A stretch of 64,000 nt of DNA from Pedobacter sp. (lineage in GTDB: Bacteria > Desulfobacterota > Desulfuromonadia > Desulfuromonadales > Syntrophotaleaceae). Below the pieces are notes generated by a model that had not been told where the DNA came from, made no database searches, and saw only the letters and a list, made by a program, of their open reading frames with translations. The stretch is from contig JBFWJC010000002.1 in assembly GCA_050253415.1 (NCBI GenBank), positions 256,001 through 320,000 of the forward strand, given 5' to 3'. This document shows, in pieces, positions 1 through 64,000 of the stretch; positions within the stretch are counted from its first letter, which is position 1; every line of letters starts with the position of its first letter. Position numbers and translations under genes: made by a program.

Positions 1-20
1 TGCATATAAGCTGCCGCCGA

Positions 21-36
21 TGGCATGGATCATGCT
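21..36 (+). promoter_or_regulatory. Putative sigma54 -24/-12 promoter
   Basis: TGGCATGGATCATGCT has GG-N10-GC spacing and lies 50 nt upstream of the CDS at 87. Confidence 0.5.
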
Positions 37-86
37 TTTTACAAAGGGTTGTTTATTCTCTCTGCATTGCTTAAGGAGTATCAGAC

Positions 87-560
87 ATGAAGCGAATTCT
101 TCTTCTCTTGCTGGCCGCCGCGCTGATGGGCGCACCCTCTGTTCAGGCCTCCGATGTCGATTTCGGTATCGACTTGCACATCGGCAGTCACTCCAATGCA
201 CCGATCGTTGTACACGAACGACCGATGTTTCTAGCTCCGGCAGAGCTCGGTTTTCATGTCGCCGTGGGAGTGCCCTACGACATGTTCTTTGTCAGTGGCG
301 CCTATTATGTTTGCAGGGATAATCACTGGTACCGTGGCCCGAGCTACAATGGCCCCTGGCAGGGTGTCGGTCCCAAGCATCTGCCGCCCGGACTGGCCAA
401 AAAACGCTACCGCGAAATCATCAGCGCGAGGGATGCTGAGTATTCCCGCTACAAAAAAGACAAGCGGCATTACAAGGGCAAGCCCTATTATCCCGAGGAA
501 GACCGCGGTCGGGATTACGACGATCACGGGCATGGCAACGGCAAGAAAAACAAGCACTAA
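87..560 (+). CDS. Secreted hypothetical protein with PPGLAKK motif and His/Lys-rich tail
   Basis: AAGGAG RBS, signal peptide MKRILLLLLAAALMG..VQA, downstream hairpin. Confidence 0.8.
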   Translation: MKRILLLLLAAALMGAPSVQASDVDFGIDLHIGSHSNAPIVVHERPMFLAPAELGFHVAVGVPYDMFFVSGAYYVCRDNHWYRGPSYNGPWQGVGPKHLPPGLAKKRYREIISARDAEYSRYKKDKRHYKGKPYYPEEDRGRDYDDHGHGNGKKNKH

Positions 561-570
561 AGTTGATACA

Positions 571-605
571 CAAACGGGGAAGGGCGGCAACGCTCTTCCC
601 CGTTT
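571..605. terminator. Bidirectional intrinsic terminator
   Basis: AAACGGGGAAGGGCG-GCAA-CGCTCTTCCCCGTTT hairpin between convergent genes. Confidence 0.7.
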
Positions 606-660
606 ATTATTGTGCCTGCCGCAGGATTCTAAAGGCTTCGTCAGAGTTTCTTTTTACAGA

Positions 661-1044
661 TCACTCCCCACATTTTTCCTTCTTGGCGAAGGTCTTCATC
701 TTTTTCAAAAGACTGATGCCGTGCTCGCAGGCCGCGAAAGCATCGGCACTGTTGGGTGACGATACCGCAATCAGGGAGATAATCTCACCGGTCTTCAGGC
801 ACCCCAAGCGCCGGATAAGCAATGCATCTTCTATGATCCAGCGGCTTTTGAGATGTTCGATAATTCCGGCCATCTCACCTTCCATGTCGCCATTGCGGCA
901 ATACTCCACCCCTTTGGTTCCGGCCTCGTTATAAGGCGTTTCCTTAACCACGGCATAGTGCAGCAACACCGAACCGGCGGTGTTTTTGGTGAGCTTTTCG
1001 TACATTTCCTCGGGGCGAATCGGTTCCGTGACGACATAGACCAT
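661..1044 (-). CDS. moaE: Molybdopterin synthase catalytic subunit MoaE-like protein
   Basis: RRLGCLKTGE..LIAVSSP..AF.AC..LK..F.KKE pattern. Confidence 0.7.
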   Translation of the reverse strand: MVYVVTEPIRPEEMYEKLTKNTAGSVLLHYAVVKETPYNEAGTKGVEYCRNGDMEGEMAGIIEHLKSRWIIEDALLIRRLGCLKTGEIISLIAVSSPNSADAFAACEHGISLLKKMKTFAKKEKCGE

Positions 1045-1211
1045 GAGATCTGTCTCCTTTTGGGAAAATATTGAATAGCAGAAGGGCAGAATAATCTATT
1101 TTTCGTTATAACACCATGGGGATGACGAAGGGCTGCCCCGATCCGGTTGGTCGTAACCGTTGACTTGCCTTTAGGGTGGATCTATGTTGGAGAGAAGGTT
1201 TTAATTCTGTC

Positions 1212-1366
1212 TCACGCGAAGCCGCGAAGAACGCGAAGAAAGGCTATGCATAACCTGAAAGAATTGCCGATGACGCCTCTTGGTTATTGCCGCCATAAAC
1301 AGCTTGCTCCAGAACTGTTGAATTTGTTTTTGAATTAAAACTTCGCGCCTTCGCGTCTTCGCGTGA
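1212..1366. repeat. Inverted triplets of CGCGAAG/CTTCGCG flanking a 30-codon mini-ORF
   Basis: TCACGCGAAGCCGCGAAGAACGCGAAG (1212-1238) versus CTTCGCGCCTTCGCGTCTTCGCGTGA (1341-1366). Confidence 0.8.
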
Positions 1367-1430
1367 ACCAAGGTTGTGAATGGATTGAACAAGGGGGACT
1401 ATGCCCCATTTTATAGGGGAGATACCGCCA

Positions 1431-2216
1431 ATGCTAAAAATCCAAACAGTTGAACCGGCGCGTTGCGCCGAGTTGATCCGTCAGGCGCGCTCCGTGGTTG
1501 CACTTACCGGTGCAGGGATTTCCACGGCGGCAGGTATTCCCGATTTCCGGGGGCCGCAGGGTTTATACGTGACCCGGCGTTACGATCCCGAAAAGGTGTT
1601 CGATATCGGCTGGTTTCAATGTCACCCGCAGTATTTTTACGAATTCTCGCAGGATTTTGTCAGCACGGTCAAGGAGATCCAACCGACCTTTACCCATCGG
1701 TTTCTGGCTTCGTTGGAGAAGGTCGGGCGCCTGGCCGGGGTGATTACCCAGAATATCGACATCCTGCACCAATTGGCCGGCAGCCAAAAGGTTATCGAGC
1801 TGCACGGCTCCTACCGTTCAGGAACTTGTACCGTTTGCGGTAAACGGGATGAAGACCTCACTTATGCCTGGTGGGAGCAGGTCATGGCCACCAGCCCCAC
1901 GCCTCCGGTAGCGCTGTGTCCTGACTGCAATGGGGTACTCAAGCCAGACATCGTGTTTTTCGGCGAGATGGTCGACCATTTTGAGTCGGCGGAGCGGCTG
2001 GTAGGGCAGAGCGACCTGCTGCTGGTGCTCGGCTCCTCCCTCAAGGTCACTCCGGCATCGTTCCTTCCCTATCAGACCCAAGCGCCAACCGTGGTTGTCA
2101 ACCGTGGGAAGGTTGGCCTGCCGCCGACCTCCAACCGCTACTTCGTCGACGGCGATCTCGACGACTATTTCCGTCAGGTGGCGCACTGTCTGGGGCAGGG
2201 GGTAGAAGAAAAGTAG
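1431..2216 (+). CDS. cobB: NAD-dependent protein deacylase, sirtuin family
   Basis: GAGISTAAGIPDFRG, TQNID, ELHG, two CxxC, KPDIVFFGE; start approximate. Confidence 0.9.
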   Translation: MLKIQTVEPARCAELIRQARSVVALTGAGISTAAGIPDFRGPQGLYVTRRYDPEKVFDIGWFQCHPQYFYEFSQDFVSTVKEIQPTFTHRFLASLEKVGRLAGVITQNIDILHQLAGSQKVIELHGSYRSGTCTVCGKRDEDLTYAWWEQVMATSPTPPVALCPDCNGVLKPDIVFFGEMVDHFESAERLVGQSDLLLVLGSSLKVTPASFLPYQTQAPTVVVNRGKVGLPPTSNRYFVDGDLDDYFRQVAHCLGQGVEEK

Positions 2217-2550
2217 CTTGTCGATCCTTTGCCTTGCGGATTTATACCCTTGACGGAAACCTCACCAGGTAGTAGCGTAGAACATTGTTATGAAAATAAT
2301 TTTTTGTTTTCAAGATTCCATTCAGGTGGGGTAATGAATCGACAGCATGGCAGAAACAAGCGGTGCAACCACTCGGTGCTTTAACGGCGCGGGTGGTTTT
2401 TGTTTTTTTGGTACTCCCCATGCGCGTAAATTCAACAACCCGGCTATCCGTATTTGGCCGGGGCGATGCCTGTGTTTGGGTTGTAGATCCGAAAAGGTCC
2501 GGTTGCTCGGCGGGCACTAAACGTACGGGCAAGCAGGAAAGGTTAGTAGA

Positions 2551-5500
2551 ATGACACTGGTTCTCGAAGGAAGCGGGCACGATCAGGAGGCGCTGCAGCA
2601 GCTGCTGCAGGATCACGGGTACAGGGTTTCGCTGAGATGCGGCGATATCCCGGATGCGGCGGCCTTGCCCGAAACAGCCGAGGAGGATCTGCCGCTGGCC
2701 TTTATGCAACATTTCATCGACGGCGTCCTCATCGTGGATGTCGAAACCGTGGGGGTCAAATACGCCAATAACGCGTTTGCCGAAATGCTTGGCTACAGCC
2801 TGGAAGAAGTGCACCGGCAGAAGGTCTGGGACTGGGATGCCGTCTGGTCGCGGGAAGAAATCGAACGGATGTACGCGACACGAAACTGGATTGGGGAGCG
2901 TTTCGAGACCCGTCTTCGGCGCAAGGACGGCCAGCTGCTGGATGTGGACGTCAGCCATAAGCCGATCTCCTGGAGGGGCATGGAGGTTATCTTATGCGTG
3001 ATCAAGGATATCAGTGAACGCAAGAAAACCGAGCGCGTGCTGCATCTTACGCAATTCACCGTGGAAAAAGCCGATGTTCAGGCCCATTGGATGACTCCCG
3101 AAGGACGGTTTTTCTACGTCAACGAGGCGGCGTGCACCGCCCTGGGTTACAGCCGTGAAGAACTTGTAGGCATGCCGGTATGGGAAATTGATCCGAATAT
3201 TACCCGGGAAAACGCCATTGACTATTGGTGGCAACTGAAAGAAAAGGGTTCGATGCATTTTGAAAGCCTGCACCGGGCCAAAGATGGGCGCATCTACCCG
3301 GTGGAGGTTCGTGGCAATTACATCAATTTTGACGGTAAGGAATACAGTTGTGTTTTTGTCACGGATCTCAGCGCATGCAAGCAGGCGGAACAGCAATTGC
3401 GCCAGGCCAGCCTGGTGCTGGAAAACAGTCCTGCGGTCGTGTTTCGCTGGGGGGGGGCTGATGACTGGCCGGTGGAGATGGTTTCCCGAAACGTTACACA
3501 GTTCGGCTATACCCCGGAAGAACTTTTGTCCGGGGCCGTTCCTTTTGCTCAACTGGTTCATCCAGAGGACTTCGGTCGGATTACCGCCGAGGTGACAGAG
3601 CATGTCAGCCAGGGAAGAGACCGTTTCCAGCTGGAATACCGGGTTGTCACCAACAGGGGGGATATTCGCTGGGTTGACGACCGTACCGTTGTGGAGCGGG
3701 ATGACCAAGGGAGGGTAACCCACTATCAGGGCATCATCCTGGATATCACCGACCGCAAGCGGACCGAGCTCGTCATGGCGGCGCGCATGCGCCTGCTCCA
3801 GTTCGCTATTTCGCACACCCTGGCCGAACAGCTCGAAGCAACCCTGGACGAGGCGGAAAAGCTGACCGATAGCCAGATCGGCTTCTTTGTTTTTCTCGAT
3901 GCCGATCAGAAAACCCTCTCTCTGCAGAATTGGTCGACCCGAACCAAGCGGGAATTCTGTACGGCCCAAGGGAAGGGGTTGCACTATCCGGTGTCGCAGG
4001 CCGGGGTATGGGCCGACTGTCTTCACCAGCGTCGGCCAGTCATTCACAACGACTACGCCTCGCTCCCCCACCGCAAAGGCCTGCCGCCGGGGCATTCTCC
4101 GCTGATAAGGGAGCTGGTGGTGCCGGTTTTCCGCGGCGAGAACATCGTGGCCATCGTCGCGGTGGGCAACAAACCGCAGGACTACACCCAGCAGGACGTG
4201 GAAGCGGTTTCTCTTCTGGCCGATCTCGCCTGGGAGATCGCCGAGCGCAAGCATGCCGAAGAAGCGCTCCGCAAGTCGGAGTGCAAGTATCGATCGATTG
4301 TCGAACATGCCCCCTTCGGCATCACCCGCTCTACCCGGGAGGGCAAGCTGCTCAGCGTCAATCCGGCGCTCGCTTCTATCCTTAAGTTCGATTCGGAGCA
4401 GGAGTTGATGGAGACCGTCAACCTCTCCAGCATTCAGGATGAGTTTTTCCCAAAACCTGACGAGCGGGCTTCCCTGGTGGAAAAAATCCTCGCGCAGGAT
4501 TCCTGGTATGTTTTCAACAATCGTTTGCGCTGCAAGGACGGCAGTACGGTCACCTGCCGGGTCCATTCCCGGCGGATAGCGGATGAAAACGGTCAGGCCA
4601 GCGAATTCGAAAGTTTTCAGGAGAACATCACCGAACAGCTGGCAGCGGAGCAGGCTCTGCGGGAGAGCGAGGAGAAGTTCCGTGTGTTGGCGGAGACCTC
4701 GCCGGTGGCGATCTGCCTCTACCAGGAGGATCGACATATCTATGCCAATCCCGCCATGGAGCGGCTGTTCGGTTTCGACACCGACGAGTTCTGCCACATG
4801 AAAATCTGGGACATGGTCCATGGGGATTACAAGGACCTGGTTCGGGAACGGGGGCTTGCCCGCCTGGCGGGACAAAGCGTGCCCAGTCAATATGAATTCA
4901 AGTACTTGACCAAGGCCGGCGAGGAGCGCCATGTGCTGATTTCGGCCGGGACGATGGAATATCAGGGGCGCTCTACCGGGGTGGCGTCGTTTCTCGATAT
5001 CACAGAGCGCAAACGAACCGAGGAGCTGATTAGGGACTCGCTGGCGGAGAAGGAAGTGCTGCTCAAGGAGATTCACCATCGGGTGAAGAACAACCTGCAA
5101 GTGGTGTCGAGCCTGCTGTTCCTGCAGTCGCAGAAGTTCAACGATCCGGAGTTGCAGACCTGCTTCCTCGAAAGCCAGAGCCGCATCTGCTCCATGGCCC
5201 TGGCCCACGAGCAGCTTTATCAGTCGAAGAATCTGGCCGAAATCAGTATCAAGAGCTATGTGGAAAATCTGGTCGGTCAGCTGCAAGAGATCTTTCCTTC
5301 CCCAGACCAGGCGATCGACTGCCAGTTGACGGTGGAGGATCTTGAGCTCGATATCGCCAAAGTGGTTCCCTGCGGCCTGCTGATCACCGAGCTGCTGTCC
5401 AACGCTTACAAGCACGCCTTTGTAGATGGCCGCAGCGGGCAGGTAACGATTTCGATGAAGAACAGCGCCGGACAGATCGATCTGGCGGTGGCCGATAACG

Positions 5501-5646
5501 GGGTGGGGTGTCCAGCGGGATTCGATTATCGTCGGGCAAAAACCCTCGGCCTGCAGCTGGTGACGGCGCTGACCAACCAGCTCAATGGCACCCTGGAATT
5601 GGAGCGAGACAGCGGCACCCGCTTTCGGGTGTGCTTCGCTGGATAG
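2551..5646 (+). CDS. Multi-PAS/GAF sensor histidine kinase (HisKA_2/HWE type)
   Basis: Several PAS-PAC repeats, a GAF domain, EIHHRVKNNLQ H-box, ELLSNAYKHAF, DNGVG. Confidence 0.92.
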   Translation: MTLVLEGSGHDQEALQQLLQDHGYRVSLRCGDIPDAAALPETAEEDLPLAFMQHFIDGVLIVDVETVGVKYANNAFAEMLGYSLEEVHRQKVWDWDAVWSREEIERMYATRNWIGERFETRLRRKDGQLLDVDVSHKPISWRGMEVILCVIKDISERKKTERVLHLTQFTVEKADVQAHWMTPEGRFFYVNEAACTALGYSREELVGMPVWEIDPNITRENAIDYWWQLKEKGSMHFESLHRAKDGRIYPVEVRGNYINFDGKEYSCVFVTDLSACKQAEQQLRQASLVLENSPAVVFRWGGADDWPVEMVSRNVTQFGYTPEELLSGAVPFAQLVHPEDFGRITAEVTEHVSQGRDRFQLEYRVVTNRGDIRWVDDRTVVERDDQGRVTHYQGIILDITDRKRTELVMAARMRLLQFAISHTLAEQLEATLDEAEKLTDSQIGFFVFLDADQKTLSLQNWSTRTKREFCTAQGKGLHYPVSQAGVWADCLHQRRPVIHNDYASLPHRKGLPPGHSPLIRELVVPVFRGENIVAIVAVGNKPQDYTQQDVEAVSLLADLAWEIAERKHAEEALRKSECKYRSIVEHAPFGITRSTREGKLLSVNPALASILKFDSEQELMETVNLSSIQDEFFPKPDERASLVEKILAQDSWYVFNNRLRCKDGSTVTCRVHSRRIADENGQASEFESFQENITEQLAAEQALRESEEKFRVLAETSPVAICLYQEDRHIYANPAMERLFGFDTDEFCHMKIWDMVHGDYKDLVRERGLARLAGQSVPSQYEFKYLTKAGEERHVLISAGTMEYQGRSTGVASFLDITERKRTEELIRDSLAEKEVLLKEIHHRVKNNLQVVSSLLFLQSQKFNDPELQTCFLESQSRICSMALAHEQLYQSKNLAEISIKSYVENLVGQLQEIFPSPDQAIDCQLTVEDLELDIAKVVPCGLLITELLSNAYKHAFVDGRSGQVTISMKNSAGQIDLAVADNGVGCPAGFDYRRAKTLGLQLVTALTNQLNGTLELERDSGTRFRVCFAG

Positions 5647-6041
5647 ACGGTGGGTGGGCCGATGTATTAATCAAAAAAGAAAAGACGTCGAAGCTTTACG
5701 CCTTCAAGCACTCCTGGCGTTTTATTCGCTGGGGGTGAACTTCCGTGCCCTCGTTCTTCCTCCTCACATCCTGCCGCAAGGGCGCAAGGGACCAAGGTTG
5801 AATGTTTAGAACCCTGAACCACTGACAAATGACCAGTCACCAGTCACTGCCCTTATATCATTAGAAATCTTGACGAAATGGAGCTCTGACGTTAGTTTAG
5901 TGCGCGCTTATGAAATTGTATTACCTCGGGTATTTCTGATGTTCAGAGGATGGGGTGATTGTGCGAGGACTAAACGATTAACTTTAAAAGACCGCTCGAT
6001 GCCTGTGAGGCGTGGGTGGTCTTTTTGTTTATGGGGAAGAC

Positions 6042-6812
6042 ATGAGTTATCTACTTGTTTTAGGGGTTATATTCGTAGCCTTTGCGTTTATGGCGGCGCG
6101 CTTGAAGAAGCACTCTGCAAGTTCGTCGGAAGGTGTGCCCTATGAACCCCGGCAGGAATTATTCAGTCCGGCGGAGCGCTCCTTCTTCGGAGTTTTGGAG
6201 CAGGCGGTTGCCGGCCAGTTTCGCGTTATGGGCAAAATCCGCCTGGGGGATCTGATCCAGCCGGCCAAAGGTTTCTCGCACAGTCAACGCACCGGCGCCT
6301 GGAACCGCATTCACCAGAAACACGTCGACTTTGTCCTCTGTCAAACGGATACCCTGTCCGTAGCGGGGGTGGTGGAGCTGGACGATGCCTCCCATCAGCG
6401 TAAGGATCGAAGCGAACGGGATGCGTTTGTCGACAAAGTATTAAGCACCGCCGGTATTCCCATCGTGCATTTTACGGCACGCAAGGGCTATTCGATGCAG
6501 GAGGTTACGGCAAAGTTGAATGAGGTGCTTTCTCTACGTTTGGAGGCATGCGAACCGTTGGTTTTGTCGGTTGTCGCTCAAGAGGAGCAGGCATTGGTGG
6601 AAGAAGTTGCAGAGGCGGTGGTTGAGATTGTCGCTGAAAAGGAGTCTATTGAAATATCGCTTGATCAAGCAATGGAGCAGGGAGTTCCAATGTGTCCTGC
6701 CTGTAGTTCACCAATGCTTAAACGGCAGGCCAAAAAAGGGCCGAATGCCGGAAAATATTTTTGGGCGTGTTCGGCATTTCCGAAGTGTCGGAAGATTCAA
6801 GTTCTTGGGTAA
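6042..6812 (+). CDS. Membrane-anchored DUF2726-like protein with C-terminal topoisomerase-type C4 zinc ribbon
   Basis: N-terminal TM helix; LFSPAERSF, HVDFVLC, VELDDASH; CPAC..M..R..KG...G.YFW.CS.FPKC. Confidence 0.8.
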   Translation: MSYLLVLGVIFVAFAFMAARLKKHSASSSEGVPYEPRQELFSPAERSFFGVLEQAVAGQFRVMGKIRLGDLIQPAKGFSHSQRTGAWNRIHQKHVDFVLCQTDTLSVAGVVELDDASHQRKDRSERDAFVDKVLSTAGIPIVHFTARKGYSMQEVTAKLNEVLSLRLEACEPLVLSVVAQEEQALVEEVAEAVVEIVAEKESIEISLDQAMEQGVPMCPACSSPMLKRQAKKGPNAGKYFWACSAFPKCRKIQVLG

Positions 6813-7025
6813 GCAGGTTTATTTCTGAGATTTGGTTGCGAAATTGGCCTTTTAAAGCACTAAAGCAAGAACGATATATTGTATTTCAATGAGAGGTTAA
6901 AGCCCCGGAAACCCATAATTCACGCAAAATTTGTGATCTGTTCTTTTTTTATATATGCACTGGTCCTACTTTACTTAAGTCTCTATGAACCGACTCAGAA
7001 GAAACTCAAAAAACAGGAGTGGGAA

Positions 7026-7514
7026 ATGAGTGATATGATCAAAAATGTTTTCATAAGCCATCACCATAAAGATGATTCTAGTGTTGATGGTCTTACTGGT
7101 ATGCTTTCTGGCAAGGGATATCTTTTGAGGAATAGCTCTATTAGAGTTAAACCCAACAACCAAGTCCGACTTGATCAAAAAAAAGTTAGCGACCGCACAA
7201 TAGAGCGCCTTCTCAGGATGAAAATGAAGTGGGCTGGTCAATTAATTGTTGTTATTGGCAAAGAGACGCATAAAAGACCATGGGTGGATTGGGAAATTAA
7301 AGTTGCCCATCGACTTGGAAAGCCAATTATTGGTGTTTACGAAAACGGGCTAAAAGACGAGGTAGAAATTCCTGAAAATTTAAAGAATTATGCAACCTCA
7401 ATCGTTGGTTGGAGGTCTGAATCTATAATAAGTGCACTAAATGGTGAGGGTCAATTCCTAAACCCTGATGGGTCACCCTGTCAGAAAAAGGACGGGGGCT
7501 ATGTAACATGTTGA
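7026..7514 (+). CDS. ThsB-like TIR domain protein (TIR1)
   Basis: CAGGAG RBS; NVFISHHH.DD, LIVVIG.ET..RPWVDWEI (catalytic Glu), GKPIIGV. Confidence 0.85.
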   Translation: MSDMIKNVFISHHHKDDSSVDGLTGMLSGKGYLLRNSSIRVKPNNQVRLDQKKVSDRTIERLLRMKMKWAGQLIVVIGKETHKRPWVDWEIKVAHRLGKPIIGVYENGLKDEVEIPENLKNYATSIVGWRSESIISALNGEGQFLNPDGSPCQKKDGGYVTC

Positions 7515-8170
7515 TTGAACAAGACTCTTATTTGTATGCATATTCAATAACTAGAGACTTTGGCTTTGCGCCAAATCCGTTTCATGGCATCTGTACGCTG
7601 GCTACGTGTAAACCAGGTATCCGTAAAAGTGCTAATGTCGGGGACTGGGTCTTGGGTGTTGGAGGCAGCAAAATGCGGGACGCATCAAGGAAGTGTATAC
7701 TTCTTATGAAAATTACAAAGAAAATAAGCTTCCAAGAATATTGGGAAGATCCCAGTTACTCAATTAAAAAGTCTCTGCGCAACGGCAGTCGGGTTCGAAT
7801 GCTAGGCGACAACATTTACCACAAAGAGAGTAACGCGAATTGGGTTCAAGAAGACTCTCATCATAGTTGTCCGGATGGGACCATAAACCATGTAAATTTG
7901 GCTCGAGATACTAAGTCTGATAACGTTTTAATTTCAAATTATTTCCTGTATTTCGGTGATGCCGCAATCCCGCTTGATTTGCACTCAATTGGATATCATC
8001 GTATACGGGACTTCAAAAAGATCAAACTAACTTTAGGCAACAAGGGTAGAAACTTAATTGAGTCAGTTGTAAATGCACATCGCGGAAAGTTGAATATGGT
8101 AATTTCAGACCCCTGTCAGTTCAAGGATTCCCATAAACGAGTTGACCAAGCTACCGGAAAAATTTCATAG
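7508..8170 (+). CDS. Nucleotide-modification-associated domain 2 (Nmad2)-like protein
   Basis: Y.Y...D.GFAPNPFHG.CTLATCKP.IR..A..GDW, GDNIYH; start overlaps the TIR1 stop. Confidence 0.75.
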   Translation: MLIEQDSYLYAYSITRDFGFAPNPFHGICTLATCKPGIRKSANVGDWVLGVGGSKMRDASRKCILLMKITKKISFQEYWEDPSYSIKKSLRNGSRVRMLGDNIYHKESNANWVQEDSHHSCPDGTINHVNLARDTKSDNVLISNYFLYFGDAAIPLDLHSIGYHRIRDFKKIKLTLGNKGRNLIESVVNAHRGKLNMVISDPCQFKDSHKRVDQATGKIS

Positions 8171-8181
8171 GAGGTAAAGAT

Positions 8182-8735
8182 TTGTCAACCGTTCTCAGAA
8201 AATTTTCATTTCACACTTTAAAGATGATGGTGATGAAGTCGAAGCATTTACCAACTACTTCGCCAACACGCATTCCGTCTTTATTCCAAAGGTCTTGGAG
8301 GTGAATGACAATGATGATTTCATAAACAGAGACGACAAAGACTACGTCATGAGTCGCATCCGTGAGAAGTACTTGCAGGACAGCACAGAGACTATCGTCC
8401 TTTTAGGTAGTTGTACCCACAGCAGACGTTATGTTGACTTGGAGGTCAAAAGTTCACTCAGGGTCGGCCATTTCATTCCCAATGGCCTCATGGGGATTGC
8501 TCTTCCAAGTCGAAACAATCTTGCCCATTTGTCGCCAAGGCTTAAGGCTAATTGGAACTCTGACCATCACAACTGCTATTCTAGGTATTTGTCTTATCCA
8601 GGCTCTCCTGTTGAACTTGTAAGTTGGATCGAGGACGCCTATCTTGCGAGGACATCGTGTGCGCATTTGATTGCAAACACAAAAGATATGATGAGAAACA
8701 AAGGTAAGTGTAAAATTTGCGGGGTGACACACTAA
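8182..8735 (+). pseudogene. ThsB-like TIR protein (TIR2) with frameshift near the 5' end
   Basis: GGAGG plus TTG at 8182 reads MSTVLRK; TIR motif KIFISH..DD continues in the -1 frame from 8199, which has no start codon of its own before 8295. Confidence 0.75.
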
Positions 8736-10783
8736 TGCTTGCTCGATATCAACCACCACTGGCTGTTCACTTTGTTTGGCATCCATCAGACAAGGATTCA
8801 GTTGACCCAATTCTTGGGAGTGTCTTCAAGTATTTTTCGAGAGATGTTGATCGGCCGTTTTCACGGAACCTGAATATCCCCTTGTTTCTGTATAGCTCCA
8901 ACTACCCGACAATTGGGCCGAGCGATTTCCCCCAGGAGCTCGCAACGCGAAATGTCCTATTCATTTTTACTAGCATTAATACAAGAGGGTATGACTCATG
9001 GAACGACTACATTCGGAAGCTTCCGTGTTCAGACCTGTTGAGGGTTGTCCCGGTGGCCTTAAGCCATGAAGGGCTTCGGCATGGGGGGGAGGGAATTCTC
9101 AAGGGTCTCAATTTTATCCGGGCATTTGAATGGCCCGAGAAGTCTATGCCACAACATGCATTCCTCGCCATGGCGCATGAGGTTTACCGCCATGGATTTG
9201 TTGAAATCGAAGAGGGTGACAAAGGCAAGTCGTCATCCATTAAAATTTTCCTTAGCCATGCAAAAAACGGGGACACTGGTCGCCTTCATGCAGAATCCAT
9301 CAAGCGCTTTATTGAGAACACGAACATCTCTCACTTTTTTGACGCGACAGAGATATCGCCGGGGTTCAAGTTTGATGATGAGATAATTGAGCACATCAAA
9401 GAGTCAACGGTTGTGGCAATTAGTAGCGATGCCTATTCCTCTCGATATTGGTGTCAGAGAGAAATCTTGTGCGCCAAAGAGTTTCACAAGCCAATGATAG
9501 CTGTTGACTGCTTGGAGGATTATGAAGACAGGATTTTTCCAGCCGGGTCAAATGTGCCATGCGTTCATGTGTCGCCGGAATCACCAATCAGCGAATCTGA
9601 CATCTTAAGAGTTCTCACCGCTGCAATTTTGGAAACTATTCGACATCACCATGCTCTTAAGTCGCTTGAGCACTATCAGTCCAGAGGGTGGATTGGTAAT
9701 GATTGCGTCCTTGTCTCTCGGCCTCCAGAAATTCGCCAAATTCTCGCGCTGAAGGAGGGGGGGGGTAGCCAGATTTGCTACCCAGAGCCCCCGATATATT
9801 CTGAGGAAGCAGATTGGCATCGTCAGCTTGAAATTGATACTTTCACTCCGCTTTGGAGTAGGGCTGAAAATCTCTCTTTTAGAGGCTTGCGAGTCGGCAT
9901 TTCCATATCAGATGTTACTAGTGAGGGATTTAGTGATAATCATCTTCCTGCAAGTCAATCAACAAGACTGGCTCAAGATCTTGCACGACATCTTCTTGCC
10001 AGATCTGCCACGCTGATATATGGGGGTGACTTGCGCAAGAATGGGTTCACCGAATTCATTTTTGACGAAGCGATTGCGCTTAAAAGTCGTCTTGACACAG
10101 ATGGTGTTTATGTTGAGAACCACCTGGCTTGGCCGATTCACAAAGCTGATAGGGAAATGACTGCTTGGCGAGCGGATTATAGAGAGGTCATGAAAACCGT
10201 AGAGAATAGCATCCCTAGCGATATCTCTAGCAATGTCGACAAAGAAAATTATCTTTCCCCGTCAACGCCTCGGAACAAGTATTTCTGGTCTCGCTGCCTT
10301 ACGGAGATGCGGCTAAATTCTATTGATTCCTCGCATGCACGTATCTGTGTAGGTGGAAAACTATTCGGATACAACGGAAAAATGCCAGGTGTCTTGGAGG
10401 AAATTCTCATCGCAATTAGTAAGAAGAAGCCCATCTACTTGTTGGGAGCTTTTGGTGGAGTTGTTGGCGAGGTTTGCAAGGTGCTTCGTAATGAACCATA
10501 CCCAGATTCGCTAACTGAGGCATGGCAGGTCACTCATAATGCCGGCTACGTTGATCTTCAAGCGATTGCACGAGAACATGGTATGCACGCAGATTATGAA
10601 CAGGGAAAGGTAGCCCTTTCAGGTATAGAAATCCACATGCTGTCGGAAAATGCAGGTCTAGAAGAAGATACTTATTTGCGGCTGATGGAAACTCCTTTTG
10701 TAGATGAATGTATTCATCTGGTCATGCAAGGCTTGAAGAAGATCTCGTCAAAGATGAACAGAAAGGAGGGGATTGAAGCGTGA
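8735..10783 (+). CDS. TIR + SLOG (LD_cluster2-like) fusion protein
   Basis: TAATG overlap; TIR IFLSHAK..YWCQREIL; SLOG VGISIS, LIYGGDLR, LTEMR, ARICVGGK, MPGVLEE, PIYLLGAFGG. Confidence 0.82.
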   Translation: MLARYQPPLAVHFVWHPSDKDSVDPILGSVFKYFSRDVDRPFSRNLNIPLFLYSSNYPTIGPSDFPQELATRNVLFIFTSINTRGYDSWNDYIRKLPCSDLLRVVPVALSHEGLRHGGEGILKGLNFIRAFEWPEKSMPQHAFLAMAHEVYRHGFVEIEEGDKGKSSSIKIFLSHAKNGDTGRLHAESIKRFIENTNISHFFDATEISPGFKFDDEIIEHIKESTVVAISSDAYSSRYWCQREILCAKEFHKPMIAVDCLEDYEDRIFPAGSNVPCVHVSPESPISESDILRVLTAAILETIRHHHALKSLEHYQSRGWIGNDCVLVSRPPEIRQILALKEGGGSQICYPEPPIYSEEADWHRQLEIDTFTPLWSRAENLSFRGLRVGISISDVTSEGFSDNHLPASQSTRLAQDLARHLLARSATLIYGGDLRKNGFTEFIFDEAIALKSRLDTDGVYVENHLAWPIHKADREMTAWRADYREVMKTVENSIPSDISSNVDKENYLSPSTPRNKYFWSRCLTEMRLNSIDSSHARICVGGKLFGYNGKMPGVLEEILIAISKKKPIYLLGAFGGVVGEVCKVLRNEPYPDSLTEAWQVTHNAGYVDLQAIAREHGMHADYEQGKVALSGIEIHMLSENAGLEEDTYLRLMETPFVDECIHLVMQGLKKISSKMNRKEGIEA

Positions 10784-10917
10784 TTCCTAATGCACTGAAA
10801 GTTGGCCGGAAGAGGGGTAAATTTGGCGAGGTTATGAAAAATGCGAACTTGGCACTACGGGTCGCCCACAAAATCAAACAATTCTCAAAATGCTACATTG
10901 TAAATGATTCTGTGTAA
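10780..10917 (+). pseudogene. 45-codon ORF coupled to the TIR-SLOG stop, possible truncated next gene
   Basis: AAAGGAGG at 10762-10769 and GTGA start/stop overlap. Confidence 0.35.
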
Positions 10918-11130
10918 ACTGCCTGCCGATCAAAGTATCGGTATTCGATCTTTAAAAATGATCCCAATTTGATCCCGGGATGATTTCTATTTACAGATCG
11001 GCATAGTCCCTTTTTCAAGATGTTCAGCTAAAGGAAATTGTCTGTATGGCATCTGCGTTAAAATTTAGTTATCGAAGGACCAAAGGAGAGTGTGGGGGAC
11101 TGATAGCTCACATAAAGAAGGAAATTGCAG

Positions 11131-12828
11131 ATGCAAAAGAATAACGAGGGAATTTTAACGGGGAAATTATTTGTATTTGAAGGGCCAGATGGTGTTGGTA
11201 AAAGCACTTTAGTTGAGTATGTTTGCAGGGCTTTGAAGACTGATGGTGTGCAAGTTTTAACCTTGAGTTTTCCGGGCCGTTCTCGGGGATCATTAGGCGA
11301 ATTGGTTTACCGACTTCATCATGACTCTGGTCAGTTTTGTATTGATAAAATCAATAAATCAAGCCTCCAAGTGCTACATGTCGCAGCCCATATTGACTGT
11401 ATTGAAAGAGTGATTTTACCTGCTTTAAAAAGGGGGATGACTGTAGTTCTTGACAGATTTTGGTGGTCAACTGTTGTTTATGGCACAGCAACTGGAGTAC
11501 CGAAAGAAATATTAGACGCCCTTGTGCGCCTGGAGGAGGTTGCATGGGGCGGGCGTAAACCCGATATGGCTTTTTTGGTCTCAAGAGATAAGCCATTTAG
11601 GGAAGAATTATCGTTGAAAAAGTGGGAGGTAGTTTGTGATCAATATAAGAATTTGTTCGATACTCAAAAAGATATTCATCCTGCCGAGATAATTGAAAAT
11701 AATTCCTCAATTGAAAATATTTCTAACCGAATTTATGAAAAAATGATTGGTAGTAGCAAACAACATTCTTTTGATTACGGAGATATACCGAAATATATCA
11801 ATGATAGAAAAACTTCATATTTAAACTTAACTCGCAACGTAACCTGGTTGCCAACTAAGACTACAGAGGTCTTCGATACATACTGGCGCTTTGCGGCTGA
11901 GAGGCAAGACATTTTTTTCCGCAGGGTAGAAAATACAATCGGTCCTTTTACAAACGACCCAATACTTAGGATTCATAAGTTCACAAACGCTTATAGGGCC
12001 TCAGATAGGGTAAGTCAATATCTAATTAAAAATGTAATTTATAATGGAGACCAGGATCCAAAAGAAGTATTCTTTAGAACAATACTGTTTAAGTTTTTTA
12101 ATAAAATAGAGACATGGGAAAAGTTAACGAATAAAATAGGAGACATTTGCTATAAAGACTTCAATTTTAAAATGTATGATGAAGTATTAACAAAGGAAAA
12201 GATGGTAAACAGTATATACTCTGCAGCTTATATCATGTCTTCAAGTGGGAAAAATATGCCTTTCAATGTAAAGCATAGAAACCATCTAAAGCTAATTGAA
12301 AGGATGATGGCTGAGGACTTACCTCTTAAAATTTGCGACGCAAAATCTTTACAACAAGTTTTCTATTTGCTGAGAGAATATCCAATGATTGGTGATTTTT
12401 TAGCGTTTCAATACGCAATTGATCTCAATTACAGCGCAATGATTAACTTTAGTGAAATGTCTTTTGTCGTTCCTGGACCTGGTGCTAAAGATGGTATGAG
12501 GAAATGTTTTTTAGATTATGGAGGGCGATCAGAGGTTGATTTGATAAAGTGCATGGCGGACCGTCAAGAGCAAGAGTTTGAACGCTTAGGTCTTTCTTTT
12601 AAAAGCTTATGGGGACGGCCGCTTCAACTTATTGATTGTCAAAATTTGTTTTGTGAGGTTGATAAGTACGCTCGAATTGCTCACCCTGACGTTTGCGGCC
12701 TTACTGGGAGGAAAAAGATTAAACAGAAATTCAGACCGATATATAAGCCTATTGAATATTTTTTCCCCCCTAAGTGGAATATTAATGAGGCAGTTAAAAA
12801 AAGTATTAAAATATCTAAAAAAGTTTAG
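11131..12828 (+). CDS. Thymidylate-kinase-like P-loop domain fused to aGPT-Pplase1 / 5-hmdU DNA kinase helical-like domain
   Basis: FEGPDGVGKST, VLDRFWWS; FDTYWRFAAERQ..F..R, DPIL..HKFTNAYRASDRVSQ, GPGA, DCQNLFCE.DKY.R. Confidence 0.8.
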   Translation: MQKNNEGILTGKLFVFEGPDGVGKSTLVEYVCRALKTDGVQVLTLSFPGRSRGSLGELVYRLHHDSGQFCIDKINKSSLQVLHVAAHIDCIERVILPALKRGMTVVLDRFWWSTVVYGTATGVPKEILDALVRLEEVAWGGRKPDMAFLVSRDKPFREELSLKKWEVVCDQYKNLFDTQKDIHPAEIIENNSSIENISNRIYEKMIGSSKQHSFDYGDIPKYINDRKTSYLNLTRNVTWLPTKTTEVFDTYWRFAAERQDIFFRRVENTIGPFTNDPILRIHKFTNAYRASDRVSQYLIKNVIYNGDQDPKEVFFRTILFKFFNKIETWEKLTNKIGDICYKDFNFKMYDEVLTKEKMVNSIYSAAYIMSSSGKNMPFNVKHRNHLKLIERMMAEDLPLKICDAKSLQQVFYLLREYPMIGDFLAFQYAIDLNYSAMINFSEMSFVVPGPGAKDGMRKCFLDYGGRSEVDLIKCMADRQEQEFERLGLSFKSLWGRPLQLIDCQNLFCEVDKYARIAHPDVCGLTGRKKIKQKFRPIYKPIEYFFPPKWNINEAVKKSIKISKKV

Positions 12829-12846
12829 GGTGAGAAAAGAGGCGAA

Positions 12847-13872
12847 ATGGAATACCACCGACCACCGTACTTTTTAAGGGAATTAAAGCTAGAAGTAACC
12901 CACGATTGCAGGTTAGACTGCATTCATTGTTCTAGCATGGCACAGAGAATAACTCACAGAGAAATTCCCCTTGAGAGGTGTAAAGAGATTCTACGTGAGG
13001 CATCAACCCTCGGTGTCGTTGATGTAGCGTTTTCTGGTGGTGAGCCGTTGTTGTGGCAGGGGCTAACCGATGTGGTATCTCTCTCCTCCCATTTAGGGAT
13101 GAATGTTTCTTTGTATACCACTGGTAATGTTGACAGTAATGAATTAATTTTTTCAAGCTTAAAGTCAGCGGGGCTTGGTCGAGTCATGTTCAGTCTTTTT
13201 GGTGAGAATGCCAAGCTGCATGAGACAGTAACAAGGGTGAAAGGAAGTTATGAAGTTACTCTGGCAGCGATCAAGAAATGTATCGATTTTGACTTTGAGG
13301 TTGAACTTCATTTTGTACCGCTATCGGATAATTATTTAAGTTTAAGGAAAATTGCAGAGTTAGGAAAAGTGCTTGGTGTGAGTCGTTTGAGTGTTCTTAG
13401 GTTAGTTCCGCAAGGGCGTTGTGAGCTAAATGGCGTCAAGGCTTTAACAAAATCTCAAAACCTTGATTTGCGGAGATTGATAATTGGGCTTCGAGATCAG
13501 GGTTACGAGATCCGCACTGGCTCCCCCTTTAATGCCTTGATGTTGAGGGAAAAGCCACAATGCTGTTCAGGGATAGACAGATTGACAGTGTCTCCAGATT
13601 TAAAAATTTCCCCATGCGACGCCTTTAAACAAGTATCCTGTCAGTCGTTGGGTGTTGGAGATGAATACTCCTCATTGAATGGCAACACGCTCACAGAGTG
13701 TTGGGAAAAATCTCCATACCTTCAGCTTATTCGTAATTATTTGACAACACCCTTTGCAAATATATGTGCTGTTTGCCCCTCATTGGAAAACTGCCTTTCT
13801 GGATGTGTTGCCCAAAAATTTCATGCTTATGGAAATTTAGCTAAATGTCCAGATCCAATGTGTTTAATGTAA
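12847..13872 (+). CDS. Radical SAM enzyme with SPASM domain
   Basis: CRLDCIHC, SGGEP, C.SG..RLTV.PD...SPC, CxxC..CxxxC..DPMC. Confidence 0.9.
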   Translation: MEYHRPPYFLRELKLEVTHDCRLDCIHCSSMAQRITHREIPLERCKEILREASTLGVVDVAFSGGEPLLWQGLTDVVSLSSHLGMNVSLYTTGNVDSNELIFSSLKSAGLGRVMFSLFGENAKLHETVTRVKGSYEVTLAAIKKCIDFDFEVELHFVPLSDNYLSLRKIAELGKVLGVSRLSVLRLVPQGRCELNGVKALTKSQNLDLRRLIIGLRDQGYEIRTGSPFNALMLREKPQCCSGIDRLTVSPDLKISPCDAFKQVSCQSLGVGDEYSSLNGNTLTECWEKSPYLQLIRNYLTTPFANICAVCPSLENCLSGCVAQKFHAYGNLAKCPDPMCLM

Positions 13873-14030
13873 TTCGCTCTTGCCTATCAACAACGGGCAC
13901 CAAGTTAAACAATCCGTTTATTCAATGAGGGGATCGGGGCCGGATCTTTTCGCGAACAATCTCAAGGATATCCATTATAAGTAAAGAAAAGCCGGAAGAC
14001 AGTCTTCCTGATTGGCTAGCTGATTAGCTA

Positions 14031-14152
14031 GGGTCGGACCAAGGTAAGCAACTGATATTCCACAGAAATCATTGAAAAACACCGCCAAAAACAGGCTTAT
14101 AAGCCCCTTTTTGGGGTCAAAATGCGCCGGTTTAAGATATTTGGGGGCAATG
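14031..14152. repeat. 122-bp direct repeat, copy 1
   Basis: Matches 15347-15469 with about 10 differences; both copies end in GGCAATG. Confidence 0.92.
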
Positions 14153-14173
14153 ACGTCAGTCATTGCCCCTTTT
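14144..14173. terminator. Intrinsic terminator hairpin
   Basis: GGGGCAATGAC-GTCA-GTCATTGCCCC-TTTT. Confidence 0.7.
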
Positions 14174-14200
14174 CGACAATGAAAATATACTTTTCTTGGC

Positions 14201-14387
14201 TCAATGTCCCAAATGCGAGGAATACTTGACCAGTTTTCGAATGGATTTCAGTACGGACATTCCTTCACCAAGATCGTGCTGCAAATCCTTGCTTGCGGCA
14301 GTATGTTTTTCGATATACGGGTGGCCGGAACCATAGATTGCCTGAACCAGATCTTTGACCGCATCGCAAAACAGGGCAATGTCCCGG
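14201..14387 (-). pseudogene. 3' half of a split small helical protein gene
   Basis: RDIALFCDAVKDLVQAIYGSGHPYIEK..LGH* has no start; joins 15463-15546 at a 13-bp repeat. Confidence 0.6.
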
Positions 14388-14547
14388 TTTTCCGTGCTAG
14401 GGGAGCGGCGGGGACGTTGCTCAGTTGTTGACTAAGTCTGAACGTATCCTGGATGGAATCGTCTTGCAGGAGACGGAATTGCGATAAATTTGCCCCAAAA
14501 TTCAGCAATTACCGTCGATTTGGGCCACCCTTCGTCGCACTTGACGC

Positions 14548-15159
14548 TCAATCGTTAGGATCGGGGGCGATCTCGGTGGGGCCTTTGATCAACACGCCCC
14601 ACGCTCCAGGGCTGAGATCCGCCGCGTTGGCTTCATCGGTGTCGACGTGCATATCCAGCACGTAGCTCTCTTTGACACGTACGAGCACGTCATCAAAAAT
14701 GATCCCCCGCTTGCCGCCCACACGCACCATGACCCATTGCCTATCTTTGACACCCAAGCGCTCTGCATCGGCCGGGGTCATATGGATATGTCGTGCCGCC
14801 TGGATCACACCTTTTTCAAGCACGACGACGCCTTGAGGGCCTTCGAGACGAATGCCAGGTGTATCCTCGAGCTTGCCCGAAGCGCGGATCGGTGCGTCGA
14901 CACCGAGCTTGAACTCGTCGGTGCGCGATATTTCAAGCTGCGTCTCCTGGCGCTCGGGGCCAAGGACGCGTACGCGCTCGATGCAACCTTTGGGGCCGCA
15001 GATGGTGACCGTCTCTTCGCAGGCGAATTGTCCTGGCTGACTTAATGCCTTGGCGGGCGTAAGCTGATGGCCGGAGCCAAAAAGTGCCTCGACATGTTGG
15101 CGGCAGAGATGAACGTGGCGCATGCTGGCGCTGATGGGGATGCGGAGTTCTTCACTCAT
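14548..15159 (-). CDS. pduL: Phosphate propanoyl/acetyl-transferase, PduL family
   Basis: S.RHVHL, LSQPGQFA, VRVLGP.R..TQ.E.S.TD, RHIHM, MHVDTDEANAA. Confidence 0.92.
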   Translation of the reverse strand: MSEELRIPISASMRHVHLCRQHVEALFGSGHQLTPAKALSQPGQFACEETVTICGPKGCIERVRVLGPERQETQLEISRTDEFKLGVDAPIRASGKLEDTPGIRLEGPQGVVVLEKGVIQAARHIHMTPADAERLGVKDRQWVMVRVGGKRGIIFDDVLVRVKESYVLDMHVDTDEANAADLSPGAWGVLIKGPTEIAPDPND

Positions 15160-15346
15160 CGATGGACTTTTCTCCAAGATTCGCAAAAGGTGGGGTGTTG
15201 ACTGGAAATAGCTTTGCAGGCGCCTGAAGCGGGCGGTGATCAGCGCCGACGTCTGTGCCTTCGAACTTACCATCCCCTCATTCGGCCGGTCAACAAAGAA
15301 TCCCCCGCGTATGGCTTGGACTAAGGCCAGCAAGGAAGGGGTGATT

Positions 15347-15469
15347 GGGTCTGACCAAGGTAAACAACTGATATTTCTCCGAAATTATTGAAAAACACCG
15401 CCAAAAACAGGCTTGTAAGCCCCATTTCGGGGTCAAAATGCGCCGGTTTAAGATATTTGGGTGGCAATG
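15347..15469. repeat. 122-bp direct repeat, copy 2
   Basis: Matches 14031-14152. Confidence 0.92.
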
Positions 15470-15546
15470 TCCCGGCCCGCATTTCTTCCCGGGCTTTCAC
15501 AAACCATGTTGCTCTGGTCAATGAGCAAGTCGATTTTTTGAAGCAT
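15463..15546 (-). pseudogene. 5' half of a split small helical protein gene
   Basis: MLQKIDLLIDQSNMVCESPGRNAGRDIA runs into repeat copy 2. Confidence 0.55.
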
Positions 15547-15812
15547 TTTGCTACCATCTATAATTGCCTCTGCACCTGTTGCAGAAAATTCGTGGCGCAG
15601 ACAACAGCAGCGATCTATTGAAAATACAGTCATTTGCATCGTTTCCCTTCCATTGTTTTCATTTCGGTTATGCTTGCAGACTAGACCTGCTGCACCTTGG
15701 ATAGCAAATATCCCCACCATTTGACTCATTGTAAAAAAATCATTTACAATTGCCGCCTTAATGCCTACAGGTTTGGTTCACTATTTTGAACTCAATGCAC
15801 GAAATGGGGACA

Positions 15813-17276
15813 ATGAATATCTATACGATCCAGTTTGGGCTGTATCTCGTGCTGATGCTCGGTATCGGCTATTATTCCATGAAAAAGACCAGCAACAACG
15901 AGGACTTCCTTATCGGAGGGCGTACTCTCGGGCCTGTCACTACCGCCATCAGCGCCGGCGCTTCCGATATGTCCAGTTGGCTTTTGCTCGGTTTGCCTGG
16001 AGCGGTCTTTGCCAAGGGGCTTGTCGCAGGGGTATGGATATCTGCCGGCCTGGTTATCGGAGCCTATTTCAACTGGCTCATCGTCGCCGGCCGACTCAGA
16101 GCTCTGACTGAGCGACTGGATGCCGTGACCCTGCCGACCTACATCTCAAACAGATTCAATGATACATCGGGACTTTTGAAATACGTCTCCACCCTTGTCA
16201 TTCTCTTTTTCTTCACCCTGTACGTTGCCTCCGGTCTCAAAGGCGGCACTTTGCTTTTTGCTCATGCTTTCGGAGCGACAGAACAGACAGCCTTGTTAGT
16301 CACCACACTCGTGGTCGTGTCTTATACTTTCCTGGGCGGTTACATGGCAGTCTGCTGGACCGACCTGATCCAAGGCCTTCTCATGCTTATCGCGCTTGCT
16401 TTCTGTGCCGTCCTGGGATATATCGCGATATCCGGCACAGGTACCGATATCGCTGCGGTAAATCCCAAGGCATTTTCCTACACAACCTCATGGATCACAG
16501 GCGCATCACTTATGGCCTGGGGCTTCGGCTACTTCGGCCAGCCTCACATTCTGGCCAGGTTCATTGGCATCAGTTCGGTGAAAGAGGTGCCCCGTGCCCG
16601 CCGTGTGGGCATTTCCTGGATGATCATCTGCCTTCTTCTCTCAACTCTGATCGGCTTAATCGGAATCGGTTACCATCATGTTTCGCCTCTTGCAGGCATG
16701 ACAGGTCCTGGTGCCGATAAAGAGAGGATTTTTCTGGCCCTGACTACCGCCCTGTTCAACCCGGTATTCGGTGGTTTTGTTCTCGCGGCAGTGCTTGCAG
16801 CCGTCATGTCGACGGCGGATTCCCAGCTGCTTGTCCTCACATCCTCGCTGACGGAAGACCTGCCGTTTTTCCAGAGGTTGAATGATAAAACAAAAGCGTG
16901 GATCAGCAGGTTCGGCGTCGTGGGTTTTGCCCTGATCTCCTTTTTGATCGCCCTCAATGATTCCGGAACCATTCTCGCCATGGTCGGGTACGCTTGGGGA
17001 GGTTTCGGTGCCGCCTTCGGTCCCCTGATAATCCTTTCCCTTATATGGCGCGGCACAACCAAATATGGCGCCCTGGCCGGTATGATCGTGGGTGCGACCA
17101 CGATTTTTATCGTAAAGAATTATTTCAATATCGAAGGCGAATATTTCTACGAACTCCTGCCGGGTTTCATTCTGGCCTTTACCACTATTATTGTGGTCAG
17201 CCTGATAACCACGAAACCGGACGAACATACCCTGAAAAAATTCGATGAAGCCAGGCAGCTCGTCATAAACAGGTAA
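15813..17276 (+). CDS. putP: Sodium/proline symporter
   Basis: SAGASDMSSWLLLGLPG, WTDLIQG, GYFGQPHILARF, AAVMSTADSQLL. Confidence 0.92.
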   Translation: MNIYTIQFGLYLVLMLGIGYYSMKKTSNNEDFLIGGRTLGPVTTAISAGASDMSSWLLLGLPGAVFAKGLVAGVWISAGLVIGAYFNWLIVAGRLRALTERLDAVTLPTYISNRFNDTSGLLKYVSTLVILFFFTLYVASGLKGGTLLFAHAFGATEQTALLVTTLVVVSYTFLGGYMAVCWTDLIQGLLMLIALAFCAVLGYIAISGTGTDIAAVNPKAFSYTTSWITGASLMAWGFGYFGQPHILARFIGISSVKEVPRARRVGISWMIICLLLSTLIGLIGIGYHHVSPLAGMTGPGADKERIFLALTTALFNPVFGGFVLAAVLAAVMSTADSQLLVLTSSLTEDLPFFQRLNDKTKAWISRFGVVGFALISFLIALNDSGTILAMVGYAWGGFGAAFGPLIILSLIWRGTTKYGALAGMIVGATTIFIVKNYFNIEGEYFYELLPGFILAFTTIIVVSLITTKPDEHTLKKFDEARQLVINR

Positions 17277-17301
17277 AAATTGGGGGCGGGGATGCCCTGA
17301 C
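17185..17301 (+). repeat. putP 3' end, copy 1 of a 116-117 bp direct repeat
   Basis: Matches 22553-22668. Confidence 0.95.
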
Positions 17302-17603
17302 CGACCGATTATTGGACAGCAAGACCGTGGCCTGGGGAAAGATTGATATAAATCCCACGATTGTCCATACATTTGCTCAAAGTTTTCATCTGAAAACAGG
17401 CATGAAGGCCTATGTGATATTCAACGTTGATGTATATGGGATTTCATCTGCAGGTATTTGACAAAAAGTCTTCGCGTATTTTGGGACAAACGGCCATGCT
17501 GTGGGTATGCGCAAATCATGGCATCCGCTGGCTTTGTCACCGGCGGCGGAATGAACTGATTTTTTGAGATGTTGGAGCAAATTAGTGCGAAGCGTTGGAA
17601 ACC

Positions 17604-18794
17604 TCAGCGGTCACTGAGGTAGCGAACGCCTTTTTCCAGTCCATCCAGGTTTAACTCGAACATGGGAATAATCTCCCGGATTATGCTGATGGTTTCTCCA
17701 TAATCCCACAAAGATGAGGAGATGGGATTGAACCATGCGGCATGGCGGAATGTTGCACTCAACGTCTTCAGCCGTTCGATGCTCGGCTTTTTCTGCCGAT
17801 ATGCCAGTTCGATGGATCCGTTTACCGCCAGCAACTCTTCGGGGGCCATGCTGGCATCGCCTACGAAAATCAGGCGCGTTTCAGGGTCGCGTCGCAGCAG
17901 CTCTTCTATGGGTTCAGGGCTGTGGCGGCGTTGGGGATCGATCCAGACCCGGTCGGTGACTATGTTGTGGAAATAGCGGATGGCAAGGTCCTTGAATTGG
18001 GAGCGGGAGTGATGGAACAGGGCCTGGACCGTCTCCACGTACGGTTCCATGGACCAGCCACCGTTGTCGATAAGCAGCAGGACTTTGAGCCGGTCCAACA
18101 GCCGCCGGTCAAAAACGATTTCGATTTCCCCGGCATTGCGCATGGTCTGGTATATGGTTTTGTCCACGTTCAGCTCATCCATCGGGCCGACCGGCTTGAG
18201 ATGGCGAAGGCGTTTCAAGGCTTCCCCCATCTGGCTGCGCGTCAAGGGGGCGCTGCGGGAATAGTCCCGGTAACGTCGCTCCAACGCCACTTTGCTGGCG
18301 GAATGGGCGCGGGATCGGCCACCGATGCGCAGGCCGCCGGGTCGCGTGCCCGAGTGGCCTACGGGTGACACGCCGCCCGTACCGATCCACTTGCTGCCGC
18401 CGTAATGCACCGCTTTTTGATCCTGCAGACGGTCCAGAAGATATTGCTCCAGCTCTTCGGCGCTGAGCCGGCGCAACTCCTTCTCGGTCAGGCCCAAAGC
18501 TTTGGCGAGATCCTCGGGGATGTTCAGCCAATCCTCCAGAAGCTGACGGGCCACTTCATCCAAGAAAAGTTCTTCCACTGGCACCGCTTCAACCCCGGCG
18601 AACAACTCGGCAAACACCTGATCGTAGGTATCGAAATCCCGCTCGCTCTTCACCAGGATCGCCCGTGCTACGATGTAGAAATCGTGCAGCGAAGCCACCA
18701 GGCCGAGACTCAAGGCTTTTTGCAGTCGCAGAAAGGCCGTGGGCGTTACCGACACCCCCCGTTTGCGCAGGGTATAAAAGAAGGACACGAACAT
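17604..18794 (-). CDS. VWA/CoxE-like partner of MoxR ATPase
   Basis: GG.KWIGTGG.SP.GHSG, LLIDNGGWSM, YFHN, IFVGDASMAP. Confidence 0.85.
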   Translation of the reverse strand: MFVSFFYTLRKRGVSVTPTAFLRLQKALSLGLVASLHDFYIVARAILVKSERDFDTYDQVFAELFAGVEAVPVEELFLDEVARQLLEDWLNIPEDLAKALGLTEKELRRLSAEELEQYLLDRLQDQKAVHYGGSKWIGTGGVSPVGHSGTRPGGLRIGGRSRAHSASKVALERRYRDYSRSAPLTRSQMGEALKRLRHLKPVGPMDELNVDKTIYQTMRNAGEIEIVFDRRLLDRLKVLLLIDNGGWSMEPYVETVQALFHHSRSQFKDLAIRYFHNIVTDRVWIDPQRRHSPEPIEELLRRDPETRLIFVGDASMAPEELLAVNGSIELAYRQKKPSIERLKTLSATFRHAAWFNPISSSLWDYGETISIIREIIPMFELNLDGLEKGVRYLSDR

Positions 18795-18799
18795 CGATC

Positions 18800-19654
18800 T
18801 TACTCCTGTTCGTTGCTGAAAAGCTTTTCCGAAGATGCTTTTTGCAAGTCGTTGCTCTTTTTGAACAGGACTCCGAGATACGGAAGCACTCCATCTCTCA
18901 AAGTTTCGATCCGGAACTCCGGATCGGCCTTAAGCGCGCGTATCCAGTTGAGCAGTTCACGGGTGGCCGGTTTTTTCTCAACTCCTTGTATCTGCCGCAA
19001 CCGGTAAAACGACGTGATGGCGGCATCGGCAAGATCGTTGGTCAGATCCGGAAAATGAACGGTAATAATGCGGCGCATGACCTCCGGTTGCGGAAAGGCG
19101 ATGTGGTGAAAATTGCAGCGCCCCAAAAACGGATCGGAGAGATCCTTCTTGGCGTTGGAGGTAATGACCACCACCGGGCGGAAGCGGGCCGTCACCGTAC
19201 GGTCAATCTCCAGGATATCGAACTGCATCTGGTCAAGCACGTCCAGCATATCGTCCTGAAAATCAGTATCTGCTTTGTCGATTTCATCGATGAGCAACAC
19301 GGTCCTCTGTTCGGCCGTAAAAGCCTGACCAATCTTGCCCATGCGGATGTATTGGGAAATGTCGCTCACATCGCGGCTCGAATCGGCGAAGCGGCTGTCG
19401 TTGAGACGCGTGAGGGTATCGTACTGATAAAGCGCCTCAACCAGCCTCATGCTTGATTTAACGTTCAGGACCACAAGCGGCATCTCGAGGCTCTCGGCGA
19501 TGGCGTGCGCAAGCATGGTCTTGCCGGTGCCCGGCTCCCCCTTGAGGAGCAGCGGCATCTCCAAAGCCATGGAGACATTGACAATCTTGGCCAGTTCGTC
19601 GTCGAGAATGTAGCGGCTGGCTCCTGCAAAACGATGAAAATCCTGTTCTGACAT
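18800..19654 (-). CDS. MoxR-family AAA+ ATPase
   Basis: GEPGTGKT Walker A, LLIDEIDKAD Walker B. Confidence 0.9.
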   Translation of the reverse strand: MSEQDFHRFAGASRYILDDELAKIVNVSMALEMPLLLKGEPGTGKTMLAHAIAESLEMPLVVLNVKSSMRLVEALYQYDTLTRLNDSRFADSSRDVSDISQYIRMGKIGQAFTAEQRTVLLIDEIDKADTDFQDDMLDVLDQMQFDILEIDRTVTARFRPVVVITSNAKKDLSDPFLGRCNFHHIAFPQPEVMRRIITVHFPDLTNDLADAAITSFYRLRQIQGVEKKPATRELLNWIRALKADPEFRIETLRDGVLPYLGVLFKKSNDLQKASSEKLFSNEQE

Positions 19655-19990
19655 GGCATCGGCTCCTTATCGGTGGGGCCAACTCAAGGCTGTTGATCAA
19701 GTGTTGCACTCATGGCTGGCCGCCCCGGAGTTTTTTGCCCCATAAAGTCCGCTCCCCTTGGCTCAGGCTAGCCGCGGGGGCGTTCAGCCAGAGTCAATGA
19801 GCCGGAAACCGGCAGGTAGGACTTATGGAAGTACGATAATTTATTCTAGCAGGAGTTGAGGATAAAAAGACAGGTGGCCATGGCGATGGGGGGAGTTGAA
19901 CAAACAGGCGCTGGTCTTCATGCGGGTGGTCTTTTCGAAGAAAAGAGCCATGAGAGTGGTAAAACTCAGCCACACAGCCTTGACTTCGTT

Positions 19991-21157
19991 TCATTTCATT
20001 TCCACGAAGACTTTGATCTGGGAAGGCTGGATTTCGGTCACCTCGAGGTCCCGTGGCACTAAAATCGAGGACGGGGTAAGAGAAAAGGTTTGCCTTCCGA
20101 ACCGTGTGAGGGTCGCATCGACGGGGATGGTCAGTTTTTCCGGGTCGAAGAGAAACAGATTCCGCCTGGGCCCCGATAGCGTAACCACGACCTCGGCGGG
20201 CACCACCTCGACCAGAGTGAAATCGGCCGGGACGTTTTCTACTGTGACCGGAACCCGACGGACAAGAATGTCAATCTCCGATCCGGGAACCAGGAACAGC
20301 CAGAGGATCACGGCCAGGAACACGGCCAGTAGCCCTTCAAGAGACCCCTTGCCCAAAAATTTAGCCGAGGTCGGCTTTGGCGTCCAGGAATTCCCATGTG
20401 CCTCAAAAAACCCTGCAACCGTCTCTTCCAGGTCCTTTAAGCGGAGGAGCGTGCGCAATATTCCGTTCCGGGCTGCCGATACTTTTCCGGTTTCCTCCGA
20501 TACCACCAGGATCAGGGCATCGGTTTTTTCTGCCAATCCGAGGGCCGCGGCATGACGTGTGCCGCGACCTTGCAACTGGTCTGCATTCTGCGAAAGAGGC
20601 AGATGCACGCCGAAGCGTTTAACCCGGGAACCCTCCACGATGAGGGCTCCATCGTGTCCCGGGGAATTAGGGTCGAAGATACTCAACAGCAAAGGCAGCG
20701 TTAACTGCCCGTTCAGGGGAACGCCTTCAGTGGTGAACCAATCCAGGGAGTCTCCGGCCGGCAGCATTATCAGCGCTCCCCGGCGCTCTTTTGACAAGAT
20801 ACTGAGCCCTTCGCAGAGGATCTCGGGGATGGCCCGGGAGAGTGGGGGCGTTCGCTTGCCGCCCAACCTTCCGGGGAGTCGCTCCAGAAACATGCGGATT
20901 TCGCTTTGGAACACGACGATTACGATGAGAACGATAAGGGCCGCCAGCCCTTGAAGGATCCATTCTGTCAACTTCATCTCAAGTTGCTTAGCAACCAGAA
21001 ACAGGACGCCGAACGCCAGCAGGGCCAGACCGGCGGTCCGCATCCGGCTCCGGCGCAGGGCGTCGATCCCCAGCCATAGCAGGGCGGAGGCCAAGGCAAT
21101 ATCCAGGACATCCTTCCATCCGATTCCTTGCAGCAGACCTAAAAAATGCCAGAACAT
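19991..21157 (-). CDS. Membrane diadenylate cyclase (CdaA-like) fused to a YbbR-like domain
   Basis: Three TM helices, VFQ.EIR, HDGAL, GTRHAAALG, VSEETG; C-terminal TM plus V.V.LSGP. Confidence 0.85.
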   Translation of the reverse strand: MFWHFLGLLQGIGWKDVLDIALASALLWLGIDALRRSRMRTAGLALLAFGVLFLVAKQLEMKLTEWILQGLAALIVLIVIVVFQSEIRMFLERLPGRLGGKRTPPLSRAIPEILCEGLSILSKERRGALIMLPAGDSLDWFTTEGVPLNGQLTLPLLLSIFDPNSPGHDGALIVEGSRVKRFGVHLPLSQNADQLQGRGTRHAAALGLAEKTDALILVVSEETGKVSAARNGILRTLLRLKDLEETVAGFFEAHGNSWTPKPTSAKFLGKGSLEGLLAVFLAVILWLFLVPGSEIDILVRRVPVTVENVPADFTLVEVVPAEVVVTLSGPRRNLFLFDPEKLTIPVDATLTRFGRQTFSLTPSSILVPRDLEVTEIQPSQIKVFVEMK

Positions 21158-21460
21158 CTTATTTTCCTCTCTTGCGTAAAGCCAATTCAACGGGAGGCAT
21201 ATTCGGCAAATCCTCTTGGGAAATCATAGCACGGATTATTCAGCCGCGGATGGTCAAGGGGCGGGCCAAATGAGGCCTCTGAACTTCCGGAGAAACCTTG
21301 ATAAAGGGTGCCCTGCCGTTCTCAATATTCCGATCCTGTCCGAGGGGGTTGCTTCCGGGACCGCGTTTTGAGTCTGCCCGGTGCGTCGGGAAGCAATGGT
21401 GGGCGCGGAGCGATATATCTGGTATTCTATGGGCAAAACTCCCTTGCCCAGGATGATGCG

Positions 21461-22390
21461 ATGACTCCAGTTTCACTACGTCCGATCCCTGTTCGCGCAT
21501 TTCTGCCGGCCGGGGCCGTTTTCATGTTCTTTTCGCTTCTGCCGCTGGGCGTTTTAACTGCCGGTCCGGTATCGTTAGGCGGCGCGATGGTTGCGCGCTT
21601 TCTTATCCCTGCTTCTGCCCTGATTTTCATCGCTATTCTCTCGCTGGCCTGTGCCGTCTTCACCTTGTACCAGGAACCAATGTTCCTTCGTTTTCCCGGC
21701 ATTCGGCGGATCATGGTGCTGGGATCCCTGAGCCTGGGGGCCGGCCTCTTTCTGCTTCTGCGTCATACGGAAATGTATCGGGATGTGTTTTTTATCCTGG
21801 CTTCGGCCAACCTGGTCCTTTTTGCCTTGCTCCTTGGCAACTTCCTGGTTGCCGGGCTCAGCAGGCCTTCAGAACTTGTCCCGGTGTGCATCGTGATGTC
21901 GGTAACGGATCTGCTGAGCGTTTTGGCAGGCCCAAGCAAACAGATGATCGAAGGGATAGACGTTTTTTATCGTAATGGACGAAAGGGTCCCGTGCCCTTG
22001 GCCGATTTTCTGCTGGTCAAAATTGCGGTGCCCGGCGTCGACCATCTTTTGCCGGTTTTTGGGGTGGCTGACGTCGTTATTCTGGCTTTTTTGATCGCCG
22101 CGGCCCATAAATTCCAACTTGACGATAATCTTCTGGGGCGCGGATTTTGGGAAAAAAAAGGTTGTCGACGCCTGCCATTGTGGTTCCCGGCGGCGGGGGC
22201 GGGGCTTGCTTTTGCCCTGCTTGCGGCGCATGGTTTAGGCATATTCCTTCCTGCGCTGCCGTTGGTAGCCGTGTTCTTCCTCGGCTACACCCTTCCTCGC
22301 CATCCGAAGATGCGGCTGCTCCGGAGGACCGAATGGGCGGTAGTACTTATCAGCCTCGCGTTCCTGTCCGGCTGGGCGATTTGGGCATGA
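21461..22390 (+). CDS. Polytopic membrane protein (weak GxGD-peptidase-like motifs)
   Basis: Multiple TM segments; D..SV..GP, FGVAD, LPALP; start uncertain. Confidence 0.65.
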   Translation: MTPVSLRPIPVRAFLPAGAVFMFFSLLPLGVLTAGPVSLGGAMVARFLIPASALIFIAILSLACAVFTLYQEPMFLRFPGIRRIMVLGSLSLGAGLFLLLRHTEMYRDVFFILASANLVLFALLLGNFLVAGLSRPSELVPVCIVMSVTDLLSVLAGPSKQMIEGIDVFYRNGRKGPVPLADFLLVKIAVPGVDHLLPVFGVADVVILAFLIAAAHKFQLDDNLLGRGFWEKKGCRRLPLWFPAAGAGLAFALLAAHGLGIFLPALPLVAVFFLGYTLPRHPKMRLLRRTEWAVVLISLAFLSGWAIWA

Positions 22391-22496
22391 CGGGATTGCA
22401 CAGGGCCTCTGTGAAACTCTTCTGTTGTGTCAGATTGTCTGATTTATACTTATTATTAAAAAAATGAACTGTATCAAATTTAGTCCGAAGGAGGAG

Positions 22497-22546
22497 GCGC
22501 GTCTACGCTTTCTACAAAATGAATTGTGCAGACGCGACCCCTTTTT
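22497..22546. repeat. REP-like palindrome GCGTCT..AGACGCGACCCC
   Basis: Related to 24420-24473. Confidence 0.5.
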
Positions 22547-22552
22547 ATCTCT

Positions 22553-22668
22553 CTATTATTGTGGTCAGCCTGATAACCACTAAACCGGATGAACATACCC
22601 TGAAAAAATTCGATGAAGCCAGGCAGCTCGTCATAAACAGGTAAAAATTGGGGCGGGCATGCCCTGAC
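22553..22668 (+). repeat. Orphan duplicate of the putP 3' end
   Basis: Four differences from 17185-17301. Confidence 0.95.
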
Positions 22669-23468
22669 TAACCCTTGCGTTGCCGCGCATACTTTCCGGG
22701 TGGTGCTCCCATAATCCGGCGGAACATTCCGACAAAGGCACTCAGGCTCTGGTAACCCAGGTCGTAGGCGATGCGGGTGACCTGCTGTCCCTGGTCAAGT
22801 CGTTTGATCGCCTCCTGCAAAAGCAATCGCTTGCGCCATGCGCCGAAAGTCAGACCGGTTTCGGTTACGAAAAGTCGCGCCAGGGTCCGTCCGCTGGCTC
22901 CGGCAACAACTCCCCACTGCTCAAGATCACGTTTATCCGCCGGGTTCTCCAGTAAAGCTTCCATGACCCGCAGCAGCCTCCGGTCCTGTGCCATCGGCAG
23001 ATGAAGCGGAGTGACAGGCGCCTGTCGCAGTTCATCCAGAACGACCTGCATGAGGCGCCATCCCGCACTTTCCGGTTCGTAGTCCTCCCCGACCCCCACG
23101 GCCTTCAAGATCAATTCCCGCAGCAGGGGGGATACTTTCAGCACGGCGCATTGTTGCGGCATGCCTACGGTTGCCGTTGGATCGACAAACAGGTTGCGCA
23201 GTGCCACCTCGCCGGGAAAATACACTTCATGGGCCTGATGCGGCGGAAGCCAGACCGCCTGGGAAGGGGGAACCACCCAGATATCCCCTGCACAGATCAC
23301 CCGCATCACGCCGCTGCTGGCGTAGACCAGCTGCCCGCGCGGATGGGCGTGGGAGGCGGCACAGCCGGCTTCGCGCACCTGCATGGCCAAGGGAATGATC
23401 GGCAGATTGGTGTCCAGGCGGTAGCCCAGTTCCACGGGCGGCAGTTTTGTCAGTTTTGAGATATCCAT
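22668..23468 (-). CDS. AraC-family regulator (NimR-like)
   Basis: Cupin HAHPRGQL; HTH RTLARLF..ETG, LGY.S.SAF..MFRR. Confidence 0.9.
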   Translation of the reverse strand: MDISKLTKLPPVELGYRLDTNLPIIPLAMQVREAGCAASHAHPRGQLVYASSGVMRVICAGDIWVVPPSQAVWLPPHQAHEVYFPGEVALRNLFVDPTATVGMPQQCAVLKVSPLLRELILKAVGVGEDYEPESAGWRLMQVVLDELRQAPVTPLHLPMAQDRRLLRVMEALLENPADKRDLEQWGVVAGASGRTLARLFVTETGLTFGAWRKRLLLQEAIKRLDQGQQVTRIAYDLGYQSLSAFVGMFRRIMGAPPGKYARQRKG

Positions 23469-23560
23469 TGTCTTACTATAGGAAGATTGCCACGCTTGGA
23501 CAAGTTATAGTTGGCTTCATTTAGACTTGGTACGGTGAGTTGGAGTAAAGGAGTGACGCT

Positions 23561-24325
23561 ATGAGTAACGACCATCGGGCAGGAATCATTGACCAGTTTT
23601 CCAGGCAGGCAATCCCTTTTACCCGGGTGCCGGGACATCTCGATGCTATTGGGTTGTTGATGGAGATGGCACAGGTGACCGGCACCGACAGCGTGCTGGA
23701 TGTTGCCTGCGGCCCGGGCCTGGTGGCCTGCGAGTTCGCCAAGCAGGCCGATCATGTCACCGGTATCGACATTACCCCGGCCATGATCGAGCAGGCCCGT
23801 AACCTGCAACGAGAAAAGAGCCTTGCCAACCTGACCTGGACCGTTGGCGATGCCTTGCCGCTGCCTTGGCCAGACAACAGCTTTTCCTTGGTCATCACCC
23901 GCTACAGCTTTCACCATTTTTTGCAGCCGGCAGCGGTTATCGCGGAGATGGTCCGGGTCTGTATGCCGGGGGGCAGGGTGCTGGTTGCCGATGTGGCGGT
24001 GGAAGCCGACAAGTCGGAGGCCTATGACCGGATGGAGCGTATGCGCGATCCTTCCCATACCCATGCCCTCACCGAGGAGGAGTTTGACGCGCTGTTTCAG
24101 CAGGCGGGACTGCGGGATTGCCGCCGAACCTCGTATGGCGTTGAGATCGAGCTGGAGTCCCAGTTGCGGGCCTCCTTTCCTCGATCGGGCGACAAACAGA
24201 ACCTGCGCCGGATGATCACTGCAGATATCGGTTTGAACAGGCTGGGAATAAAGCCGTGCAGGGAGAACGGCATGGTGGTCTATACCGTACCGATAGCGGT
24301 TTTGGTGGGCACAAAGGAAGATTAG
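23561..24325 (+). CDS. Class I SAM-dependent methyltransferase
   Basis: VLDVACGPG, GDA..LP, RYSFHH. Confidence 0.9.
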   Translation: MSNDHRAGIIDQFSRQAIPFTRVPGHLDAIGLLMEMAQVTGTDSVLDVACGPGLVACEFAKQADHVTGIDITPAMIEQARNLQREKSLANLTWTVGDALPLPWPDNSFSLVITRYSFHHFLQPAAVIAEMVRVCMPGGRVLVADVAVEADKSEAYDRMERMRDPSHTHALTEEEFDALFQQAGLRDCRRTSYGVEIELESQLRASFPRSGDKQNLRRMITADIGLNRLGIKPCRENGMVVYTVPIAVLVGTKED

Positions 24326-24419
24326 TGCGTTTAGGTAATGCGATGGATGCAAACAATGTTCGGAATTCCAGAGAGACCTTACGCATTGCCCAAAAGAAAG
24401 TAGCATCTATCAGCTTCTT

Positions 24420-24473
24420 GGGTCCGCGCCTCAACTTCTGACAAGGTTAAAGTTGAGACGCGGACCCTTTTTT
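24420..24473. repeat. REP-like palindrome or terminator
   Basis: GGGTCCGCGCCTCAACTT..AAGTTGAGACGCGGACCC-TTTTT. Confidence 0.65.
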
Positions 24474-24524
24474 TACTCATGGTAAAATAGGTTGTAACCG
24501 CACTATCGGAAAGGAGTGGCAGGG

Positions 24525-24782
24525 ATGCAACCGGTTCAGGATCTGCTCCATCGCATTCAATGGGACAAGGTTTTTGCCGATGCGGTTTTCGAGATCGGGT
24601 ATTACGACCGTATCGAAGACCGGATTATTCTGGTCCCCTTTTCGGCGCTTCACTTCCCCAAGGACGATCATTTTGCTTTTGAATTCTACGATAGCAGCGG
24701 TGGCGTTCGTAGCGTGCCGTTCCATAGGGTTCGGGAGGTTTATCGGGATGGGCAGTGTATCTGGAGGCGGGTTCACAATTAG
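24525..24782 (+). CDS. DUF504-family protein
   Basis: M.P..DLL.RI.WD, GYYDR, VPFHRV. Confidence 0.75.
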   Translation: MQPVQDLLHRIQWDKVFADAVFEIGYYDRIEDRIILVPFSALHFPKDDHFAFEFYDSSGGVRSVPFHRVREVYRDGQCIWRRVHN

Positions 24783-24901
24783 ATAAAGCGAGTCATGTTG
24801 CCCTCTGGCAGCTTGGTTTCCTTGCGTATTTCCGAGATTAAATATTGCATGGCAAGAGCGGCCCTCCCCGATCGGGGAGGGCCGCTTGTGATCAGGCCGC
24901 A

Positions 24902-26380
24902 TCAGGTCCCGCAGAAGGTTTTATAGGGTTGATCGGAAGGAGCGGGCGGCTGGCGATACTCCGCATATTCGGGTTGGTCGTCGTAGGGCCGGGACAGGAC
25001 CTCAAGCAGCCGCTCCAGCACTGAGAAATCGTCTCGCTCCTGCGCGGCGGCCAACGCCTCTTCGACCCGATGGTTGCGCGGGATAAAAGCCGGGTTGTGG
25101 GCGCGCATGCGTTCGCGGGAGGTTTCCACGGATTCCTCCTGCCGTGTCAGGCGGGCCTGCCAGCGTTGGTGCCATGCGGTGAAGTTCGGATCGCGGAAGA
25201 CCGGTGTGTCCGGCAGGGTTTCCAGCGTCAGGTCGCGCAGGGTGTTGGTGTAGTCCGCTTGATTCTGTAAAATGCAGGTCAACAGATCCTGCATCAAAGA
25301 CATGTCATCGTCTTCTTCGCTGAAGAGTCCGAGTTTGGCCCGCATGCCGGTCAGTCTGAAGTGCCGGAATACATCGGGGAACGTACTCAGGCTCTGGTTG
25401 GCCAATTCAACGGCTTTTTCCTCTTCATCGTGCAGCAGCGGCAGCAGGGTTTCGGCGAGACGGGTCAGGTTCCACTGCACCATGGAAGGTTGTCTGCCAA
25501 AGGCATAACGACCTCCCTGGTCGATGGAGCTGAATACGGTGGCCGGATCGTAGCTGTCCATGAACGCGCAAGGGCCGTAATCGATGCTTTCACCGCACAG
25601 GGCCATGTTGTCGGTGTTCATCACGCCGTGGATAAAACCGACATGCAGCCACTGGACGACCAGCGACACCTGCCGCTCCAGCACCGCCTGCAAGAGGGCC
25701 AGAAAAGGATTGTCGGCTTGCAGCAGCTCAGGAAAATGGCGGCGGATAGTGTACTCGGCCAGTGTTCGGATCCCCTCCAGGTTTCTTTGGGCCGCGAGGT
25801 ATTCGAAGGTGCCGACGCGGATGTGGCTGGCTGCCACCCGCGTGAGGATTGCGCCGGGCAGCGGTGTTTCGCGGTACACCGGTTCGCCGCTGGTCACCAC
25901 CGCGAGGCTGCGGGTGGTAGGAATGCCCAGCGCATGCATCGCTTCGCTGATGATGTACTCCCGCAGCATGGGGCCGAGGACTGCGCGTCCGTCGCCTCCA
26001 CGGGAAAACGGCGTCTGACCGGAGCCTTTAAGCTGGATGTCAAACCGTTCACCCGTCGGCGTGAGGTGCTCGCCCAGCAGGTGGGCCCGGCCATCGCCGA
26101 GCATGGTGAAATGCCCGAACTGATGCCCTGCATAGGCCTGGCAGATCGGTTGCGCACCTTCGGGGATACGGTTGCCTGAGAAGATAGCCACGCCCGCGTC
26201 TCCTGCCAGAGCGTTGCTGTTTAAACCCAGAGTCTCGGCGAGGGAACGGTTGAAAATCGCCATCCGTGGCGCACGCACCGGGGTGGGATCCAGACGGGAG
26301 TACAGGTAATCCGGCAGGCGGGCATAACTGTTATCAAAATTCCAGCCCAGGCTGGTTGTATTATTGTCAGTGGTTGTCAT
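24902..26380 (-). CDS. selO: Protein adenylyltransferase SelO/YdiU
   Basis: [42 protein letters not shown]. Confidence 0.95.
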
Positions 26381-26688
26381 AGGCCTCCTGAAGGGTAAGG
26401 GGAGGTGTTCCCGTTCCTGTTTTCCAGCTTGGCCCGGAGTTGTCAGGGCGGCGGATGTGGCGGCTGGAAGTCGAATTTCGTTGCGGGTAAGCACGTTTCA
26501 TTGTTTATGGATAAAGTCTATAGTATGGGATCGGATTTAGGCAAGTTCTGCAGGGAGCATGCGGACCTTGGCATTGCCGGGATGGGAACTTTGTCTCTGC
26601 GACACTCTGATGTTGTGCTCTCTGGCCGGATTTGCTACCATCGTCCCGAACCATTAATTACGTCAAATACATTGATACGGAGGGATTC

Positions 26689-27393
26689 ATGTTGGAAGAT
26701 CAAGCGGTTCACGCCAGAGAGTCTGTCGCCGTTGCGCAGACGGATGCTTTTTTCCCCAAGGTTTACAACTGGATGACAGCAGGGCTCGGGCTATCGGCCG
26801 TGGTTGCGCTGCTGACCGTTTCGAGTCAGGCCATGATGCAGTTGGTTTTCGGCAACCGGCTGGTATTTTTCGGGCTGATCATCGCCGAACTGCTGCTGGT
26901 GGTGACTCTCTCCGGGGCCATTCAGCGTCTCAGCGCAGCGGCCGCAACCGGCTTTTTCCTTGCCTACTCCGCACTCAGCGGGGTGACGCTGGCAGCCATC
27001 TTTGTTCTTTACACGCAGAGCTCCATCGCCAGCACCTTCTTTGTGACGGCCGGAACGTTTGGCGCCATGAGCGTCTACGGGCATGTCACGCGCCGGGATC
27101 TGACCTCCTGGGGCAGTTTCCTGTTCATGGGGCTGATCGGTTTTCTGCTGGCGTCGGTGGTCAACATGTTTCTGCATAGCGAGATGATCTACTGGATCAG
27201 TACCTATTGCGGCATTCTGATCTTTGTCGGGTTGACCGCCTACGACACCCAGAAACTCAAGGTTCTGGCCATGGGCGGATTTGCCAACAGCGAAGATCGT
27301 CACAAAGCGGCCATCCTCGGCGCGCTGCGTCTTTACCTCGATTTCATTAATCTTTTTCTGTTGCTGCTGCGGGTGCTCGGACGGCGTCGGTAA
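26689..27393 (+). CDS. Bax inhibitor-1/YccA family membrane protein
   Basis: KVY.WM..GL, TAYDTQK, AL.LYLDFINLF. Confidence 0.92.
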   Translation: MLEDQAVHARESVAVAQTDAFFPKVYNWMTAGLGLSAVVALLTVSSQAMMQLVFGNRLVFFGLIIAELLLVVTLSGAIQRLSAAAATGFFLAYSALSGVTLAAIFVLYTQSSIASTFFVTAGTFGAMSVYGHVTRRDLTSWGSFLFMGLIGFLLASVVNMFLHSEMIYWISTYCGILIFVGLTAYDTQKLKVLAMGGFANSEDRHKAAILGALRLYLDFINLFLLLLRVLGRRR

Positions 27394-27426
27394 GCGGGCG
27401 GCAGGGATCCTTCTGCCGGTTGATAC

Positions 27427-27462
27427 AAAAGGGGCGGCCACGGTGTGGTCGCCCCTTTTTTT
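27427..27462 (+). terminator. Intrinsic terminator
   Basis: AAAAGGGGCGGCCAC..GTGGTCGCCCCTTTTTTT. Confidence 0.75.
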
Positions 27463-27553
27463 AGTGCAGGGTGGTGGGGCTGTGCTGGTTCGCTGCGGGT
27501 AACTCTGCACGGATACCCTTGAGCATGATTGAGCAAAGCCTCTGTGGAGAATC

Positions 27554-28597
27554 TTACTGTGCCGGGGTTTTCACCAGCGCAAGGCGGGCCTTTACAGGTA
27601 AATGATCCGAACCGCAGGACTCTTTCAAGGTTTCGGCGCTGACGGCGGAAAAGTCCCGGTTATAGAAAATATGGTCGATGCGCACCAGGGGCCAGGCCGG
27701 GAGGAATTCATCCCAGGCGTGTGCGTAGGCCGGATAGGAAAGACCGAACCCACGGCCGGCCTCCCAGTGGGCGTTGTGCAGATGCCGGGAGAGCATTTTA
27801 TAGGTCTGGCTTTTATCGGTTGTATTGAAATCCCCACCGAGGATGACCGGCCCTGGTGTGGTCAGTACATGTTCCTGCAGCAGGGTTGCCAACTGCCGGT
27901 GGCGGGCTTTCCAATTGCCGCGAAGAGGGTGCACATTGAACACGGTCACGGCGCCGGCGGGGGTGGCAACTTGCACCTTTTGCACTTTGGCCAACTTTCC
28001 ATCGGTCATCTGTTGCGTCACCGCATAGGGACTGATTACCGCCTGCAGCAGCCTTGGTGTATAGGCGACATGCCATTTCCCGGGGGCTCCGGTAGAGGAT
28101 TCTTCCAGAGCAAGAGTCAGTTCCTGTAACTGGTTCGGCATGATTTCCTGCAACAGCAGGATGTCAGGATGGTGTTCCCGGATAAGTTTCGCGGTTGGCA
28201 GCAGGGACTGGTTTTCCGACCAGACGTTAAAGCTCATGACTTCGAGGAATGCCAGCTTGCCAGGGGGCGGGGCATGACTGGGTAGAAACAGGGGCAGGTA
28301 GCTGAAGCCTATCGCAAGAGCCGGTGCGGCCAGTGCTATCGACAGCCAGATGCGTCGGAACAGGATTGCCGGTATCAGACCGGCCAGCAGGGAAAAAAGC
28401 ACCCATGGCAACAGGTAGCGGGTCAACCGCACCAGTAATAGTCTATCCCCCGTGGTCCAGGCCAGAACCAGGCAGGTGGATATCGTCAGGGCGAACACCC
28501 AGAGACTTGTCCAAAACCACATGCACAGGATCTGCATCGTCCATCGCAGAGTTCGGGACAGGGGCAAAGCAAACTTCTGAAAAATACTTGAAACCAT
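27554..28597 (-). CDS. Membrane-anchored endonuclease/exonuclease/phosphatase family protein
   Basis: MSFNV, LLQE, GDFN, RIDHI, SDHLP. Confidence 0.88.
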   Translation of the reverse strand: MVSSIFQKFALPLSRTLRWTMQILCMWFWTSLWVFALTISTCLVLAWTTGDRLLLVRLTRYLLPWVLFSLLAGLIPAILFRRIWLSIALAAPALAIGFSYLPLFLPSHAPPPGKLAFLEVMSFNVWSENQSLLPTAKLIREHHPDILLLQEIMPNQLQELTLALEESSTGAPGKWHVAYTPRLLQAVISPYAVTQQMTDGKLAKVQKVQVATPAGAVTVFNVHPLRGNWKARHRQLATLLQEHVLTTPGPVILGGDFNTTDKSQTYKMLSRHLHNAHWEAGRGFGLSYPAYAHAWDEFLPAWPLVRIDHIFYNRDFSAVSAETLKESCGSDHLPVKARLALVKTPAQ

Positions 28598-28693
28598 GGA
28601 GATCTCAGGGTCATAAAATGTTTATGGACTGGCAGGATGGGGCGAGGTACGAGCCCCATATTCTGCGCGCTATGGATGGATGCAACTCTCGCA

Positions 28694-29716
28694 TCACCCT
28701 TTGCCGGACATCCCGACCCCACCCACAATCTCACCGCAGTCCGGACATTTTCCGCCCGGCTTGATAGCGTTCTCGACGATGCTGAAGCCGAGGCGGCGGA
28801 TCAATATCCGGTCGCAGCCGGGGCAGGTGGTGTCGGTCTCTTCCGCCACGTTGCCCAGGTAGATGTGCCGCAAACCTGCCTCACGGCCGAGTTCTTCGGC
28901 CCAGTGCAACGTTGTAACCGGAGTGGGGGGCACGTGGTGCATGAGGTAATGAGGGAAAAAGCGGCTGATATGCCAGGGGGTGTCGGGTCCCAGTTCCCGG
29001 TATACGAATTCCACCAGTTCCTTGAGCTCTGTCGGGTCGTCGTTGAGGCCGGGGATGATCAAGGTGGTTACTTCCAGCCAGATACCCTGGGCCTTTATCT
29101 TTATGAGGCTGTCGAGTACCGGCTGCAGCCGGGCCCCGATATGACGGCGGTAGGTTTTGTCACGAAAAGCCTTGAGGTCGACGTTGGCGGCATCCAGCCA
29201 GGGGTGGGCGGTGTCAAGCATCTCGGGTGTCATGTAGCCGTTGGTGACGTAGATGTTGGCCAGTCCGGCGTCTCGGGCCAGGCGGGCGGTGTCGTGCGAG
29301 TATTCGAAAAAGATGGTCGGCTCGGTATAGGTGTAGGCGATAGAGCGGCAGCCGGCGAGTTGCGCCTCGGATACGATCTGCTCCGGAGTAGCCGGATAGC
29401 CGCTGATCAGATGCTGGTCGCGCGGCATCTGGGAAATTTCCGAGTTCTGGCACCATTCGCAGCGGAAGTTGCAACCCGGCGTGGCGATGGAATAGGACAG
29501 GGAGCCGGGGTGAAAGTGGAACAGCGGTTTTTTCTCGATCGGATCGACGGCCTGGCTGATGGTGCGGCCGTAGACCAGGGTGTAGAGTGTTCCCCCGCGG
29601 TTTTCCCGTACCTGGCAGAGCCCCTTATGTCCGTCGGCTATGGTGCAGCGGTGGGCGCACAGTCGGCAGCGAACCCGGCTGTCGGAAAGTTTGTCGTAGA
29701 GCATCGCTTCTTTCAT
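28694..29716 (-). CDS. amrS: AmmeMemoRadiSam system radical SAM enzyme
   Basis: CRLCAHRC, DPIEKKPLFHF, GCNFRCEWCQN, YTYTEP. Confidence 0.9.
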   Translation of the reverse strand: MKEAMLYDKLSDSRVRCRLCAHRCTIADGHKGLCQVRENRGGTLYTLVYGRTISQAVDPIEKKPLFHFHPGSLSYSIATPGCNFRCEWCQNSEISQMPRDQHLISGYPATPEQIVSEAQLAGCRSIAYTYTEPTIFFEYSHDTARLARDAGLANIYVTNGYMTPEMLDTAHPWLDAANVDLKAFRDKTYRRHIGARLQPVLDSLIKIKAQGIWLEVTTLIIPGLNDDPTELKELVEFVYRELGPDTPWHISRFFPHYLMHHVPPTPVTTLHWAEELGREAGLRHIYLGNVAEETDTTCPGCDRILIRRLGFSIVENAIKPGGKCPDCGEIVGGVGMSGKG

Positions 29717-29880
29717 CGGTGGTCCTCCCTTTTTTATCGGATCAGATTTCCAGTTTATCAGCTCCTGCTGAATTTTCGGGATCGGATCGGGTAAAACTGT
29801 CGGTCGGACGGAGGAGTGGGTGAGGCCGGTTCTCCGGTGAACGCAGAGAACTCTGGATAAACACCTTGAACCCCAATACA

Positions 29881-29964
29881 AACAAGGATGGTTCGGATAT
29901 TCAGGATAAATGCCCGAGATCCGAAACTTTGACTTTCATCCTGAGTATCCTGTATATCCTTGTT
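29881..29964. repeat. Inverted array of 9-nt GGAT-core repeats
   Basis: AACAAGGATGGTTCGGATATTCAGGAT versus ATCCTGAGTATCCTGTATATCCTTGTT. Confidence 0.7.
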
Positions 29965-30068
29965 AATTTTTGTCCTTGTCTTGATTGACGTACTATGGAA
30001 CCTATTGCAAAGAGCCAAAACCTGCTACTTTATGGTATACGTTTGTTACGCAGATACAGGAGAAAACC

Positions 30069-30518
30069 ATGCAACCGAAAGCCAGAGCCATCATCATCGA
30101 TGATGATGCCTCGTGTAGGGCCTTGTTGGAAGTGCTGCTTAAACAAAGAGGCTACGAAGTAATCAGCCTTTCCGACCCGACGGCCTGCCCACTCTATGCC
30201 AACTCGCAATGCACCTGCCCTCAGGATCACGCCTGCGGTGACTTTTTACTGACCGACAACCGGATGCCGCGCATGACCGGTATAGAGTTTGTGGAGCGCC
30301 AGTCGCAAAGGGGCTGCAAAGGGATCGTCAGCAATAAGGCAATTCTGTCCGGAACCTGGGATGATGAGGAATTGGCCCATGCCGAGCGGCTCGGTTGCCA
30401 GGTGTTCGACAAACCCTATAATTTCACAGAAATCATGGACTGGCTGGATGAGCGGGAAAAGCAGATCCTGCCGGGGCGCAAACTGGTGGTTTTCGACAGT
30501 GACCATTACGCTCACTGA
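30069..30518 (+). CDS. Single-domain response regulator with Cys-rich insertion
   Basis: IIDDD, LLTDNRMP, KP; insert CPLYANSQCTCPQDHAC. Confidence 0.85.
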   Translation: MQPKARAIIIDDDASCRALLEVLLKQRGYEVISLSDPTACPLYANSQCTCPQDHACGDFLLTDNRMPRMTGIEFVERQSQRGCKGIVSNKAILSGTWDDEELAHAERLGCQVFDKPYNFTEIMDWLDEREKQILPGRKLVVFDSDHYAH

Positions 30519-30579
30519 GCCAGAATCCTATAGGTTTTTGGCTGATTCATAAACACAAACAACGACGCAGGAGTCTCCG

Positions 30580-31398
30580 ATGGCGCAAACGGTATCCGTG
30601 GAAATCTTCATTATCGGTAATGAAATCCTCAATGGCGAAATCCAGGATACCAATACCCACTGGTTATGCCGGGAAATCACCCAACTTGGTGGCAAGGTGG
30701 TGCGTGGTACGGTCCTTGGCGACGATCTTGACGTCGTGACCGCGGCCCTGCAGGCGGCACTGGCGCGGCACACGCGGGTGATCGTGACAGCCGGCGGCCT
30801 CGGTCCGACGGCCGACGATCTGACCCTGGCGGCGGTGGCCAAGGGGGCCGGGGTGCCGCTGCGGCTGCATGAGCAGGCACGGCAGATGATCCGGCAGAGC
30901 TACGATAGGCTTCATGAGCGGGGCGTGCTGGAGGTCGGGGGGCTGACCCCGGCGCGGGAAAAGATGGCGTGGCTGCCCGAGGGTGCCCGCACCCTGGTGA
31001 ATCCGGTCGGTACCGCGCCCGGCGTGCTGCTGCAGGTCGGCGAGACGACCATCATCAGCCTGCCCGGGGTGCCGCCGGAACTGAAGGGGATTTTCAGCAG
31101 TTCCATGCAGCCGTTTTTACACGAAACCTTTGAGGGCGGGCTCTCCGTTCTGCATACCTTGACGGTGCAATGCAACGACGAATCGCTGCTCGAGCCGGTG
31201 CTCAGTCGTGTGGTGCCGGCGCATCCCGACGTGTACATCAAATCGCTGGCTACCCGGCCGGGTGAGATGGCCGAGCTGGATATCTTTGTCACCGCCACCG
31301 GATCCGATCTGGCTACGGTGCAGGCGCTCATCGATGCGGCTGTTAGCGATCTCAAGCTGGGGATTACCGGTTTGGGCTTTTCCCTTCAGGACAAATAA
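30580..31398 (+). CDS. CinA-like molybdopterin-binding (MocF) domain protein
   Basis: IGNEILNG...DTN, GGLGPT.DD.T, N..GTAPG, LPGVP.E. Confidence 0.85.
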   Translation: MAQTVSVEIFIIGNEILNGEIQDTNTHWLCREITQLGGKVVRGTVLGDDLDVVTAALQAALARHTRVIVTAGGLGPTADDLTLAAVAKGAGVPLRLHEQARQMIRQSYDRLHERGVLEVGGLTPAREKMAWLPEGARTLVNPVGTAPGVLLQVGETTIISLPGVPPELKGIFSSSMQPFLHETFEGGLSVLHTLTVQCNDESLLEPVLSRVVPAHPDVYIKSLATRPGEMAELDIFVTATGSDLATVQALIDAAVSDLKLGITGLGFSLQDK

Positions 31399-31582
31399 AC
31401 GCCTTAGATGGGGTAACTTCTGCCGCTGCGGCTATTTTTCCGCAGCCGCGGAATCCATTCCGCCATCGCTGTTTTTTCCAGCCACTCCTTTCTAATCCTT
31501 GTTAAGCATTCTCTTTTTCGCAAGGGGATAATGCCCGGCAGCTTGCCTTCCTGTACAATGAATGGATAAAGGAGGTGACGCC

Positions 31583-32410
31583 ATGATCCCCAAACGTGTA
31601 CTCGGTAAAACCGGCGCGGAAGTGACCTGCATGGGCCTGGGCGGCGAGGGTGTGTTGCGCAGTTTCGGTCGCGCGAAGGAAGCCAGGGATCTGATAGCGC
31701 GGGCCCTCGATCGGGGCATCACCTACATGGAATCGGCACGGGCTTATTCCGGCAGCGAGGCTTATTACGGACAGGCGTTAGGCGAGCGGCGCAAGGAGAT
31801 CTTTCTGGCCAGCAAGGCCCATGACCGGACCGCCGGCGGAGCCTGGACGCAGCTGCATGAAACCCTGGAAAACATGCGTACCGAGTGGCTCGATCTTTGG
31901 CAGGTGCACGATGTGCGCACGCAACGGGATCTGGAGGATATCTTCGGCCCGGGTGGGGCCATCGAGGCTTTTGAGCGGGCCAAGCGCGAGGGCAAGGTGC
32001 GGTTTGTCGGCGTTACCGGCCATGAAAACCCGGACATTCTGTTGCAGGCTTTCGACCTGTACGATTTCGACACGGTACTGATGCCGGTCAATCCGGCTGA
32101 GCCGGCCTGGGCCAGTTTCCCCGAAAAGGTATTGCCCGAAGCCGAAGTCCGCGGCATGGGTATTGTCGGCATGAAGGTGCTGTGTCGCGGCTTCGGTCTG
32201 CAACTGCCCGGTTTGCAGACCCCCGTCCCCTGGTTGCGCTATGCACTCGCGCAGGGCGTTTCGACCATGGTCATAGGCTGCGACGATCCGCTGCAGCTGG
32301 AGCAAAATATCGCCGCCTGCAACGAGCCGCCCATGACCGCGAGCGAGTGCCGCAAACTGGAGGCTGCGGTGGCACCTTGGGCGCGGAAACTCATGTACTA
32401 TAAACCGTAA
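31583..32410 (+). CDS. Aldo/keto reductase
   Basis: R.LGKTG..V..GLG, DLWQVH, GKVRFVGVTGH. Confidence 0.9.
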   Translation: MIPKRVLGKTGAEVTCMGLGGEGVLRSFGRAKEARDLIARALDRGITYMESARAYSGSEAYYGQALGERRKEIFLASKAHDRTAGGAWTQLHETLENMRTEWLDLWQVHDVRTQRDLEDIFGPGGAIEAFERAKREGKVRFVGVTGHENPDILLQAFDLYDFDTVLMPVNPAEPAWASFPEKVLPEAEVRGMGIVGMKVLCRGFGLQLPGLQTPVPWLRYALAQGVSTMVIGCDDPLQLEQNIAACNEPPMTASECRKLEAAVAPWARKLMYYKP

Positions 32411-32569
32411 GCAAGTTGTCAGCTGTAAGCCGTCAGTCGTCAGCTGGGAGCTGGGAGCTAAGATATTTCTCGCGCAAGTCGTTAGTTAGTCAGATATATA
32501 ACCCCTTCCATCCCCTGGCCAGTCCTGCTAAAATCCGGCTATTCATTTTCATTAACCAAGGGATCAAAA

Positions 32570-33235
32570 ATGTTCAAGCGTTGGGCGTATCGGATTCTGT
32601 GTATCTGTTTTTTGATCTGTATTTTTACCGGGGGATATTGTTGGGCCGCCGAACCAACCCTGCAACGGGATATCGAGGATCTTGAGGCGCGTATCGCTGC
32701 GTATGTGCCGGACAGTGCCTACCGGGATGACCGTTTCGGTTTGATCGTGGTTAAGCAAGCTATCGTCAGTCTCAAGGCAGGTTCGGGGGGCATCGGTGCG
32801 TGTCTGGTGGATGCCAAAACCGGCAAGGTGGTCGAAAAAGGCCGCAATCGCCAATACAACCCCTATTTTCGCAGCGATATGCATGCGGAAATGGATCTGC
32901 TGAACCGCTACGAGGATCGCCTGCGAAAGCAGGGGGGCTCCAATTCCACCAACGATCCGCGTCAGTGCGGTGACCTGATTCTGTTCACTTCCACCGAGCC
33001 CTGTCCCATGTGCCTGACCCGCATTATCAACTCCGGCATCAAGCATATGTATTATCTCAATCCGGACATGGACGGGGGGATGGCGCATCGTATGGAGCAT
33101 TTGCCCAAGTTCTGGCGTGATTTTGCCGCCGATCGCGATTTTCGTCAGGCGGAATGTTCCCCGGCTCTTAAAACAATTGCCGAGGATCTGTTCCGCTATT
33201 CCGTACGTTCCTTTGCCAGAAACAACCCCCACTGA
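32570..33235 (+). CDS. Exported zinc-dependent nucleoside deaminase
   Basis: Signal peptide; HAE and EPCPMC motifs. Confidence 0.82.
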   Translation: MFKRWAYRILCICFLICIFTGGYCWAAEPTLQRDIEDLEARIAAYVPDSAYRDDRFGLIVVKQAIVSLKAGSGGIGACLVDAKTGKVVEKGRNRQYNPYFRSDMHAEMDLLNRYEDRLRKQGGSNSTNDPRQCGDLILFTSTEPCPMCLTRIINSGIKHMYYLNPDMDGGMAHRMEHLPKFWRDFAADRDFRQAECSPALKTIAEDLFRYSVRSFARNNPH

Positions 33236-33483
33236 CGGTTCTCAAGCAAAAAAGGGGGGGGCGGCAACGCCCAGAGTTTTTTCTGCATCCGCGCGTCTTC
33301 CAACTTTTCCGTGTAAACCAAGTGCCTCATCTTTCGTCTAAACTATCAAAAGAACCCGACTTACTTTACTACCCCTGATAATCGGTCCGAATCCCGGTTG
33401 AAATTTACGGATATCGGCCCGAGGGGAAAGCGCAGGTTGCGTGGATAGCACCATTGATGCTGGCACCTGCAGGGAGATAAACC

Positions 33484-34593
33484 ATGAGATGGATGGCACT
33501 GGCATTCACGGTAATGCTGACAACTTTATTCGGGGCAGGGGTGGTCTTCGCACAGACTGTCGCCACTCTGGATGAGCCGGAACAGATGGCCATGTCGGAT
33601 ACTTTGCAATACGCCTTGGAGAATAATCCGAGCAACGAGGTTTCCAACTGGGTGAACCCCGATACCGGCCGTTCCGGGGCGGTGGTGCCGGTGAAGACCT
33701 ATACCAACGAGGCGGGTCTGCCGTGCCGCGAATTTGTCACCACGATCGTTATCGGCGGCAAAGAAGAGCAGGGTTATGGCACCGCCTGCCGTCAACCGGA
33801 TGGCTCGTGGCAGATCGTGACCGATGGGCAGGATACCGTTGCACCGGAACCCCCGGCCAGCGTTTATGTTTATACACCGCCGGAACGCTATGTCTATGTC
33901 TACCCCGACATGTACTACAATTACCCGTCGAGTTTTTATTATCCGTACAATATCTTCCTCAGTTTCAGCTATGTCTATCGCAGCGGGTATGTACATTACG
34001 GTGCCTATTACCTGGATGGCCCGAGTTTCCGCCACCGTTATCCGGTGCATGTGCGTTCGCGGATTTATGTGGGCCCAAGGATATTCTCCCATCATCGCTG
34101 GTTTTATCGTCCCGCGGTGCACTATCGCCATGTTGTGCGGCCGCCGGTTCATCGTGATCGGTATGAATACCGTAACCGGGACGCCACCAGGCCTGTCTAT
34201 CGCGAACGGCAGGAATATCGCCAACGCCAGATTCTTCAACATCAGGATCATATCCGTCAGGACCCGCGCCGACAGCCTGCAACAAATGTAGAACGTCAGC
34301 GCCAGATCCAGCGAAATCAGGACCGGGACCGTCGGGACCAGCGCCGACAACCTGCAGCGAATGTGGAACGTCATCGCCAGGTCCAGCGCGAGCAAAATCG
34401 CGTCCAGGTGCAGCCGCGGCAACAACGGCAACCCGGGGCGAATGTTGAGCGGACGCAGCCCAGGACTTATCAACGTGCTCCTTTGACCCAGACACGTGAA
34501 AGACAACAGGTGAACAGGGAAGCCGGCACGTCTCGTCATGACAGCACGCGGCAGGGACAAGACCACTACGAAGGGAGGCAGCGCAGTCGTTAG
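33484..34593 (+). CDS. Secreted 17-kDa-antigen (RT0821/Lpp0805)-like protein with Tyr-rich and Arg/Gln-repeat tail
   Basis: Signal peptide; W.NPDTG.SG, CREF..TI.IGG....YGTACRQPDGSW. Confidence 0.8.
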   Translation: MRWMALAFTVMLTTLFGAGVVFAQTVATLDEPEQMAMSDTLQYALENNPSNEVSNWVNPDTGRSGAVVPVKTYTNEAGLPCREFVTTIVIGGKEEQGYGTACRQPDGSWQIVTDGQDTVAPEPPASVYVYTPPERYVYVYPDMYYNYPSSFYYPYNIFLSFSYVYRSGYVHYGAYYLDGPSFRHRYPVHVRSRIYVGPRIFSHHRWFYRPAVHYRHVVRPPVHRDRYEYRNRDATRPVYRERQEYRQRQILQHQDHIRQDPRRQPATNVERQRQIQRNQDRDRRDQRRQPAANVERHRQVQREQNRVQVQPRQQRQPGANVERTQPRTYQRAPLTQTRERQQVNREAGTSRHDSTRQGQDHYEGRQRSR

Positions 34594-34822
34594 CGGCTGA
34601 CATCCAGCCTGGATCCGTACGCTGAAAACGATCCTCGGATTGAAATCGCCCGACCGGCATGCCCGGTCGGGCGATCTTGTATGGGCTTTGTAACCGGATG
34701 TCTCCCTTCCTGGGTAAATATTTTCATTTTTTTTACACAGTTCCTCCATATTGACATGATATCTCTTTGCCTTAAGAACACTCGCGATCACTAACATCAT
34801 TTATCGTGCTGAGGCATAGACT

Positions 34823-35530
34823 ATGGATAATCCCGCTTTCCATGGAAAGAGTATCTGGGTTCTCGCACACCAGAATCAACCGGACCCGTCCGTCCTGGAA
34901 GATCTGATGGTGGGAGGCTATCAACTGCAACCGGTCGCTATTCGTAAGAGTTCCACATTGCATCCGCCGCTGGGCACCGACTTGGCGCTTTTGGATCTGG
35001 CCGCCTCGACCCAGGACGCCATGACAGCGATTATGCGTCTGCGGGAGGATTATCAAGGACCGCTGGCGGTGCTGGACGAGCACCCTAATGAAAGGCGTCA
35101 TATTCTGGCCCTTGAAATCGGGGCGGACGATTACCTGCAAAAGCCTGTCAGCTCCACTATGCTGTCGGCGCGCATCGAAGCTTTGCTGCGCCGTTACCAG
35201 TTCACGGACGTCGCGCCCCATGCTGTCATTAATCTGGGAGACCTCGCCATCGACGCTGCGCGCAGGGAGGTAACTCACGCAGGGCGGATTATTCCGTTAA
35301 CGACCGTTGAATTCAAACTTCTCTGGCATCTTGCCACGCATGCGGGATCGATTGTCAGTCGTAACGATATCCATATGGCCCTTTACAATCGGGAATATAA
35401 CGGCATCGACCGTTCTGTCGACATGTACATTTCCAGGGTCCGAAAAAAATTGAACGACAATCCCGCCAACCCCAAGCTGCTCAAAACGATACGGGGCGAC
35501 GGTTACCTGCTCGTTTCCTCCGCAACTTGA
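34823..35530 (+). CDS. OmpR-family response regulator with degenerate receiver
   Basis: GADDYL.KP, LT..EF.LL, RSVD.YISR.RKKL, TIRG.GY. Confidence 0.85.
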   Translation: MDNPAFHGKSIWVLAHQNQPDPSVLEDLMVGGYQLQPVAIRKSSTLHPPLGTDLALLDLAASTQDAMTAIMRLREDYQGPLAVLDEHPNERRHILALEIGADDYLQKPVSSTMLSARIEALLRRYQFTDVAPHAVINLGDLAIDAARREVTHAGRIIPLTTVEFKLLWHLATHAGSIVSRNDIHMALYNREYNGIDRSVDMYISRVRKKLNDNPANPKLLKTIRGDGYLLVSSAT

Positions 35531-35740
35531 ATGTTTTTTATGGCCAATAAAACAGGGGGCTTTGCGTCCCCCTGTTTTGGTCTTGTCGCGTCCATACCCA
35601 TCCCGTCTTTGCGCGTCGTTTACCCCTTAAACCTTGCATTTAATTTCCCAGCTGCGCTAGATTAATGCAGGCATTGCCCAGAGATGTTTTCCCTGGCATG
35701 TGACTGTATCTATTCAATTTTCTATGGGGGGGTATCATTT

Positions 35741-37111
35741 ATGCCGATCCGTTGGGATGTCAGGGAACATCTGTCCCTGGGAAAATACGTAACTCGCTGG
35801 TTTCTCATGACTTTGCCGGTCGCAGCCCTGGTGGGATCTGCTGTGGCGCTGTTTTTGTGGCTGCTTCATGAAGCTACGGTGCTGCGCTGGGAGTTCCCCT
35901 GGTTGGTTTACTTTTTACCGTTGGCCGGCATCGCCATCGTTGTGACCTATACCCGCTACGGTAAAAATTCCGAAGGGGGCAACAATCTGGTGATGGAGCA
36001 GATTCACCAACCGGGCGGCGGCATTCCCTTGCGTATGACGCCGCTGGTCCTGCTCGGCACCGTCATCACTCACCTGTTCGGCGGTTCGGCCGGACGAGAA
36101 GGTACCGCAGTCCAGATGGGCGGCAGTATCGCCCAGGTATTCGTTTCTCCGTTCCGACTCAATGAGGGGGATACCCGGATCCTGCTTTCCGCAGGGGTGG
36201 CGGCCGGTTTCGGGGCCGTTTTTGGTACGCCGCTGACCGGTGCGATTTTCGCACTGGAGGTGTTGGCGCTTGGGAGCATGCGTTACAATGCCCTGCTTCC
36301 CTGTCTTATGGCCAGCGTCATGGGGGATTTTTTCTGCACGGCCTGGGGCATCGGTCATACCCAGTATCACATCGGTAATGCGGCTATGCAGATCGTTCTG
36401 CCCGACTTTCATATCGATCCATTGTTGGCGGGCAAAATCATCCTGGCATCGGTGGCGTTCGGTCTGGCAGGTTTCTTTTTCGCCGAGCTTACGCATACCT
36501 TTCAGAGGATCTTCAAGCAGTTGGTCAAAGTCTATTGGCTGCGCCCCGTTGTCGGTGCGGCTCTGGTGCTTGGTATTACCTGGATGCTCGGTACCCGTGA
36601 CTATCTGGGTATCGGAGTGACTACCGCCACGGGCGAGGGCGTCTCCATCGTGAATGCTTTTACCGCCGGTGGGGCAACTTACTGGAGCTGGTTCTGGAAG
36701 CTGTTGTTGACGGCTATTACCTTAAGTGCCGGCTTCAAGGGCGGCGAGGTGACGCCGCTGTTTTTTGTCGGTGCCACCCTCGGTGCGGCGCTGGCGAATT
36801 TACTCGGTGTACCGGTGGATCTGCTGGCCGGGATCGGCTTTATCGCCGTGTTCGCCGGGGCCACCAACACCCCTCTGGCCTGTACCATCATGGGTGTAGA
36901 ACTGTTCGGTTCGCAATACTTGATCTATTTCGCCACCGGTTGCTTCTTTGCTTACCTGTTCAGCGGTCATTCCGGTATTTATCTGTCGCAACGCATCGGC
37001 TTTGCCAAGGGTAATCATTTGGAACACGGCGATGAGAGTTGTCTGCGCAGCATTCGCGAAGATCGGTCGTCGTTGTTTTCAAATCTGTTTAAGCCAAAGG
37101 ATCGTTCATAA
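35741..37111 (+). CDS. CLC-family anion/H+ antiporter, CLC-F (fluoride) clade
   Basis: GNNLV, GREGT and GEVTP signature motifs. Confidence 0.85.
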
Positions 37112-37145
37112 GGTTTTGGGGGAGCTTTTCCCCCAAAAACCTTAG

Positions 37146-37356
37146 TCAAGACCGCGGGGTTGCGCCCCGCCCGTCGCCTTACTCTTTTAAAACGCGTCAA
37201 AAGAGTAAGCAGAAAAGCGCGCCCCTTTCCTTGCCCGCCTGCGGCGGGTGCCCTGTGCTGCGCAACCGTCGGGCGGGCGGAGAAGATTCGCTGCGCTCAG
37301 TCCTCCGCCTGTTTCGCCCGTCGGTCGCTCCGCTCCGGCGGCGTCACAGGGGGAAA
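37146..37356. repeat. Palindromic repeat module A, copy 1
   Basis: Reverse complement (with internal deletion) at 43062-43201. Confidence 0.9.
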
Positions 37357-37390
37357 TCAAAATCAAAAACGAAGACAACCATAAAAGGGT

Positions 37391-37638
37391 TTATCAAATC
37401 TAGCAACGCCGGTTCCTGCAACAGCTGTGCTGCGAGATGTGCGCATGACCTCTGCTGAAAAATGCGACCTACGAAGATGCGTCGGTTATCATTCGATATT
37501 CCGGTAATTTGACGCAATCAACTTGGCGTCAGACATAACGGCGAAGCCAGATTTTACGTCATTTCTTTGGATACTTTCTTTAGACGGGTAAAGAAAATAT
37601 CCCGGCTGCCGGCCGGGACCGGCGGTGTTGAAGTTAAG
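37391..37638. repeat. Palindromic repeat module B, copy 1
   Basis: Reverse complements at 40609-40843 and 43224-43472. Confidence 0.9.
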
Positions 37639-37813
37639 GTTTCAAACCCTCCAACAATCAAACACCAACATCAAAACCGCGGGCTCGCACCCCGCGCAAT
37701 ATAAAGCTTCCCTTCCATCTTTTTGCCCAAAAAACAGGCAATGCCTGTTTTTCAATCTTCGTTATTCTCTCCTCCTTTCATGTAACATGCCGAAAAAACG
37801 CAATATTAAAGGA

Positions 37814-37829
37814 TGGCAGGAGTTTTGCT
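37814..37829 (+). promoter_or_regulatory. Sigma54 -24/-12 promoter of nifEN
   Basis: TGGCAGGAGTTTTGCT, about 55 nt before nifE. Confidence 0.75.
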
Positions 37830-37884
37830 TTATATAACTCCGTAACATCTGCCCCGTTCTCCCTCCGGGCTTTTTCCCCCTGTC

Positions 37885-39255
37885 ATGAAAAGGAATCAGG
37901 CCTTGGCAAATAAACCGAAAATCCGCGAACTGCTTGATGAGAGTGGTTGTGCACACAACAAGACCAAAACCTCCGGCTGCAATAAGACGGTCCCCGGTGC
38001 CACTACCGGTGGCTGTGCATTTGAGGGGGCGCAGATCTCGTTGTTCCCCTATGCCGATGCCGCTCATCTGGTGCATGGTCCCATAACCTGTGTTGGCGCT
38101 TCCTGGGAAACCCGCTTGACCCGGACCAGTTGGCCGGGCCGCGATTTGACGCAGATGGGGTTTACCACCGGGATCTCCACCAACGACGTGGTGTTTGGCG
38201 GAGAAGAGAAACTGCGGGCATCCATCGACTACATCATCGAGCATTACGCTCCCCAGGCGGTATTTGTCTACAGCACCTGCGTGACCGCCATGATCGGCGA
38301 CGATATCGATGCCGTCTGTCGTCAGGCGCAACAGGACTACGGTATTCCCATGGTACCGGTACATGCGCCGGGGTTTGTCGGCAGCAAGAATCTCGGCAGC
38401 CGTCTGGCCGGCGAAGCGGTGTTGACCAACCTGATCGGCACCCTGGAACCGGAGGTGACGACCCCTTTCGATATCAATCTTATCGGCGACTACAACGTCA
38501 CCGGCGACATGTGGCAGTACACTCCGTTGCTCGATGAACTCGGTATCCGGGTACTGTCCACTCTGAGTGGGGACGGCAGGGTGGCGAATATCCGCACCGC
38601 CCATCGCGCCAAGCTCAATGTGCTGGTCTGCGCCAAGTCGCTGATCTCTTTGCCCCGCAAGTTGCAGGAGAAATACGGTATCCCTTATATCTCGGTATCT
38701 TTCTACGGTAAGCGCGATACCAGTGCCAGTATTCTTGCCATTGCCGAAGCACTGGGCGATGCGGATCTTATCGCTCGTACCCGGCAGTTGATCGCTCGCG
38801 AGGAAGCACGCCTGGAGCAACTGCTCAAGCCTTATGAAGAAGTCTTCCGTGGCAAAAAGGCGGTGTTGAATACCGGCGGCAACAAGTCGTGGTCCATCGC
38901 CTCTGCGTTGCAGGATCTGGGGATCGAGGTGGTGGCGACCTCGGTGAAAAAAGCCACCGAGGCCGACAAGGAAAAGGCCCGTGAATATCTGGGGGATAAT
39001 GGGGTGCTGATGACCAACCCGGGTGCCGAGCAGGCCAAAATTATCGATGAAACCGGTGCCGACTTGCTGCTGGCCGGCGGTCGCAGCCTGTATACGGCCA
39101 TCAAGAAGAAGATCGCGTTTGCCGATGTCAACCAGGAGAAAAAAAAGAGTTACGGCGGTTACGACGGGCTGCTCAACCTGGCCGAAGATTTAAAGAACGC
39201 TTTGGAGAATCAGGTATTTAAAAACGTTGCAAGGAGGGCGCCGTGGGAGAAGTGA
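37885..39255 (+). CDS. nifE: Nitrogenase FeMo-cofactor scaffold NifE
   Basis: GGCAFEGAQ, HLVHGP..C, STCV.AMIGDD, GF.GSKNLG, TGGNKSWS. Confidence 0.9.
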   Translation: MKRNQALANKPKIRELLDESGCAHNKTKTSGCNKTVPGATTGGCAFEGAQISLFPYADAAHLVHGPITCVGASWETRLTRTSWPGRDLTQMGFTTGISTNDVVFGGEEKLRASIDYIIEHYAPQAVFVYSTCVTAMIGDDIDAVCRQAQQDYGIPMVPVHAPGFVGSKNLGSRLAGEAVLTNLIGTLEPEVTTPFDINLIGDYNVTGDMWQYTPLLDELGIRVLSTLSGDGRVANIRTAHRAKLNVLVCAKSLISLPRKLQEKYGIPYISVSFYGKRDTSASILAIAEALGDADLIARTRQLIAREEARLEQLLKPYEEVFRGKKAVLNTGGNKSWSIASALQDLGIEVVATSVKKATEADKEKAREYLGDNGVLMTNPGAEQAKIIDETGADLLLAGGRSLYTAIKKKIAFADVNQEKKKSYGGYDGLLNLAEDLKNALENQVFKNVARRAPWEK

Positions 39256-40535
39256 GCCATAAGATCGAAAAACCGCTGCAGGTTAATCCCATCCGGTTGT
39301 CACAGCCCATGGGTGCGGTTCTTGCCTTTCTCGGCATCGACGGCTGCATGCCGCTGATGCATGGCGGGATGGGCTGTACCTCCTTCACCAAGGTGTTTTT
39401 GACCCGCCATTTTTGCGAACCGATCGCCATTCAGACCACGGCGGTTACCGATGTTACCGCGATTCTGGATGGTGGCGACAGCAGCATTGTCGAAGCGGTG
39501 CACAATATCACCAAAAAGGTCACTCCCAGTCTCATCGGCCTGCATACCACCGGTCTTACCGAAACCAAGGGGGATGACATTCGCGGAGCCGCCAAGCAGG
39601 TTGATTTTCCCATCGTTTATGTGAATACCGCCGACTACGAAGGGGGCCTGGAAAGCGGTTGGGGCAAAACGGTCAAGGCCATCATCGAACAACTGGTGGA
39701 AGCCCGTTCGGAGGTTCGGGCCGATAAAGTGGTGCTGTTGCCACATGTTTCCATGCAGCCGATAGAAGTGGAAAAACTCAAGGATTTCATCACTCTGTTC
39801 GGTTTGGAGGTGGTGGCGCTGCCGGACCTGTCCACCTCTCTGGACGGCCACCTGGGGGAGAAGCAGAGTGCCCTGAGCAGCGGCGGCATCAGCGTGGAGG
39901 AAATATGCTCCCTGGGCGATGCGGGTGCGGTGATTTCCATCGGCGCGTCGATGCAATTAAGCGCGGAGGCCTTGCTGAAGAAGAATCCCGCCATGCAGCA
40001 CATCTCGCTTGCCCATGTGCAGGGCTTGGATGCCACCGATACCCTGGTGGAAAAATTGCTGACGTTGACGGGTGCAACACTGCCGCCGCCGAGCGTGGTG
40101 CGCTGGCGCAAACGGTTGCAGGATGTCATGCTGGACAGCCATTTTTCATTGGGACAGACCCGTGTGATGGTAGCCGGGGAACCGGATTTTGTGGCGGGGG
40201 CGTGTCAGTCTTTGTCAGAGGCGGGTGCCCGTATCAGCCTTGTTGTGGCGACGGTGGATTCCCCGCAACTGGAATCCATCGAGGCGGCCAAGGTTATGGT
40301 AGGCGACCTTGAGGATGCTGAAAGGTTGCAGGCCGGATACGATCTTATTATCGGAAATTTTCATACCGAGGCCCTTGCCCACCGGTTCGGTAAGGCTTTG
40401 GTGCTTCGCGGCTTTCCCTGTTGGGAGGTGGTCGGCAACCAATTGAAAAATGATCTGCTGTATGAAGGCGGGGCGTATTTTCTTTGCGAGGCGGCCAATG
40501 CCGCCGAGGCGAAGCGGATGAGCGAGCACGAGTAG
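39243..40535 (+). CDS. nifN: Nitrogenase FeMo-cofactor scaffold NifN
   Basis: NP...SQP.GA.LAF.G...C.PL.HG..GC, RHF.EPI..QTTA, L.D.MLD.HF. Confidence 0.9.
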   Translation: MGEVSHKIEKPLQVNPIRLSQPMGAVLAFLGIDGCMPLMHGGMGCTSFTKVFLTRHFCEPIAIQTTAVTDVTAILDGGDSSIVEAVHNITKKVTPSLIGLHTTGLTETKGDDIRGAAKQVDFPIVYVNTADYEGGLESGWGKTVKAIIEQLVEARSEVRADKVVLLPHVSMQPIEVEKLKDFITLFGLEVVALPDLSTSLDGHLGEKQSALSSGGISVEEICSLGDAGAVISIGASMQLSAEALLKKNPAMQHISLAHVQGLDATDTLVEKLLTLTGATLPPPSVVRWRKRLQDVMLDSHFSLGQTRVMVAGEPDFVAGACQSLSEAGARISLVVATVDSPQLESIEAAKVMVGDLEDAERLQAGYDLIIGNFHTEALAHRFGKALVLRGFPCWEVVGNQLKNDLLYEGGAYFLCEAANAAEAKRMSEHE

Positions 40536-40608
40536 GGTGGGCAAGGAGTCGGGGAGCCCTCCCCCGGTCTTGAATTTAGGGCTTGAAGCAAGGGCTGACA
40601 TCTCAATA

Positions 40609-40843
40609 CAAAGTTCGCCGGTCCCGGCCGGCAGCCGGGATACTTTCTTTGCCCGTCTAAAGAAAATATCCAAAGAAAGGACGTAAAACCTGGCTTTGCC
40701 GTGATGTCTGGCGCCAGCATTACAACGATAGCTCACCGGAACTGGGAATGACACACGGTTTATCTTCGTAGGTCGCATTTGTCAGCAGAGGTGATGCGCA
40801 TAGCTCGCAGCACAGCTGTTGCAGGAACCGGCGCTGCTGGATT
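40609..40843. repeat. Palindromic repeat module B, copy 2 (inverted)
   Basis: GTTCGCCGGTCCCGGCCGGCAGCCGGGATACTTTCTTT..AAAGAAAATATCC. Confidence 0.9.
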
Positions 40844-40919
40844 AGGAAAACCGTCTTGTCGCTTGGCTGAAGTCAATGGAACAGCAAATTATCTTATTCG
40901 ATCCCGGAAGGAATGCAAC

Positions 40920-41927
40920 ATGCCCGTATATTCCGAAACCATACGTCGCTGGGCCACCGATACCCGTCGATGCCGTGATTTGATCGATCCGGCCGGTACG
41001 GGGGAGGTAGGTATGGCGCATGGCGAGGCCGGTACTCGGATCGCGGTGCGCTTTACGGTTCAAACGAAAGACCATCGCATCACCGATGTTGGCTACCAGG
41101 TGTTCGGTTGCGGATATTCCATGGCGGCGTGCGCCGCAGCGGCGGAGCTGGCATTTGACCATTCACTCGCGGTGGCCATGACTATCGGTGCCGCAGATGT
41201 GGATAACCTGCTCGGCGGCCTGCCGTCGGAACGCAGTTACTGTGCTGATCTGGCGGTGGAGGCCCTGCATGCGGCTCTCGTCAGTGCCACTGGCAATGCG
41301 CAAACCGTGCAGGCTGCTTATCGTCCCCACGACGAGGAGCATGGCCCTTTGGTCGCGGCGGATAATCCGCTCTACCGGGTATTGATGGACAGCACCGCAC
41401 CCGCCGGTGCCTCGGAAGAGGACCGTCATCTGTTTGCCTGTCTGCTGACCGTGGCCGCCGATGAACCTTATGATACGGCAGCGGCGCTTGGTCTAGAGGC
41501 TGACGAGCTGCTGGATGTGCTTGGCAACTGGTTCCCGGGCTGCAGTCCCGATCTCCTCCAACGCTTCGGAAGTCCCGCCCAGGTTCCGCCGCCCGAGTAC
41601 AACGAAGAAGTCCTGCAGATTCTGCTTGCTCATGTCCCAAAAAATGATGATGGTACCCCCCGGGCGTCTTCCCTCCATCTGGCCCGTATGATCGCTGCGC
41701 GTACCGCTCGACCGGGTCATCTTTGGGTGGCCATGGGATTGTTCGAACGCCCCCAGTTGAGCGCTTCCATTCGTCGCTTGTTGCCATCCCTGGCGGCTGC
41801 CAACAGTCAGAACATGCGCTGGAAACGCTATCTTTTCAAGCAGGTCTGCGATCTCAACGGCGGTACGATGTGCAAATCCCCCAATTGCGGAGAATGCAGC
41901 GATTACGCCATCTGTTTTCCGGAATGA
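40920..41927 (+). CDS. NifU/IscU-like domain fused to NifQ
   Basis: FGCG..MAAC, ERSYCA; HLW..MGL..R..L, NMRWKRYL, CX4CX2CX5C. Confidence 0.8.
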   Translation: MPVYSETIRRWATDTRRCRDLIDPAGTGEVGMAHGEAGTRIAVRFTVQTKDHRITDVGYQVFGCGYSMAACAAAAELAFDHSLAVAMTIGAADVDNLLGGLPSERSYCADLAVEALHAALVSATGNAQTVQAAYRPHDEEHGPLVAADNPLYRVLMDSTAPAGASEEDRHLFACLLTVAADEPYDTAAALGLEADELLDVLGNWFPGCSPDLLQRFGSPAQVPPPEYNEEVLQILLAHVPKNDDGTPRASSLHLARMIAARTARPGHLWVAMGLFERPQLSASIRRLLPSLAAANSQNMRWKRYLFKQVCDLNGGTMCKSPNCGECSDYAICFPE

Positions 41928-42113
41928 TCGTGTAAGTGGCAAAATCGTCATTCGTCATTTGTTGATGGTAAGCTTCATACTGAGAACTTACAGCTTATAG
42001 CTGCTTGTCCCCTTCCCTTTGTCTTTTCCCCACCGGCAGGTTATAATCCGCTCCTGCGCAAGCCGGGAGTCCTTTGTCCCCCGGTCCATGGTTCCTGTCC
42101 GGAGGGGGCAAGT

Positions 42114-42998
42114 ATGCAAACTCTCAAGAGTACGTTGAATTACATCCATTCCCTGTTGGAGATGATCGCTTTTTCCCATTCGGTGTTCGCTTTTCCCTTC
42201 GCACTGCTCGGTGCGTTGCTGGCGGTGCAAGCCAGCGGCAGTTGGCCGACAATAGCCCAGATGGGCTGGATCTGTGTGGCCATGGTCGGCGCCCGCTCCG
42301 GTGCCATGGGGATTAACCGTATCGTCGATGCGGGGCTGGATGCCGAAAATCCACGTACGCGCGAGCGTCACATCCCCAGCGGCAAGGTGTCTCGGCGAGC
42401 GGCCTGGCTGTTGGTCGGGGTGTCCTTTGCCGCATTGCTGCTGGCGGCTGGGATGCTCAATCCGCTGTGCCTGGCATTGGCCCCGCTGGCCGTGGCCATG
42501 TTCGTCCTTTACCCGTTCTGCAAGCGCTTTACTTATCTATCCCATATCGTGTTGGGCGCGTGCCTGGGAGCGGCCCCGGTCGGTGCCTGGATCGCCCTGC
42601 GCGGCGATATCCGCTGGCCGGTGCTGTTGTTGGGGATCGCGGTGCTGCTTTGGGTGGCAGGTTTCGATATCCTTTATGCGCTGCAGGATGAAAGTCATGA
42701 TCGGCAGGCCGGACTGCACTCCTTGCCGGTTCGCCTGGGCGCGCGCCGTGCTCTGTTGCTGGCGCGACTGCTGCATGTTCTGATGTTGCTTTTGCTGGTG
42801 GCCGTGGCTGTTGGCGGTGGCCTGGGAGGGATTTTTCTGTTCGGGGTATTGGTGACGACCGGGCTGCTGGCCTGGGAGCATCATCTGGTCAGCCCCGATG
42901 ATCTGAGCTGTTTGGATAAAGCGTTTTTCACCATGAATGGGGTGGTCAGCGTGCTATTGTTTTTATTTGCGTTGGTGGATGTTTTGATCCGGATTTAA
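42114..42998 (+). CDS. UbiA-family prenyltransferase (MqnP-like)
   Basis: NRIVD...DA.NPRT..R.IP.G, FDILYALQD. Confidence 0.88.
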   Translation: MQTLKSTLNYIHSLLEMIAFSHSVFAFPFALLGALLAVQASGSWPTIAQMGWICVAMVGARSGAMGINRIVDAGLDAENPRTRERHIPSGKVSRRAAWLLVGVSFAALLLAAGMLNPLCLALAPLAVAMFVLYPFCKRFTYLSHIVLGACLGAAPVGAWIALRGDIRWPVLLLGIAVLLWVAGFDILYALQDESHDRQAGLHSLPVRLGARRALLLARLLHVLMLLLLVAVAVGGGLGGIFLFGVLVTTGLLAWEHHLVSPDDLSCLDKAFFTMNGVVSVLLFLFALVDVLIRI

Positions 42999-43004
42999 AA
43001 GGGA

Positions 43005-43472
43005 GTTGTTGCCGGAATCGGCGTTGCTGGATTTGATAGATGCTTTTGCATTCGTCGTTGCTTTCCCCCCTATGACGCCGCCGGAGCGGAGCGATCGACG
43101 GGCGAAACAGGCGGAGGACTGAGCGCAGCGAATTTTCTCCGCCCGACCGACGGTTGCGCAGCGCAGGGAACGCGCCGCAGGCGTGACCCCGCGGTCTTGA
43201 CTTTGGTTTGGCTTCTTGAAATCTTAACATCAAGTTCGCCGGTCCCGGCCGGCAGCCGGGATACTTTCTTTACCCGTCTAAAGAAAGTATCCAAAGAAAA
43301 GACGTAAGGTCTGGCTTCGCCGTTATGTCTGACGCCAGGTTGAAAGTGTCGAATTACTGTAGTTGCGAATGGCTAGCGGCGCGTCTGCGTAGGACGCATT
43401 TTTCAGCAGAGGTGATGCGCACAGCTCGCAGCACAGCTGTTGCAGGAACCGGCGCTGCGAGATTTGATAAAC
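43005..43472. repeat. Array of partial B, A (deleted form) and B modules, inverted
   Basis: Reverse complement of the modules at 37146-37638. Confidence 0.9.
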
Positions 43473-43579
43473 GCTTTTGTCTCCGTCTTTGACTATATTT
43501 GCCCCCTGCAATGCCTCTGAAGATGAGCAAATGGTGGGTGAAACAAGCGCAATAAATAAACCGGAGAAGGGAATTTCCG

Positions 43580-44185
43580 ATGCAACATATCCTTGTAGCT
43601 ATGACCGGTGCCTCCGGCGCGGTTTACGGCCTTAGGCTGGTCGAAGAACTGTTGGCCTCCAATTGCCGGGTGACCCTGCTTTTGAGCCGTTCCGGCCGTC
43701 AGGTGCTGGCGCACGAAACCGGCCTGGACTGGCAAGGGGATGTGGCTCAGCGGCTGGCGCAAATGCGGCAGTATTTCCATTGCGGTGAACATCTGACCCA
43801 CTACGACGGGGATGATATATGTGCGCCGCCGGCCAGTGGTTCAGCAGCGCTTTCCGCCATGGTGGTCATGCCTTGTTCAATGGGTACGGCAGGTCGTTTG
43901 GCGTCTGGAATCAGCGGTAATCTCATCGAGCGGGCGGCGGATGTCATGTTGAAGGAAAACCGGCCGTTATTGCTGGTGCCTCGGGAAACACCGTTGTCGG
44001 TTATTCATCTGGAAAATCTGCTGCGCCTGGCGCGGGCCGGAGCGCGTATCGTGCCGGCCATGCCGGCTTTTTACCAAAAGCCCCAGAGTATGGCGGAACT
44101 GGTCGATTTCATGGTCGGCAAGGTTCTTGACGGGCTGGGTATCGAGCACAAACTCTTTCATCGCTGGGGGGAGGACGCATCGTGA
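43580..44185 (+). CDS. ubiX: Flavin prenyltransferase
   Basis: TGASGA.YG, PCSMGT, RAADV.LKE, PRETP. Confidence 0.93.
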   Translation: MQHILVAMTGASGAVYGLRLVEELLASNCRVTLLLSRSGRQVLAHETGLDWQGDVAQRLAQMRQYFHCGEHLTHYDGDDICAPPASGSAALSAMVVMPCSMGTAGRLASGISGNLIERAADVMLKENRPLLLVPRETPLSVIHLENLLRLARAGARIVPAMPAFYQKPQSMAELVDFMVGKVLDGLGIEHKLFHRWGEDAS

Positions 44186-45270
44186 TGTCCCTGCCCGAGA
44201 TTGCCGCCAAGGTTCAAGAGGGTACGCGCCTGAACGAGGATGACGCCGCTTTTCTGTTCCAGTGCCCTGATTTGCTGGCGGTTGGCGAACTGGCGGCTTT
44301 GGCCAATCGTCGTCTGCACGGCGACAAGGTTTATTTCAACGTTAATCGCCACATCAACTACACCAACCTGTGCGTGAATAACTGCGCTTTTTGTGCTTTC
44401 CGACGCGACGAAGGGGACACGGGCGGTTATACCCTGACACTGGATGAGATCGCCGCCCGGGCGGGTGGGGCGGCTGCCGCCGGCGCCACCGAAGTGCATG
44501 TGGTGGGTGGCCTGCACCCCCATTTGCCGCTGGCGTTTTACGAACAGTTGCTCGGCGCCATCCGCCAAGCCGGCCCGGCGCTGCATATCAAGGGTTTCAC
44601 CGCCGTGGAGTTGGAGCATTTTGCCAGCATCAGCGGTTTACCGCTGGAGACGGTCATCCGCCGTTTGCAGGCGGCCGGTTTGCAATCGCTGCCCGGTGGC
44701 GGCGCGGAGATCTTCGCCGAGCGTGCCCGGGCGCAACTCTGCCCGGAAAAGATTTCCGGCAGCCGCTGGCTGGAAGTCATGCGCGTGGTTCATGCAGCCG
44801 GGCTGCGTTCCAACGCCACCATGCTGTTCGGTCATCTGGAGACGCAGGCCGAGCGTATCGACCACCTGGCGGGCCTGCGGGCATTGCAGGATGAAACAGG
44901 CGGCTTTCAGGCGTTTGTCGCACTGCCGTTTCAGCATGTCGCCACCCGTCTGGATGGGTTGCGTGGCCCCGGCGGGGTCGATATCCTGAAAACTCTGGCG
45001 GTGGCGCGCCTGTTCCTCGACAACATCCCCCATATCAAGGCTTACTGGGTGATGCTCGGTGTCAAGCTGGCGCAGGTGGCGCTGGCTTTTGGCGTTAACG
45101 ACCTGGACGGCACGGTTGTGGAAGAGCAGATCGGCCATCAGGCTGGCGCCGCCTCGCCGCAGGCGCTCAGCCGCGAGGGCCTGATGCGCCTGATCCGCAA
45201 GGCTGACCGTACCCCGGTGGAGCGTGACAGCCTGTATCGGGAAATTTGCCGGGAGCAGGGCGTATGTTGA
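44182..45270 (+). CDS. mqnE: Aminofutalosine synthase (radical SAM)
   Basis: NYTNLC...C.FC, VVGGLHP, PGGGAEIF, HIKAYWVM. Confidence 0.88.
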   Translation: MMSLPEIAAKVQEGTRLNEDDAAFLFQCPDLLAVGELAALANRRLHGDKVYFNVNRHINYTNLCVNNCAFCAFRRDEGDTGGYTLTLDEIAARAGGAAAAGATEVHVVGGLHPHLPLAFYEQLLGAIRQAGPALHIKGFTAVELEHFASISGLPLETVIRRLQAAGLQSLPGGGAEIFAERARAQLCPEKISGSRWLEVMRVVHAAGLRSNATMLFGHLETQAERIDHLAGLRALQDETGGFQAFVALPFQHVATRLDGLRGPGGVDILKTLAVARLFLDNIPHIKAYWVMLGVKLAQVALAFGVNDLDGTVVEEQIGHQAGAASPQALSREGLMRLIRKADRTPVERDSLYREICREQGVC

Positions 45271-46331
45271 AGTCGATCACTGACAAGCTCGATGCAGGTC
45301 GTGGCCTCGACCGTCAAGACACCCTGTATTTATTGCGGGAAGCCGATCTGTTAGCCCTTGGGCGGTTGGCCGATTCACTACGACGCCGGCTGCATCCGGA
45401 GGGGCGGGTGACGTTCGTGGTTGATCGCAACGTCAACTACACCAACGTCTGCCAGACGGGCTGCTGCTTTTGCGCCTTCTACCGGCAGCCGGGCGCTGCC
45501 GATGCCTATCTGCTGTCCCATGAGCAGATTCTCGACAAGGTCGCCGAACTTGCCGACTGCGGCGGTACCCAGCTGTTGCTGCAGGGCGGTTTGCACCCTG
45601 AGTTGCGCATCGAATGGTTCGAGCAACTGTTTGCTACCCTGCGTCGGCAGTTTCCCGAAGTGCAGATTCATTCGCTGTCACCGGCTGAGATCGTCCATCT
45701 GGCCGCGCAGTCCGACCTTTCGGTGGAGAGCTGTCTGCGACGTCTGCAGGCGGCCGGTCTGGCGTCGCTGCCCGGCGGCGGGGCCGAGATCCTGGTGGAT
45801 CGGGTGCGCCGCCGCATCTCGCCGGACAAGATCGGCTGGCGTCAATGGGTCGAAGTGATGGAGATCGCCCACCGACTGGGTATGCCGGGCACGGCGACCA
45901 TGATGTTCGGCGCCGGCGAAACCGATGAGGATATTGTCACCCATCTGCTGAGGGTGCGGACCCTGCAACAACGCACCGGCGGTTTCAGCGCGTTTATTCC
46001 CTGGTCCTATCAGCCCGGCAACACCGAGCTTGGCGGCGAAGAGGCGACCGGCACCGACTATCTGCGGGTGCTGGCCGTATCCCGGCTGGTGTTGCACAAT
46101 ATTCCCAATATCCAGGCCAGTTGGGTTACCCAGGGGGGCAAGCTTGCCCAGGTGGCACTGTTTTTCGGTGCCAACGATCTGGGTGGCACCATGCTCGAGG
46201 AAAATGTGGTGGCTGCCGCCGGTGCCACTTTCCGTCTTGACCGTGAAGAACTTCTGACGCTGGTGCGCGAGGCCGGCTTTGTGCCTGCCCGGCGCACGAC
46301 GGGTTATGAAATACTGGAAGAATATGTTTGA
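45264..46331 (+). CDS. mqnC: Cyclic dehypoxanthine futalosine synthase
   Basis: VDRNVNYTNVC, QGGLHP, NIQASWVTQG, GTMLEENVV. Confidence 0.9.
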   Translation: MLKSITDKLDAGRGLDRQDTLYLLREADLLALGRLADSLRRRLHPEGRVTFVVDRNVNYTNVCQTGCCFCAFYRQPGAADAYLLSHEQILDKVAELADCGGTQLLLQGGLHPELRIEWFEQLFATLRRQFPEVQIHSLSPAEIVHLAAQSDLSVESCLRRLQAAGLASLPGGGAEILVDRVRRRISPDKIGWRQWVEVMEIAHRLGMPGTATMMFGAGETDEDIVTHLLRVRTLQQRTGGFSAFIPWSYQPGNTELGGEEATGTDYLRVLAVSRLVLHNIPNIQASWVTQGGKLAQVALFFGANDLGGTMLEENVVAAAGATFRLDREELLTLVREAGFVPARRTTGYEILEEYV

Positions 46332-46345
46332 GGCAAGAGGGGCAT

Positions 46346-46450
46346 GTGACTGGTGACTGGTGACTGGTGACTGGTGACTGGTGACTGGTGACTGGTGACT
46401 GGTGACTGGTGACTGGTGACTGGTGACTGGTGACTGGTGACTGGTGACTG
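46346..46450. repeat. Perfect heptamer tandem repeat (GTGACTG)15
   Basis: 105 nt counted directly. Confidence 0.97.
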
Positions 46451-46644
46451 GAAACCCCATTCCTGTCGCGTCGCCGGAATGGAGCGGTTGGCCCCGCACT
46501 CTAGAAGGGCACGGTTTCAGGAGCCTCAACCAATCACTAATCACCAATTACCACCCACTTTCCTTTAAGGTCAACCTTGCACCCGCCTGAAATTTCCTTT
46601 AGGCTGTCAGTTTCAGTCATCAACTTCTTCATGCCGGAGACATC

Positions 46645-47688
46645 ATGAACCCGATGCGCAGAAATATTGCCCAAATGGCCGGTTACGTCCCAGGCTTTCA
46701 GCCTCGCGACGAACATCATTATATCAAGCTCAATACCAACGAAAACCCTTATCCTCCCTCGCCGCGGGTGATCGAGGCGATCCTTGCCGAGGTGGGCGAC
46801 AATCTGCGCAAGTATCCCGATGCCGCCAGTCGTGCGGGCTGCGAAGAGGCGGGGCGACTGTACGGGTTTGATCCCGAGTGGGTCATCATGGCCAACGGTT
46901 CCGATGAGGTACTCAATAACCTGATCCGCGCCTTTGCCGGGGAAGGGGAGGAAATCGCCTACGTGCATCCTTCCTATTCCTATTACAGCACGCTGGCCGA
47001 GGTGCAGGGTGCCAAGGTCAAGACCTTTCTGCTCGACGAGGGTTGGGCGTTGAAGGATTTTCCCGAGCGCTATACCGGCAAGCTGTTCTTTCTGACCAAT
47101 CCCAACGCACCCCTGGGTTTCTGTTATCCCCAGAAATTCATCGAGGAATTGGCCGGTCGGGTCGATGGCATGCTGGTGGTGGATGAAGCCTATGCCGATT
47201 TTGCCAAGGAGAATTCTCTGGATCTGGTGCGGCGTCTGCCCAACGTGGTGGTGACGCGTACCTTTTCCAAAAGCTACTCGCTGGCCGGTATGCGCCTGGG
47301 GTTGGCTATCGCCCGCCCGGAGGTGATTGCCGCTCTGAACAAGATTCGTGATCACTATAACCTCGATCGTCTGGCCCAGGCGGCCTGCGTGGCGGCGCTG
47401 GCGGATCAGGAATATTTCCAGCAATGCGTCGCAAAAATCCGTGAAACGCGCGATTGGTTCAGCGCCGAACTGCGGGTGCTGGGCTGGGAGGTTATCCCTT
47501 CCCACGGCAACTTTGTGTTTGCGTCGCCGCCGGACCGCAACGGCAAGCGCATCTACGAGGGGTTGTACGAGCGGCGCATACTGGTACGTTATTTCAGCGA
47601 TCCGGTGCTGGCCCACGGACTGCGGATCTCCATCGGCACCCGTGAGGAGATGGAAAAGACTCTGGCGGCATTGGTCGAGATCGGTTGA
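46645..47688 (+). CDS. hisC: Histidinol-phosphate aminotransferase
   Basis: [28 protein letters not shown]. Confidence 0.93.
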
Positions 47689-48779
47689 GCGGACCGGTAA
47701 TGCAACCGTTGCCCTGGCCGGCCGAGGACATGAACCGACGTCTGCTGGCCTGGTATGGCCGGGTCGGCCGCGATCTGCCGTGGCGTCGCACCCGCGATCC
47801 TTACCGCATCTGGCTATCGGAAATCATGCTGCAGCAGACCGGCGTGGTAGCGGTTATCCCCTACTACGAACGTTTTCTGGCGGCGTTTCCTGATGTTGCT
47901 GCGTTGGCTGCCGCGCCGCTGGATCAGGTGTTTGAGCTGTGGGCCGGACTCGGTTATTACCGCCGCGCTCGTTTTCTGCACGAAGCCGCGTGCCGGGTGA
48001 TGTCGGAGCATGGAGGCCGGTTCCCCGAGCAACTCGATACCATTATGAGCTTGCCGGGCATCGGGCGTTCTACAGCCGGTGCCATTGTATCCATCGCCTT
48101 TGATCGTAAAGGTCCCATCCTGGATGGCAATGTGCGGCGCGTGCTGTGCCGCTTGCTGGCCGTATCCGGAGACCCGCGTTCCGGCAAGGTGGAAAAACAG
48201 CTCTGGCAGTTGGCCGAAACCCTCACACCGGAGGATCGGCCCCACGATTACGCCCAGGCGATTATGGATCTGGGGGCTACTGTCTGCACGCCGCGTCGGC
48301 CCGATTGTGCGGCCTGTCCCTTGTCCGGGCTGTGCCAGGCTTTCTGGCAGGGACTGCAGGAGCAGTTGCCGCAGCGCAGCGTTCGCAAAAGCGTACCGTC
48401 GGTGCGCCAGGTGGCATTGCTGATTCGCGATCAGGGCCGTTACTTGGTGTGCAAGCGTCCGTTGGATGGTATGCTGGGCGGCCTGTGGGAGTTTCCATCC
48501 GCGACGGTCCCCGAGGGCGGAGAACCCGAAGATGCGGCCCGTGCGGTGTTGGTCGGTGAGGGGCTTTCCGCCACTCTGGAGGCGCTGGGAACGGTTCGTC
48601 ATGCCTACAGCCACTTTCGCGTCGAACTTTTTCTGTTTGCCTGCCAGGGGAGCGGTGCCGGGTGCGTCGGCGAGGAAGGAAGCCGTTGGCTCACACTGGC
48701 GGAACTGGCCGAATGGCCGCTGCACGGCTCCCATAAAAAAGCCCTCGCCTTGACTCTGGAGCAGGGCTCAAATTGTTGA
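47685..48779 (+). CDS. mutY: A/G-specific adenine glycosylase
   Basis: [27 protein letters not shown]6CX2CX5C; start uncertain. Confidence 0.93.
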
Positions 48780-48815
48780 TAGATTTTTTTTTCCATAAAG
48801 AACCGAGGAGAACGC

Positions 48816-49943
48816 ATGTCTTTACCCCCCATCCTGGTTGATGATGCTTCCGTGGTCATGCTGGCGCAGGAGCTAAGCGCCGAACACATCATTGCCGTGG
48901 ATCTCGAAGCCGATTCCCTGCATTCCTACCAGGACAAAGTCTGTCTGATACAGATCTCCACGCCAACCCGTACGGTGCTTGTCGACCCCTTGGCCGCTAA
49001 GGATCTCTCCCCTCTCGCACCGGTGTTGGCCAACCCCGCCATCCGTAAGATTTTTCATGCTGCCGATTACGATATCCGGAGTTTGTACCGTGACTTCGGT
49101 ATGGAAATTCGTGGTCTTTTCGATACCATGATAGCCTGCCAGATGCTGGGTGAAGAGCGTGTCGGCCTGGCCGATGTGCTTGGCAAATATATGAATGTCA
49201 CTTTGGATAAACGTTATCAGCGGGCCGACTGGTCGAAGCGTCCGCTTGAGGAGGGCATGGTCCGTTATGCTGCGGAAGATACCTGTCACCTTCACCAATT
49301 GGCGGAAATGCTCGAACAGCGATTGCTTGACATGGGGCGTCTGAGCTGGGCCGAGGAGGAGTTTGCGTTGCTGGAGCAGGTGCGTCCGTCGGAAAATAAC
49401 GGACCGCTGTTTTTGCGTGTCAAGGGGGCCGCGCTGCTGGAGCGCAAACAGCTGGCGGTACTCGATCAATTGTTGCAATGGCGCGATGAGGAAGCCTGCC
49501 GCAGGGATCGTCCTCCGTTTAAAATCGTCGGCAACAAGACCCTGCTCGATCTGGCCAGGATCATGCCTGGCGGTCTTGGGGAGACGAGTAATGTGGAAGG
49601 TTTTTCGCCGCGTCTGGCGGATCGCTACGGACGTGCTCTGCTCGGTGCGGTGCGCAAAGGCATGGCACTGCCCAAGGAGCAATGGCCGGTGTATCCCCGT
49701 GGCGAGCGGCGTGAGCGCGACCCTGCCGTGGAGGAGCGCATGAAGGTGCTTAAAAATGTGCGCAGTGCCATGGCTGAACGGTTGGCCATGGATCCAGGCG
49801 TGCTGGTTAATAATGCCCAGCTCGAAGGTCTGGCCAGAGCCTGCCCCGCCAACCTGCAACAGGTGGCAGAGCTGGGGGTGCTGAAAAACTGGCAGCGGGA
49901 AGTACTCGGTGAAGAGGCGGTGCGCGCATTGGCGCAGGCCTGA
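48816..49943 (+). CDS. rnd: Ribonuclease D
   Basis: AVDLE, KIFHA..YD, DWS.RPL, YAA.D, HRDC domains. Confidence 0.9.
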   Translation: MSLPPILVDDASVVMLAQELSAEHIIAVDLEADSLHSYQDKVCLIQISTPTRTVLVDPLAAKDLSPLAPVLANPAIRKIFHAADYDIRSLYRDFGMEIRGLFDTMIACQMLGEERVGLADVLGKYMNVTLDKRYQRADWSKRPLEEGMVRYAAEDTCHLHQLAEMLEQRLLDMGRLSWAEEEFALLEQVRPSENNGPLFLRVKGAALLERKQLAVLDQLLQWRDEEACRRDRPPFKIVGNKTLLDLARIMPGGLGETSNVEGFSPRLADRYGRALLGAVRKGMALPKEQWPVYPRGERRERDPAVEERMKVLKNVRSAMAERLAMDPGVLVNNAQLEGLARACPANLQQVAELGVLKNWQREVLGEEAVRALAQA

Positions 49944-49994
49944 TACGTAAAGGAAAACAGCGGCCGGGGCGTGAGCCCCGGCCGACTTTGACTG

Positions 49995-51401
49995 CTAGCG
50001 GGTTTTGCCCGGGATACCGGGCTCGGTCATGGGGCGCGGATCCAGAATGCGCGCCAGTTCCTCGGCCGGTAACACTTTCTGCTCCAGCGCCACTTCACGT
50101 ACGGTGCGACCGGTGGCGAAGGCCTGTTTGGCGATATCCGCAGCCTTGTCGTAGCCGATCACCGGTGCCAGCGCGGTACACATGGCCAGGCTCTGCTCCA
50201 CCAGCGATTCGCAGCGCGTCCGGTCGGCTTCCAGCCCCTGCAGACAGCGCAGGGTGAACTGGGTGGAGGCGTTGCCCAGCAGGGCGATCGATTGCAGCAG
50301 GTTATGGGTCATGACCGGCATCATCACATTCAACTCAAAATTACCGGACAGTCCGCCCAGGGTAATGGCCGCATCGTTGCCGACCACCTGGCTGCATACC
50401 TGCATGAGGCTTTCGGCCATGACCGGATTGACTTTGCCCGGCATGATGGAGCTGCCCGGCTGCACCGGCGGCAACAGCAACTCGCCGATACCGCAGCGCG
50501 GGCCGCTGCCGAGCAGGCGGATATCGTTGGCGATTTTGAACAGCGCGCATGCGGTCCGCTTGAGGGCGCCACTGGTGGCCACCACGGCATCCTTGGATGC
50601 CTGCGCTTCGAAATGGTTGCTGGCCTCGCGAAATTCGAGACCGGTGTGATCACCGATAGCGGCGATGACGCGGGAGGCGAATTGCGGGTGCGCATTGAGG
50701 CCGGTGCCGACCGCAGTGCCGCCCAAGGCCAGTTCCAGCAGGTCGTCCTGGGCGCGTTCGATGCCGCGGATGGCCAGCGCCAGTTGCCGGGCGTAGCCCG
50801 AAAACACCTGGCCGAGGCGTACTGGTGTGGCATCCTGCAGGTGGGTACGGCCGATCTTGATAATGTCGTTGAAAGCCAGGGCCTTTTCACCAAGGGTTTC
50901 CTGCATGTCAAACAGCGCCTTGACCAGCATGTTACGGATTTCAAGGGCTGCGGCGATATGCATGGCGGTGGGGATGACGTCGTTGCTCGACTGGCCGAGG
51001 TTGACATGATCGTTGGGGTGTACCGCCCGGGAGCCAACCGTTTTACCTAATATCTGGGCAGCGCGGTTGGCAATGACTTCGTTGGCGTTCATGTTGGTGC
51101 TGGTGCCGGAGCCGGTCTGAAAGATGTCGAGCACAAAATGCTCGTCAAGCTGGCCGTTCATTACCTCTTCGGCCGCCTGTATGATGGCCGCCGCGCGCTG
51201 CTCATCAAGCATGCCCAGTTCAAGGTTGGCCTGTGCGGCGTAACGCTTGATCAGACCGAGGGCATGAATGAAGGGGCGCGGAAAACGTTGCCCGGAAATA
51301 GGAAAATTTGCCAGTGCCCGCGCAGTCTGGGCGCCGTATAGTGCCGAAGCGGGGACTTCCATGGTGCCCATGGAATCCTTTTCAATTCTGGTCGTGGTCA
51401 T
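49995..51401 (-). CDS. fumC: Fumarate hydratase class II
   Basis: QTGSGT.TNMN.NEV, GRTHLQDA, GSSIMPGKVNP. Confidence 0.92.
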   Translation of the reverse strand: MTTTRIEKDSMGTMEVPASALYGAQTARALANFPISGQRFPRPFIHALGLIKRYAAQANLELGMLDEQRAAAIIQAAEEVMNGQLDEHFVLDIFQTGSGTSTNMNANEVIANRAAQILGKTVGSRAVHPNDHVNLGQSSNDVIPTAMHIAAALEIRNMLVKALFDMQETLGEKALAFNDIIKIGRTHLQDATPVRLGQVFSGYARQLALAIRGIERAQDDLLELALGGTAVGTGLNAHPQFASRVIAAIGDHTGLEFREASNHFEAQASKDAVVATSGALKRTACALFKIANDIRLLGSGPRCGIGELLLPPVQPGSSIMPGKVNPVMAESLMQVCSQVVGNDAAITLGGLSGNFELNVMMPVMTHNLLQSIALLGNASTQFTLRCLQGLEADRTRCESLVEQSLAMCTALAPVIGYDKAADIAKQAFATGRTVREVALEQKVLPAEELARILDPRPMTEPGIPGKTR

Positions 51402-51737
51402 AAATATATCTCCATTGCAGGTATATTAGTGGCTGTGTGGTGAATCCTGTCTTTTGATTCTGGCTCTTTTCGGTGCTGCCTGCGTTGCCCTGACTTGACT
51501 TAATGCTCGGTTAGGTTCGCGTTGGTACGCTTTGGCACCACTAAAAATTTCTCGGAATTATGTGACACGACTTCCCCCGCAGGTCACTGGAAAATCCAAA
51601 GGGCAGGACAGTCAAAACACGATTTTGTCGGAAAACTGGATTGAGAATAGACAACCAGCCTCGCTCTGTCAACGGCTCCGAACAACTCCGGAACGTCTGG
51701 CCAAAACTCTGTCGATGCTTTTGCAGCAAGGAATAGC

Positions 51738-52346
51738 ATGAAAAATCTGGCACATTTCTTTTTTGAAGTAGGCATGCTTAAACGGACTCCTCGCACCGGG
51801 TTTCAGTTCCTCGGTTCCGGGGCAGAGTCGGTGGCGGAACACTCGTTTCGCACCGCTGTTATCGGTTTTACCCTGGCGCGTCTCGATGGTCAGGCCGACG
51901 TCGGTCGGGTGCTTCAATTGTGCCTGTTTCACGATATCCCGGAGGCGCGTCTGGGTGATCTCAACTATGTCAACAAAAAGTACGTGCAGGTTGATGAACA
52001 GCGCGCCGTCGATGATCTGGCCGCCACTCTGCCTTTCGGTGACGAGTATCGGCAGACCCTGGCCGAGTTTTCCGGTCGTGAGACCCGCGAGTCGCTTCTG
52101 GCTCATGATGCGGACCAGTTGGAGATGATCCTGGCGTTAAAAGAGTATAAGGATCTTGGCAACCGTTATGCCGACGAATGGTATCCGTTTGCCGTGCGAC
52201 GCCTTAAAACCGAGCTTGCATGCAAGTTGGCCGGGGATATATGGGCTACCGATTCGACACGCTGGTGGTTCGATGAGGACAGCGACTGGTGGGTGAATGG
52301 CTCGCATGGTACAAATCCGGTTGACGGATCTGAAGATAAGTGCTAG
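51738..52346 (+). CDS. HD-domain hydrolase (5'-deoxynucleotidase-like)
   Basis: ESVAEHS, HD..E.R.GD, DAD.LE. Confidence 0.85.
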   Translation: MKNLAHFFFEVGMLKRTPRTGFQFLGSGAESVAEHSFRTAVIGFTLARLDGQADVGRVLQLCLFHDIPEARLGDLNYVNKKYVQVDEQRAVDDLAATLPFGDEYRQTLAEFSGRETRESLLAHDADQLEMILALKEYKDLGNRYADEWYPFAVRRLKTELACKLAGDIWATDSTRWWFDEDSDWWVNGSHGTNPVDGSEDKC

Positions 52347-52410
52347 ATAAATAGCCCTTGTCGAGTCACCCATCCGGAGTTTTCGGATATGCCCAAAACG
52401 GGAGAGTTCC

Positions 52411-53682
52411 ATGCTGGATCTTAAATTCGTGCGTGAAAATTTCGCGGAAGCCGAAAGGCGACTGGCGACCCGGGGCGGTGCCATTGACCTTTCCGCCTTT
52501 TCCGACCTGGATACACGCCGGCGTAACCTGCTGGGCGAAACCGAGTCCCTTAAGGCGGAAAAAAATCAGGTCTCGGCACTGATCGGCAAGACCAAGGACA
52601 AAAGTCAGGTGCAGGGCGAAATCGCCCGCATGAAAGAAGTTTCCGCGCGTATCAAGGATCTGGACGACGAGTTGAAACAGGTCGAGGGCGATCTGCGCAA
52701 CCTGTTGATGACTTTGCCCAACCTTCCGCATGAGGATTGCCCCGCGGGTACTTCCGAAGAAGACAATGTCGAGGTCAAGCGCTGGGGACAACTGCCCGAG
52801 TTCTCTTTTGAAGCTCAATCTCACTGGGATATCGGCGAGCGTCTCGATATTCTCGATTTTGAGCGGGCCGGCAAGCTGGCCGGGGCTCGTTTTGCCCTGT
52901 ATAAAGGCGCAGGAGCCAGGCTGGAACGGGCTTTGATAAATTTCATGCTCGACTTGCACACGGATGAGCACAAATATGTTGAAATCCTCCCGCCCCTTAT
53001 GGTAAACAGAGACACCATGACGGGGACGGGACAACTCCCCAAGTTTGAAAGCGATCTTTTTCATCTGGACGATCCGGATTTTTTCCTGATTCCAACCGCC
53101 GAAGTGCCGGTGACCAATATTCACCGTGATGAAATTCTGGCGGATAGCGACCTGCCGATATGCTATGCGGCCTATACACCTTGTTTTCGCAAGGAGGCCG
53201 GCTCGCACGGTCGCGATACCCGAGGGCTGATTCGCATGCACCAGTTCAATAAAGTAGAACTGGTTAAATTTGCACGCCCTGAAGAATCGGATCAGGAACT
53301 GCTTAAATTATTGGACAATGCCGAAGAGGTGTTGCGGCGTCTGAATCTGCCCTATCGGGTGGTCGACCTGTGCACCGGCGATATCGGATTCTCTGCAGCG
53401 CGCACCTTCGACATCGAAGTGTGGTTGCCGGGACAGCAGACGTATCGGGAAATATCTTCCTGTTCCAACTTTCGCGATTTTCAGGCGCGTCGTGCCGCGA
53501 TTCGTTTCCGACGCGAAGAAAAAGGCAAGCCGGAGTTGGTGCACACCCTGAACGGTTCCGGCCTGGCAGTCGGCCGTACCCTGGTGGCGATACTGGAAAA
53601 CTACCAGCAAGAGGACGGTTCGGTGGTGATCCCCGAAGCGTTGCGCCCTTACATGGGCGGCATGGAAAGAATTACCGGATAG
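52411..53682 (+). CDS. serS: Seryl-tRNA synthetase
   Basis: GQLPKF, PTAEVP, FR.EAG, HQF.KVE, EISSCSN, TLNGSG. Confidence 0.97.
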
Positions 53683-53700
53683 GATCAGGACTGAATCCAC

Positions 53701-53786
53701 GGAGGAGTGGCCGAGTGGTTTAAGGCGGCGGTCTTGAAAACCGTTGTACGAAAGTACCGTGGGTTCGAATCCTACCTCCTCCGCCA
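53701..53786 (+). tRNA. tRNA-Ser(TGA)
   Basis: Cloverleaf with long variable arm, loop CT-TGA-AA, encoded CCA. Confidence 0.95.
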
Positions 53787-53856
53787 TATATACATATTGA
53801 ATTTGAAAGTCTGTCGTTTGCGACAGGTCAGCAAGAGCATAATAGAGTAACAAAAC

Positions 53857-53952
<96 letters not shown>

Positions 53953-54033
53953 TTATGCTAAAAAAATGTGCCGATACGGTAAAAAAAGTTGACAAACAAA
54001 ACCAAATCGGCGATAACTGCACCTCTTGAATAC

Positions 54034-54110
<77 letters not shown>

Positions 54111-54129
54111 TTTAAAAAATACCGACCCA

Positions 54130-54648
54130 ATGGATCTTGATGACATGCAAGACAGGGTCTATATGCAGGAGGCCCTGGTGGAGGCCTCAACCGCCGCAAG
54201 GCTGGGTGAGGTTCCTGTCGGGGCTGTTGTCGTTAAGGGCGGCCAGATTATCGGCCGGGGGCATAATTTGCGGGAAACCAGCAATGATCCCACGACCCAC
54301 GCCGAGATGATCGCCATCCGTCAGGCTGCGGCCGCTCTCGGTTCCTGGCGCTTGATCGACTGTACGCTGTACGTTACGTTGGAGCCTTGCGTCATGTGCA
54401 TGGGCGCCATCATCCTGGCTCGCATCCCGCAATTGGTATATGGGTGCCGCGACCCGCGTGTCGGGGCTGTCGGTTCCATTTACGATTTATCGCAGGATGA
54501 CCGTTTCAACCATAGGGTTGCGGTCACCGAAGGTGTCCTCAGGCAACAGTGCAGCGATATGTTGAGCGGCTTTTTCCGGCAGTTGCGGGCCGAAAAAAAA
54601 CAGCGCAAGCTGCAGGCCGCTGATGACAAGGAAAATTTGGAAGAATAG
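54130..54648 (+). CDS. tadA: tRNA adenosine(34) deaminase
   Basis: EVPVGAV, HAE, TLEPC.MC, FF.QLR. Confidence 0.93.
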   Translation: MDLDDMQDRVYMQEALVEASTAARLGEVPVGAVVVKGGQIIGRGHNLRETSNDPTTHAEMIAIRQAAAALGSWRLIDCTLYVTLEPCVMCMGAIILARIPQLVYGCRDPRVGAVGSIYDLSQDDRFNHRVAVTEGVLRQQCSDMLSGFFRQLRAEKKQRKLQAADDKENLEE

Positions 54649-54660
54649 ACAAATAAAGAC

Positions 54661-54748
54661 GGAGGGGTGTCCGAGAGGTCGAAGGTGACAGACTCGAAAT
54701 CTGTTGTACCGCAAGGTACCGTGGGTTCGAATCCCACCCCCTCCGCCA
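54661..54748 (+). tRNA. tRNA-Ser(CGA)
   Basis: ACAGA-CTCGAAA-TCTGT arm, CCA, followed by a terminator hairpin. Confidence 0.95.
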
Positions 54749-55085
54749 GTAACAATAAGGGCTTAGCCGGCAACGGCTGGGCCCTTTTGTTTTTTCGCGA
54801 TCATGCTTATCTGTCTGATTAACGTGACCAGTGGAGACGAAGAATCCAATCGTTAATGTTCTATCTGGGAGTAAAGACATTCGTTGTATCTCTATGCCCC
54901 TGCCTACCGAGGGATGATTGTCGTTGAAAATTCTTTGCAAGTTGTGATAATGCTGGCGCTTTTTGCAGAAATGGGGTACTCTGCAAGATTGTTAAGATCA
55001 GGTGGCGGGTGTGCTGCTGTTTGATATTAATAATCACATTGCTCGCTGTTCCAAGCCTTTCGAGCTTTTTCCAAACAGGTTATCC

Positions 55086-56843
55086 ATGACTGAAGAAACG
55101 TTTACTAGCTTTGCTGAACTATCCCTTGCGCCGGAAATTACTCGTGTCGTAGACGAGATTGGTTATGAAACTCCTTCGCCGATTCAGGCGCGCAGTATTC
55201 CGCCGTTGCTAGAAGGGCGGGACCTTCTCGGGCAGGCGCAGACCGGTACGGGTAAAACCGCCGCTTTTGCTCTGCCTCTGCTGAGCCGGCTTGATTTGTC
55301 TCAGAGGCATACGCAGATTTTGGTGTTAGCCCCGACCAGGGAACTGGCATTACAGGTTGCTGAAGCGATGCAGACCTATGCCCGTTACTTTAAGGGGTTT
55401 CATGTGCTGCCGGTTTATGGCGGTCAGAATATGGGGCAACAGTTACGTCAGTTGGAGCGCGGTGCCCATGTCGTGGTCGGTACTCCGGGTCGAATCCAGG
55501 ATCATTTGCGACGGGGAACCTTGAAGCTGGACCGTTTGTCTGCCGTAGTGGTGGATGAGGCGGACGAAATGCTTAAGATGGGCTTTATCGATGATGTTGA
55601 GCAGATTCTCGATCACACACCGTCGACTCGCCAGACCGCACTGTTTTCCGCTACTATGCCTAACGAAGTGCTGAAGGTTGCCCGTAAGCATCTGCGTGAT
55701 CCTGTCGAGGTGCGCATTCAGGCCAAGACATCCACCGTCGAAACCATAAACCAACGGTTTTGGCAGGTTAAAGGGCTGGCGAAGCTCGATGCCCTGACCA
55801 GGATACTTGAGGCTGAAGATATCGATGCGATGCTCATTTTCGTAAGGACCAAGATAGCAACCGTGGAGCTGGCTGAAAAGCTTGAGGCCCGCGGTTTTTC
55901 CAGTGCGGCCTTGAATGGCGACATGACACAGGCGCTGCGCGAAAAAGCTGTCGAGCGGCTTAAGAACGGCAGTCTTGACATTGTGGTTGCTACCGATGTG
56001 GCGGCACGCGGGCTGGACGTTCAGCGCATCAGCCACGTTGTTAATTACGATATCCCTTATGATACCGAGTCGTACGTTCATCGCATCGGCCGCACCGGTC
56101 GAGCAGGGCGTGAAGGCACGGCGATTTTGTTCGTGGCCCCTCGCGAGAGGCGCATGTTGGCCGCCATCGAACAGGCTACTCGGCAGAAGATCGCTCCTAT
56201 GAAGCTACCGACCCGCCAGGATATTACTGAGCGGCGTGTGGGTCTTTTCAAGGAGCAGATCGCTGCAGCCATGCAGGATCGGGATCTGGATTTCTTCGAG
56301 CAACTCATCGATAGTTGCCAGCAGGAATTCGATAGCGAGCCCAGGAAGATTGCCGCAGCTCTGGCTTATCTGCTCCAGCAGGATCGCCCGCTAATGCCCG
56401 AGGACGACGGTTTGGACGATATCGAGCCGGAAAAGGAAGCGCGTTTTAACTCCGGAAGTCGTGGCTCTTCTGATGAAGGCCTTAGGCGTTATCGTATCGA
56501 AGTGGGTCGTGTTCATGGCGTTGTGCCAGGACATATCGTCGGTGCTATAGCCAACGAAGCCAATATCAACAGTCGTGATATCGGACAGATAAAAATCAGC
56601 CACGACTATAGCCTGGTCGATTTGCCTGAAAACTTGTCGCCGGCTACTTTTCGCCAATTGCAGAAGGTCTGGGTGTGTGGCCAGCAGTTGCAACTCAGTC
56701 TGGATGCCGGTGGTAAACACGATTTCCGGCATGATAAGCCTCCCAGGAGGCGTCCTGCGGGCAAGCCTGCTGAGAGGCGTAAGGGCAAACCTGCGAGGAG
56801 TAATCTTTCTGGGGGAAAGCGTCCGCCCAAGAAGACGCGATAG
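55086..56843 (+). CDS. deaD: DEAD-box RNA helicase
   Basis: AQTGTGKT, DEAD, SAT, HRIGRTGR, DbpA-type RNA-binding domain. Confidence 0.93.
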   Translation: MTEETFTSFAELSLAPEITRVVDEIGYETPSPIQARSIPPLLEGRDLLGQAQTGTGKTAAFALPLLSRLDLSQRHTQILVLAPTRELALQVAEAMQTYARYFKGFHVLPVYGGQNMGQQLRQLERGAHVVVGTPGRIQDHLRRGTLKLDRLSAVVVDEADEMLKMGFIDDVEQILDHTPSTRQTALFSATMPNEVLKVARKHLRDPVEVRIQAKTSTVETINQRFWQVKGLAKLDALTRILEAEDIDAMLIFVRTKIATVELAEKLEARGFSSAALNGDMTQALREKAVERLKNGSLDIVVATDVAARGLDVQRISHVVNYDIPYDTESYVHRIGRTGRAGREGTAILFVAPRERRMLAAIEQATRQKIAPMKLPTRQDITERRVGLFKEQIAAAMQDRDLDFFEQLIDSCQQEFDSEPRKIAAALAYLLQQDRPLMPEDDGLDDIEPEKEARFNSGSRGSSDEGLRRYRIEVGRVHGVVPGHIVGAIANEANINSRDIGQIKISHDYSLVDLPENLSPATFRQLQKVWVCGQQLQLSLDAGGKHDFRHDKPPRRRPAGKPAERRKGKPARSNLSGGKRPPKKTR

Positions 56844-56900
56844 TATCTGCTTATTTCTGCCAAAAGACATCACGTCCAAATTTTCGCAGCGCCTTTGTTT

Positions 56901-56934
56901 AAACAAGCCCGTCCAGTATTGGACGGGCTTGTTT
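56901..56934 (+). terminator. Intrinsic terminator
   Basis: AAACAAGCCCGTCCA-GTAT-TGGACGGGCTTGTTT. Confidence 0.8.
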
Positions 56935-57505
56935 TGTTTATGCCATGCTTCATGGTGGATAGCGGGTTTTCCGGAAGCCGTGGCCATTTCGTAATTGCGA
57001 TTTGGAGACGGAAAGTATGTGAAATGCGTTCTTCAATAAGAGCCATTCCGGTGATCCTTTTTTGGTTTGGGGATTGCCCTATGGGGCTGTAACGTGAAAG
57101 CGCTCGCTTCGTAGTGGTTTGTATGTCTCAATAGGGTAAGGTCTACCGGCACTTGGCTGGTGGGTGGTTACAGATCTGGAGAATTGCCAAGTCAGGAATA
57201 TAAAACATTGGTTGCGTTCGTTTGATCGTATGTGTTTTGTTAGATTTCCCTGGTTTTAAATATCCCCAAAATGGAAATTTCTTGAATCAACCTTTCGTGT
57301 TTCATCTTGCGTTAGCAAAACGATTCCGGATGACAACGTTCTTTTTCGGAACACCTGTCAATGTATATCAAACTAAAATGAGTCTAATGTTTCATGGCCG
57401 TTATCAACATTAGCATTGAGTCTTTTTTGGTGCCCAACTATATTCCCTCATAAAATCAATCTATTGTGACATATATTTCAGCCTGGATCCTGGTGACAGG
57501 CTATT

Positions 57506-57741
57506 TGTCTCAAGATTGATCGTCCTTTATTCTGACGTTTTTCATGGCTGGACATTTGTCTCACATCGACTTATTCGTCTCAAAATTATCTCTCCTGTAA
57601 CCTCCGTTTTTTTTCCCTCGTTTATTCCCTGTATACATAACTATTTGTGTAAGCATTTTTGTAACCACTGATAAAACAACAGTTTAAAAATAGTTTTTGT
57701 TGAAAAATCTTCGAGGCAGGAGATTTGGTACAACCATTGAA
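57506..57741 (+). promoter_or_regulatory. Putative sigma54 promoter with GTCTCA upstream sites and IHF-like site
   Basis: TGTCTCA at 57506 and 57557, CGTCTCA at 57576; AAACAACAGTTTA at 57674; TGGTAC-N5-TTGAA at 57726. Confidence 0.45.
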
Positions 57742-58058
57742 GATTAGCCTGTACGTTCTGCAGTAAAGAGGTTTGACAGGCAGGGTTCAGTTTGGGAGGT
57801 CTCCAGGAGGCACTGTGACAGCAGTGAGGGCCTGGCCGGTGGAGCAGAGATTATTTTCCATTCGGTGTATTTCACGAAAGGAGGCTTTTTGGGGGGTATC
57901 TCGGGTTGATTGCATGGAGGAGTTTTGTGAGGTCGAGGTAGGCAAAAAGCAGTACTTGATTGGCATGTGTATTTTGATTCGTGCGAGGCTGAAGTTTGGC
58001 GGTTGTGCGTTATGGCGCCCGGTCGCTCCTGTTAACGTCTAGCAAAAGGAAGCTTTAC

Positions 58059-59045
58059 ATGGAACCTTATAGTTTAAATACGATTCTGATGGTTTTCGGT
58101 GGTGGTATTGTGGGGACTGCGCTGGGCGGTCTGTGGGCCGTGGTGTTCTGTGCTCTTTTTGGTTTGATAGGCATCGGTGTAATTCTGAGTGGAGGCACTG
58201 ATTTCGTTCTGTCGCAGATTGCCTTTGGACCGATTTTTGGCCCGCATGTCGGGGGCTTCGGTGCCGGTCTGGCTGCCGCTACCTACGCCGTCTGGAGAAA
58301 AAATCATCCCAGCGGGGCTGCCAAAGATATTCTTACTCCTCTTCTTCATACTTCTTGGGATGTTCTGTTGTTCGGCGGGGTTTACTCGGTTGCAAGCCAT
58401 CTGGCGTTGCAACTGGTTGGCAAGGTGCCCCTGCTGAATCAGACGGACGGTATCGCCTTTGTACTTATCGGCGGGACACTGCTTACCAAACTTATCTTCC
58501 TGCGTGAACTCCCCTGGGGACAAAAAGATTCGATCCAGAAACACGGCTTGATGGGTACTGATAACCATGCCATCTCCTGGGCTGGCTGGCAGTCGCCCTG
58601 GGGCCTGCTTCTGCCCATGAATTTTGGTGCCGGAATTTTTTCCGCAGCCCTGGCCTGGGGCATTAAGATGCAACTCGATCCCATGGTTGCGGCCGGGCAG
58701 ATTTCGGCTCTCGGCGGATTTATAGCGCCACTTCTGGTGGGGTGGTGTACCGCCATCTTAATCCTGATGGCGCTTCAGCTTGGTACCGGTAAAATACAGC
58801 AGGTTCCCATCATGCATTGCCCTTCCATTATCGGAGCCTGGGTGTTCATGTATACTGGATCGATTCTGGCTGCCGGCATCGCAGGTCTGATCGCCGGCGT
58901 GGTTCAGGAGATATCTGCACGCGTTATCTATAATCACGGCACCGCACATATCGATCCGCCGGCCACTGCAATCATGATTTGCACCTTTTTGGTCAATATC
59001 ATCATGAAACCGGAATTTCTCAATTTAGCAGCCCTGTTCAATTAA
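58059..59045 (+). CDS. Polytopic membrane protein, possible diol/alcohol permease
   Basis: AAGGA RBS, many Gly-rich TM segments, FGPHVGG, HIDPPA. Confidence 0.75.
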   Translation: MEPYSLNTILMVFGGGIVGTALGGLWAVVFCALFGLIGIGVILSGGTDFVLSQIAFGPIFGPHVGGFGAGLAAATYAVWRKNHPSGAAKDILTPLLHTSWDVLLFGGVYSVASHLALQLVGKVPLLNQTDGIAFVLIGGTLLTKLIFLRELPWGQKDSIQKHGLMGTDNHAISWAGWQSPWGLLLPMNFGAGIFSAALAWGIKMQLDPMVAAGQISALGGFIAPLLVGWCTAILILMALQLGTGKIQQVPIMHCPSIIGAWVFMYTGSILAAGIAGLIAGVVQEISARVIYNHGTAHIDPPATAIMICTFLVNIIMKPEFLNLAALFN

Positions 59046-59103
59046 AGGGATTTCTACTAAACGTAGCGCTGACGCGCTAATTAACGTCGAAAGGAACAAA
59101 AAA

Positions 59104-60177
59104 ATGGCTCAAACGATGAAAGCAGCAGTATGGCATGGCAAAAAAGACATTCGCGTTGAAGACGTAGCCGTTCCTGCACCGCCCAAGGCAAATGAAGTAC
59201 AGATTGAAGTAGACTACTGTGGCATTTGCGGGTCCGACCTGCACGAATACCTCGCAGGCCCGATCTTTATCCCCACTGAGCCCCATCCTCTGACCGGTCA
59301 CAGCGGCAAGACCATTCTTGGCCACGAGTTCTCCGGTAAGGTCGTTGCTGTTGGCTCCGATGTTACCAACGTGCGGGTCGGTGATCTGGTCGCTCCCGAT
59401 GCTTGTCAGCACTGCGGCGTTTGCGTTACCTGTCGCGAAGGTCGCTACAATGTATGCGAAAAACTGGCTTTTACTGGTCTGATGGCCGATGGCGCTTTTG
59501 CCAAGTACGTTAATGTCCCTTCCAATATCGTTTATGTCCTGCCTGAGGGTGTCACTCAGGAAGATGCAGCCCTGATCGAGCCTATCGCCACCGGGTTTAA
59601 AGCCGTGCGCATGGCTGGGACCATCCTCGGTGAAACCGCCGTGGTATTCGGTGCTGGCACAATCGGTCTCGGTGTCCTGATGTGTGCCAAGGCCGCCGGC
59701 GCTGGCAAGGTTATCGTGGTTGAGATGTCCGCCCGCCGCAAGGAACTGGCCAAAGAGTGTGGTGCCGACGTTATCCTCGACCCCAAAGAATGCGACGTTA
59801 TTGCCGAAATCAAGAAGATGACCGGTGGATCCGGTGCTGACGTTTCCTTTGAATGTATCGGCAATAAGTTCACGGGGCCCCTGGCTATCGACGCCATCCG
59901 TAACAATGGCCGTGCCGTGATCGTCGGTATTTTTGAAGAGCCCAGCTCCTTTAACTTCTTCAGCCTCAGCGCTACCGACAAAAAAGTTATCGGTACTCTG
60001 GCTTACACTTTGGATGATTTCAAAGGCGTAAGTGCTCTGCTGGCCAACGGTGCCATCAAAGCTGCTCCGATGATCACCGGCAAGATCGAGCTGGCTGACA
60101 TCGTGGATAAAGGTTTTGATGAGCTGGTCAACAATAAGGATGCTCATATCAAGATCTTGGTTAAGCCTGCGAAATAA
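59104..60177 (+). CDS. Zn-dependent 2,3-butanediol dehydrogenase (MDR family)
   Basis: CGICGSDLHEY..GP, GHEFSG, CxxCxxC..C, G.G.IG, KIL. Confidence 0.88.
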   Translation: MAQTMKAAVWHGKKDIRVEDVAVPAPPKANEVQIEVDYCGICGSDLHEYLAGPIFIPTEPHPLTGHSGKTILGHEFSGKVVAVGSDVTNVRVGDLVAPDACQHCGVCVTCREGRYNVCEKLAFTGLMADGAFAKYVNVPSNIVYVLPEGVTQEDAALIEPIATGFKAVRMAGTILGETAVVFGAGTIGLGVLMCAKAAGAGKVIVVEMSARRKELAKECGADVILDPKECDVIAEIKKMTGGSGADVSFECIGNKFTGPLAIDAIRNNGRAVIVGIFEEPSSFNFFSLSATDKKVIGTLAYTLDDFKGVSALLANGAIKAAPMITGKIELADIVDKGFDELVNNKDAHIKILVKPAK

Positions 60178-60256
60178 GAAGGACGAAGTCCTCGCCCGGA
60201 TGATATCCGGGCGAGGTTAGCCTCGTAGCGAGCGCCGGGGTATGGGGATTAATGGT

Positions 60257-60628
60257 ATGGCTTTTAAAAAAATGAGAGATCGGGGAATGAATGTCAGGAT
60301 AGATGATGACCTGCTTGGGCGTCTTGTGTCGTACGAGGTTCACGTCAAGAAGCGTTTTGCCCGGGTGGCACAGAGTCGCTGGCTGGATTTTAACGTTGAT
60401 GCGGAGCAGGACTATGAAAAGCTCAAAGAATTGAAAAGCCGCATTACCTCCCTGGTTGATCTGGCTTTCTGCAGGTATGGCGTGGAAAAAGGACTTATGA
60501 AGGCCGGTCGGGATAGCACCGTCTCGGACCTGGATGATGATCTGGAAAGCCTTGCAGGACAGTTGAAAAGAACATCGATGAAAGACCTCAGCCCCTCAAA
60601 GGATAAGAATGTCTCCCATGTGATCTGA
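60257..60628 (+). CDS. Hypothetical protein
   Basis: Protein-like ORF in operon orientation; start uncertain. Confidence 0.55.
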   Translation: MAFKKMRDRGMNVRIDDDLLGRLVSYEVHVKKRFARVAQSRWLDFNVDAEQDYEKLKELKSRITSLVDLAFCRYGVEKGLMKAGRDSTVSDLDDDLESLAGQLKRTSMKDLSPSKDKNVSHVI

Positions 60629-60687
60629 ACATCCTGTGTGAGTTGTTTACGCGCTCTCGATCGAACCAAGGAAAGGAAGGCCGAAAC

Positions 60688-60990
60688 ATGGCATTGAAGG
60701 CTGCTTTTGTGTTTGTTGCACCTGGCGCTGATCCCGAAAAGGATCGAAGCGTAGTGGCAACACCCGAGGTTGAATTGATTACGGTTGGGGTGCCAGATTA
60801 CGCCAGCGCGGAAAAAATTGCGGTAGCGCTGGTTGCCGAAGGAATCGTTGCTATTGAACTGTGTGGCGGGTTCGGTCACGTCGGCACTGCGCGCGTTGTT
60901 CAGGCCGTGCAGGGCAAAGCCGCTGTCGGGGTGGTTCGATTTGACGTCCATCCCGGGTTGGATGGCAAAAGTGGCGATGAGATCTTTTGA
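60688..60990 (+). CDS. Small conserved protein (DUF6506-like)
   Basis: AAF.F.AP.AD, IELCGGFG. Confidence 0.7.
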   Translation: MALKAAFVFVAPGADPEKDRSVVATPEVELITVGVPDYASAEKIAVALVAEGIVAIELCGGFGHVGTARVVQAVQGKAAVGVVRFDVHPGLDGKSGDEIF

Positions 60991-61075
60991 CCTCTCCATG
61001 AGGCGATCTCGGCAGCCTGGTTGATTCGGTTTTATAGTCGAAAGACGACATGTTTCTAAATGGAAGGAGCTTTTG

Positions 61076-61567
61076 ATGAAACCACTGTTCCAGAAAGTGC
61101 TCCAGATAGCTATGGTCGTAAAGAACTGTGATGCTGCTGTAAAAACCTGGGCCGATGACTACGGTATCGGACCCTGGAATATTTATGAATTTAATCCGGA
61201 TACTGTGAACGACATGATTATCCGGGGCGAAAAGGTCGACTATGCCATGCGTCTTGCCCTGTGTGATGTCGGTGGGGTGCAATGGGAACTGATCGAGCCT
61301 AAAGACGACAAAAGCATATATGCCGAATTCCTCAAGTCCAAAGGGGAAGGTTTACATCATGTCGCTTTTGGTACCGATAATTACAAGGAAACCGTCAAGT
61401 ACTACAAAGACAAAGGCCTGCCTATCTTACAAGGCGGCGAGTGGGAAGGTTTGACTTATACCTATCTTGATTCGCAAAAAGACCTCAACCTTATTGCAGA
61501 AATTTACGACCTTACACCTGATTTCGCTTGGCCTGAACCGCAGGCTGTTTATCCCCCTGCAAAATAG
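61076..61567 (+). CDS. VOC/glyoxalase-family protein
   Basis: QIAMVV, ELIEP, EFL...GEGLHHVAF. Confidence 0.88.
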   Translation: MKPLFQKVLQIAMVVKNCDAAVKTWADDYGIGPWNIYEFNPDTVNDMIIRGEKVDYAMRLALCDVGGVQWELIEPKDDKSIYAEFLKSKGEGLHHVAFGTDNYKETVKYYKDKGLPILQGGEWEGLTYTYLDSQKDLNLIAEIYDLTPDFAWPEPQAVYPPAK

Positions 61568-61702
<135 letters not shown>

Positions 61703-61729
61703 AATCACCAGATAAAGATGGAGGGAAAA

Positions 61730-62029
61730 ATGGATAAAAATCAGCTGGTAGTCCTTGCCCGATTCAAGGCACGTGAAGGTAAGGAAGATCAGGCCCACAA
61801 CGAGTTAACGGCCCTGGTCGCGCCAACACGTACCGAACCCGGCTGCAAATATTACGCGTGCCATGCGGTGCAGGAGTCGCCCGGCGAATTTGTTTTCTAT
61901 GAAATTTGGGAAACCCGCCAGGCGTTGGATGAGCATATTCAAAAACCTTATTTGCAGGCCATTCTGGGCAAAGCCGAAGAACTTTTTGCCGAGGCCCCGG
62001 ATATACGGTTCCTGGAAAAGTTAGTGTAG
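61730..62029 (+). CDS. ABM-family (putative quinol monooxygenase) protein
   Basis: TR.EPGC..Y, F.FYE.W....AL..H...PY. Confidence 0.88.
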   Translation: MDKNQLVVLARFKAREGKEDQAHNELTALVAPTRTEPGCKYYACHAVQESPGEFVFYEIWETRQALDEHIQKPYLQAILGKAEELFAEAPDIRFLEKLV

Positions 62030-62108
62030 TGCCCATTTGAAAAGCTGAATCGCATTATTTTGCCTGTTCGTGTCAATGGTATTGAACCCAAAATAAGTGA
62101 GGCTACGT

Positions 62109-62444
62109 ATGAGCATCGAAGGAAAAGGCAAGCTGCTAAGGATTTATCTTAACGAAAACACCAAGCATGAAAATGGTCTTCTGTATGAAGCCATTGTGGA
62201 AACCGCCTTTAAAAAAGGACTGGCCGGATCCATGGTTTTTCGGGGTAATGAGGGGTTTGGCTTTTGTTGTTCGAAATGTCGGACGATTCACGAGGGGATG
62301 ACGATATCCCCGTGTCAGCCGATGGTTATCGAATTTATTGATACTGAGGAAAAAATTATCGCCTTGGTTCCCATCCTGAAAGGCATGCTCAAGACAGGTG
62401 CCATGATTATGCAGGATGCCGATATCTTATTTGACAAATATTGA
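62109..62444 (+). CDS. DUF190 (PII-like) protein
   Basis: LLRIY..E, LYEAIV, GLAG..VFRG.EGFG, P..IE.ID.EEKI. Confidence 0.82.
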   Translation: MSIEGKGKLLRIYLNENTKHENGLLYEAIVETAFKKGLAGSMVFRGNEGFGFCCSKCRTIHEGMTISPCQPMVIEFIDTEEKIIALVPILKGMLKTGAMIMQDADILFDKY

Positions 62445-62592
62445 GAATTTTCGTGGGGGTTTTTCGTTATGTGTCTGTCCATAACAAAGGAGGAATGTCA
62501 GGACTAGACTATTAAAATTTGCATTGCGTCATTACGCTAGGTTAGAGGAGCATATTTTTTGTAACAATTATCAGCGCATTTTTGGAGGTGTT

Positions 62593-63489
62593 ATGGAGAA
62601 GATAAGAAACAAAGCGCTTTTTCTGGTAATGGTAGCGACCTTTTTGCTGGTCGGGGGGTTCTGTAAAGCAACGAACTCTTTCGCGGTCGAAGGTATTATT
62701 CCGTATAGTGTTATCGGTACCAACGAATACAATCTGCCTGTCGGTTTTGATGAGCCGATCAATCTGCTTCTTTCCTACAATGTCTGGACGAACATTAATC
62801 AGAATTGGGATTCAAACGGTAAGGAGACATCGGTTACTCATTCAGATCTCTTCGCTTCGGTCAATAAATTTGCCCGTCTGTTCACCATCGACGGCATTGA
62901 CAATTGGGGCTTTCTGTGGGAAGGCGTCCTCTCCTTCGGTGGCTATACGGACGAAGATGGAAATCATGCTACCGGCCTGCTCGATCCCCAGACCGGTGTC
63001 GTAGCCTGGACCAAGCCCATCCCGAGCTGGACTCTTTGTTTTGAATACTGGCTGTACCTTCCTTTCGGGGACGACTCGCTCACGGGTGGTTCACTCAACC
63101 ACGCCGTTACCTGGATGAACAACCATCAGCTTTTTGATGGCAAAATCGTTGTCGACTGGGACCTCGGTTACAAGATCCGCGGGGACCAGCGGGTAAATGG
63201 TACCAGAGCTAAACAGGGTAACTCGATTTTTACAAACTGGGTTGTCACCTATATGCACAATCCTTATTTCAATCCCAACATCCATTTCGACTATGAAGCG
63301 TCCGAGTCCGGCAGGGATAAGGATACCGACGCAACTATCGCTTCCGGCTCGAATATGCAGGTTGGCATCGGTAACAGCATGAAACTCACCGATCGCCTGC
63401 TGTTCGACGTCTGGTACGCTTATGGTGTTGACGGAAGAAATGCTCCCAAGAGCAATAACGTTTTCACCCGCTTCATCTGGAGCTTCTAG
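62593..63489 (+). CDS. Outer-membrane beta-barrel transporter (Phenol_MetA_deg/SphA-like)
   Basis: Signal peptide, alternating aromatic strands, C-terminal Phe. Confidence 0.7.
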   Translation: MEKIRNKALFLVMVATFLLVGGFCKATNSFAVEGIIPYSVIGTNEYNLPVGFDEPINLLLSYNVWTNINQNWDSNGKETSVTHSDLFASVNKFARLFTIDGIDNWGFLWEGVLSFGGYTDEDGNHATGLLDPQTGVVAWTKPIPSWTLCFEYWLYLPFGDDSLTGGSLNHAVTWMNNHQLFDGKIVVDWDLGYKIRGDQRVNGTRAKQGNSIFTNWVVTYMHNPYFNPNIHFDYEASESGRDKDTDATIASGSNMQVGIGNSMKLTDRLLFDVWYAYGVDGRNAPKSNNVFTRFIWSF

Positions 63490-63514
63490 GTTTTTCGAAG
63501 TTCTGCGCATAATG

Positions 63515-63551
63515 GTAAGCCTCCCCCTGGATCTGCAAGGGGAGGCTTACG
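63515..63551. terminator. Hairpin terminator
   Basis: GTAAGCCTCCCC..GGGGAGGCTTAC. Confidence 0.7.
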
Positions 63552-63889
63552 CTAAAATTTTTCATGGCGGAAGAAATTAATTTGGCATAAAAATCGCCGT
63601 CGGAAGCGGAACAGGTCAGGGCAGGGCAAGTCATCGAATTGCAATTCATGGGTCGACTTGCCGTGACCTGTTTGTTGAGGTTCTTTGCAGAAAAAAACCG
63701 TTGTTATAGGTTGTATTATATAGCGGTGTCTCTGGGTTGAAAGGGGACCCGGTATGGTTAGATTCTCTCTCATAATCACGAGCACAGTTGCCAATGAGAA
63801 AGGAGTTTGATATGCTCAAGGTCGTCGTAAACGAGATAAGTTTTTTGAAGGCTGTATTTCCGTAAATGATTATTCATGAGGTGGAAAGG

Positions 63890-64000
63890 ATGCCTGAACA
63901 GGAATTCAACAGGCATATCCAGCGGATATTTTCCTGTGTTTCCGGCAACAAAGGAAATGACAGAGTTGAAGTCGACACTCCTATTGTTATGTCGTGGGAG
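63890..64000 (+). CDS. 5' part of a CDS leaving the window, possibly an AcoR-like sigma54 activator
   Basis: ATG after GAGGTGGAAAGG; ends IVMSWE, similar to the SW.RC start of AcoR-type GAF domains. Confidence 0.45.
   Translation, partial: MPEQEFNRHIQRIFSCVSGNKGNDRVEVDTPIVMSWE

Follow-up and report, generated by a model that had tools for sequence, protein, structure and literature searches.

A TIR-Nmad2 gene pair beside a TIR-SLOG gene in a low-GC island: a tentative link between Thoeris-like and DS-4-type defence

The DNA analysed here, a contiguous stretch of 64,000 nucleotides (the window), carries at positions 7026-13872 a block of co-oriented genes (table 1) with a GC content of 0.35-0.47 throughout, against about 0.55 in its flanks. 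The initial annotation had ended the unit at 10783, which is too short: the kinase fusion and radical SAM genes, co-oriented and themselves conserved partners in relatives, extend it to 13872, 341 nt separating TIR-SLOG from the kinase gene. A scan for promoters and terminators did no better than on shuffled sequence (12 promoter-like sites vs 15.7 expected), and no RNA run proved to contain the stretch. The junctions described earlier are largely as stated: TIR1 and Nmad2 overlap by 7 nt, and the Nmad2 stop (TAG, 8168-8170) runs into a ribosome binding site (GGAGG, 8170-8174) to give TAGGAGG. The TAATG junction, in which the stop of TIR2 (TAA, 8733-8735) and the start of TIR-SLOG (ATG, 8735-8737) share one A, is present too, but the TIR2 that it closes is frameshifted and not an intact, coupled gene. 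The reported lack of SIR2, Macro and transmembrane effectors also stands, as Pfam gave no SIR2 or Macro match in seven island proteins (six of the operon, one neighbour) and no operon protein has a 19-residue segment above 1.5 on the Kyte-Doolittle scale. Thymidylat_synt was likewise without a Pfam match in the island proteins.

Table 1. Coordinates of the island genes, domains and junction (positions in the window)
Feature	Position	Strand	Description
TIR1	7026..7514	+	ThsB-family TIR protein, 162 aa; orthologue of DS-4 gene 4
Nmad2	7508..8170	+	220 aa; Pfam PF18753, E 9.4e-61; predicted TIR1 partner, PUA-like fold
TAGGAGGT	8168..8175	+	Nmad2 stop merged with Shine-Dalgarno for TTG 8182; direct sequence reading
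TIR2	8182..8735	+	Second ThsB-family TIR gene, broken
TIR-SLOG	8735..10783	+	Putative effector, 682 aa, three domains
TIR-SLOG N-terminal alpha/beta domain	8735-9229	+	Residues 1-165
TIR-SLOG TIR domain	9239-9643	+	Residues 169-303; Glu243, motif WCQREI
TIR-SLOG SLOG cluster 2 domain	9875-10750	+	Residues 381-672
[quoted passage not shown]
Radical SAM/SPASM-type enzyme	12847..13872	+	Pfam Radical_SAM, E 1.1e-16

TIR2 is a decaying pseudogene here. The frame of the TTG served by the ribosome binding site closes after 40 codons (stop at 8302-8304), and the TIR domain lies in a different frame, open from 8178 to 8735, where no ATG, GTG or TTG occurs before 8295. Compared with homologues, 1 nt has been deleted in AAAATTTT, an A4T4 run at 8199-8206; the motif M..(R/K)(R/K)(V/I)FISH is read in a single frame in all 23 TIR2 homologues compared. 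The Pfam ThsB_TIR profile matches the ORF from 8295 only over its positions 39-99, and among 65 columns that do not vary across 19 homologues TIR2 deviates at 10, one of them W82L beside the Glu, against 0-4 in the other rows. The broken sequence recurs, identical, in a contig of depth 50 from the probable source run. Thus, the present copy is no working multi-TIR operon, as had been proposed.

TIR1, on the other hand, deviates at none of the 26 columns invariant among its homologues. It belongs to ThsB_TIR (Pfam, E 2.7e-19), matches the PADLOC ThsB1 model PDLC00418 over its full length (E 2.3e-62), and has as its best solved relatives by profile ThsB1 (9b7d) and BcThsB (6lhy), with an E of 1.7e-10. 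Its previously noted catalytic Glu (residue 90, motif WVDWEI) is invariant in 27 TIR1 rows, as is that of TIR-SLOG (E243) in 47. TIR1 and Nmad2 are an obligate pair: in every one of the 72 related loci whose upstream DNA is long enough, the gene immediately upstream of Nmad2 is TIR1. Natural fusions also occur (ThsB_TIR+Nmad2, TIR_2+Nmad2, Nmad2+ThsB_TIR+TIR_2, and HMUDK_hel+ThsB_TIR+Nmad2). When co-folded, as the initial annotation had advised, the two proteins are predicted to form a heterodimer, with an ipSAE of 0.90 in each of three runs, whereas none of three controls exceeded 0.00. The runs had at least 85% of contacts in common, with partner pLDDT of 89-90; the score expresses model confidence and is no measurement. 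In the calibration of the tool, 116 of 157 solved complexes passed, as did 2 of 215 mismatched pairs, counts that are only roughly valid for TIR1·Nmad2 because alignments made for the present analysis were used. In fold, the AF2 model of Nmad2 (pLDDT 95.1) weakly resembles YTH/EVE/ASCH modified-base readers: in the VIA wide search, the best match was YTHDC1 with a middling Z of 7.8, below 8 (rmsd 3.4, 136 aligned), and the top 21 rows were all YTH/EVE/ASCH/McrB-N/VcaM4I-type domains; Foldseek returned nothing at E <= 0.001, and a sequence search of the PDB gave no match. Nmad2 carries many invariant polar residues, and judged by these it could be an enzyme rather than a reader.

TIR-SLOG has 889 homologues, and the 120 listed are 56-100% identical to it over 80-100% of the query. 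In Pfam, residues 177-267 fall to TIR_2 and 388-652 to SLOG cluster 2 (PF18163, E 2.5e-59). In the AF2 model (pLDDT 87.5), the best structural match of the SLOG domain is the BcThsA SLOG with 3'cADPR (7uxs; Z 15.5, rmsd 2.9, 184 aligned), against Z of 12-14 for base-releasing LOG enzymes, and the nearest structures to the TIR domain are NADase TIRs, those of SPARTA (Z 11.6) and SARM1 (Z 11.0). When the N-terminal domain was set against the TIR2 family by profile, hhalign found no match (probability 0.3). As modelled, TIR-SLOG resembles a ThsA with TIR replacing SIR2, and the models fit the earlier suggestion that the SLOG domain controls the TIR NADase to which it is fused. With type I Thoeris the locus shares a ThsB-family TIR gene adjoining an effector with a C-terminal SLOG closest to that of BcThsA; multiple thsB genes per effector are usual in that type. 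It differs in its killing domain, which is TIR and not SIR2, in the additional 165-aa N-terminal domain of its effector and in the predicted pairing of its ThsB with an Nmad2 partner. The PADLOC ThsA models found no match among the window proteins and no N-terminal SIR2 was matched, and the locus is not assigned to type I. The DefenseFinder representative of ThsA, as tabulated, matches Pfam SLOG cluster 2 (Table S5, PMC13092281).

Several TIR-domain proteins with a SLOG-domain protein also recall type III Thoeris (van den Berg et al. 2024, as presented in 10.64898/2025.12.03.692087 and PMC13276650). In a true locus of that type (L177), however, ThcA is a stand-alone 188-aa SLOG of cluster 3 and ThcB4 a 380-aa TIR protein, whereas the window SLOG is of cluster 2. 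The ThcA model (NCBIfam NF058525) gave no match up to E 10 for TIR-SLOG, TIR1, TIR2 or Nmad2, and the ThcB4 model (NF058526) reached 19.7 bits in the window, over the TIR core only, against a cut-off of 220; true ThcA and ThcB4 score 245 and 452 bits on their own models. Type III membership is ruled out. Two general features of Thoeris are present: a ThsB-type TIR with a catalytic Glu (TIR1) and, in the predicted structure of TIR-SLOG, an effector that unites a domain for signal binding with one for killing.

The kinase fusion combines HMUDK_hel (PF18723, E 2.4e-110) with Thymidylate_kin (E 7.7e-18), domain homology that points to a putative phosphorylation of 5-hmdU in DNA. Its helical part is related to aGPT-Pplase and matches 420 phage records, the 15 of these listed being 26-34% identical. 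The NCBIfam matches of the radical SAM gene are all below threshold (PqqE, 106 bits vs a cut-off of 381); in most relatives its position is taken by a thymidylate-synthase-like gene, and its homologues follow the kinase gene in two loci (L003 and L136) and Nmad2 in one (L128). Across 21 selected loci, the nucleotide enzymes near TIR1-Nmad2 are TS-like (12), DCD-like (6), MazG/MazG_C (5) and dNMP kinase (2), and in all five of a further set of loci TIR-SLOG has a MazG_C and a UDG-like gene behind it. No 5-hmdU-synthesising gene was found in the window. A kinase of this fused architecture with a radical SAM gene adjoining it is reminiscent of phage thymidine hypermodification, for which 5-HMUDK, aGPT-Pplase/amino-acid:DNA transferases and radical SAM isomerases have been described (Lee et al. 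2021, PMC8989533), though the window genes sit in a cellular defence island.

The TIR1-Nmad2 pair has its parallel in DS-4 (working id NTTI), a five-gene E. coli defence system (DeWeirdt et al., DefensePredictor, Science 2026, PMC13092281), given as validated and replicated in Tables S6-S8, though Table S7 has a single row for it, and a weak one (lambda, -log EOP 0.93, small plaques). DS-4 genes 4 and 5 (163 and 220 aa) are this ThsB-type TIR with Nmad2 after it, the match of window proteins to the sequences of Table S8 having been checked by eye only; between Nmad2 and the Enterobacteriaceae cluster P0236, which again by eye is DS-4 protein 5, identity is 62%, and a DS-4-like metagenome locus (L100) shares 69% (TIR1) and 63% (Nmad2) identity with the window. 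Both have a P-loop dNMP kinase and HMUDK_hel, yet these are two genes in DS-4 and one fused protein here, with a helical domain only 28% identical to a DS-4-type copy; the first gene of DS-4 is thymidylate-synthase-like, whereas a radical SAM gene adjoins the kinase in the window; and DS-4, as listed, has neither TIR2 nor TIR-SLOG. Since TIR1 and Nmad2 are orthologous to DS-4 genes 4 and 5, Nmad2 is already part of a catalogued system, which goes half-way to the refutation that the initial annotation had set for itself; since DS-4 lacks TIR-SLOG, the SLOG effector is dispensable for TIR1·Nmad2.

How often the two sets of genes travel together was counted in 48 TIR-SLOG loci flanked by 4 kb or more on either side and in 24 well-flanked Nmad2 loci. 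A ThsB-like TIR gene is present in 43/48 TIR-SLOG loci; TIR1-Nmad2 occurs in 21 of them and Nmad2 is absent from 27, and conversely TIR-SLOG is found in 10 of the 24 Nmad2 loci and missing from 14. Kinase-fusion homologues stand beside TIR1-Nmad2 in 16/24. The order TIR1-Nmad2-TIR-SLOG with gaps below 200 nt is seen in 11 of the 21 linked loci, in 8 of which tblastn found no other ThsB-like gene; in five TIR1-Nmad2-TIR-SLOG loci, Pfam detected no further TIR among 42 neighbouring ORFs. All 22 long TIR-SLOG matches in Nmad2-anchored loci are, by table count, on the Nmad2 strand. Type I R-M, AbiEii and Schlafen/AlbA genes adjoin related loci. Each module also occurs alone, and Nmad2 is no general component of TIR-SLOG operons. 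The best explanation of the block at 7026-13872 is a single horizontally acquired anti-phage island of two recurrently co-occurring modules; that it serves defence in the present host, we infer.

Our favoured reading, held tentatively and as something short of an even call, is that TIR1·Nmad2 acts as sensor and signal maker and TIR-SLOG as NAD-depleting effector. In the first module, Thoeris-like, a small ThsB-family TIR protein would on infection make an NAD-derived signal, which the SLOG of TIR-SLOG would bind, switching on its own TIR so that NAD+ is degraded and infection aborted. The second, the DS-4 core, would comprise the TIR1·Nmad2 heterodimer, the nucleotide/DNA-base kinase and the radical SAM enzyme. 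The dedicated ThsB, TIR2, is dead in the present genome, and TIR1·Nmad2 would therefore be the sole intact signal maker. As a PUA-like 'modified-base reader', Nmad2 may recognise a cue and then license TIR1. The likeliest cue would be an abnormal pyrimidine (dU, 5-hmdU or a phosphorylated form), carried by DNA or present in the nucleotide pool, that either arrives with the phage or is made by the kinase and radical SAM enzymes. The role of these enzymes is presumed, as are what Nmad2 binds and the passing of an NAD-derived signal from TIR1 to SLOG. The sensor role that the initial annotation gave to Nmad2 is indirectly favoured by its constant pairing with TIR1, the fusions, the predicted complex and the PUA-like fold.

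It is less probable, though still a serious contender, that two independent defence systems share the island and exchange no signal: a Thoeris-like pair of TIR2 and TIR-SLOG, which the frameshift in TIR2 has crippled, and a stand-alone DS-4-type system of TIR1-Nmad2, kinase and radical SAM. The separate occurrence of the modules counted above speaks for it, as do the listing of DS-4 as validated without any TIR-SLOG in the tables of PMC13092281, the direct overlap of TIR2-type genes with TIR-SLOG (TAATG here; without Nmad2 in 11/48 loci) and the fact that defence genes cluster for causes besides common function. Yet the linkage in both directions is far above chance for two rare gene families, in the eight tight, co-oriented operons already mentioned no ThsB-like gene but TIR1 was detected next to TIR-SLOG, and in the window the DS-4-type genes flank TIR2/TIR-SLOG on both sides instead of being set beside them.

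We regard as improbable a signal built by nucleotide modification and not from NAD+, in which the kinase and radical SAM enzymes (elsewhere thymidylate-synthase-like, dCTP-deaminase-like or MazG enzymes in place of the latter) would make a modified pyrimidine nucleotide, TIR1 would be an N-glycosidase of the MilB/DNPH1 kind processing it with Nmad2, and the product would be the SLOG ligand. Enzymes of dU/5-hmdU chemistry always accompany TIR1-Nmad2 in the 21 selected loci, the MazG_C and UDG-like genes behind TIR-SLOG would suit such a pathway, and the DS-4 TIR is labelled 'NDT' in Table S8, with an HHpred match to 4JEM, a CMP/hydroxymethyl-CMP hydrolase (PMC13092281); Burroughs et al. 2015 is cited as predicting such domains in defence. 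By profile, however, TIR1 is nearest to ThsB, with no MilB or NDT chain up to E 10; the SLOG is nearer to the cADPR-binding ThsA SLOG than to LOG enzymes; and TIR-SLOG also has plain TIR2-type partners without nearby nucleotide enzymes. That the island is not immunity at all and is a mobile element's DNA-hypermodification or nucleotide-salvage cassette, its TIR and SLOG proteins being nucleotide-processing enzymes, seems very improbable: the low GC and the kinase helical domain shared with phage thymidine-hypermodification genes (PMC8989533) would agree with it, but Nmad2 is found in 11 viral loci against at least 564 metagenome-contig loci, DS-4 is tabulated as lowering lambda plating, R-M and Abi genes neighbour the relatives, and the TIR domain in TIR-SLOG looks like those of NADase effectors.

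A more daring reading, and one we would rate as a long shot, is a 'write-read-kill' circuit. On infection, an abnormal pyrimidine (dU, 5-hmdU or phospho-5-hmdU) would be written into replicating phage DNA or the nucleotide pool by the kinase/aGPT-Pplase-like fusion and the radical SAM enzyme or, in relatives, by TS-like, dCTP-deaminase-like, MazG and UDG-like enzymes; Nmad2, bound to the ThsB-type TIR, would recognise the mark and release TIR1, whose signal would trigger the SLOG-gated TIR NADase. If this is true, DS-4 and the present operon would form a branch of Thoeris triggered by a host-made modified base and not by a phage protein. Overall, the island joins a Thoeris-like TIR/SLOG module to the TIR-Nmad2 and kinase genes of DS-4, and so offers a testable idea of how DS-4 may signal.

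The six genes between positions 7026 and 13872 of the window fit a composite island, in which a Thoeris-like TIR2/TIR-SLOG module (A) stands beside a module of TIR1-Nmad2, kinase fusion and radical SAM genes (B). From about 6.5 to 14 kb, G+C drops to 0.35-0.47, compared with about 0.55 in both flanks, and the six genes, all in one orientation, fill this low-GC island. The junctions listed in the initial annotation proved exact (a 7-nt overlap of TIR1 and Nmad2, TAGGAGG at the Nmad2 stop, TAATG between TIR2 and TIR-SLOG), as did its remark on absent SIR2, Macro and transmembrane effectors: neither a SIR2/Macro domain nor a transmembrane-like segment occurs in any of the six operon proteins (0/6). 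The catalytic Glu residues are E90 in TIR1 and E243 in TIR-SLOG. A promoter/terminator scan gave results no better than shuffled sequences. At the island's upstream edge lies a gene for DUF2726 and a topoisomerase-type zinc ribbon, whose product carries a hydrophobic helix at its N terminus (KD 2.39); it was rejected as a system member, as only two weak zinc-ribbon look-alikes occur near related loci (L134, L178). A basic 45-codon ORF, whose GTG start overlaps the TIR-SLOG stop (GTGA) and is preceded by AGGAGG, was likewise rejected as a gene, having a single weak look-alike in the whole set of retrieved loci (L010, E 0.006). Just beyond the island, a minus-strand gene is bracketed by a 115-nt direct repeat, 92% identical, which may mark a small repetitive element.

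Features of the low-GC island and its edges (window positions)
Feature	Position	Strand	Content
DUF2726 gene	6012-6812		DUF2726 + topoisomerase-type zinc ribbon
TIR1	7026-7514	+	ThsB_TIR
Nmad2	7508-8170	+	PF18753, E 9.4e-61
TIR2	8182-8735	+	second TIR of ThsB type
TIR-SLOG	8735-10783	+	TIR_2 at residues 177-267; SLOG cluster 2 at 388-652
45-codon ORF	10780-10917		rejected as gene
kinase fusion	11125-12828	+	dTMP-kinase-like domain + HMUDK_hel, E 2.4e-110
radical SAM	12847-13872	+	Radical_SAM, E 1.1e-16
direct repeat, copy 1	14031-14145		115 nt
bracketed gene	14548-15333	-	
direct repeat, copy 2	15347-15461		115 nt

Module B is built around a pair that appears inseparable in this subfamily. At least 564 relatives came out of a metagenome scan for Nmad2; 80 loci (44-75% identity) were kept, and a TIR1 orthologue lies directly upstream of Nmad2 in all 72 loci with at least 520 nt of upstream DNA. 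Co-folding supports a TIR1-Nmad2 partnership: the predicted complex reached an ipSAE of 0.90 in each of three runs, whereas none of three controls exceeded 0.00, with contact agreement of at least 85% between runs and partner pLDDT of 89-90. The pass mark of this test is met by 116/157 solved complexes and 2/215 mismatched pairs, a calibration that is rough here given the use of our own alignments. These predictions support binding of TIR1 to Nmad2, with a predicted interface at TIR1 residues 95-100, 119-126, 140-144 and 151-162. By profile, the nearest solved relatives of TIR1 are ThsB proteins (E 1.7e-10), and the same search returned no nucleoside deoxyribosyltransferase or MilB chain. For Nmad2 (model pLDDT 95), a profile search of PDB sequences gave no match up to E 1, and Foldseek none at E <= 0.001; in a structural search independent of Foldseek, the top 21 rows are all PUA-like (YTH, EVE, ASCH, McrB-N and the VcaM4I EVE domain). 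The fit to YTH (Z 7.8, rmsd 3.4, 136 aligned) is middling by the tool's warning for Z <8; a PUA-like fold is argued from the consistency of the rows and not from the score.

The company of Nmad2 is rich in nucleotide-related enzymes. Of the 24 Nmad2 loci flanked by 4 kb or more at either end, 16 carry an HMUDK-type gene, 10 TIR-SLOG, 5 both and 3 neither. In 21 Nmad2 loci selected for a kinase or radical SAM match, the otherwise unexplained neighbours include genes resembling thymidylate synthase (12/21) and dCTP deaminase (6/21), MazG/MazG_C (5/21), dNMP kinase (2/21) and Nmad3 (1/21). The whole family comprises 1961 clusters at 50% identity (E <= 0.001) and contains natural TIR fusions (ThsB_TIR+Nmad2, TIR_2+Nmad2, Nmad2+ThsB_TIR+TIR_2 and HMUDK_hel+ThsB_TIR+Nmad2), as well as fusions to MazG+MazG_C (782 aa), a NOV_C nuclease-like domain (368 aa) and pentapeptide repeats (302 aa) in protein clusters P0326, P0316 and P0253. 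In viral-contig loci a TIR adjoins Nmad2 in just 3/11; since distant members sometimes stand without an adjoining TIR, the obligate pairing applies to the window's subfamily, not to the whole family. One viral contig (L179, 5505-8523) carries module B, as TIR1-Nmad2-HMUDK-radical SAM, without TIR-SLOG, possibly as prophage cargo. In the window's own phylum, Nmad2 matches occur in 9/401 genomes; most are distant, and the returned loci are short.

The same pair forms part of DS-4 (working id NTTI), a five-gene defence system of E. coli listed as replicated, in which a TIR with the label 'NDT' and Nmad2 accompany a thymidylate-synthase-like gene, a dNMP kinase and HMUDK_hel (DeWeirdt et al., Science 2026, PMC13092281). 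The sole DS-4 row of the plating table there concerns lambda (-log EOP 0.93, small plaques), and the passages describing the 2026 validation propose no mechanism (PMC13092281). As printed there, the DS-4 TIR and Nmad2 sequences appear, by eye, to equal the TIR of our locus L100 and Nmad2 cluster P0236; the L100 TIR is 69%, and P0236-type Nmad2 62-63%, identical to the window proteins. Predicted defence domains, according to that paper, include MazG, MazG_C, aGPT-Pplase, dUTPase and an Nmad domain, with earlier prediction of several of them credited to Burroughs et al. 2015 (PMC13092281). Our full-text search, with earlier domain-prediction papers outside its reach, found no relevant paper on Nmad2 and only a general mention of 'TIR-SLOG'. 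Among the signalling TIR systems in the tables and models compared, a ThsB locked to a partner protein is absent.

The effector of module A has its own wide distribution. TIR-SLOG has 889 homologues, and the 120 listed share 56-100% identity across 80-100% of the query; the family is scattered over many phyla, with at least 106 confirmed stretches in one-genome-per-species contigs, from which 77 loci were kept. One homologue, on a Verrucomicrobiales contig (L076, 10001-12013), has an in-frame stop codon. In the TIR-SLOG model (pLDDT 87.5), predicted residues 381-672 fit best the SLOG domain of BcThsA with bound 3'cADPR (Z 15.5, rmsd 2.9, 184 aligned), which outranks LOG, TRPM and DprA, and residues 169-303 would resemble the TIRs of SPARTA (Z 11.6) and SARM1 (Z 11.0). 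Its profile retrieved a plant TIR alone from PDB sequences (E 0.038), and residues 1-165, an unassigned domain, gave an hhalign probability of 0.3 in a comparison with the TIR2 family. Published accounts of type III Thoeris combine several TIR proteins with a SLOG effector and give its signalling as unknown (10.64898/2025.12.03.692087, PMC13276650). In the comparison with described multi-TIR Thoeris suggested in the initial annotation, the window proteins fall short of both type III models of NCBIfam, ThcA and ThcB4; true type III loci, located with ThcB4 in 4/401 genomes of one order, differ in that their ThcA is a stand-alone SLOG cluster 3 protein of 188 aa. In one such island (L177, 5751-11947), from a genome whose order is not that of the window, three ThsB-type TIR genes and a SLOG cluster 2-patatin gene precede ThcB4, ThcA and a further TIR. 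Type III Thoeris thus adjoins a second SLOG effector there, the patatin protein, which also matches the CBASS lipase model.

Do the two modules work together? The main rival reading is that two systems merely share one island, and modules A and B each also occur alone. In the 48 TIR-SLOG loci flanked by 4 kb or more on each side, any ThsB-like TIR gene is found in 43 and a small TIR gene is absent from 5; a TIR2-type gene (at least 50% identity) occurs in 18, and an HMUDK-type kinase in 9, always together with Nmad2. Small ThsB-type TIRs are the usual partners, and TIR1·Nmad2, also the DS-4 core, is present in nearly half (21/48). In 11 of these 21 loci the order is TIR1-Nmad2-TIR-SLOG with gaps <200 nt, and 8 of the 11 have no second ThsB-like match; the window's four-gene order occurs in 6/21 and other orders in 4/21. 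Loci L023 and L024 are examples of an intact operon in the four-gene form. A Pfam scan of five direct loci (L026, L030, L033, L051 and L054) found no TIR among 42 neighbouring ORFs, and all five carry, at about 8.8-13.9 kb, an operon of TIR1, Nmad2, TIR-SLOG, MazG/MazG_C and a UDG-superfamily gene, without a kinase gene; several adjoin type I R-M, AbiEii or Schlafen/AlbA genes.

In the window itself, TIR2 is not the intact, coupled gene first described: a 1-nt deletion splits its frames and ten substitutions fall at invariant sites. The RBS after Nmad2 serves TTG 8182, from which the frame closes after 40 codons; the TIR domain lies in a different frame that has no start codon before 8295. Start and '(R/K)(R/K)(V/I)FISH' strand share one frame in 23/23 homologues compared, relative to which one base is missing from the window's AAAATTTT (8199-8206). 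Its TIR2 also deviates at 10/65 columns invariant in 19 homologues, including a Trp-to-Leu change beside the catalytic Glu, while other rows deviate at 0-4; the corresponding figures are 0/26 for TIR1, 0/20 for the TIR-SLOG N-terminal domain and 2/94 for Nmad2. Judged from sequence, we take TIR2 to be a decaying pseudogene, with a small chance that the missing base stems from faulty assembly; the same sequence stands in a depth-50 contig of the probable source run, and the other DNA run (X2) leaves 8143-9031 uncovered. No RNA run carrying the stretch is listed. Rescue by another start codon or by ribosomal slippage appears unlikely: in-frame ATG, GTG and TTG are absent, ATT 8202 stands at a distance of 27 nt from the RBS, A AAA TTT does not have the form of a canonical slippery heptamer, and ten substitutions fall at invariant sites.

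For a composite island acting as one system, TIR-SLOG would be the analogue of ThsA, with a TIR domain replacing SIR2, and, because TIR2 is dead, TIR1·Nmad2 would be the only candidate signal maker in the window. The putative cue of Nmad2 is a modified pyrimidine, to which its fold, the fusions in its family and the dU/5-hmdU-type enzymes that constantly accompany it all point. We infer a signal from TIR1 to SLOG, the Nmad2 ligand and the roles of kinase and radical SAM. The case is not categorically new, since both modules and their domains were earlier described or predicted. The TIR-SLOG operon family nonetheless places the TIR-Nmad2 pair of DS-4 directly before a ThsA-like SLOG effector, and raises the concrete question of whether a TIR1·Nmad2 signal activates TIR-SLOG, and of what Nmad2 reads. 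Should Nmad2 sense modified bases, TIR immune signalling would be linked to the chemistry of nucleotide or DNA modification.

Follow-up and report, generated by a model that had tools for sequence, protein, structure and literature searches.

Several described systems share components with the locus analysed here. DS-4, an E. coli defence system validated with DefensePredictor (Science 2026, PMC13092281), is given in Table S8 of that report as NTTI, with the gene content TS / dNMP kinase / HMUDK_hel / TIR (NDT-like) / Nmad2, and the validation is weak, Table S7 listing for it an effect on lambda only (−log EOP 0.93, smaller plaques). The helical domain HMUDK_hel (PF18723) is also found in the thymidine hypermodification systems of phages M6 (gp51-55) and ViI, where the lysate results presented in PMC8989533 and PMC5889632 describe its M6 form, the clade 1 protein gp55, as dispensable for the glycinyl-thymidine intermediate. 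As a whole, the HMUDK_hel family comprises at least 8000 proteins, the best 120 listed all having the same two-domain architecture, and at least 571 genome loci from many phyla. Its neighbourhoods were compared using the 80 best-scoring loci of each set (genome and metagenome), a choice biased towards close relatives, with genes called by a greedy longest-ORF script. Among 79 genome loci, the neighbours include HTH proteins (46/79), IrrE-like proteins (43/79) and a protein family designated c1 (49/79). Loci with MazG or MazG_C only (35/79) stand beside those with a canonical thymidylate synthase (TS) only (17/79), a radical SAM (rSAM) enzyme only (9/79), MazG and TS (3/79), TS and rSAM together (1/79, locus L002) or none of the three (14/79), and DCD and MazG are often encoded.

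In the window, by which we mean the whole 64,000-nucleotide stretch of DNA that was analysed, the HMUDK_hel gene (11131..12828, + strand) encodes a 565-aa protein from its ATG, in a frame open from 11125. Pfam places Thymidylate_kin (PF02223) at residues 18–157 (E 7.7e-18) and HMUDK_hel at residues 247–523 (E 2.4e-110), the latter bearing out the C-terminal assignment to aGPT-Pplase1/HMUDK_hel made in the first-pass annotation. The equation of HMUDK_hel with aGPT-Pplase clade 1 holds, because the same Pfam model picks up a phage protein that bears the annotation 'aGPT-Pplase clade 1' (E 1.2e-76). The helical domain is 23% identical to M6 gp55 (E 4e-15), with a 'CE.DKY' motif in common. The proposed tie to the enzymes with which phages hypermodify thymidine holds. 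The AlphaFold2 model (mean pLDDT 91.1) comprises a kinase-like domain (~10–212), a disordered linker (213–234, pLDDT <50) and the helical domain (~240–550); the predicted kinase-like domain has the fold of thymidylate kinase (5x7j_A, Z 22.1, rmsd 2.0 Å, 183 residues aligned), and the predicted helical domain resembles QNG1/DUF2419 (7ugk_A, Z 10.4, rmsd 5.6 Å, 236 residues aligned). None of the 18 homologues departs from the P-loop residues G18, G21, G23 and K24 or from D108, and R109 shows conservation of at least 90%, while C508-E509 of the helical domain is invariant in 56 sequences. In a quick tree of helical domains the protein belongs to a 12-row clade (SH-aLRT 97), with rSAM linkage in 10 rows, and sits on a terminal branch of 0.52 against a median of 0.21. 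The source genome (100% complete, 18 contigs) holds one HMUDK_hel copy.

Judged from alignment, the kinase-like domain is a dTMP-kinase relative with a putatively remodelled acceptor site: the P. aeruginosa thymidylate kinase (Tmk) positions 'REPGG', 'FAAR' and 'YQG', which we take to be dTMP contacts, read 'SFPGR', 'VAAH' and 'Y-G' in the fusion. Two narrower identities were rejected for this domain, namely canonical Tmk, whose TIGR00041 cut-off of 83.25 bits exceeds the 62.9 bits that the domain scores despite its Tmk fold, and the 5-hmdU DNA kinase PF18748, the domain matching PF02223 and giving no match to PF18748 at E <= 0.01. M6 gp54 itself matches PF18748 (E 7.7e-18), and BLASTP found no match between it and the N-terminal domain of the fusion.

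Eighteen nucleotides after the fusion gene begins a gene for a 341-aa radical SAM enzyme (12847..13872, + strand; Pfam, NCBIfam), which contains a complete SPASM domain but lacks a peptide-recognition domain at its N terminus. It matches Radical_SAM (PF04055, E 1.1e-16), carries the cluster motif C21-x3-C25-x2-C28, and retains SPASM cysteines C239, C257, C285, C307, C310, C316, C320 and C339, which are invariant in 32 homologues. The closest PDB folds to its AlphaFold2 model (pLDDT 86.4, pTM 0.89) are SuiB, PqqE, BlsE, SkfB, CteB and anSME (query-normalised TM-scores 0.60–0.79), with viperins and MoaA ranking lower, and a PqqE profile spans the full length of the protein (E 1.7e-27). By its CxxxCxxC motif, C-terminal SPASM cysteines and fold, the enzyme belongs to the Radical SAM/SPASM subfamily. 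A viperin identity was rejected on scores of 47 bits for pVip, confined to the rSAM core, against 106 bits for PqqE-type SPASM, and on fold matches of E 2.6e-17 to SPASM enzymes against 2.7e-12 to viperins; kinship to the phage M6 isomerase gp53 was likewise rejected, nothing beyond the shared superfamily being detected. At E <= 1e-10 the enzyme has 917 homologues, and members of its family lie directly 3' of HMUDK_hel in 9/80 genome loci and 34/80 metagenome loci. ORFs, Pfam and conservation thus agree with the first-pass description of a 565-aa fusion with intact P-loop and DR motifs followed 18 nt later by an rSAM/SPASM gene, and both ORFs are full length, free of internal stops and in possession of all family-invariant residues (18, 56 and 32 homologues).

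The nearest relatives of this pair belong to XRE/ImmA-gated cassettes, in which the canonical order is a 97-aa protein, an XRE-type HTH repressor, an ImmA/IrrE metalloprotease, c1, HMUDK_hel (with or without the fused dTMP-kinase-like domain) and rSAM/SPASM. Iyer et al. 2013 and Burroughs et al. 2015 reportedly predicted such cassettes, whose proteins NCBI names 'nucleotide kinase domain-containing protein' and 'putative DNA base hypermodification protein'. Members are 48–71% identical to the fusion and the rSAM enzyme, with the same gene order and spacing, and fall in the rSAM-linked clade. Unlike them, the window lacks the 97-aa protein, HTH, ImmA/IrrE and an intact c1, and carries a TIR/Nmad2/TIR-SLOG module instead: the HTH and ImmA/IrrE clusters gave no tblastn match in window positions 5001–15000, and Pfam finds TIR, Nmad2 and SLOG domains in the ORFs upstream of the fusion in place of HTH/IrrE. 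Of c1 itself, tblastn and translation detected the last ~38 codons (11022..11135, + strand), with stop codons upstream. The best tblastn match, from queries with the c1 proteins of three loci, shows 47% identity over 38 aa (E 4.9e-06) and corresponds to c1 residues 231–268 of 268; a c1 profile found nothing else in the whole genome.

The c1 gene, usually preceded by an XRE/ImmA switch, lies upstream of the helical-domain gene in 25/25 evaluable metagenome helical-domain/rSAM loci and is present in 7/10 rSAM-bearing genome loci. Viewed from the rSAM gene in 80 metagenome loci, the gene directly upstream is the helical-domain gene in 34, c1 in 35 and another gene in 1, with 10 undecidable for lack of room. 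Wherever it could be judged, c1 accompanies the rSAM enzyme, directly in 60/61 loci that have upstream sequence and further upstream in the remaining case (L158), so the rSAM enzyme is not normally a replacement for a TS-type enzyme. We regard c1 as a putative, divergent thymidylate-synthase-fold enzyme, with an invariant Pro-Cys pair; the individual scores are weak (5/35 members match PF00303, best E 2e-06, and in the PDB the top-scoring sequence is CMP 5-hydroxymethylase, E 0.17). As the helical-domain/rSAM relatives carry c1 and a 38-codon remnant persists here, the missing TS-like gene looks like a secondary loss by deletion rather than a feature of design. The first-pass annotation had noted the absence of a ThyA-like gene, and this extends genome-wide: PF00303 was found 0 times in the 100%-complete genome, in a search that was positive in 10/14 control genomes, leaving only the c1 remnant. 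Its domain calls, toolkit link and ThyA absence stand, but what it drew from that absence, either an rSAM enzyme that activates thymine directly in place of the hydroxymethylase or a pair acting on incoming hmdU-containing DNA, is undermined by the c1 of the relatives and the remnant here.

Separated from the fusion and rSAM genes by a 340-nt spacer lies the upstream module, all on the + strand. A ThsB-type TIR-like protein (7035..7514; Pfam ThsB_TIR E 5.1e-19, PADLOC ThsB E 5.6e-62) is encoded in an ORF open from 6879, with homology from ~7035; an E. coli DS-4-like locus encodes a TIR protein with 69% identity to it, and 12/79 genome loci have a member of its family (c10) no more than 6 kb from HMUDK_hel. 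The Nmad2 gene (7508..8170; Pfam E 9.4e-61), the only copy in the source genome, shares 7 nt with the end of the TIR gene; its product and the Nmad2 protein of the E. coli DS-4-like locus are 63% identical, and it has counterparts near HMUDK_hel in 15/79 genome loci, of which 3/15 (L009, L030 and L065) have no recognisable TS-fold gene. A second TIR-like gene, of c14 type, follows (8178..8735; Pfam ThsB_TIR E 4.5e-11 on 8295–8735). Its homology reaches back to 8196 by tblastn, and its frame opens at 8178 and encodes the N-terminal 'KIFISH' of the family, yet contains no ATG, GTG or TTG before 8295; an AGGAGG at 8169–8174 is followed by a TTG at 8182 in a different frame, beside an A/T run. The gene is probably frameshifted at its 5' end. 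The module closes with a 688-aa TIR plus SLOG (cluster 2) protein (8717..10783; Pfam LD_cluster2 E 2.5e-59, TIR_2 E 1.6e-08), 64% identical over 669 aa to its counterpart in locus L029, whose operon reads TIR-SLOG/TIR/Nmad2/DCD/TMK/HMUDK_hel/TS. The TIR-SLOG family is near HMUDK_hel in 4/79 genome loci, and accompanies the rSAM enzyme in 0/10 rSAM-bearing genome loci and 1/80 metagenome rSAM loci (L115).

These genes lie in a low-GC island (39–45% GC vs ~56%) whose left edge, where the GC drop begins, is marked by a DUF2726 and C4 zinc-ribbon protein gene (6012..6812, + strand; DUF2726 E 3.1e-36, Zn_ribbon_Top1 E 5.7e-08). This gene is absent from the recurrent HMUDK_hel neighbours of the 79 genome loci, and its membership of the system is uncertain. 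Taken as island marker, HMUDK_hel was found in 0/30 relatives, including 0/6 of the same genus; a search for an integrase, tRNA or flanking direct repeat marking the island found none. The genome encodes one ThyX, and the PF00303 and Tet_JBP searches revealed no internal 5-hmdU source in it. AADT (aGPT-Pplase clade 2, PF18724) was found 0 times in the genome by a search positive in 3/4 phage records, while Tet_JBP, MazG_C and PF18748 also gave 0 hits in the genome, as weaker blanks, since the control genomes gave none either.

With DS-4, as tabulated, the locus shares HMUDK_hel, a ThsB-type (NDT-like) TIR protein, Nmad2 and residence in mobile or island DNA; its kinase-like domain is a putative counterpart of the DS-4 nucleotide kinase. 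Relative to the E. coli locus of the DS-4 five-gene build the TIR (69%) and Nmad2 (63%) genes keep the same order and overlap. However, DS-4 is listed with a canonical TS-like gene and no rSAM, where the window has an rSAM and only a c1 remnant, and as one operon without TIR-SLOG, where the window has TIR-SLOG and the 340-nt split. The DS-4-like kinase is a separate, T4-Dnk-like protein of a different P-loop family, and the fused dTMP-kinase relative of the window shows no significant similarity to that 185-aa E. coli kinase; the two helical domains are 25% identical (E 1e-22). In phage thymidine hypermodification, the clade 1 helical domain is held in common, and the bacterial fusion is echoed in M6 by a kinase gene followed by the helical-domain gene, with ThyA-like and Nmad-family genes beside them; the clade 1 gene of a ViI-like phage has as its neighbour one annotated as nucleoside triphosphate pyrophosphohydrolase. 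In phage, however, the kinase is PF18748, the rSAM enzyme resembles spore photoproduct lyase and has no kinship to the one here beyond the superfamily, and the pathway depends on a clade 2 transferase, PF18724, with 0 matches in the genome of the window. pVip systems likewise combine rSAM and a nucleotide kinase in a defence context, and by analogy a similar logic of antiviral nucleotide analogue synthesis is plausible, although the rSAM enzyme of the window includes a complete SPASM domain and is closer to SPASM enzymes than to viperins in sequence and fold. A three-gene metagenomic cassette of c1, rSAM and UDG::SocA-Panacea contains the same rSAM family and c1 partner, but neither HMUDK_hel nor a kinase; a DNA-glycosylase-superfamily protein, Panacea-fused and encoded 3' of the rSAM gene, replaces the glycosylase-like helical domain. 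Type I Thoeris shares a ThsB-type TIR and a SLOG-domain protein, but the SLOG protein here carries TIR rather than SIR2, belongs to SLOG cluster 2 and gives only weak Thoeris-model matches, and Nmad2 lies in between. Against a functional link with the fusion and rSAM genes, the TIR/Nmad2/TIR-SLOG genes could be no more than a Thoeris-like system next door in a defence island, TIR-SLOG accompanying the rSAM enzyme in 0/10 genome loci and 1/80 metagenome loci.

On balance, we favour the view that the locus is a rearranged, rSAM-type member of the HMUDK_hel/DS-4 family of mobile, inducible, pyrimidine-modifying defence cassettes, the parent cassette being probably anti-phage. The low-GC island, the TIR/Nmad2/TIR-SLOG neighbours and the XRE/ImmA switches of the relatives speak for a mobile cassette of defence type and against modification of the host's DNA. 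In intact relatives, infection would activate the system through the repressor/protease switch or a TIR module, and the TS-fold and radical SAM enzymes would jointly make a modified pyrimidine nucleotide. The kinase-like domain may phosphorylate this nucleotide or a related acceptor, and the helical domain, glycosylase-like and marked by an invariant Cys-Glu pair, would bind or process the modified pyrimidine, as nucleotide or in DNA, such that phage replication suffers. In the window, a rearrangement probably deleted everything upstream of the last 38 c1 codons and put the fusion/rSAM tail behind the ThsB-TIR, Nmad2, frameshifted second TIR and TIR-SLOG module, which itself recurs beside HMUDK_hel and is shared with DS-4. 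This copy thus lacks the initial reaction of the scheme, which would leave the pair either as a rewired, DS-4-like hybrid fed with a pyrimidine that the host makes or as a remnant that was disabled recently.

The lost c1 and the apparently frameshifted second TIR gene point to decay. Outright decay, in which the fusion and rSAM genes became useless once c1 and XRE/ImmA were lost and are turning into pseudogenes, would also account for the long terminal branch of the helical domain and for a c1 cut to 38 codons when all 25 evaluable helical-domain/rSAM relatives keep it. We nevertheless consider it unlikely, as both ORFs remain intact with their invariant residues, the 340-nt spacer could house a new promoter, and Nmad2-type loci lacking a recognisable TS-fold gene occur elsewhere. 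Similarly tentative, and in our estimate doubtful, is the proposal that rSAM/SPASM and c1 form an undescribed two-enzyme unit for a radical-derived antiviral pyrimidine nucleotide with interchangeable glycosylase-type partners (HMUDK_hel; UDG::Panacea), and that here the rSAM and helical-domain genes have been captured by the TIR/Nmad2/TIR-SLOG module as a working hybrid that would modify a pyrimidine supplied by the host (such as ThyX-derived dTMP) with no TS-type enzyme.

It is quite improbable that the pair and the TIR proteins recognise or attack invading DNA bearing 5-hmdU or a derivative, as a defence against hypermodified phages. The homology of the helical domain to clade 1 of hmdU-hypermodifying phages (M6 gp55, ViI-like), the adjoining TIR effectors and the lack of an internal hmdU source in the genome searches fit such a role, but the cassettes of the relatives include TS-fold or canonical TS-like genes, often with DCD and MazG, which indicates that they make their own substrate, the kinase domain falls outside the validated DNA-kinase family PF18748, and the sole listed DS-4 effect is on lambda, the DNA of which presumably contains ordinary thymine. 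Highly improbable is a new host DNA or nucleotide modification made without a hydroxymethylase, in which the rSAM enzyme, with dTMP or DNA as substrate, would take a hydrogen from the methyl group of thymine (or from elsewhere) and the fusion would phosphorylate or process the product: the absence of ThyA-family and TET/JBP genes from the complete genome (the Tet_JBP blank being weaker), the rSAM occupying the place of canonical TS or MazG in sister cassettes and the remodelled acceptor site accord with it, but c1 accompanies the rSAM wherever judgeable, the TS-type absence here is a deletion, L002 carries rSAM and canonical TS together, the repressor/protease control of the relatives is ill-suited to constitutive self-modification and the element is sporadic.

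The window copy is useful mainly as a natural deletion variant and is not the best copy for study. HMUDK_hel-centred cassettes are very common, represented by at least 8000 protein clusters and in no fewer than 571 species genomes, and a distant member, DS-4, is presented as affecting phage in a recent report (PMC13092281). This locus and its relatives tie a radical SAM enzyme to a hidden TS-fold partner, the c1/rSAM pair also combines with a UDG-type glycosylase, and TIR/Nmad2 modules are swapped in and out among the relatives. The resulting scheme, in which a TS-fold enzyme and an rSAM enzyme would make a modified pyrimidine that a glycosylase-like protein handles, could represent a new antiviral nucleotide chemistry.

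The locus around the fusion gene is a rearranged variant of the HMUDK_hel/DS-4 family (DS-4, working identifier NTTI, being an E. coli HMUDK_hel defence system): it is of the radical SAM (rSAM) type, lacks the gene designated c1 and is linked to a TIR-SLOG gene. A kinase/helical-domain fusion followed by an rSAM gene had been described in the first-pass annotation, and ORFs, Pfam matches and motifs establish that both genes are real. In the fusion ORF (11131..12828, + strand; 565 aa counted from ATG), the N-domain is dTMP-kinase-like (PF02223, E 7.7e-18), whereas the C-terminal domain is HMUDK_hel (PF18723, E 2.4e-110). The name aGPT-Pplase1 was also correctly chosen, as a phage 'aGPT-Pplase clade 1' protein matches PF18723 (E 1.2e-76). 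The family includes at least 8000 proteins, with the best 120 listed all sharing the two-domain architecture of the fusion, and relatives are encoded at at least 571 genome loci.

An AlphaFold2 model of the fusion (56-row alignment) had a mean pLDDT of 91.1 with a disordered linker at residues 213–234. The N-domain superposes with thymidylate kinases (5x7j_A, Z 22.1, rmsd 2.0 Å, 183 residues) and, at 62.9 bits, falls below the dTMP-kinase equivalog cut-off of 83.25 bits. Alignment with P. aeruginosa Tmk revealed three short motifs altered family-wide in the kinase domain, which we take to be the motifs holding the dTMP contacts. Sequence searches placed the kinase domain outside PF18748, the family to which M6 gp54 belongs; gp54, from a thymidine-hypermodifying phage, is a 5-hmdU DNA kinase validated by experiment (PMC8989533).

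The helical domain has no solved relative detectable by sequence. A wide structural search with the whole 565-residue model as query was dominated by thymidylate kinases, and the queuosine-monophosphate glycosylase QNG1/DUF2419 (7ugk_A) was the sole row covering the helical domain among the 50 listed, a weak match under the caution line for helical folds (Z 10.4, rmsd 5.6 Å, 236 residues). This match to a predicted structure would fit the DNA-glycosylase-like fold attributed to the helical-domain family in the literature. Residues C508-E509, within the motif 'FCEVDKY', are invariant across 56 sequences, and the motif is found again in M6 gp55; for clade 2 enzymes, an essential Cys and adjacent Glu are reported in PMC8989533. 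Profile comparison of clade 1 with clade 2 (A1 versus M6 gp51) returned a probability of 0.3%, as did a 60-row helical-domain alignment against three sequences of the clade 2 transferase AADT (E 0.2), and the non-significant local alignment that sets C508 opposite the AADT Cys carries no evidential weight.

The rSAM ORF (12847..13872, + strand; 341 aa) begins 18 nt past the fusion and encodes a radical SAM enzyme with the CxxxCxxC motif and all the cysteines of a SPASM domain. Its model (pLDDT 86.4, pTM 0.89) is closest to the SPASM enzymes SuiB, PqqE, BlsE, SkfB, CteB and anSME, with viperins and MoaA below, and lacks an N-terminal peptide-recognition domain. No specific relationship was seen with the phage M6 rSAM protein gp53. 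Homologues number 917 at E ≤ 1e-10, and the finding of no longer, fused forms at E ≤ 1e-20 counts as weak evidence.

Neighbourhoods were compared at the best 80 of at least 571 genome loci using a custom greedy ORF script and clustering, with cluster names taken from Pfam matches of representatives; one locus (L062) had no called helical-domain ORF, leaving 79. The usual operon encodes a 97-aa protein, an XRE-type HTH protein (46/79 loci), an ImmA/IrrE-type protease (43/79), c1 (250–280 aa; 49/79) and a helical-domain protein with or without a kinase domain, followed by one more enzyme. This further enzyme was MazG/MazG_C only at 35 loci, a canonical thymidylate synthase (TS)-like protein only at 17 and rSAM only at 9, while MazG with TS occurred at 3, TS with rSAM at 1, and none of the three at the other 14. 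Additional genes included dCTP-deaminase-like (DCD; 18 loci), Nmad2 (15), ThsB-type TIR (12) and TIR-SLOG (4) genes. A quick helical-domain tree puts the window's sequence inside a 12-row clade with 10 rSAM-linked members (SH-aLRT 97), and the rSAM label requires 5 changes on this tree, versus 9.6 in shuffles. We found no literature on a bacterial rSAM-type cassette, and bacterial HMUDK_hel systems were treated only in the DefensePredictor paper and its preprint.

Several further features of these neighbourhoods were observed. The gene for the 97-aa protein (c5) opens 31 of the 79 cassettes, and two members scanned had no Pfam match; a 4'-phosphopantetheinyl transferase gene (c6, ACPS, PF01648) lies nearby at 21 of the 79 loci, often with DUF1643, and because of this frequent proximity there are hints that the 97-aa protein is a carrier protein. 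At five loci (L063, L078, L064, L072 and L066) the helical-domain ORFs are 498–672 aa long, with long N-terminal extensions that are not dTMP-kinase-like. A protein of ~500 aa without a Pfam match ('unk506') is encoded next to rSAM or TS genes at L002 (12001-13521), L009, L031, L114 and L115, being followed at L115 by a TIR-SLOG gene.

The same cassette was surveyed from the rSAM side at the best 80 metagenome loci. A helical-domain gene lies directly upstream of rSAM at 34 loci and c1, without a helical-domain gene, at 35; one locus has DCD directly upstream with a helical-domain gene and c1 farther upstream, and at 10 the upstream sequence was too short for a call. Among the 34, c1 precedes the helical-domain gene at all 25 judgeable loci (24 directly, 1 with DCD between). 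All 14 c1-first loci examined (of 35) carry a 390–414-aa gene after rSAM, which in 4 of 4 scanned cases encodes a UDG-superfamily domain with SocA/Panacea. A three-gene cassette of c1, rSAM and UDG-superfamily::SocA/Panacea, without HMUDK_hel, was seen at L132, L134, L145 (6171-9258), L169 and 10 further loci. From its sequence, c1 appears, with moderate support, to have a divergent thymidylate-synthase fold: PF00303 is matched by 5 of 35 members (best E 2e-06), the best solved match of the c1 profile is the CMP 5-hydroxymethylase MilA (E 0.17, not significant alone), and a Pro-Cys pair is invariant.

Within the window, the last 38 residues of c1 are preserved at 11022-11135, immediately before the fusion (best match 47% identity, E 4.9e-06, tblastn with c1 queries), with stop codons farther upstream in this frame. 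Homologues of the HTH, ImmA and 97-aa proteins and of complete c1 were not found by tblastn in window positions 5001-15000, nor was c1 found elsewhere in the genome by a profile search run without a positive control. The simplest reading is that a canonical cassette's tail was brought up against a TIR/Nmad2/TIR/TIR-SLOG module by a recombination or a deletion, one end of which lay at ~11020. The ThsB-TIR (7035-7514), Nmad2 (7508-8170) and TIR-SLOG (8717-10783) genes recur near HMUDK_hel and are therefore known companions rather than chance neighbours; the TIR-SLOG protein is 64% identical to its counterpart at L029, a relative's locus with a different gene order. The second TIR-like gene (8178-8735) has no in-frame ATG, GTG or TTG before 8295, although homology and a typical N-terminal 'KIFISH' begin at 8178-8210. 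A strong ribosome-binding site, the perfect AGGAGG at 8169-8174, precedes a TTG (8182) that belongs to another frame, beside an A4T4 run. A frameshift or ribosomal slippage could account for this arrangement, as could a sequencing error, and the defect is a second sign of wear beside the loss of c1.

These genes occupy a low-GC island from ~6.0 to 14.0 kb of the window (0.45, 0.45, 0.42 and 0.39 in 2-kb bins, versus 0.57 to the left and 0.51–0.56 to the right), flanked by a PAS histidine-kinase gene on one side and a PduL-type phosphate propanoyltransferase gene on the other. No tRNA, integrase or convincing direct or inverted flanking repeats were found around it, and its borders are thus defined by GC alone. 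A search of 30 relatives found no HMUDK_hel; 6 of these belong to the same genus, 10 to the family and 14 to the order. The gene at the left edge (6012-6812) encodes a protein that combines DUF2726 with a topoisomerase-type C4 zinc ribbon at its C-terminus, and this protein is not a recurrent HMUDK_hel partner in the loci examined.

Table S8 of the DefensePredictor paper (PMC13092281) lists DS-4 as TS (361 aa), dNMP kinase (185), HMUDK_hel (340), TIR (163) and Nmad2 (220), the TIR protein having an NDT-like HHpred match to CMP/hmCMP hydrolase, while the one effect listed in Table S7 is on lambda (-log EOP 0.93, smaller plaques). The predicted, unvalidated systems in that paper include aGPT-Pplase, MazG, MazG-C, dUTPase, NMAD and UDG domains. 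We identified an E. coli chromosomal locus with the same five-gene build as DS-4, on an element carrying MobC and ArdC genes; compared with the window, its TIR and Nmad2 proteins are 69% and 63% identical, whereas the helical domain is only 25% identical and the kinases share no similarity. At L084 (E. coli NZ_CM132257.1), a restriction endonuclease gene lies just past the DS-4-like operon on the same ICE-like element, together with three more TIR-domain genes in a row on the opposite strand (locus coordinates 8753-12656). Among phages, M6 has its clade 1 gene next to an Nmad5 gene, a ThyA-like gene and the gene of the validated kinase; in a ViI-like phage the neighbour carries the annotation nucleoside triphosphate pyrophosphohydrolase, and in LuckyBarnes the neighbours are a ThyA-like gene and glycosyltransferases. 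None of 420 phage records covered ≥ 80% of the fusion. Accounts of M6 hypermodification describe gp55 as dispensable for the first intermediate in lysates.

The genome assembly (18 contigs, 100% complete) encodes ThyX, and genome-wide searches found no ThyA-family gene, extending the earlier observation that the window has no thymidylate-synthase-like gene, and no clade 2 transferase (AADT). TET/JBP, MazG_C and the PF18748 kinase were likewise not found in the genome, although these are weaker blanks as no control genome gave a hit. The interpretation offered in the first-pass annotation is partly supported. Both of its proposed mechanisms, direct rSAM action on thymine and action on incoming hmdU-containing DNA, may still apply but lose their main argument.

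The gene sets of HMUDK_hel cassettes are conserved, and the chemistry they suggest may follow a recurring logic. XRE/ImmA, or else TIR/Nmad2, would serve as the switch; one or two enzymes (TS-fold c1, canonical TS, rSAM, DCD or MazG) would alter pyrimidine nucleotides; and a nucleotide kinase and a putative glycosylase-type protein (HMUDK_hel or UDG) complete the set. An intact rSAM-type cassette would make a modified pyrimidine nucleotide during infection, and the glycosylase-like protein would then bind or process the modified base, in nucleotides or DNA, harming the phage. Without the first enzyme, the pair in the window is either a DS-4-like hybrid that, governed by the TIR module, would take a host pyrimidine as its substrate, or a freshly disabled system, and we make no firm choice because both ORFs are intact and keep every family-invariant residue. 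The importance of the locus is moderate overall, and the putative c1-rSAM-glycosylase scheme revealed by its relatives outweighs the window's own copy.
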